Shown in pieces: positions 1 to 15,370 of a DNA stretch of 15,370 nt. The stretch comes from a virus. Within the stretch, counting starts at the first letter, position 1. Each line of letters starts with the position of its first letter. The DNA is taken from the UHGV virus genome UHGV-0225464; one strand, 5' to 3'. Under the pieces are notes generated by a model. It was not told the origin of the DNA. It did not search any database and worked only from the letters and a program-made list of their open reading frames with translations. The translations under genes were made by a program, and so were the position numbers.

Positions 1-96
1 ATTATTGATTTTTGGCGAAACCATTTGATCATATGACAAGATGTGTATCTACCTTAACTTAATGATTTTGATAAAAATCATTAGGGGATTCATCAG
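1..96 (-). mobile_element. Terminal 96 bp of an IS10-like (IS4 family) element, outside-end type; the transposase body would lie off-window to the left
   Basis: Reverse complement of 1-96 reads CTGATGAATCCCCTAATGATTTTTATCAAAATCATTAAGTTAAGGTAGATACACATCTTGTCATATGATCAAATGG..., which matches the IS10/Tn10 outside end as I recall it, with a few substitutions. A GATC site sits at 27-30 where IS10 has its Dam site. Recalled from memory, not searched. Confidence 0.7.
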
Positions 97-514
97 GGCC
101 AAGCCACCAATTTACGTAATTAGCCACAGAGATACAATATTTTAGTTTACTTATGTATTTCTGAAGCATGTCTTTGCGCAGTATCGTCGCCGTATTCCCA
201 CATGAACAGAGACCGCAGCCCTACCGGGAGACTCCTCTGCGCGAGTGTGCGGGGATAATCAAAAACGATACACACCGGGGTTTACCGCGTTAACGGAGCG
301 TGGCGTTGTCCCCTCATAGTCGCCTGTCCGGTGCGATGGTGGAAGAAGCCGGATGTTTATCACTATTAATTGATGACACAGAAATTGATTCATTGAATTT
401 CAGCACGTTTTTGTATTCGTGTTATTGAACATCTGTTTATTTTACTTTTAACATATTGATAATAAAAAGAGCTGTAAATCTTTAGATGAGTCGATTTTGT
501 CCGGGGAAGTTCAA

Positions 515-655
515 ATGGATTTTATGCTGACGGTTTCTGGTGTGGTTATCCTGTCCATTGCTTATACTGCAGATAAATATGGCTGCCATTTGTTATCACG
601 TATTGGCGCTTATTGTTCGTTGATGCTGATTTTCTCGTCGCTTTTTTTTGAGTAA
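515..655 (+). CDS. Hypothetical 46-aa hydrophobic small protein (MDFMLTVSGVVILSIAYTADKYGCHLLSRIGAYCSLMLIFSSLFFE)
   Basis: ATG at 515 to TAA at 653-655, read by hand; below the 60-aa cutoff of the ORF track. GGGGAAG lies 5-6 nt upstream as a possible ribosome-binding site, and the product has two hydrophobic stretches. No homolog recognised. Confidence 0.3.
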   Translation: MDFMLTVSGVVILSIAYTADKYGCHLLSRIGAYCSLMLIFSSLFFE

Positions 656-787
656 GTTATATTAATTATAACAAATAATTTTCTGTGTTATTTTTTCAGG
701 CTATCCCGTCAGAGGGGAAGCCTGTACTGCCGGGGAGCGAATGGAAAACTGATGTGTCCGGTAACTGCGTGTTCTGTGAACACCATG

Positions 788-973
788 TTACTTAATTATG
801 TAATTCATACCCGAACTCTCTGTTGACAGCCTTCTTCTGCAGGCTTCAATAACCCACGCTGAAAAGTTTCCTGAACCTTTCAGATCAAGAGCGATGTTAA
901 TTTGTTCAATCATCTGGTTTGGAAATCGGATGTTGCGGGTTGTTGTTCTGCGGGTTCTGTTCTTTGATGACAT
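788..973 (-). CDS. DUF3950 / YlcI-YnfO family small protein, homolog of the small ORF at the right end of phage lambda
   Basis: 61-aa minus-strand ORF (MSSKNRTRRTTTRNIRFPNQMIEQINIALDLKGSGNFSAWVIEACRRRL...) closely matches my recollection of the lambda right-end ORF (MSTKNRTRRTTTRNIRFPNQMIEQINIALEQKGSGNFSAWVIEACRRRL...). The flanking DNA up to cos (974-1179) is also lambda-like. Confidence 0.6.
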   Translation of the reverse strand: MSSKNRTRRTTTRNIRFPNQMIEQINIALDLKGSGNFSAWVIEACRRRLSTESSGMNYIIK

Positions 974-1179
974 AATGTTTCCCCATATTCAGTGTTGCTG
1001 ATTTGTATTATCTGAAGTTGCTTTTACGTTAATTTGACGCAGATCAATTAATACGATACCTGCGTCATAATTGATTATTTCTCGTGGTTTGATGGCGTAC
1101 ACACATGTTGTGATAAACCTTATATAGATGATAATCATTATCATTTCGTGGGTCCTTTCCGGCGATCCGACCGGTTACG

Positions 1180-1191
1180 GGGCGGCGACCT
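1180..1191 (+). other. cosN 12-nt cohesive end (GGGCGGCGACCT), terminase nicking site
   Basis: GGGTCCTTTCCGGCGATCCGACCGGTTACG|GGGCGGCGACCTCGCGGATTTTCACTATTTATGAAAATTTTCCGG is nearly identical to the lambda right-end/left-end junction as recalled, and sits immediately upstream of the small terminase gene. Confidence 0.85.
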
Positions 1192-1228
1192 CGCGGATTT
1201 TCACTATTTATGAAAATTTTCCGGGATC

Positions 1229-1327
1229 CATGTCCGGTTTCTCTGCAAGTTAACCATATGAAAAATATAAAAACATGCTTTCCATGAACCGGACATGCGC
1301 AAAAAATAGACACTAAAACCGGACATG
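1229..1327. repeat. cosB-like region: three copies of an 11-bp motif AACCGGACATG (1229-1239 inverted; 1287-1297 and 1317-1327 direct), candidate small-terminase binding sites
   Basis: Exact repeats read from the sequence. The arrangement (one inverted site, an AT-rich spacer at 1241-1286, then two direct sites) mirrors lambda cosB R3-I1-R2-R1, but the motif differs from lambda R sites. Confidence 0.5.
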
Positions 1328-1374
1328 ACCGGTTTTGTTGTGATTGTGAGGTGAGAGTTTTTGCGAGGTGAGGA

Positions 1375-1884
1375 GTGGCTACGCAGACTGAAGTTGCCAG
1401 GCATTTAAGTCTGACCGATCGCCAGCTTCGCAGATTGCAGAAATTGCCGGGTGCCCCGATATCGAATAAGCGAGGGCAACTGGATCTGGATGCCTGGCGC
1501 GATTTTTACATATCGTATCTGAGAAGAAGTAAAAACGATGTGCCTGATGGCGATAGCGAAGACGACTATGAGGAGAAATTGCTTATTGCCAGATGGGAAC
1601 TGACAGCAGAACAGGCTGTTACACAGCAGTTAAAAAATGAGGTGTCAAAAGGAAAACTTATTGACACCGGGTTCTGTATTTTTGCCCTCAGCAAGCTGGC
1701 AATGGCGTTATCCAGTACGCTTGATTCCATCCCTTTATCCATGCAGCGACAGTTTCCTGATTTAACACCGCGCCATCTTGACCATCTGAAAACCCTTATT
1801 GCGAAGGGGGCAAATCAGTGTGCGCGGGCGGGGGATAAATTACCGGATTTACTCGATGAATATATCAGAGCAACAACTGAATAA
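1375..1884 (+). CDS. Terminase small subunit (lambda Nu1-like)
   Basis: 169-aa ORF directly downstream of cos with GTG start at 1375 preceded by GAGG. It resembles lambda Nu1 along its length, clearest in the C-terminal part (LSxQRxFP), and its 3' end overlaps the large-subunit start as in lambda. Confidence 0.8.
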   Translation: MATQTEVARHLSLTDRQLRRLQKLPGAPISNKRGQLDLDAWRDFYISYLRRSKNDVPDGDSEDDYEEKLLIARWELTAEQAVTQQLKNEVSKGKLIDTGFCIFALSKLAMALSSTLDSIPLSMQRQFPDLTPRHLDHLKTLIAKGANQCARAGDKLPDLLDEYIRATTE

Positions 1885-3784
1885 TATGATGAGTGCTGTC
1901 ACAACAGCATTACAGCCCCTGATAAGGGCATTGCCGGTGACGCCAGTTGAATGGGCTGATCAAAATTATTATCTGCCTAAAGAATCTTCATATGGTGAGG
2001 GAGAATGGAAAACGCTGCCGTTCCAGATCGCCATCATGAACAGCATGGGGAATGATCAGATCCGGACTGTTAATCTGATTAAATCTGCCCGTGTTGGCTA
2101 TACAAAGATGTTGCTGGGAGTCGCCGGGTATTTTATTGAGCATAAATCCCGAAACAGTCTGCTTTTTCAGCCCACGGATTCTGCCGCTGAAGATTTTATG
2201 AAGTCTCACGTGGAGGCGACGATTCGCGATGTTCCCTGCCTGAAAAAACTTTCTCCCTGGCTGGGACGTAAACATCGTGATAATACCATCACGCTGAAAC
2301 GCTTTTCATCGGGTGTGGGCTTCTGGTGCCTGGGCGGCGCTGCCGCCAAAAACTACCGTGAAAAATCCGTGGACGTGGTCTGCTATGACGAACTTTCCTC
2401 GTTCGAGCCGGATGTCGAAAAAGAGGGCTCGCCAACCCTGCTGGGGGATAAGCGTATTGAGGGCTCGGTATGGCCAAAATCCATTCGCGGCTCGACGCCT
2501 AAAATAAAAGGCTCCTGCCAGATCGAAAAAGCGGCCAACGAGTCGGCACATTTCATGCGTTTTTATGTGCCCTGCCCGCACTGCGGGGAGGAGCAGTATC
2601 TGAAATTTGGCGATGAGTCCACGCCTTTTGGCCTTAAATGGGAGAAGGACAGTCCCGAAAGTGTTTTCTACCTCTGTGAACATCATGGCTGCGTGATCCA
2701 TCAGTCTGAACTGGACCAGAGCAACGGGCGGTGGATCTGTGAAAACACGGGGATGTGGACCCGCGACGGTCTGACGTTTTTCAGCGCCGCGGATAATGAA
2801 ATTCCGCCGCCGCGCTCCATCACATTCCATATCTGGACGGCGTACAGTCCGTTCACCACCTGGGTACAGATTGTCTATGACTGGCTGGATGCACTGAAAG
2901 ATCCCAACGGCCTGAAAACCTTTGTGAACACCACGCTGGGCGAGACCTGGGAAGAGGCCGTGGGCGAAAAACTCGATCACCAGGTGCTGATGGATAAGGT
3001 TGTGCGTTACACGGCTGCGGTGCCTTCCCGGGTGGTTTATCTGACGGCGGGCATTGACTCGCAGCGAAACCGTTTTGAGATGTATGTCTGGGGATGGGCT
3101 CCGGGAGAGGAAGCCTTTCTGGTGGATAAAATCATCATTATGGGGCGTCCCGATGAGGAAGAGACGCTGTTACGTGTGGATGTGGCGATCAACAAAAAAT
3201 ACCGCCATGCAGACGGAACCGAAATGACCATTTCCCGTGTCTGCTGGGACACCGGGGGGATCGATGGCGAAATTGTCTATCAGAGGTCAAAAAAACACGG
3301 TGTTTTCCGGGTGCTGCCGGTAAAAGGTGCATCTGTTTATGGCAAGCCGGTGATCACCATGCCAAAAACCCGCAATCAGCGGGGCGTGTATCTGTGCGAA
3401 GTGGGGACGGACACCGCAAAAGAAATTCTCTATGCCCGTATGAAAGCCGATCCCACGCCTGCGGATGAAGCCACGTCGTATGCCATCCGTTTTCCTGATG
3501 ATCCGGAGATTTTTTCGCAGACAGAGGCGCAGCAACTGGTGGCGGAAGAGCTTGTGGAGAAGTGGGAAAAAGGAAAGATGCGTCTGCTGTGGGATAACAA
3601 AAAGCGGCGTAACGAAGCGCTGGACTGCCTGGTGTATGCCTACGCGGCATTACGTGTGTCCGTGCAACGCTGGCAACTTGATCTGGCTGTACTGGCAAAA
3701 TTCCGGGAAGAAGAGACGACCCGGCCAACCCTTAAAGAACTGGCAGCGAAGCTGTCCGGAGGAGTGAATGGTTACAGTCGCTGA
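1856..3784 (+). CDS. Terminase large subunit (lambda gpA-like)
   Basis: From ATG 1856 the product begins MNISEQQ...VEWADQNYYLPKESSYGEGEWKTLPFQ and contains KSARVGYTK (Walker A-like), closely matching lambda gpA as recalled. The track ORF begins at a TTG at 1799, so I prefer 1856. Confidence 0.93.
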   Translation: MNISEQQLNNMMSAVTTALQPLIRALPVTPVEWADQNYYLPKESSYGEGEWKTLPFQIAIMNSMGNDQIRTVNLIKSARVGYTKMLLGVAGYFIEHKSRNSLLFQPTDSAAEDFMKSHVEATIRDVPCLKKLSPWLGRKHRDNTITLKRFSSGVGFWCLGGAAAKNYREKSVDVVCYDELSSFEPDVEKEGSPTLLGDKRIEGSVWPKSIRGSTPKIKGSCQIEKAANESAHFMRFYVPCPHCGEEQYLKFGDESTPFGLKWEKDSPESVFYLCEHHGCVIHQSELDQSNGRWICENTGMWTRDGLTFFSAADNEIPPPRSITFHIWTAYSPFTTWVQIVYDWLDALKDPNGLKTFVNTTLGETWEEAVGEKLDHQVLMDKVVRYTAAVPSRVVYLTAGIDSQRNRFEMYVWGWAPGEEAFLVDKIIIMGRPDEEETLLRVDVAINKKYRHADGTEMTISRVCWDTGGIDGEIVYQRSKKHGVFRVLPVKGASVYGKPVITMPKTRNQRGVYLCEVGTDTAKEILYARMKADPTPADEATSYAIRFPDDPEIFSQTEAQQLVAEELVEKWEKGKMRLLWDNKKRRNEALDCLVYAYAALRVSVQRWQLDLAVLAKFREEETTRPTLKELAAKLSGGVNGYSR

Positions 3785-3974
3785 ACTGCAGGCGCTGCGT
3801 CAGGCGCGCCTTGATTTATTAACCGGTAAACGGGTGGTGTCTGTCCAGAAAGATGGTCGCAGAATTGAATATACGGCGGCCTCTCTGGATGAGCTTAACC
3901 GGGCGATCAATGATGCTGAGTTGGTACTGGGGACAACCCGCCGTCGCCGTCGTCCGCTGGGAGTGAGGTTATGA
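3768..3974 (+). CDS. Head-tail joining / head completion protein (lambda gpW-like)
   Basis: 68 aa with LLTGKRVVSVQKDGRRIEYTAASL, matching lambda W; overlaps the terminase 3' end and the portal start (ATGA). Confidence 0.9.
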   Translation: MVTVAELQALRQARLDLLTGKRVVSVQKDGRRIEYTAASLDELNRAINDAELVLGTTRRRRRPLGVRL

Positions 3975-5563
3975 AACGAAAGCCTGTCCTGATTGATGTG
4001 AACGGCGTTCCGCTTCGGGAGAGTCTCAGCTACAACGGGGGCGGTGCAGGATTTGGCGGGCAAATGGCAGAGTGGTTGCCACCCTCGCAGAGTGCCGATG
4101 CGGCCCTGCTGCCCGCGTTGCGTCTGGGGAATGCCCGTGCAGATGATCTGGTGCGCAATAACGGAATAGCGGCCAATGCGGTGGCCCTGCATAAGGATCA
4201 CATTGTCGGGCATATGTTTCTGATTAGCTACCGTCCGAACTGGCGCTGGCTGGGGATGCGGGAGACCGCGGCAAAAAGTTTTGTCGATGAGGTGGAGGCG
4301 GCCTGGTCAGAATACGCAGAAGGGATGTTTGGTGAGATCGACGTGGAAGGGAAACGCACGTTTACGGAATTTATCCGTGAAGGTGTGGGCGTTCATGCGT
4401 TTAACGGCGAAATCTTTGTGCAGCCGGTCTGGGATACGGAGAGCACGCAACTGTTTCGTACGCGTTTTAAAGCCGTGAGTCCGAAACGGGTGGACACGCC
4501 AGGACACGGTATCGGGAACCGTTTTCTGCGGGCCGGGGTGGAGGTTGATCGATATGGCCGTGCCGTTGCGTACCATATCTGTGAGGATGATTTTCCTCGC
4601 TCCGGGAGTGGACGATGGGAACGGATCCCGCGTGAACTTCCCACCGGGCGTCCGGCCATGCTGCATATTTTCGAGCCGGTGGAGGACGGGCAGACCCGTG
4701 GAGCCAATCAGTTTTACAGCGTTATGGAACGGCTGAAGATGCTGGATTCCCTGCAGGCAACACAGCTTCAGTCGGCCATAGTGAAGGCGATGTATGCAGC
4801 GACGATTGAAAGTGACCTTGATACCGAAAAGGCCTTTGAATATATCGCCGGTGCGCCGCAGGGGCAGAAGGATAATCCGCTTATTAATATTCTGGATAAG
4901 TTCTCCACCTGGTATGACACGAATAGCGTGACGCTGGGCGGTGTCAAAATTCCGCACCTTTTCCCCGGTGATGATCTGAAACTTCAGACCGCGCAGGATT
5001 CAGACAATGGATTTTCGGCGCTTGAACAGGCGCTGCTGCGGTATATCGCCGCCGGTCTTGGCGTTTCCTACGAACAGTTGTCCCGTGATTACTCGAAGGT
5101 CAGTTACTCAAGTGCCCGCGCATCCGCCAATGAGTCGTGGCGCTATTTTATGGGGCGGCGAAAATTTATTGCGTCCCGGCTGGCCACGCAGATGTTTTCC
5201 TGCTGGCTGGAAGAGGCACTTCTTCGGGGGATTATTCGTCCGCCACGGGCACGGTTTGATTTTTATCAGGCGCGATCAGCCTGGTCACGGGCTGAGTGGA
5301 TTGGAGCCGGAAGAATGGCCATTGACGGGCTCAAGGAGGTTCAGGAATCAGTGATGCGCATTGAGGCCGGACTGAGCACGTATGAGAAAGAGCTGGCGCT
5401 GATGGGCGAGGATTATCAGGACATTTTCCGCCAGCAGGTCAGGGAATCTGCTGAGCGGCAAAAAGCCGGACTCTCACGTCCGGTGTGGATAGCGCAGGCG
5501 TATCAGCAGCAGATAGCGGAGAGTCGCAGGCCGGAAGAGGAGACAACACCACGTGAGACGTAA
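3971..5563 (+). CDS. Portal protein (lambda gpB-like)
   Basis: 530 aa; long blocks match lambda B as recalled (RGNARADDLVRNNG, FEPVEDGQTRGAN, LQSAIVKAMYAATIES, LLRYIAAGLGVSYEQLSR, GRMAIDGLKEVQE). Confidence 0.95.
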   Translation: MKRKPVLIDVNGVPLRESLSYNGGGAGFGGQMAEWLPPSQSADAALLPALRLGNARADDLVRNNGIAANAVALHKDHIVGHMFLISYRPNWRWLGMRETAAKSFVDEVEAAWSEYAEGMFGEIDVEGKRTFTEFIREGVGVHAFNGEIFVQPVWDTESTQLFRTRFKAVSPKRVDTPGHGIGNRFLRAGVEVDRYGRAVAYHICEDDFPRSGSGRWERIPRELPTGRPAMLHIFEPVEDGQTRGANQFYSVMERLKMLDSLQATQLQSAIVKAMYAATIESDLDTEKAFEYIAGAPQGQKDNPLINILDKFSTWYDTNSVTLGGVKIPHLFPGDDLKLQTAQDSDNGFSALEQALLRYIAAGLGVSYEQLSRDYSKVSYSSARASANESWRYFMGRRKFIASRLATQMFSCWLEEALLRGIIRPPRARFDFYQARSAWSRAEWIGAGRMAIDGLKEVQESVMRIEAGLSTYEKELALMGEDYQDIFRQQVRESAERQKAGLSRPVWIAQAYQQQIAESRRPEEETTPRET

Positions 5564-7058
5564 TCTTTCACACATTATTGCCGCAGCATTCAATGAACCG
5601 CTGCTTCTGGAGCCCGCCTATGCGCGGGTTTTCTTTTGCGCGCTCGGGCGCGAGATGGGGGCAGCAAGTCTTTCGGTACCACAACAGCAGGTACAGCTTG
5701 ATGCACCCGGAATGCTGGCTGAAACGGACGAGTACATGGCCGGAGGTAAACGACCGGCCCGTGTTTACCGGGTGGTGAACGGTATTGCTGTACTGCCGGT
5801 GACAGGCACGCTGGTGCACCGGCTGGGGGGTATGCGGCCATTTTCCGGAATGACAGGCTATGACGGCATTGTCGCCTGTCTTCAGCAGGCAATGGCGGAT
5901 AGCCAGGTGCGGGGTGTACTGCTGGACATTGACAGTCCGGGCGGGCAGGCCGCCGGTGCGTTTGACTGTGCTGACATGATTTACCGCCTCCGTCAGCAGA
6001 AGCCGGTCTGGGCACTGTGCAATGACACGGCCTGTTCTGCAGCCATGCTGCTGGCGTCGGCCTGCTCCCGACGGCTGGTTACCCAGACATCCCGTATCGG
6101 CTCCATTGGCGTGATGATGAGCCATGTCAGCTATGCCGGTCATCTGGCGCAGGCCGGTGTGGATATCACGCTGATTTACTCAGGGGCGCACAAGGTGGAT
6201 GGCAATCAGTTTGAAGCGTTGCCGGAAGAGGTTCGCCAGGACATGCAGCAACGGATTGATGCGGCGCGCCGGATGTTTGCCGAAAAAGTGGCGATGTATA
6301 CCGGTCTGTCTGTTGATGCAGTCACGGGAACAGAGGCCGCCGTTTTTGAAGGTCAGTCCGGCATTGAGGCCGGGCTGGCGGATGAATTAATCAATGCGTC
6401 GGATGCCATCAGCGTGATGGCTGCGGCGCTGAACACACATGATACAGGAGGCACTATGCCGCAATTAACTGCAACGGAAGCTGCCGCGCAGGAGAACCAG
6501 CGAGTGATGGGGATCCTGGCGTGTCAGGAAGCGAAAGGACGTGAACACCTTGCCACGATGCTGGCAGGACAACAGGGCATGAGCGTTGAACAGGCCCGGG
6601 CGATTCTGACCGCGGCAGCACCACAGCAGCCGGTGGCATCCACGCAGAGTGAAGCCGATCGCATTATGGCGTGTGAAGAAGCTAAAGGTCGTGAACAACT
6701 GGCGGCAACGCTGGCGGCGATGCCGGATATGACGGTGGAAAAAGCCCGCCCGATCCTGGCGGCTTCACCGCAGGCGGATGCCGGACCCTCACTCCGTGAT
6801 CAGATTATGGCTCTGGATGAGGCAAAAGGGGCTGAGGCGCAGGCTGAAAAACTGGCGGCGTTTCCCGGAATGACGGTGGAGGCTGCCCGCGACATTCTGT
6901 CCTCATCGCCGGATAAAGCAGAACCGGTTTCTGCATCCACAACCGCCATGTTTGAACGCATCATGGCGAACCATTCACCGGCAGCCGTGCAGGGTGGCGT
7001 GTCACAGACGTCGGCAGACGGTGATGCGGACGTGAAAATGCTCATGGCCATGCCATGA
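5553..7058 (+). CDS. Head maturation protease / minor capsid protein C (S49 peptidase family, lambda gpC-like), with an extended C-terminal scaffold-like repeat region
   Basis: GTG start at 5553 after GGAAGAGGAG, overlapping the portal stop. The N-terminal two thirds matches lambda C (AFNEPLLLEPAYARVFF, ITLIYSGAHKVDGN); the C-terminus carries three copies of the IMxxxEAKG...PGMTVExAR motif that lambda has once. Confidence 0.9.
   Translation: MRRNLSHIIAAAFNEPLLLEPAYARVFFCALGREMGAASLSVPQQQVQLDAPGMLAETDEYMAGGKRPARVYRVVNGIAVLPVTGTLVHRLGGMRPFSGMTGYDGIVACLQQAMADSQVRGVLLDIDSPGGQAAGAFDCADMIYRLRQQKPVWALCNDTACSAAMLLASACSRRLVTQTSRIGSIGVMMSHVSYAGHLAQAGVDITLIYSGAHKVDGNQFEALPEEVRQDMQQRIDAARRMFAEKVAMYTGLSVDAVTGTEAAVFEGQSGIEAGLADELINASDAISVMAAALNTHDTGGTMPQLTATEAAAQENQRVMGILACQEAKGREHLATMLAGQQGMSVEQARAILTAAAPQQPVASTQSEADRIMACEEAKGREQLAATLAAMPDMTVEKARPILAASPQADAGPSLRDQIMALDEAKGAEAQAEKLAAFPGMTVEAARDILSSSPDKAEPVSASTTAMFERIMANHSPAAVQGGVSQTSADGDADVKMLMAMP
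6243..7058 (+). CDS. Possible scaffolding protein (lambda Nu3-like) made by in-frame internal initiation within C
   Basis: In lambda, Nu3 is the in-frame C-terminal part of C, starting at the Met of SRMDATRQMF. The aligned segment here (QDMQQRIDAARRMF) has in-frame ATGs at 6243 and 6273, with GGAAGAGG upstream. The exact start is inference. Confidence 0.3.
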   Translation: MQQRIDAARRMFAEKVAMYTGLSVDAVTGTEAAVFEGQSGIEAGLADELINASDAISVMAAALNTHDTGGTMPQLTATEAAAQENQRVMGILACQEAKGREHLATMLAGQQGMSVEQARAILTAAAPQQPVASTQSEADRIMACEEAKGREQLAATLAAMPDMTVEKARPILAASPQADAGPSLRDQIMALDEAKGAEAQAEKLAAFPGMTVEAARDILSSSPDKAEPVSASTTAMFERIMANHSPAAVQGGVSQTSADGDADVKMLMAMP

Positions 7059-7094
7059 AGTCAGTGCTGACCATCAATATGAGGTTTTAACAAA

Positions 7095-7442
7095 ATGGTG
7101 ACGAAAACCATCACTGAACAACGTGCGGAAGTACGTATTTTTGCCGGTAATGATCCGGCTCATACCGCCACAGGCAGCAGCGGGATTTCTCAGGCAACAC
7201 CGGCTCTGACGCCCCTGATGCTGGATGAAGCCAGCGGGAAACTGGTGGTCTGGGATGGACAGAAAGCCGGTAGTGCGGCTGGCATACTGGTACTGCCGCT
7301 TGAAGGCACAGAGACGGTGCTGACCTATTACAAGTCGGGGACCTTTGCGACGGAGGCAATCCGCTGGCCTGACAGTGTGGATGAACACAAAAAGGCAAAT
7401 GCCTTTGCCGGTACAGCCCTGAGTCACGCGGCTCTGCCGTAA
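7095..7442 (+). CDS. Head decoration protein (lambda gpD-like)
   Basis: 115 aa; DPAHTAT, TPLMLD, KLVVWDG, YYKSGTF and ANAFAGTA blocks match lambda D; GAGG ribosome-binding site upstream. Confidence 0.9.
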   Translation: MVTKTITEQRAEVRIFAGNDPAHTATGSSGISQATPALTPLMLDEASGKLVVWDGQKAGSAAGILVLPLEGTETVLTYYKSGTFATEAIRWPDSVDEHKKANAFAGTALSHAALP

Positions 7443-7450
7443 CACGTTAT

Positions 7451-7470
7451 CAGGCCACCATGGTGGCCTG
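7451..7470. other. Perfect 20-bp palindrome CAGGCCACCATGGTGGCCTG between the D and E genes, a potential RNA hairpin
   Basis: The 20-mer is its own reverse complement (read directly); it lies in the 57-bp D-E gap, 30 nt upstream of the E start codon. Confidence 0.4.
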
Positions 7471-7499
7471 ACTGATTTCTGAATGAAAGGAACTGATTT

Positions 7500-8528
7500 A
7501 TGGGATTGTTTACGACCCGCCAGTTACTCGGTTATACCGAACAAAAAGTGAAATTCCGTGCGCTGTTTCTGGAGCTGTTTTTCCGCCGTACGGTGAATTT
7601 CCACACCGAAGAGGTGATGCTGGACAAAATTACCGGAAAAACGCCGGTGGCAGCCTATGTCTCCCCGGTTGTTGAAGGAAAAGTGCTTCGCCATCGCGGT
7701 GGTGAAACCCGCGTGTTACGTCCGGGCTACGTCAAGCCCAAACACGAATTTAATTACCAGCAGGCGGTTGAGCGCCTTCCTGGTGAAGATCCGGCTCAGC
7801 TGAATGACCCGGCCTACCGTCGTCTGCGTATCATTACCGATAACCTCAAACAGGAAGAGCACGCCATTGTCCAGGTGGAAGAAATGCAGGCGGTGAATGC
7901 CGTGCTGTATGGCAAATACACCATGGAAGGGGATCAGTTTGATACTGTCGAGGTGGATTTCGGGCGCTCTGAAGGAAATAACATTGAGCAGGCTGACGGT
8001 AAAAAATGGTCTGAGCAGGACCGTGATACGTTTGATCCGACGCATGATATTGACCTCTACTGCGATCAGGCCAGCGGCCTTGTGAATATCGCCATTATGG
8101 ACGGTACGGTCTGGCGTCTGCTGAATGGCTTTAAGCTGTTCCGCGAAAAACTGGATACCCGTCGCGGCTCAAATTCACAACTCGAAACGGCAGTGAAAGA
8201 CCTGGGGGCGGTGGTGTCCTTCAAGGGGTATTACGGCGATCTGGCCATTGTGGTGGCGAAAACGTCTTATGTGGCAGAGGACGGTACCGAAAAACGTTAT
8301 CTGCCGGAGGGCACGCTGGTCCTGGGGAATACGGCAGCAGAGGGCATTCGTTGCTATGGTGCCATTCAGGATGCGCAGGCGTTGTCCGAAGGTGTGGTGG
8401 CCTCTTCCCGTTATCCGAAACACTGGCTGACTGTGGGCGATCCGGCCCGTGAATTCACCATGACGCAGTCCGCTCCGCTGATGGTGCTGCCGGATCCGGA
8501 TGAGTTTGTGGTGGTACAGGTGAAATAA
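7500..8528 (+). CDS. Major capsid protein (lambda gpE-like)
   Basis: 342 aa; strong similarity to lambda E (PGYVKPKHE, DPAYRRLRII, VEEMQAVNAVLYGKYTM, LDTRRGSNSQLETAVKDLG, GDPAREFTMTQSAPLM). AAAGG ribosome-binding site 9 nt upstream. Confidence 0.95.
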   Translation: MGLFTTRQLLGYTEQKVKFRALFLELFFRRTVNFHTEEVMLDKITGKTPVAAYVSPVVEGKVLRHRGGETRVLRPGYVKPKHEFNYQQAVERLPGEDPAQLNDPAYRRLRIITDNLKQEEHAIVQVEEMQAVNAVLYGKYTMEGDQFDTVEVDFGRSEGNNIEQADGKKWSEQDRDTFDPTHDIDLYCDQASGLVNIAIMDGTVWRLLNGFKLFREKLDTRRGSNSQLETAVKDLGAVVSFKGYYGDLAIVVAKTSYVAEDGTEKRYLPEGTLVLGNTAAEGIRCYGAIQDAQALSEGVVASSRYPKHWLTVGDPAREFTMTQSAPLMVLPDPDEFVVVQVK

Positions 8529-8535
8529 TCCGTGA

Positions 8536-8565
8536 GCGGGGGCGAAATGCCCCCGTGTCTTTTTT
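8536..8565 (+). terminator. Candidate intrinsic terminator or attenuator after the major capsid gene
   Basis: GC-rich 7-bp stem (CGGGGGC / GCCCCCG) with GAAAT loop at 8537-8555, followed by TGTC then a T6 run (8560-8565); it sits between the E stop (8528) and the FI start (8580). Confidence 0.5.
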
Positions 8566-8579
8566 CACAGGAGGCTGAG

Positions 8580-8963
8580 ATGGCAACAAAAGAAGAAAAT
8601 CTGAATCGTCTTCGTCAACTGGCTGGCCTGCTGGGGCGCGAGGCGGATATGTCGGGGAGTGCTGCGGATATTGCTCAACGTGTGTCTGAGTGGGAAGAGG
8701 AGCTTGCTGTTTCCCCGGAGGGCATTATGCACTCTGATGAGAGCGGGGCTGATCAAAATCACACAGACGATGGTGAGCAGTTGAACAACACGGATGCTCC
8801 GGATGATGTTAAAGCCGTCCGGGTACGGAAGTGCCTGCAAGTAATGGGGTATTGCCCGGAGACAGGTCGTCCCGTTGAGCTGGCGTTACGGGGTATGCGT
8901 GTTCTGGTGCCATCATCACTGGCAACGGCCATGATACAGCACGGAACGGCTGAATATGCGTGA
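8580..8963 (+). CDS. DNA packaging / head assembly protein (lambda gpFI-like)
   Basis: Position between E and FII, AGGAGG ribosome-binding site before ATG 8580, size and acidic central region typical of FI. I chose 8580 because the upstream extension from 8532 overlaps the terminator hairpin. Confidence 0.75.
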   Translation: MATKEENLNRLRQLAGLLGREADMSGSAADIAQRVSEWEEELAVSPEGIMHSDESGADQNHTDDGEQLNNTDAPDDVKAVRVRKCLQVMGYCPETGRPVELALRGMRVLVPSSLATAMIQHGTAEYA

Positions 8964-9309
8964 TTTTCAGAATGCCTTTGATGCTGCCCTCGCCGGGGTG
9001 GACAGTACGATCGTTGAAGTGATGGGGCTCTGTGCGCAGTTCACCTCGGGGGCACAGTGTGGCAGCGAAGTTCAGGGGGTTTTTGACGATCCGGAGTCGC
9101 TGGGGTTTGCCGGTGGCGGGGTCCGTATTGAAGGAAGCAGCCCGTCATTATTTGTGCGGACGGATACGGTTCGTGCCGTGCGGCGTGGTGACACGCTGAC
9201 CATTAATGGTGAGATATTCTGGGTGGATCGTGTTTCTCCGGATGACGGGGGCAGCTGTTATCTCTGGCTCAACCGTGGTCAACCACCCGCAGTTAACCGG
9301 CGACGATAA
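8956..9309 (+). CDS. Head-tail connector / tail attachment protein (lambda gpFII-like)
   Basis: 117 aa; VFDDPES, GSSPSLFVRTD, RRGDTLTI, FWVDRVSPDDGGSC and PPAVNRRR match lambda FII. Confidence 0.9.
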   Translation: MRDFQNAFDAALAGVDSTIVEVMGLCAQFTSGAQCGSEVQGVFDDPESLGFAGGGVRIEGSSPSLFVRTDTVRAVRRGDTLTINGEIFWVDRVSPDDGGSCYLWLNRGQPPAVNRRR

Positions 9310-9324
9310 ACGCAGGGTGAAATT

Positions 9325-9858
9325 ATGGCGATAAAAGGGCTTGATCAGGCGATTGACAATCTGAGCCGGGTTCGTAAAAACGCCATTCCGGCGGCTTCAG
9401 CAATGGCCATTAACCGCGTGGCCACAACGGCGATTAATCAGTCTTCATCACAGGTTGCCCGGGAGACAAAGGTTCGCCGGAAACTGGTTAAGGAACGGTC
9501 CAGACTGAAACGGGCCACGGTCAGAAATCCGAATGCCAGAATTATCGTTAACCGCGGTGATCTCCCTGTGATTAAGCTGGGGATCAGGATGCTGGGGCGT
9601 CGCCCGAACAGCATACTTAAAGCCGGTCAGCATCGGTATCAGCGGGCATTTATTCAGCGATTAAAAAATGGTCGCTGGCATGTCATGCAGCGTGTGGCCG
9701 GGAAAAACCGTTACCCCATTGATGTGGTGAAAATCCCGATGGCGGCCCCACTGAAACAGGCATTTGATGAGAATGTTGACCGTATCCGGCGTGAACGCCT
9801 GCCTAAAGAACTGGCATACGCGCTGAAACAACAACTGAGGATTGCGATAAAACGATGA
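9325..9858 (+). CDS. Tail completion protein (lambda gpZ-like)
   Basis: 177 aa; MAIKGL..., SQVARETKVRRKLVKER and LKNGRWHVMQRVAGKNRYPIDVVKIPMA match lambda Z. Confidence 0.9.
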   Translation: MAIKGLDQAIDNLSRVRKNAIPAASAMAINRVATTAINQSSSQVARETKVRRKLVKERSRLKRATVRNPNARIIVNRGDLPVIKLGIRMLGRRPNSILKAGQHRYQRAFIQRLKNGRWHVMQRVAGKNRYPIDVVKIPMAAPLKQAFDENVDRIRRERLPKELAYALKQQLRIAIKR

Positions 9859-10250
9859 AACACACTGACATTCGTGCCGCAGTGCTGGATGCACTCGAGC
9901 AGCATGAACACGGGGCGACGCTGTTTGATGGTCGCCCCGTTGTTTTTGACGAAGAGGATTTTCCTGCGATCGCGGTTTATCTGACGGATGCAGAGTATAC
10001 CGGTGAAGAGCTGGATGCAGATACCTGGCGGGCCACACTGCATATTGAGGTGTTTTTACCGGCACAGGTACCTGATTCGGAGCTCGATCAGTGGATGGAA
10101 AGCCGGATTTATCCGGCGATGACTGCGATCCCTGCACTGGCAGGACTGATTACCACGATGGTTACGCAGGGCTATGAGTATCGTCGTGATGACGATATGG
10201 CGTTATGGAGCTCTGCGGATCTGACTTATTCCATTACATACGAGATGTGA
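9855..10250 (+). CDS. Tail terminator protein (lambda gpU-like)
   Basis: 131 aa; [38 protein letters not shown] and WSSADLTY(S)ITYEM match lambda U; ATGA overlap with Z. Confidence 0.9.
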
Positions 10251-10257
10251 GGACGAT

Positions 10258-11004
10258 ATGGCAACACCAAATCCCCTGGAGCCGGTAAAAGGTGCCGGTA
10301 CCACTCTGTGGGTTTACAACGGCAAGGGTGATGCTTATGCAAACCCGTTGTCAGACGATGACTGGCAGCGACTGGCTAAGGTGAAGGATCTGACGCCGGG
10401 CGAGATGACGGCAGAACCCTACGATGATAACTACCTGGATGATGAAGACGCGGACTGGACCGCGACCGGGCAGGGGCAGAAGTCTGCAGGAGATACCAGT
10501 TTTACGCTGGCCTGGAAACCGGGTGAGGAAGGTCAGAAAGGGCTTATCGCATGGTTTGAAAGCGGGGATGTCAGGGCCTATAAAATCCGGTTCCCGAATG
10601 GTACGGTGGATGTGTTCAGTGGCTGGGTCAGCAGTATCGGTAAGGCCGTGACGGCGAAGGAAGTGATCACCAGAACGGTGAAAGTTACCAATGTGGGACG
10701 CCCGTCGATGGCTGAAAATCTCACTAAAATTACGCCGGTTTCCGGTGTGACCATTAAACCGGAAACCCTGACCCTAGAAAAAGGGAAGGCAGGCACACTT
10801 ACTGTGGCTGTGTTGCCGGATAATGCGTCTGATCCTTCATTAAGGGTGTCGACCGTGCATCGTGCGGTGGCCACAGCCACGTTGAAGGAGAACACAGTGA
10901 CGGTAAACGCACTTGAGAAAGGAACAACGTCGGTCGTGGTCATGAGTGATAACGGTAATTTTGTCGCTCTGGCGACAGTAACCGTTAATGTCCCTGCCGC
11001 GTAA
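10258..11004 (+). CDS. Major tail tube protein (lambda gpV-like) with C-terminal Ig-like domain
   Basis: 248 aa; near-identical blocks to lambda V ([80 protein letters not shown]); the C-terminal ~90 aa is more divergent. Confidence 0.95.
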
Positions 11005-11025
11005 CGGGTGTTTAGGAGAACACGC

Positions 11026-11457
11026 ATGTTTCTTAAAACAGAACAATTTGAATATAACGGTGTGTCTGTCACGCTTTCGGAGCTGTCTGCGCTGCAGCGT
11101 ATCGAGCATCTTGCCCTCCTGAAACGGCGGGCAGAACAGGCAGAATCCAGCGGCAACCTGCAGGTAAGCGTGGAAGATCTCGTCAGAACCGGCGCGTTTC
11201 TGGTGGCGATGTCCCTGTGGCATAACCATCCACAGAAAACGCAGTCACCGTCAATGAATGAGGCCGTGATGAAGATAGAGCAGGAAGTGCTCACCACCTG
11301 GCCTGCCGATGCCATTGCCCGGGCGGAAGACGTGGTGTTGTGCCTGTCCGGGATGATCGAAGCTGTTCGTCCGGATACTGATATTACTGAAGTGGCGAAA
11401 AATAACACGCTGACTGATGATGATTTTTCTGCGGGAAAGTCTTCGACGGCGAGCTGA
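11026..11457 (+). CDS. Tail assembly chaperone (lambda gpG-like)
   Basis: From ATG 11026 (AGGAG 7 nt upstream) the product begins MFLKTEQFEYNGVSVTLSELSALQRIEHLAL, matching lambda G; the slippery heptamer lies near the 3' end. Confidence 0.85.
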   Translation: MFLKTEQFEYNGVSVTLSELSALQRIEHLALLKRRAEQAESSGNLQVSVEDLVRTGAFLVAMSLWHNHPQKTQSPSMNEAVMKIEQEVLTTWPADAIARAEDVVLCLSGMIEAVRPDTDITEVAKNNTLTDDDFSAGKSSTAS

Positions 11458-11897
11458 ACTTTGCCCTCAGACTGGCGCGTGAGATGGGGAGACCCGACTG
11501 GCGCGCCATGCTTGCCGGGATGACATCCACCGAATATGCCGACTGGCACCGTTTTTACCGCACGCATTATTTTCAGGATACCCAGCTGGATATGCATTTT
11601 TCCGGGCTGACGTACGCTGTACTCAGCCTGTTTTTTTGCGATCCGGATATGCATCCCTCTGATTTCAGTCTGCTTGTCCCCCGGCATGAGGAAGAGCAGG
11701 TGGAGAGGCCGGATGAGGACAAAATGCTGATGCAGAAAGCGGCAGGACTTGCCGGAGGCGTCCGGTTCGGTGGGGACGGAGGGCGCGATATTTTATCGTC
11801 TGCGGATGTGGCGGATGTCATGGTGGATGATGCCGCATTAATGATGGCTTCAGCGGGGATTCCGGGAGGTGTGAGATATGTCCCAGCCGGTTGGTGA
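11026..11897 (+). CDS. Tail assembly chaperone G-T fusion made by -1 programmed ribosomal frameshift (slip at G GGA AAG, 11433-11439; joined as 11026..11439 plus 11439..11897)
   Basis: GGGAAAG is in the correct zero-frame phasing (GCG GGA AAG). The -1 frame stays open from the slip site to TGA at 11895-11897 and encodes EMGRPDWRAMLAGM...HYFQD...GGVRY, matching lambda gpT. Confidence 0.8.
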
Positions 11898-14451
11898 TCT
11901 TGTTATTGACCTGAGTCTGGATGCTGTCCGTTTCGATGAGCAGATGAGCCGGGTAAGGCGTCATTTTTCAGGTCTGGATACCGACGCCAGAAAAACCGCC
12001 AGTGCTGTTGAACAGGGCCTGAGCCGCCAGGCGCTGGCTGCACAAAAAGCCGGGATTTCCGTCGGGCAGTATAAAGCGGCCATGCGAACCCTGCCCGCAC
12101 AGTTTACGGATATCGCCACGCAGCTTGCAGGTGGTCAGAATCCCTGGCTGATCCTGCTGCAACAGGGCGGTCAGGTGAAGGACTCCTTCGGCGGGATGAT
12201 CCCCATGTTCAGGGGGCTTGCCGGTGCGATCACCCTGCCGATGGTCGGGGTCACCTCGCTGGCGGTGGCGACAGGTGCGCTGGTGTACGCCTGGTACCAG
12301 GGAGATTCCACGCTTTCAGCGTTTAATAAAACCCTGGTTCTTTCCGGTAATCAGTCCGGACTGACTGCCGATCGTATGCTGACTCTCTCAAGAGCCGGGC
12401 AGGCAGCAGGGCTGACGTTTAACCAGGCGAGAGAGTCACTGGCAGCCCTGGTGAATGCCGGTGTGCGTGGTGGTGAACAGTTTGATGCCATCAACCAGAG
12501 TGTCGCGCGTTTTGCGTCTGCATCCGGTGTGGAGGTGGATAAAGTCGCTGAAGCCTTCGGGAAGCTGACCACTGACCCGACGTCGGGACTGATGGCGATG
12601 GCGCGCCAGTTCCGTAACGTGACGGCAGAGCAGATTGCGTATGTTGCACAGTTGCAGCGTTCCGGAGACGAGGCCGGGGCATTGCAGGCGGCGAACGATA
12701 TCGCCACGAAAGGCTTTGATGAGCAGACCCGTCGCCTGAAAGAAAACATGGGAACACTGGAGACCTGGGCGGATAAAACAGGGAAGGCATTCAAATCGAT
12801 GTGGGATGCCATTCTGGATATCGGTCGTCCGGAATCCTCAGCGGATATGCTCGCCAGTGCGCAGAAGGCATTTGATGAGGCGGATAAAAAATGGCAGTGG
12901 TACCAGAGCCGGAGCCAGCGCCGGGGAAAGACCTCCTCTTTTCGTGCGAACCTTCAGGGGGCATGGGATGACCGGGAAAATGCCCGTCTGGGTCTGGCAG
13001 CGGCCACGCTGCAGTCGGATATGGAAAAAGCCGGTGAACTGGCGGCAAGGGACAGGGCTGAGCGTGAGTCGTCACAGCTGAAGTATACCGGAGAGGCGCA
13101 GAAGGCGTATGAGCGCCTGCAGACGCCGCTGGATAAATATACCGCCCGTCAGAAAGAGCTGAATAAGGCCCTGAAAGACGGAAAAATCCTGCAGGCGGAT
13201 TACAACACGCTGATGGCGTCGGCAAAAAAGGATTATGAATCGACGCAGAAAAAGCCGTCCGGTGTGAAGGTGTCTGCCGGTGAGCGCCAGGAAGACCGGG
13301 CGCATGCAGCCATGCTGGCGCTTGAAACCGAGCTCAGGACGCTGGAAAAGCATGCCGGTGCGAATGAAAAAATCAGCCAGCAGCGCCGGGATTTATGGAA
13401 AGCGGAAAATCAGTATGTGGTCCTGAAAGAGGCCGCCACGAAACGGCAGTTATCTGAGCAGGAAAAATCCCTGCTGGCCCATGAGAAAGAGACGCTGGAG
13501 TACAAACGCCAGCTGGCTGACCTGGGCGACAAGGTTGAACACCAGAAACGGCTGAATGAGCTGGCACAGCAGGCGGCGCGGTTTGAACAGCAGCAGAGCG
13601 CGAAGCAGGCCGCCATCAGCGCAAAAGCCCGCGGCCTCACCGACCGTCAGGCGCAGCGGGAGTCGGAAGAGCAGCGCCTTCGTGACGTGTACGGTGATAA
13701 TTCGGATGCGCTGGCGAAGGCCACATCTGCACTGAAGAACACCTGGTCTGCGGAGGAGCAGCTTCGTGGAAGCTGGATGGCCGGGATGAAGTCCGGCTGG
13801 GGCGAGTGGGCGGAAAGTGCGACGGACAGTTTTTCGCAGGTTAAAAACGCGGCCACGCAGACCTTTGACGGTATTGCACAGAATATGGCGGCGATGCTGA
13901 CCGGCAGCGAACAGAACTGGCGTGGTTTCACCCGTTCTGTGCTGTCCATGCTGACAGAGATTTTTCTGAAGCAGGCGATGGTGGGGATTGTCGGGAGTAT
14001 CGGCGGCGCCATTGGTGGTGCTTTCGGTGGTGGCGCATCCGCTTCCACGGGGACGGCCATTCAGGCTGCGGCGGCGAACTTCCATTTCGCGACCGGAGGA
14101 TTTACGGGGACGGGCGGCAAATATGAGCCTGCGGGGATTGTTCACCGCGGGGAGTTTGTCTTCACGAAGGAGGCAACCAGCCGGATTGGTGTCGGCAACC
14201 TGTACCGCCTGATGCGGGGCTATGCGGAAGGTGGTTATGTCGGCAGTGCCGGAAGTCCGGCGCAGATGCGGCGGGCCGAAGGCATTAATTTTAATCAGAA
14301 CAATCACGTGGTGATTCAGAACGACGGCATCAACGGACAGGCCGGGCCGCAGCTGATGAAAGCGGTGTATGAGATGGCCCGTAAAGGTGCGCAGGATGAG
14401 ATTCAGGCGCAGATGCGTGATGGCGGCGTATTTTCCGGAGGCAGGCGATGA
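11878..14451 (+). CDS. Tail tape measure protein (lambda gpH-like)
   Basis: 857 aa; extensive similarity to lambda H from the N-terminus (PVGDLVIDLSLDAVRFDEQMSRVRRHF) to the C-terminal block (GGFTGTGGKYEPAGIVHRGEFVFTKEATSRIGVGNLYRLMRGYA). Confidence 0.95.
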   Translation: MSQPVGDLVIDLSLDAVRFDEQMSRVRRHFSGLDTDARKTASAVEQGLSRQALAAQKAGISVGQYKAAMRTLPAQFTDIATQLAGGQNPWLILLQQGGQVKDSFGGMIPMFRGLAGAITLPMVGVTSLAVATGALVYAWYQGDSTLSAFNKTLVLSGNQSGLTADRMLTLSRAGQAAGLTFNQARESLAALVNAGVRGGEQFDAINQSVARFASASGVEVDKVAEAFGKLTTDPTSGLMAMARQFRNVTAEQIAYVAQLQRSGDEAGALQAANDIATKGFDEQTRRLKENMGTLETWADKTGKAFKSMWDAILDIGRPESSADMLASAQKAFDEADKKWQWYQSRSQRRGKTSSFRANLQGAWDDRENARLGLAAATLQSDMEKAGELAARDRAERESSQLKYTGEAQKAYERLQTPLDKYTARQKELNKALKDGKILQADYNTLMASAKKDYESTQKKPSGVKVSAGERQEDRAHAAMLALETELRTLEKHAGANEKISQQRRDLWKAENQYVVLKEAATKRQLSEQEKSLLAHEKETLEYKRQLADLGDKVEHQKRLNELAQQAARFEQQQSAKQAAISAKARGLTDRQAQRESEEQRLRDVYGDNSDALAKATSALKNTWSAEEQLRGSWMAGMKSGWGEWAESATDSFSQVKNAATQTFDGIAQNMAAMLTGSEQNWRGFTRSVLSMLTEIFLKQAMVGIVGSIGGAIGGAFGGGASASTGTAIQAAAANFHFATGGFTGTGGKYEPAGIVHRGEFVFTKEATSRIGVGNLYRLMRGYAEGGYVGSAGSPAQMRRAEGINFNQNNHVVIQNDGINGQAGPQLMKAVYEMARKGAQDEIQAQMRDGGVFSGGRR

Positions 14452-14777
14452 AAACCTTTCGCTGGAAAGTGAAACCGGATATGGAGGTGAACTCGCAGCC
14501 ATCGGTGCGTGAAGTGCGTTTTGGTGACGGGTACTCACAGCGTATGGCGGCAGGGCTGAATGCTGACCTGAAAACATACCGGGTGATGCTTTCCGTGACC
14601 CGGGAGGAGGCCCGGCATCTGGAAGCGTTCCTGGCAGAGCACGGTGGCTGGAAGGCATTTTTGTGGAAGCCACCCTATGCATACCGGCAGATAAAGGTGA
14701 CCTGTGCCGGGTGGTCTGCGCGGGTCGGGATGTTGCGCGTTGAGTTCAGCGCGGAGTTTAAGCAGGTGGTGAACTGA
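14448..14777 (+). CDS. Minor tail protein (lambda gpM-like)
   Basis: 109 aa; MKTFRWKVKP, VRFGDGYSQR, HGGWKAFLWKPPY and RQIKVTCAGWS match lambda M; ATGA overlap with H. Confidence 0.9.
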   Translation: MKTFRWKVKPDMEVNSQPSVREVRFGDGYSQRMAAGLNADLKTYRVMLSVTREEARHLEAFLAEHGGWKAFLWKPPYAYRQIKVTCAGWSARVGMLRVEFSAEFKQVVN

Positions 14778-15370
14778 TGCAGGATATTCACGAAGAAAGT
14801 CTGAACGAGTCGGTTAAGTCAGAGCAGTCACCGCGGGTGGTGCTCTGGGAAATCGACCTGACGGTACAGGGCGGTGAGCGGTATTTTTTCTGTAATGAGC
14901 TGAATGAAAAAGGGGAGCCGGTCACCTGGCAGGGGCGGCAATATCAGGCATACCCGATTGACGGCAGCGGTTTTGAGATGAGCGGGAAGGGCAGCAGTGC
15001 CCGCCCGTCGCTGACGGTGTCCAATCTTTTCGGCCTTGTCACCGGAATGGCGGAGGATTTGCAGAGCCTGGTGGGGGCCACGGTGGTCCGCCGCCGGGTG
15101 TATGCCCGTTTTCTGGATGCGGTGAATTTCGTTGCGGGCAATCCGGAGGCGGACCCGGAGCAGGAGCTGAGTGACCGCTGGGTGGTGGAGCAGATGTCGG
15201 AGCTGACAGCCATGACGGCCTCGTTTGTGCTGGCCACACCGACCGAGACGGACGGGGCGCTGTTTCCCGGTCGCATCATGCTGGCGAACACCTGTATGTG
15301 GACCTACCGCTCTGATGAGTGTGGTTACACGGGCGGGGCGGTGGCGGATGAGTTCGATAAACCCACCACC
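14777..15370 (+). CDS. Minor tail protein (lambda gpL-like), 3'-truncated by the window end
   Basis: Starts at ATG 14777, sharing one base with the M stop. VVLWEIDLT, GERYFFCNE, KGEPVTWQGRQYQ, ANTCMWTYR and DECGY match lambda L. No stop codon before the end of the window. Confidence 0.9.
   Translation, partial: MQDIHEESLNESVKSEQSPRVVLWEIDLTVQGGERYFFCNELNEKGEPVTWQGRQYQAYPIDGSGFEMSGKGSSARPSLTVSNLFGLVTGMAEDLQSLVGATVVRRRVYARFLDAVNFVAGNPEADPEQELSDRWVVEQMSELTAMTASFVLATPTETDGALFPGRIMLANTCMWTYRSDECGYTGGAVADEFDKPTT

What the first reader, a model, noticed from the sequence alone, without database searches (positions are those of the whole stretch)
515..655. Unannotated 46-aa hydrophobic ORF, a possible small membrane protein or toxin-like peptide
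ATG-initiated frame with a plausible ribosome-binding site (GGGGAAG) encoding two hydrophobic stretches. It is below typical ORF-caller thresholds, so would be missed by annotation. It lies convergent to the DUF3950 gene, in the arm where lambdoid phages carry accessory (moron) genes. I do not recognise it as Hok, Ldr, Ibs or TisB.
Basis: inference. Interest (0 to 1): 0.45.

Follow-up and report, generated by a model that had tools for sequence, protein, structure and literature searches.

The report
Small prophage membrane-protein gene, already annotated
The 46-codon reading frame is real and is probably a genuine small two-helix membrane-protein gene carried as an optional extra by lambda-like prophages of E. 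coli, but public annotation has listed it as a hypothetical protein (ECs1538) since 2001 and its function is unknown, so it is a modest finding.

Summary
The ORF (515-655, +, ATG, GGGGAAG five bases upstream, 46 codons) is there as described. It is not unannotated. RefSeq calls it WP_000347013.1. In O157:H7 Sakai it is ECs1538, in prophage Sp6. It occurs in 734 of 5,426 complete E. coli genomes and in no other species searched.

It sits in an AT-rich insert of about 458 bp (361-818, 36% GC) that related phages lack. The insert lies between the lysis genes and ylcI/cos.

Evidence for a real gene:
- It is the only frame kept open in all four diverged allele groups.
- The ORF and a 92-bp upstream block stay 82-87% identical while the DNA around them falls to 58-71%.
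- Synonymous changes are in excess (P about 0.004), but this weakens to 0.13 without the conserved core.
- Published Ribo-seq in Sakai shows footprints over 98% of the ORF. RNA over the ORF is about 19-fold higher than over the stretch just upstream, which implies its own promoter in the lysogen.

Two hydrophobic helices are predicted. It matches no toxin, holin or defence family, and I found no sign of an antisense partner. My best reading is a moron-encoded small inner-membrane protein. The mechanism is inferred only.

The parts
361..818 (.). AT-rich insert (moron module) that carries the ORF. It is absent from otherwise homologous lambdoid prophages.
   Evidence: In L089 and L091, segment A (window 175-360) is followed after about 42-55 bp by the ylcI segment (window about 819-839 onward), so 361-818 is an insertion/deletion difference. 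Qin-like L090 carries a DUF1398 gene in the same slot. GC is 36% against 54% for the whole window. In L085-L087 the homology ends at 763 and different genes follow.
387..478 (.). Conserved non-coding block upstream of the ORF, the probable promoter and regulatory region. It holds a plus-strand -35 TTGAAC (425-430) and -10 TAACAT (449-454), and a minus-strand -35 TTTACA (478..473) and -10 TATGTT (455..450) whose -10 overlaps the plus-strand one.
   Evidence: The block is 86-87% identical, without gaps, to the most diverged alleles, while the next 36 bp drop to 58-67%. My own PWM ranking scores 11.2 for the plus-strand site and 11.0 for the minus-strand site, against a background 90th percentile of 8.0. 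The minus-strand site is also reported by the consensus scan. Published RNA-seq rises from 3.0 RPKM over the window 155-373 equivalent (ECs1537, plus strand) to 57.6 RPKM over the ORF, which places a plus-strand promoter between 374 and 514. The transcription start site itself has not been mapped.
503..509 (+). Shine-Dalgarno-like GGGGAAG, five bases before the ATG.
   Evidence: Read directly from the sequence. GGGGAA is kept in three allele groups and weakened to GGGTTA in L143. PMC5597208 S4 Table lists an SD 4 bp upstream with dG -3.6.
515..655 (+). 46-codon ORF plus stop (RefSeq WP_000347013.1; Sakai ECs1538), a predicted two-helix inner-membrane peptide.
   Evidence: The ORF is intact in 34 distinct module sequences (233 copies) and in four diverged allele groups down to 71% amino-acid identity. 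It is the only ORF of the module kept in all groups. Substitution events are 18 synonymous and 17 non-synonymous, against 10.3 synonymous expected (P 0.004). Ribo-seq coverage is 0.98 and RCV is 0.46 in LB.
643..650 (+). T8 run in the last codons (LFFE), a slippage hot spot that makes C-terminal length variants.
   Evidence: Variants of 44, 45, 49, 51 and 54 residues differ only after about residue 43, through length changes in the T run or loss of the stop.

Best explanation
The ORF is a genuine, translated accessory ('moron') gene of lambda-like E. coli prophages.

Anatomy (shown):
- A roughly 458-bp AT-rich cassette lies between the lysis genes (Rz) and ylcI/cos.
- It brings a conserved promoter-like block, a Shine-Dalgarno site and a 46-codon ORF.
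- The cassette is present or absent among related phages.
- The ORF and the upstream block are the two conserved islands within it.
- In an O157:H7 lysogen the ORF is transcribed far above the DNA just upstream and carries ribosome footprints.

Product (predicted):
- A helical hairpin of two hydrophobic helices, roughly residues 3-19 and 26-45.
- The helices are joined by the conserved polar turn A-D-K-Y-G.
- It probably inserts in the inner membrane with the K21/R29 turn facing the cytoplasm.

Mechanism (inferred, not shown):
- It is made at a low, non-lethal level in the lysogen, and more strongly by late read-through.
- It probably acts by binding another inner-membrane protein rather than by forming lethal pores.
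- The most plausible role is blocking or tuning a host membrane protein that incoming phages or the cell use, that is, superinfection exclusion or transporter/sensor modulation.

The confidence below is for 'real small membrane-protein moron'. I put any specific role at no more than about 0.25.
For: - Module boundaries and low GC.
- The frame stays open, with the same start and a length within one codon, in all diverged alleles and all 34 distinct sequences.
- No other ORF of the module is conserved.
- The ORF is 82-83% and the upstream block 86-87% identical to the most diverged alleles, against 58-71% for the spacer and the downstream DNA.
- NG dN/dS against L003 is 0.31, the lowest of the six frames.
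- Synonymous changes are in excess, 18 against 10.3 expected, P 0.004.
- Replacements preserve hydropathy, P 0.047.
- The polar turn and the R29 core are invariant, while helix 1 changes conservatively (V/I, S/A, F/L).
- AlphaFold2 predicts two helices.
- Published data for Sakai ECs1538 (PMC5597208, S2 and S9 Tables): RNA 57.6 RPKM, ribosome footprints 26.1 RPKM, RCV 0.46 and coverage 0.98 in LB, which passes that paper's own thresholds (1 RPKM, coverage 0.5, RCV 0.25). TMSEG gives 2 transmembrane helices and inner membrane.
- ECs1537 just upstream, on the same strand, has 3.0 RPKM.
- There is a single copy in Sakai, so reads map uniquely: H161.
Against: - An ORF of this length arises in 43% of shuffles, and a T-rich strand makes hydrophobic peptides by composition.
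- The single unbiased pairwise comparison is not significant once the transition bias is kept: 13 amino-acid differences against 14.7 expected, P 0.26.
- The synonymous excess falls to P 0.13 when the conserved core codons are left out. My degenerate search pattern required those codons, so they are partly subject to ascertainment bias.
- The upstream non-coding block is at least as conserved as the ORF, so some constraint is at the nucleotide level.
- Read numbers behind the Ribo-seq values are small. Mean counts were 7 RNA and 4 footprint reads in BHI (S7 Table), and RCV 0.46 is below the control-group mean of 1.55.
- No terminator was found.
- There are no homologues outside E. coli prophages, so there is no functional inference by homology.
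- There is no protein-level detection.
Confidence: 0.62

Rival explanations
1. The ORF is not a functional gene. The 361-818 cassette is conserved for a nucleotide-level reason, such as a regulatory DNA region or an RNA, or simply because it spread recently. On this view the open frame and its hydrophobicity are by-products of a T-rich sequence, and the ribosome footprints are background translation of a transcribed region.
For: - Chance ORFs of this length are common (43% of shuffles).
- The pairwise amino-acid test is not significant (P 0.26).
- The synonymous excess is not significant outside the core (P 0.13).
- The upstream non-coding block is conserved as well as the ORF.
- 733 of 734 genome copies are at least 95% identical, so there has been little time for decay.
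- Read counts are low.
- The taxonomic range is very narrow.
Against: - Of all the module's ORFs, only this one survives in all four allele groups at 17-25% DNA divergence.
- There are no stops and no internal frameshifts in the 34 distinct sequences. Length changes are confined to the last residues.
- Conservation drops sharply on both sides of the ORF.
- Five of six substitutions past the start codon among the close alleles are synonymous third-position changes.
- Hydropathy is preserved (P 0.047).
- The SD is at the right distance, and footprints cover 98% of the ORF.
Confidence: 0.2
2. The peptide is a membrane-damaging toxin of a type I toxin-antitoxin-like or abortive-infection module. 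Translation would be kept low by an RNA partner, for example one made from the minus-strand promoter-like site at 478..450, and excess peptide would depolarise the inner membrane.
For: - It is a small hydrophobic peptide under 60 residues on a prophage.
- A minus-strand promoter-like site has a -10 element overlapping the plus-strand one inside the conserved block.
- Translation efficiency is low (RCV 0.23-0.46).
- No terminator separates it from convergent ylcI, so antisense overlap with ylcI mRNA is possible.
Against: - There is no match to Hok, Ldr, Ibs, TisB or any other family in Pfam, NCBIfam or PADLOC.
- There are no relatives among 1.84 billion representative proteins.
- Two helices are predicted, not the single helix usual for type I toxins.
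- The two predicted start sites (about 461 rightward, about 443 leftward) would give non-overlapping transcripts.
- The minus-strand RNA has no terminator and folds no better than shuffles (z +0.5), and so does the mRNA (z +0.5).
- Footprints are seen in unstressed LB culture.
Confidence: 0.1
3. The peptide is a late-phase lysis accessory. It would be made mainly by read-through of the Q-antiterminated late transcript and would modulate the timing of the class II holin / endolysin system encoded about 2.5 kb upstream, as an antiholin-like or holin-helper membrane hairpin.
For: - It has the same orientation as the lysis cassette and lies about 465 bp downstream of it.
- It forms a two-helix hairpin like class II holins.
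- Nearly all carriers have a class II holin.
Against: - Non-carriers have the same holin family, so there is no association.
- The cassette is optional and separated from Rz by the conserved segment A.
- It is transcribed in uninduced lysogens well above the neighbouring late-strand DNA.
- It has no similarity to holin or antiholin families.
- It lacks the charged C-terminal tail typical of holins.
Confidence: 0.07

Closest known systems
Lambda bor / iss-type morons in the Rz-cos interval
   Same: Both are optional accessory genes placed between the lysis cassette and cos. Both are AT-rich relative to the phage and are expressed from the prophage, apparently from their own promoter. Related loci carry bor/iss in this interval.
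   Different: Bor/Iss is a 97-residue outer-membrane lipoprotein encoded on the opposite strand. There is no sequence similarity, and this peptide has no signal or lipobox and is predicted to sit in the inner membrane.
HK97 gp15, a moron-encoded inner-membrane superinfection-exclusion protein (recalled from my own knowledge of Cumby et al. 2012; not retrieved here)
   Same: It is a small membrane protein of a lambdoid phage, encoded by a moron and made in the lysogen. It is the model for the mechanism I consider most plausible.
   Different: It sits at a different genome position (the tail region). It did not appear among the relatives in the exhaustive search. No exclusion phenotype was tested here.
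Type I toxins (Hok/Gef, Ldr, Ibs, TisB, ShoB, DinQ, ZorO)
   Same: They are of similar size and hydrophobicity, and some are prophage-borne. hokD lies in the same EDL933 prophage.
   Different: There is no family match. This peptide has two predicted helices rather than one. No antisense RNA or structured leader was found. It is translated in unstressed cells.
Class II holins / pinholins (S21-like, Pfam Phage_holin_2_1)
   Same: Both are two-transmembrane hairpins encoded on the late strand of lambdoid phages.
   Different: Those holins are about 71 residues with a charged C-terminus. The phage already has one upstream. This peptide does not match the family and its presence does not track with holin type.
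Small inner-membrane regulators of E. coli (AcrZ, MgtS, MgrB, CydX and similar; from my own knowledge)
   Same: They are under 50 residues, hydrophobic, expressed at low level, and act by binding larger membrane proteins.
   Different: Most have one helix and are chromosomal core genes. This one is a prophage-restricted orphan with no identified partner.

Membership tests
Moron (accessory insert of lambdoid phages, in the sense of Juhala/Hendrix) | Present or absent between otherwise homologous phage genomes, with sharp boundaries | tested here: met
   Window 361-818 is replaced by about 42-55 bp in L089 and L091 and by a DUF1398 gene in L090.
Moron (accessory insert of lambdoid phages, in the sense of Juhala/Hendrix) | Base composition different from the surrounding phage DNA | tested here: met
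   36% GC in the module against 57.5% in segment A and 54% in the whole window.
Moron (accessory insert of lambdoid phages, in the sense of Juhala/Hendrix) | Own promoter, expressed from the repressed prophage | tested here: inconclusive
   There is a conserved promoter-like block. Published RNA-seq gives 57.6 RPKM against 3.0 RPKM just upstream on the same strand. No start site is mapped, because the TSS supplement was truncated before this position.
Moron (accessory insert of lambdoid phages, in the sense of Juhala/Hendrix) | Own terminator downstream | tested here: not met
   No intrinsic terminator lies between 656 and 787 on the plus strand. PMC5597208 S4 Table also lists none.
Type I toxin-antitoxin system | Toxin belongs to a known toxin family (Hok, Ldr, Ibs, TisB and others) | tested here: not met
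   No hits at E <= 1 in Pfam and NCBIfam, or at E <= 10 in PADLOC. The exhaustive HMMER search finds only its own cluster.
Type I toxin-antitoxin system | Antisense or partly complementary small RNA encoded at the locus | tested here: inconclusive
   A minus-strand promoter-like site exists at 478..450. Its predicted transcript would not overlap the mRNA, has no terminator and no unusual fold. There is no Rfam match. No strand-specific end-mapping data were available.
Type I toxin-antitoxin system | Over-expression is toxic (membrane damage) | not testable with these tools
   This needs an induction experiment.
Class II holin (Phage_holin_2_1) | Match to the family profile, about 70 residues, charged C-terminal tail | tested here: not met
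   There is no Pfam or PHROG hit. The peptide is 46 residues and ends in LFFE. A true class II holin is encoded upstream in related loci.
Small integral membrane protein (general class) | At least one predicted membrane-spanning hydrophobic helix, and evidence of translation | tested here: met
   Kyte-Doolittle peaks are 1.64 and 1.60. AlphaFold2 gives two helices. TMSEG gives 2 transmembrane helices, and Ribo-seq coverage is 0.98 (PMC5597208). Membrane localisation itself is not tested.

The most novel reading that the evidence does not exclude
The cassette is a self-contained, lysogen-expressed defence or addiction unit of a new kind. A 46-residue two-helix membrane peptide would either block DNA entry of superinfecting phages or act as the toxin of a new type I-like pair. 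Expression would be set by the 92-bp conserved block with back-to-back promoters whose -10 elements overlap. It is carried by about 13% of complete E. coli genomes, including O157:H7 strains (Sakai, EDL933, TW14359) and O145, O111, O103, O121 and O45 strains among the hits.
Probability: 0.12. Interest if true: 0.55.

Novelty: new member of a known kind. Interest (0 to 1): 0.28.

Why it matters
If the peptide is real and functional, it is an uncharacterised lysogen-expressed membrane protein carried by about one in seven complete E. coli genomes (734 of 5,426). The hits include O157:H7 and other Shiga-toxin-producing serogroups. It is absent from K-12, which explains why small-protein surveys missed it. 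Small prophage membrane proteins have repeatedly turned out to be exclusion factors or modulators of host transporters, so it is a cheap and clear target for a tagging and deletion experiment. As it stands, it is an already annotated orphan 'hypothetical protein' with modest evidence of coding and no evidence of toxin activity.

Tried and rejected
- Family assignment. Pfam, PHROGs, NCBIfam and PADLOC gave nothing for the peptide. A PDB profile search gave only designed helical repeats and YdiK at poor E-values. A BFVD fold search gave one hit at E 9.5.
- Distant homologues.
  - The word-indexed search found only near-identical E. coli entries.
  - The exhaustive profile search found only its own cluster plus spurious tandem-repeat translations (P0014, P0015, P0019, P0020).
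  - Two scans of 185,579 species-representative genomes found nothing.
- Literature. Searches for ECs1538, WP_000347013, the UniRef id and the peptide's first residues returned no paper.
- Start-site data. The EDL933 supplement is stored truncated and stops near position 165,000, so it has no data for 1,648,712.
- Known prophage small RNAs. AgvB/AsxR lie 3' of PR', not here. The Pas sRNA preprint does not mention this region. Rfam finds only RNA-OUT.
- Association with holin or terminase type. Carriers and non-carriers share the class II holin. Carriers occur with lambda-Nu1-type, P27/HNH-type and other terminases. This gives no functional hint.
- Terminators and structured leader. None was found for the ORF's mRNA.
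The L003 peptide was also too short for a single-protein locus search.

Full report
**What is in the sequence**

The plus strand carries ATG at 515, TAA at 653-655 and 46 codons (MDFMLTVSGVVILSIAYTADKYGCHLLSRIGAYCSLMLIFSSLFFE). GGGGAAG sits at 503-509, five bases before the ATG. An in-frame TTG at 497 would add six residues, and some pipelines use it.

The peptide is very hydrophobic:
- GRAVY is 1.11, the highest of the 44 ATG ORFs of 40-80 residues in the window.
- Kyte-Doolittle 19-residue maxima are 1.64 and 1.60, for residues 1-19 and 26-44.
- AlphaFold2, on a shallow alignment, gives two helices (2-22 and 24-44) at mean pLDDT 72.

Length alone is not beyond chance. 43% of dinucleotide shuffles of the surrounding 458 bp contain an ATG ORF of at least 46 codons. 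Only 2.3% contain one that is also as hydrophobic. The strand is 44% T.

**The ORF is annotated**

A search of 5,426 complete E. coli genomes finds the region in 734 of them. 733 copies are at least 95% identical, and the match lies under a feature called 'hypothetical protein'.
- The feature is exactly this ORF, WP_000347013.1.
- In O157:H7 Sakai it is ECs_1538 / NP_309565.1, in prophage Sp6.
- In EDL933 it is EDL933_RS08445, at 1,648,712-1,648,852, in a prophage that also carries nleL, espN and espK.
- The exact protein is recorded on at least 1000 contigs, all E. coli and all unnamed.

**Genomic setting**

- Window 1-97 is the outside end of an IS10. Rfam RNA-OUT matches 1-51 on the plus strand at 61 bits.
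- In uninterrupted relatives the same DNA continues about 45 bp further left to the end of the Rz-type 'lysis protein' gene.
- To the right of the ORF lies convergent ylcI (DUF3950) at 788-973.
- The 12-base sequence GGGCGGCGACCT is at 1180-1191. From my own knowledge this is the lambda cohesive end.
- The terminase genes follow from 1375.
- The ORF therefore lies on the late-gene strand, at the right end of the packaged chromosome.

**The ORF sits in an optional cassette**

- Relatives L089 and L091 have window 175-360 ('segment A') followed after 42-55 bp by the ylcI segment. Window 361-818 is therefore an insertion/deletion difference.
- A Qin-like prophage has a DUF1398 gene in that slot.
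- In L085-L087 the homology ends at 763 and other genes follow.
- The cassette is 36% GC against 54% for the window.
- It occurs next to lambda-Nu1-type, P27/HNH-type and other terminases.

This is the anatomy of a moron.

**Is it coding?**

I collected 233 copies (34 distinct sequences) from complete genomes, IMG/VR and metagenomes. Four allele groups exist, at 100%, about 89% and about 71% amino-acid identity, the last with two sub-types.

In favour:
- All groups keep the ATG (one has GTG), the frame and the length within one codon. Length variants arise only in the terminal T8 run.
- No other ORF of the cassette survives in all groups.
- Against the most diverged alleles, the ORF is 82-83% identical and a 92-bp upstream block (387-478) is 86-87% identical. 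The 36-bp spacer is 58-67% and the downstream DNA is 59-71%. There are two conserved islands, and one of them is the ORF.
- Nei-Gojobori dN/dS against L003 is 0.31, the lowest of the six frames.
- Over all alleles there are 18 synonymous and 17 non-synonymous events past the start codon, and no stops. Placing the same base changes at random sites gives 10.3 synonymous, P 0.004.
- Replacements preserve hydropathy (P 0.047).
- The polar turn and the following residues (A19, K21-Y22-G23, L26-C34) are invariant, while helix 1 changes conservatively.

Caveats:
- The single pairwise test that keeps the observed transition bias is not significant: 13 amino-acid differences against 14.7 expected, P 0.26.
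- Leaving out the core codons, which my degenerate search pattern required, gives P 0.13. Six of the seven synonymous core events are nevertheless seen in alleles found independently of that pattern.

**Published expression data**

Huecker et al. 2017 (PMC5597208) used ECs1538 as one of 250 short annotated control genes.
- S2 Table gives these values:

| Condition | RNA (RPKM) | Footprints (RPKM) | RCV | Coverage |
|---|---|---|---|---|
| LB | 57.6 | 26.1 | 0.46 | 0.98 |
| BHI | 32.7 | 7.3 | 0.23 | 0.81 |
| Cold/osmotic stress | 2.1 | 0.6 | 0.29 | 0.13 |

- The LB values pass that paper's own criteria: at least 1 RPKM, coverage at least 0.5 and RCV at least 0.25.
- S9 Table lists 2 TMSEG helices and inner membrane.
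- S4 Table lists an SD 4 bp upstream and no terminator.
- The old gene ECs1537 corresponds to window 155-373 on the plus strand and has only 3.0 RPKM. ECs1536, further upstream, has 10.1 RPKM.
- RNA therefore rises about 19-fold between 374 and 514, which points to a promoter in the conserved block.
- My ranking puts TTGAAC(425-430)-18-TAACAT(449-454) first on the plus strand. It is a weak consensus match and was not listed by the stricter scan. That scan instead lists a minus-strand site (478..450) whose -10 overlaps it.
- Read numbers are small. S7 Table gives mean counts of 7 RNA and 4 footprint reads in BHI.
- Sakai has one copy, so mapping is unique.

**What it is not**

- There is no match in Pfam, PHROGs, NCBIfam or PADLOC.
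- An exhaustive profile search of 1.84 billion representative proteins returns only its own cluster, fragments of it, and tandem-repeat junk.
- Two scans of one genome for each of 185,579 species find nothing.
- It is therefore not a member of the Hok, Ldr, Ibs, TisB or holin families. It is an orphan confined to E. coli prophages.
- The mRNA from 465 to 720 folds no better than shuffles (z +0.5).
- A hypothetical minus-strand RNA from 445 folds no better either.
- No terminator follows the ORF.
- Nothing positive supports a type I toxin-antitoxin pair. Footprints in unstressed cells argue mildly against a tightly silenced toxin.

**Conclusion**

The best-supported reading, at about 0.6, is a real moron gene for a two-helix inner-membrane peptide. 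It would be expressed at low level from its own promoter in the lysogen and by read-through late in infection.

How it works is inference only. By analogy with other small prophage membrane proteins, I favour binding to another inner-membrane protein (exclusion of incoming phage DNA, or modulation of a transporter or sensor) over pore-forming toxicity or lysis timing.

The main rival, at about 0.2, is that the ORF is incidental to a cassette conserved for nucleotide-level reasons.

Its 'toxin-like' suggestion has no positive support. Novelty is low: this is an already catalogued, uncharacterised orphan in a well-known class.

Noticed in passing
window 1-97: This is the outside end of an IS10 element. 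RNA-OUT (Rfam RF00240) matches 1-51 on the plus strand at 61.4 bits, so pOUT reads toward the small ORF. The element is inserted about 45 bp downstream of the Rz-type lysis gene. None of 5,426 complete E. coli genomes has this junction. The insertion should interrupt the late transcript between the lysis and head genes, so this prophage may be defective.
   Followed up: partly
window about 192-358 ('segment A'): This is a GC-rich (57.5%) stretch with no gene in current RefSeq annotation. It is conserved at the same position (after Rz/bor, before ylcI/cos) in 398 phage records, including lambda, Stx1/Stx2 phages and Salmonella phage S107, down to 74% identity. Plus-strand RNAalifold gives -40.7 kcal/mol against -24.9 for the minus strand. 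A few two-sided compensatory pairs occur, for example in the terminal hairpin TCCGGT...ACCGGA versus TCTCGAT...ATCGAGA, mostly contributed by one diverged lineage. It has no Rfam match and only 3 RPKM in Sakai lysogens (ECs1537). It may be a structured element of the late transcript.
   Followed up: partly
window 656-800, minus strand: The RNA just downstream of the ylcI stop codon folds much better than shuffles: -34.1 kcal/mol, z -3.7, 0 of 200 shuffles as stable. It has two hairpins but no U run, so it is not a typical intrinsic terminator.
   Followed up: no
window 788-973, minus strand (ylcI / DUF3950): Variation among relatives is strongly period-3 (positions 869, 872, 875, 881, 884, 890 and so on), showing clear purifying selection. 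The sequence (NIRFPNQMIEQINIAL..GNFSAWVIEACRRRL) looks to me like a ribbon-helix-helix DNA-binding fold, and it has a weak PHROG hit to HicB-like antitoxins (E 0.012). It is present next to cos in many lambdoid phages, with or without the small ORF.
   Followed up: no
window 425-478: Plus-strand and minus-strand promoter-like sites have -10 hexamers that overlap on opposite strands (TAACAT at 449-454 and TATGTT at 455..450). They lie inside a 92-bp block that is invariant among close relatives and 86-87% identical in the most diverged alleles. The block is longer than a promoter alone needs.
   Followed up: partly
window 1180-1191: There is an exact match to the 12-base sequence GGGCGGCGACCT, which from my own knowledge is the lambda cohesive end. 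It lies 184 bp upstream of the small terminase ORF that starts at 1375. The phage therefore packages from a lambda-type cos site, and the small ORF lies about 525 bp from the right chromosome end.
   Followed up: partly

What the first reader, a model, noticed from the sequence alone, without database searches (positions are those of the whole stretch)
1140..1374. cos site with lambda-identical cosN but a distinct cosB repeat motif, suggesting a different packaging specificity
The cohesive end GGGCGGCGACCT and flanking bases are lambda-like. The putative terminase-binding repeats downstream are three copies of AACCGGACATG, one inverted and two direct, which is not the lambda R-site sequence. 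The small terminase N-terminal DNA-binding region (MATQTEVARHLSLTDRQLRRLQ...) is correspondingly divergent from lambda Nu1. This looks like a matched small-terminase/cosB specificity pair, as in lambda versus phage 21.
Basis: partly seen in the sequence, partly recalled or inferred. Interest (0 to 1): 0.55.

Follow-up and report, generated by a model that had tools for sequence, protein, structure and literature searches.

The report
New lambda-like cosB/terminase specificity pair
This is the DNA-packaging start site of a lambda-like E. coli prophage: it has lambda's own cutting site, but its terminase-docking repeats and the matching DNA-binding domain of the small terminase form a separate, very common recognition class, and the same site is also carried by a known phage-parasitic island.

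Summary
cosQ (1150-1156) and cosN (GGGCGGCGACCT, 1180-1191) are lambda's. AACCGGACATG occurs exactly three times (1229-1239 inverted, 1287-1297, 1317-1327). A fourth, 1-mismatch copy (1324-1334) overlaps the third. The copies sit at bp 50-60, 108-118 and 138-155 from the cohesive end, where lambda has R3, R2 and R1.

- The small terminase (1375-1884) has a Nu1-type C-terminal part and an unrelated-looking N-terminal winged-helix domain ("MATQ" class).
- The same C-terminal part occurs elsewhere joined to N15-type or lambda-type domains, each with its own repeat motif.
- Across 42 distinct MATQ domains that have a recognisable site, Arg20 of the recognition helix always goes with GTCCGGTT (5/5). 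Every other residue goes with TTCCGGTT or a variant, never GTCCGGTT (0/37).
- A 47-bp R3-R2 spacer holds an IHF-like core at a fixed offset.

The module is in about 22% of complete E. coli genomes, including O157:H7.

Unexpectedly, the block from cosQ to R1 is also present, without a terminase gene, in the satellite island EcCICFT073. By elimination this is its unexplained second cos site, "cos2".

It is a new member of a known kind. Binding and packaging specificity remain untested.

The parts
1150..1156 (+). cosQ (GGGTCCT), 30 nt upstream of cosN as in lambda
   Evidence: It is conserved in every related locus, including distant MATQ-class loci. It is the left edge of the block shared with the PICI cos2.
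1180..1191 (+). cosN cohesive-end sequence GGGCGGCGACCT, identical to lambda
   Evidence: It is inside the 88-89% lambda-like stretch, window 1000-1224.
1209..1221 (+). I2-equivalent (TATGAAAATTTTC), identical to lambda
   Evidence: Phage 21's record annotates I2 at the same relative position.
1229..1239 (+). R3-equivalent: CATGTCCGGTT (bp 50-60 from the cohesive end), proposed critical TerS site
   Evidence: There is zero variation in 46 distinct cos sequences. It is at the same position as lambda R3, bp 50-65 (PMC9026076). The core TCCGGTT is shared with distant class members.
1251..1263 (-). I1-equivalent IHF-like core (TTTCATATGGTTA, 2 mismatches to WATCAANNNNTTR)
   Evidence: It is not above chance in this window alone. 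However, the best match lies at the same offset (11) of a 47-bp spacer in all 10 enteric variants, with 0 mismatches in four of them.
1287..1297 (+). R2-equivalent: AACCGGACATG, inverted relative to R3 (bp 108-118)
   Evidence: It is nearly invariant. The R3-R2 spacer is always 47 bp.
1317..1334 (.). R1 region: exact copy AACCGGACATG (1317-1327) overlapping an opposite-strand copy CATGACCGGTT (1324-1334). The pair forms a palindrome and is also scored as a terminator-like hairpin.
   Evidence: The copy at 1324-1334 has lambda R1's orientation and position (bp 145-155 here against 141-156 in lambda). The PICI cos2 keeps the 1317-1327 copy only.
1375..1539 (+). TerS N-terminal DNA-binding domain (residues 1-55, 'MATQ' class). 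The predicted recognition helix is residues 15-22 and includes Arg16, Arg19 and Arg20.
1375..1884 (+). Small terminase gene (GTG start, 169 aa). The C-terminal two-thirds is Nu1 family.
   Evidence: Pfam PF07471 matches residues 49-150 with 67.9 bits against a cut-off of 30. The protein is 99% identical to RefSeq WP_000235436.1, which is encoded both in strain 2015C-3121 and in O157 strain 644-PT8.
1856..3784 (+). Large terminase (gpA family), overlapping the end of terS
   Evidence: Pfam GpA_ATPase and GpA_nuclease. The start was checked by translation and against RefSeq annotation of the identical region.

Best explanation
Window 1150-1334 is the cos site of a lambda-like prophage, organised as cosQ - cosN - I2 - R3 - I1 - R2 - R1.

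**Proposed mechanism (inferred).**
- A dimer of the small terminase's N-terminal winged-helix domain binds the inverted copies CATGTCCGGTT (R3) and AACCGGACATG (R2).
- It does so across a bend made by IHF in the 47-bp AT-rich spacer. The R1 palindrome acts as an accessory site.
- This anchors the gpA-type large terminase to nick the lambda-identical cosN 50 bp away.

**What sets specificity.** The pairing of this 'MATQ-class' recognition helix (residues 15-22, with Arg20 reading the G of GTCCGG) with its own R sequence sets the specificity. The phage should therefore package its own DNA and that of same-class relatives, but not lambda, 21 or N15 DNA, despite the shared cosN.

**Shown here:** the sequence anatomy, its conservation, the modular co-inheritance of domain and motif, the residue-base covariation, and the fold.

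**Inferred:** binding itself, the role of IHF, and the lack of cross-packaging.
For: 1. **Position.** The repeats lie at bp 50-60, 108-118 and 138-155 from the cohesive end. Lambda's R3, R2 and R1 lie at 50-65, 100-115 and 141-156. terS starts at +196 here and +191 in lambda.
2. **Constraint.** Among 46 distinct E. coli-type cos sequences, 5 of 33 motif columns vary against 32 of 78 neighbouring columns (Fisher p=0.0085, Mann-Whitney p=0.003). R3 shows no variation. The most divergent E. coli variant (83% identity, with an insertion) keeps three exact cores.
3. **Module swapping.** TerS proteins sharing this C-terminal part (52-61% identity to the window protein over the whole alignment) carry an N15-type or a lambda-type N-terminal domain instead. 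Their cos regions then have GGTTGTTGTTT repeats (the N15 R3 sequence) or CAGATCC(G/T)TTCT-type repeats at the same places.
4. **Covariation.** Of 50 distinct MATQ-class domains, 42 have a recognisable CCG[G/C]TT site. Arg20 goes with GTCCGGTT in 5/5 and non-Arg20 in 0/37 (naive Fisher p=1.2e-6). Two of the Arg20 cases (L123, L146) have non-Arg nearest neighbours, so there are at least 3 lineages. Lambda (Asn21, TTTCC) and phage 21 (Arg21, TGTC) show the same pairing at the aligned helix position.
5. **Deep conservation of the core.** Distant members (Aeromonas, Pseudomonas, Microbulbifer, Azospirillum) have tandem TTCCG(G/C)TTCCGGTT just upstream of terS. In phiARM81ld, whose record starts at the cohesive end, it lies at bp 54-68.
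6. **IHF.** The spacer is 47 bp in all 10 enteric variants. The best IHF core is always at offset 11, and is a perfect match in four.
7. **Reverse test.** 107 of 120 IMG/VR loci with the motif pair have an Arg20 MATQ terS immediately downstream.
8. **Trans-acting signal.** The other 12 informative loci are EcCICFT073-type islands. They carry exactly the cosQ-to-R1 block and no terS.
9. **Fold.** The N-terminal domain is predicted as a winged helix-turn-helix that superposes on a lambda-family TerS DNA-binding domain.
10. **Working phages.** Plaque-forming phages PhiR12_1 to _5 carry the same module at 99.1% identity.
Against: - There is no binding, footprint or packaging experiment for this class. 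None was found in the searchable literature.
- In this window the IHF core match has 2 mismatches and is no better than chance on its own.
- Sequence-level homology of the N-terminal domain to lambda Nu1 is weak: hhalign probability 30% and no PDB hit. Foldseek E-values were all above 0.5.
- The covariation count is not phylogenetically corrected.
- The R3 core here sits about 3 bp closer to cosN than lambda's. In lambda, a 3-bp spacing change is deleterious (PMC9026076).
- The motif resembles phage 21's R core, so some cross-recognition with 21 is not excluded.
- The R1 palindrome also scores as a terminator-like hairpin.
Confidence: 0.8

Rival explanations
1. The site has the same packaging specificity as phage 21. 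The repeats are only a drifted version of 21's R sequences, and 21-type terminase would recognise them.
For: The phage 21 R cores are CGTGTCGG, CCGACATG and CATGTCGG at the same positions. The motif here is CATGTCCGG, which is one inserted base. Arg occupies the aligned helix position in both proteins.
Against: - The recognition helices differ at most positions: TDRQLRRLQK here against DPRTIERWQS in phage 21.
- The N-terminal domains are not alignable by HMMER.
- The extra base shifts the two half-motifs relative to each other.
- Lambda and 21 discriminate more than 1000-fold with fewer differences than this (PMC4669245).
Confidence: 0.08
2. The repeats are mainly a transcriptional element, or are sites for a protein other than the terminase. 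For example, they could form a terminator or attenuator hairpin ahead of the late head genes.
For: 1314-1337 scores as a terminator-like hairpin on both strands, and 1221-1237 is a weaker one.
Against: - A hairpin does not explain the invariant R3 copy 60-90 bp away.
- It does not explain the fixed 47-bp spacing or the covariation with a TerS residue.
- It does not explain why the block is retained next to cosN in islands that have no head genes downstream.
- Salmonella and Citrobacter relatives lack the R1 palindrome but keep R3 and R2.
Confidence: 0.05
3. The repeats are neutral, inherited by descent with the terS gene, and have no function. The module is a relic in defective prophages.
For: Many of the E. 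coli copies are in prophages that may be defective. For example, terL is frameshifted in O157 strain 644-PT8. The sampling is dominated by close relatives.
Against: - Three exact 11-mers within 100 bp are not expected by chance.
- Motif columns are less variable than their surroundings.
- The core is conserved from E. coli to Azospirillum, while everything around it differs.
- Propagating phages carry the module.
Confidence: 0.03

Closest known systems
Phage lambda cos (cosQ-cosN-I2-R3-I1-R2-R1) with gpNu1/gpA terminase
   Same: - cosQ, cosN and I2 are identical or nearly so.
- There are R-type repeats at the same distances from cosN.
- R3 and R2 are inverted around an AT-rich spacer that holds an IHF-like site.
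- terS starts about 195 bp from the end.
- The Nu1-type C-terminal part of TerS, the gpA-type TerL and all head genes are lambda-like.
   Different: - The R sequence is CATGTCCGGTT, not CGTTTCC(G/T)TTCT.
- The N-terminal DNA-binding domain is unrecognisable by sequence.
- The third exact copy has R2's orientation, with an overlapping opposite copy.
- The R3 core is about 3 bp closer to cosN.
Phage 21 cosB / gp1 (the classic alternative specificity)
   Same: The logic is the same: lambda's cosN with a different R sequence and recognition helix. The R core CATGTCGG is one base away from CATGTCCGG. Arg sits at the aligned helix position.
   Different: Phage 21 gp1 has a lambda-type N-terminal domain (54% identical to Nu1 over 70 aa). 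The domain here belongs to another sequence class.
N15 / Monarch cosB (R = AGGTTGTTGTTT; simple or tripartite)
   Same: It is a third, separately evolved TerS domain and R motif in lambda-like cos phages. Like N15 and Monarch, the MATQ class has both simple forms (R3-only, tandem) and complex forms (R3-I1-R2-R1) (PMC4669245).
   Different: The domain (MAVLLNKSDMASS...) and the motif are different. Chimeric proteins show that the two domains are exchanged on the same TerS C-terminal part.
EcCICFT073 PICI cos sites and Rpp (Fillol-Salom 2018, 2019; Murialdo & Feiss 2022)
   Same: The island's second cos (NC_004431.1, cosQ at 1388338 on the - strand) is nearly identical to window 1150-1327, from cosQ through R1.
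   Different: The island has no terS. Its cos1 uses a different R3 (ACACCACCACC) read by the Rpp-TerS complex. The window is a complete phage head-tail module, not an island.

Membership tests
Lambda-like cos site | A 12-base cohesive-end sequence related to GGGCGGCGACCT, with cosQ GGGTCCT about 30 bp upstream | tested here: met
   Both are identical to lambda, at 1180-1191 and 1150-1156.
Lambda-like cos site | cosB with repeated R sequences: R3 about 50 bp from the end, R2 inverted, an IHF site between them, directly upstream of terS-terL | tested here: met
   The repeats are at bp 50-60, 108-118 and 138-155. The spacer is 47 bp with an IHF-like core at a conserved offset. terS is at +196 and terL follows.
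Lambda-like cos site | Terminase cuts here to give 12-nt 5' cohesive ends in virion DNA | not testable with these tools
   The PhiR12 records are deposited in prophage order, and no end-mapping data were found. EcCICFT073's two cos sites were each shown to be functional by others (PMC6092414). By elimination, one of them (cos2) is the near-identical copy of this cos.
Nu1-family small terminase (PF07471) | Whole-protein score above Pfam's cut-off | tested here: met
   67.9 bits against a cut-off of 30, but only residues 49-150 match profile positions 62-163.
Nu1-family small terminase (PF07471) | [quoted passage not shown] | tested here: inconclusive
Lambda packaging specificity | R sequences CGTTTCC(G/T)TTCT and recognition helix RTIQNWQE | tested here: not met
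   The R sequence is CATGTCCGGTT and the helix is DRQLRRLQ.
Phage 21 packaging specificity | R core C(A/G)TGTCGG and recognition helix RTIERWQS | tested here: not met
   The core has one extra base (CATGTCCGG) and the helix differs at most positions. Functional cross-recognition was not tested.
N15/Monarch packaging specificity | R = AGGTTGTTGTTT and the TerS domain MAVLLNKSDMASS... | tested here: not met
   Both are absent from the window. They are present in the control locus L110, which shares the TerS C-terminal part.
PICI Rpp-dependent cos | cos followed by rpp (no TerL-binding C-terminus), with R3-PICI ACACCACCACC | tested here: not met
   The gene after cos is a full-length TerS followed by terL. 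The PICI motif is absent.

The most novel reading that the evidence does not exclude
The MATQ-class cosB is a self-contained packaging signal that satellites steal.

**The claim about cos2.** The unexplained 'cos2' of the archetypal E. coli island EcCICFT073 is a near-exact copy of this phage cos, from cosQ through R1. It would let the island be packaged directly, without Rpp, by the very common MATQ-class prophages, including those of O157:H7. cos1 plus Rpp, in contrast, redirects lambda-, phi80- and 21-type terminases. Sister islands instead pair the MATQ-class cos with an N15/Monarch-type cos. This island family would therefore widen its helper range by carrying two convergent cos sites of different terminase classes.

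**The claim about the recognition code.** Within the class, one helix residue would switch specificity: Arg20 with GTCCGG, or Asp/Asn20 with TTCCGG. This would be a simple, testable recognition code that parallels lambda against 21.
Probability: 0.45. Interest if true: 0.7.

Novelty: new member of a known kind. Interest (0 to 1): 0.58.

Why it matters
Packaging specificity decides which DNA a terminase will encapsidate when several lambdoid prophages and satellites share one cell.

- **Reach.** This class sits in about one in five complete E. coli genomes, often in 2-4 copies per genome, including O157:H7. One working terminase could therefore mobilise defective neighbours of the same class.
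- **A natural experiment.** It adds another cosB/TerS pair to lambda, 21, N15/Monarch and Gifsy-1. It comes with a single covarying residue-base pair that can be tested by swapping one amino acid and one base pair.
- **An open question made testable.** It offers a concrete answer to a question the discoverers of Gram-negative PICIs left open, namely why EcCICFT073 has two cos sites. It also predicts a new set of helper phages for that island.

Tried and rejected
- **Sequence searches of the TerS N-terminus against solved structures.** The single sequence and the 12-sequence profile gave only insignificant HTH hits and never lambda Nu1. Sequence homology is therefore not claimed.
- **IHF consensus scan of the window.** It found 97 matches against 96 expected, so it is uninformative alone. 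Only the fixed offset in relatives is used.
- **GTDB genome scan.** It returned only 9 loci. The first IMG/VR scan returned 80 near-identical E. coli loci, so divergent queries were needed.
- **The partial GACCGGTT left of cosN (1169-1176).** It was considered as an R4-like site and rejected, because it varies freely in relatives.
- **Whether the window is itself a satellite.** Rejected: the full lambda-type head and tail gene set is present.
- **Literature.** Searches for the motif and for cosB specificity classes found no description of this class. Subscription-only papers could not be searched (for example Feiss et al. 2015 and Vahanian et al. 2017, both in Virology). Prior description cannot be excluded.
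- **Two papers opened and found irrelevant.** These were PMC12315714 and PMC9836094.

Full report
**1. Observation**

- cosQ GGGTCCT is at 1150-1156.
- The cohesive-end sequence GGGCGGCGACCT is at 1180-1191, followed by CGCGGATTTTCACTATTTATGAAAATTTTCCGG. This differs from lambda at two bases.
- AACCGGACATG occurs exactly at 1229-1239 (- strand), 1287-1297 (+) and 1317-1327 (+). There are no other exact copies in the 15.4-kb window.
- Counting up to two mismatches there are 10 matches against 4.6 expected, a number no shuffle reached.
- A fourth copy with one mismatch lies on the - strand at 1324-1334. It overlaps the third copy and makes the palindrome AACCGGACATGACCGGTT.
- The ORF at 1375-1884 starts with GTG and encodes MATQTEVARHLSLTDRQLRRLQK....

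**2. Context**

The window is the left arm of a lambda-like prophage. The genes are:
- TerS;
- gpA-type TerL (1856-3784);
- W, the lambda-family portal, the S49 protease (C), D and E;
- FI, FII, Z, U, V, G/T, H and M.

Window 1000-1224 is 88-89% identical to the right end, cosN and I2 of lambda and many lambda relatives. That identity stops at about bp +45 from the cohesive end, immediately before the first repeat.

The cosB-plus-TerS-domain segment (1225-1560) is found in 1,186 of 5,426 complete E. coli genomes. The median is 2 places per genome and the maximum is 4. O157:H7 strains are among them. The window TerS is 99% identical to RefSeq WP_000235436.1, a protein encoded both in strain 2015C-3121 and in O157 strain 644-PT8. 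Five deposited phages propagated on K-12 or E. coli C (PhiR12_1 and relatives) carry the module at 99.1% identity.

**3. Anatomy compared with lambda and phage 21**

| Feature | This window (bp from the first base of the cohesive end) | Lambda |
|---|---|---|
| R3 | 50-60 | 50-65 |
| R2 | 108-118 | 100-115 |
| R1 | 138-148, with the overlapping copy at 145-155 | 141-156 |
| terS start | +196 | +191 |

These positions come; the lambda R3 coordinates are also given in PMC9026076. As in lambda, the first and second copies are inverted relative to each other.

Phage 21's annotated R boxes have the cores CGTGTCGG, CCGACATG and CATGTCGG. The motif here, CATGTCCGG, is therefore the 21 core with one extra base. 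It is not an unrelated sequence.

**4. The small terminase**

- Pfam's Nu1 model matches only residues 49-150.
- In tblastn, lambda, phi80, 21, N15 and Gifsy-1 align only from about residue 59-73 onward. Pseudomonas phage LPPA33 (43%) and Aeromonas phage phiARM81ld (35%) align over the full length.
- The N-terminal domain finds no solved TerS by sequence. It aligns only weakly to lambda-type domains by profile-profile comparison (probability 30%). That alignment puts residue n of this protein opposite residue n+1 of Nu1.
- An AlphaFold model (mean pLDDT 75, about 80 in the domain) predicts strand - helix 4-10 - helix 15-22 - wing - helix 38-54.
- Foldseek lists MerR-like winged helices and the lambda TerS domain 6hn7_B, but with non-significant E-values.

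I treat the fold as supported and homology as likely but unproven.

**5. Evidence that domain and repeats are a matched module**

(a) *Domain swaps.* Homologues with essentially the same C-terminal two-thirds (from ...DYEEKLLIARW onward) carry three different N-terminal domains: this MATQ type, an N15 type (M.FLLNKSDMASS...) and a lambda type (MKVNKK...).
- The cos of an N15-type chimera (L110) has GGTTGTTGTTT three times, which is the N15/Monarch R sequence.
- The cos of a lambda-type chimera (L111) has CAGATCC(G/T)TTCT-type repeats.
- Neither has a CCGGTT motif.

(b) *Variation within the class.* Enteric MATQ variants fall into two groups:
- Helix ...RQLR-R-LQK (this window, a Salmonella locus and a Citrobacter locus) goes with ATGTCCGGTT.
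- Helix ...R.LR-D/N-LQK (Klebsiella, E. coli and Salmonella loci) goes with A(T/C)TTCCGGTT at the same positions.

(c) *Distant members.* Members from Enterobacter, Microbulbifer, Azospirillum, Pseudomonas-type phages and metagenomes have a simple cosB. It is a tandem TTCCG(G/C)TTCCGGTT just upstream of terS, after a conserved cosQ-like GGGTCC. In phiARM81ld, whose record begins at the cohesive end GGGCGTTAGACC, it lies at bp 54-68.

(d) *Tally.* There are 50 distinct domains, of which 42 have a recognisable CCG[G/C]TT site.
- Arg20 goes with GTCCGGTT in 5 of 5.
- Non-Arg20 goes with it in 0 of 37 (naive Fisher p = 1.2e-6).
- Two of the Arg20 cases (L123, L146) have non-Arg20 nearest neighbours. 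The association therefore arose at least three times.
- The same pairing holds in the lambda-type lineage at the aligned position: lambda Asn21 with TTTCC, and 21 Arg21 with TGTC.
- In lambda, genetics links helix residue 24 to bp 56, which aligns with the covarying base here (PMC9026076). Residues 20/21 and 24 are about one helical turn apart, so both can face the same groove. This last point is my inference.

- The spacer is 47 bp at all 108 sites measured. These lie in the 107 loci that have an Arg20 MATQ terS immediately downstream.
- One locus runs off its contig.
- Twelve are satellites.

**6. Constraint and the IHF site**

In 46 distinct E. coli-type cos sequences (81 loci), R3 shows no variation at all. 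Five of 33 motif columns vary against 32 of 78 neighbouring columns (Fisher p = 0.0085, Mann-Whitney p = 0.003).

In ten enteric variants with otherwise diverged spacers, R3 and R2 are always 47 bp apart. The best match to the IHF core WATCAANNNNTTR is always at offset 11 on the - strand.

| Mismatches to the IHF core | Number of variants |
|---|---|
| 0 | 4 |
| 1 | 3 |
| 2 | 3, including this window (1251-1263) |

Lambda's and 21's own spacers score 1-2 mismatches. In the window alone the match is not above chance. The argument for I1 therefore rests on positional conservation.

**7. Mechanism proposed**

By analogy with lambda (PMC9026076), a TerS domain dimer would dock on R3 and R2 across an IHF bend. 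R1 would act as an accessory site. TerL, tethered through the Nu1-type C-terminal part, would nick cosN. Specificity would come from the MATQ helix and the CATGTCCGGTT motif. All binding steps are inferred.

Rivals considered:
- the same specificity as phage 21 (the cores are similar, but the domain is different and the site has a 1-bp insertion);
- a transcriptional hairpin (1314-1337 scores as terminator-like, but this cannot explain R3, the spacing, the covariation or the satellite copies);
- neutral repeats.

**8. Unexpected link to satellites**

The twelve terS-less loci are EcCICFT073-type PICIs. They encode an integrase, a small HTH regulator, Icd-like proteins, DUF4222, a D5_N primase, SSB, PerC, a lambda-E-like capsid protein and a D-like decoration protein.

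In CFT073 itself (NC_004431.1):
- One cos, with cosQ at 1387528 on the + strand, precedes rppA. It has the published R3-PICI ACACCACCACC.
- A second, convergent cos, with cosQ at 1388338 on the - strand, is nearly identical to the window from cosQ through the third repeat. Similarity begins exactly at cosQ and ends exactly after R1.
- Only two cos sites exist in that 18-kb stretch. The second is therefore, by elimination, the published 'cos2'.

Fillol-Salom et al. reported the following about cos2:
- It is functional.
- RppA-TerS does not recognise its cosB.
- They could not identify a phage cosB in it.

No later paper in the library mentions cos2.

All 14 island loci examined have two convergent cos sites. 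These are the 12 from IMG/VR, CFT073, and the complete-genome copy of the L203-type island (L282). The MATQ-class cos is paired with the Rpp type in 6 and with an N15/Monarch type in 8.

This shows that the roughly 175-bp cosQ-to-R1 block moves and is kept as a unit without its terminase gene. That is what a trans-recognised packaging signal should do. It also suggests that cos2 serves helpers of the MATQ class. The suggestion is a hypothesis, not a result.

**9. Comparison with the literature and novelty**

The packaging specificities described in the papers I could read are lambda/phi80, 21, N15/Monarch, Gifsy-1 and the Rpp-dependent PICI cos (PMC4669245, PMC9026076). None mentions this motif or domain. 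A full-text search for the 11-mer found no phage paper. Subscription-only papers could not be checked.

The thing itself works like a known kind, a lambda-type tripartite cosB with its cognate TerS. I therefore file it as a new member of a known kind. Its interest is raised by three things: its abundance, the one-residue/one-base covariation, and the cos2 connection.

**10. Verdict**

- Observation: confirmed.
- Interpretation: supported by comparative evidence, with three corrections. The motif is related to the 21 and lambda R cores. There is a fourth copy. The module is common.
- Confidence that the repeats are the TerS recognition sites of a distinct cosB class: about 0.8.
- Interest: 0.58.

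Noticed in passing
L283 (NC_004431.1 E. coli CFT073): cosQ at record 1387528 (+) and 1388338 (-). Compare window 1150-1327.: The PICI EcCICFT073 has two convergent cos sites. One precedes rppA (R3-PICI ACACCACCACC). The other is a near-exact copy of this window's cos from cosQ through the third repeat, with no terS. By elimination it is the published 'cos2', whose role its discoverers left open.
   Followed up: partly
L203 9484-9700 (+) and about 10049 (-); L282 (NZ_CP145707.1, island at tRNA-Pro next to yejM). Also L253, L163, L170, L178, L189 and L206.: A sister PICI type pairs the MATQ-class cos with a convergent N15/Monarch-type cos (GGTGGTTGTTGTTT). It keeps only a 22-residue remnant of rpp. 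All 14 island loci examined have two facing cos sites of different classes, with cosN to cosN distances of 535 or 750 bp.
   Followed up: partly
L100, L102, L106, L109, L112 and L119 (upstream of terS): There is a sister subclass of the same TerS domain with Asp or Asn at residue 20. It has A(T/C)TTCCGGTT repeats instead of ATGTCCGGTT, at identical positions. Four of these loci have a perfect IHF core in the 47-bp spacer. This may be a second specificity within the class. The PICI cos2 carries one such copy (AACCGGAAGTG or a variant) just after R1.
   Followed up: partly
Alignment A1 (P0056, P0060, P0069, P0073 against P0063, P0087 against the window TerS): Natural chimeric small terminases exist. 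One C-terminal (TerL-binding) part is joined near ...DYEEKLLIARW... to MATQ-type, N15-type or lambda-type DNA-binding domains. This indicates a recombination junction inside terS.
   Followed up: partly
window 1344-1355 and 1361-1372: There is a tandem 17-bp-spaced repeat, TTGTGAGGTGAG / TTGCGAGGTGAG, containing the Shine-Dalgarno-like GAGGTGAG just upstream of the GTG start of terS. Several E. coli variants have length differences (indels) in this stretch.
   Followed up: no
window 11433-11439: GGGAAAG lies near the end of the G-like tail chaperone ORF (11008-11457) and ahead of the T-like ORF (11484-11897). This is the lambda G/G-T -1 frameshift arrangement.
   Followed up: no
window 788-973 (- strand): A small ORF (61 aa) on the opposite strand, upstream of cos, matches DUF3950 (E 9e-19). 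It lies in the lambda-like right-end region.
   Followed up: no
L130-L145 and L159 (about 90 to 60 bp upstream of terS): Pseudomonas-type MATQ-class loci share GGGTAATTCG(A/C)G(C/G)CCCG at the place where cosN should be, after a cosQ-like GGGTCCTCC. This may be a different cohesive-end sequence used with the same TerS domain class.
   Followed up: no
L151; also L019 and L154: These are outliers of the class. A Gln19/Arg20 helix (L151) goes with tandem CGTGTCGTGTCA, which resembles phage 21's core. GERHIRK helices (L019, L154) go with GGCCGGGGCCG. Both suggest further specificity variants.
   Followed up: no
Rpp sequences in Table S1 of PMC9026076 against window 1375-1440: Helix 1 of the Rpp proteins (SQQEIAEHF) resembles helix 1 of the MATQ domain (TQTEVARHL). 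Their recognition helix (RTTIRAWTK) resembles lambda's. No significant alignment was obtained.
   Followed up: no
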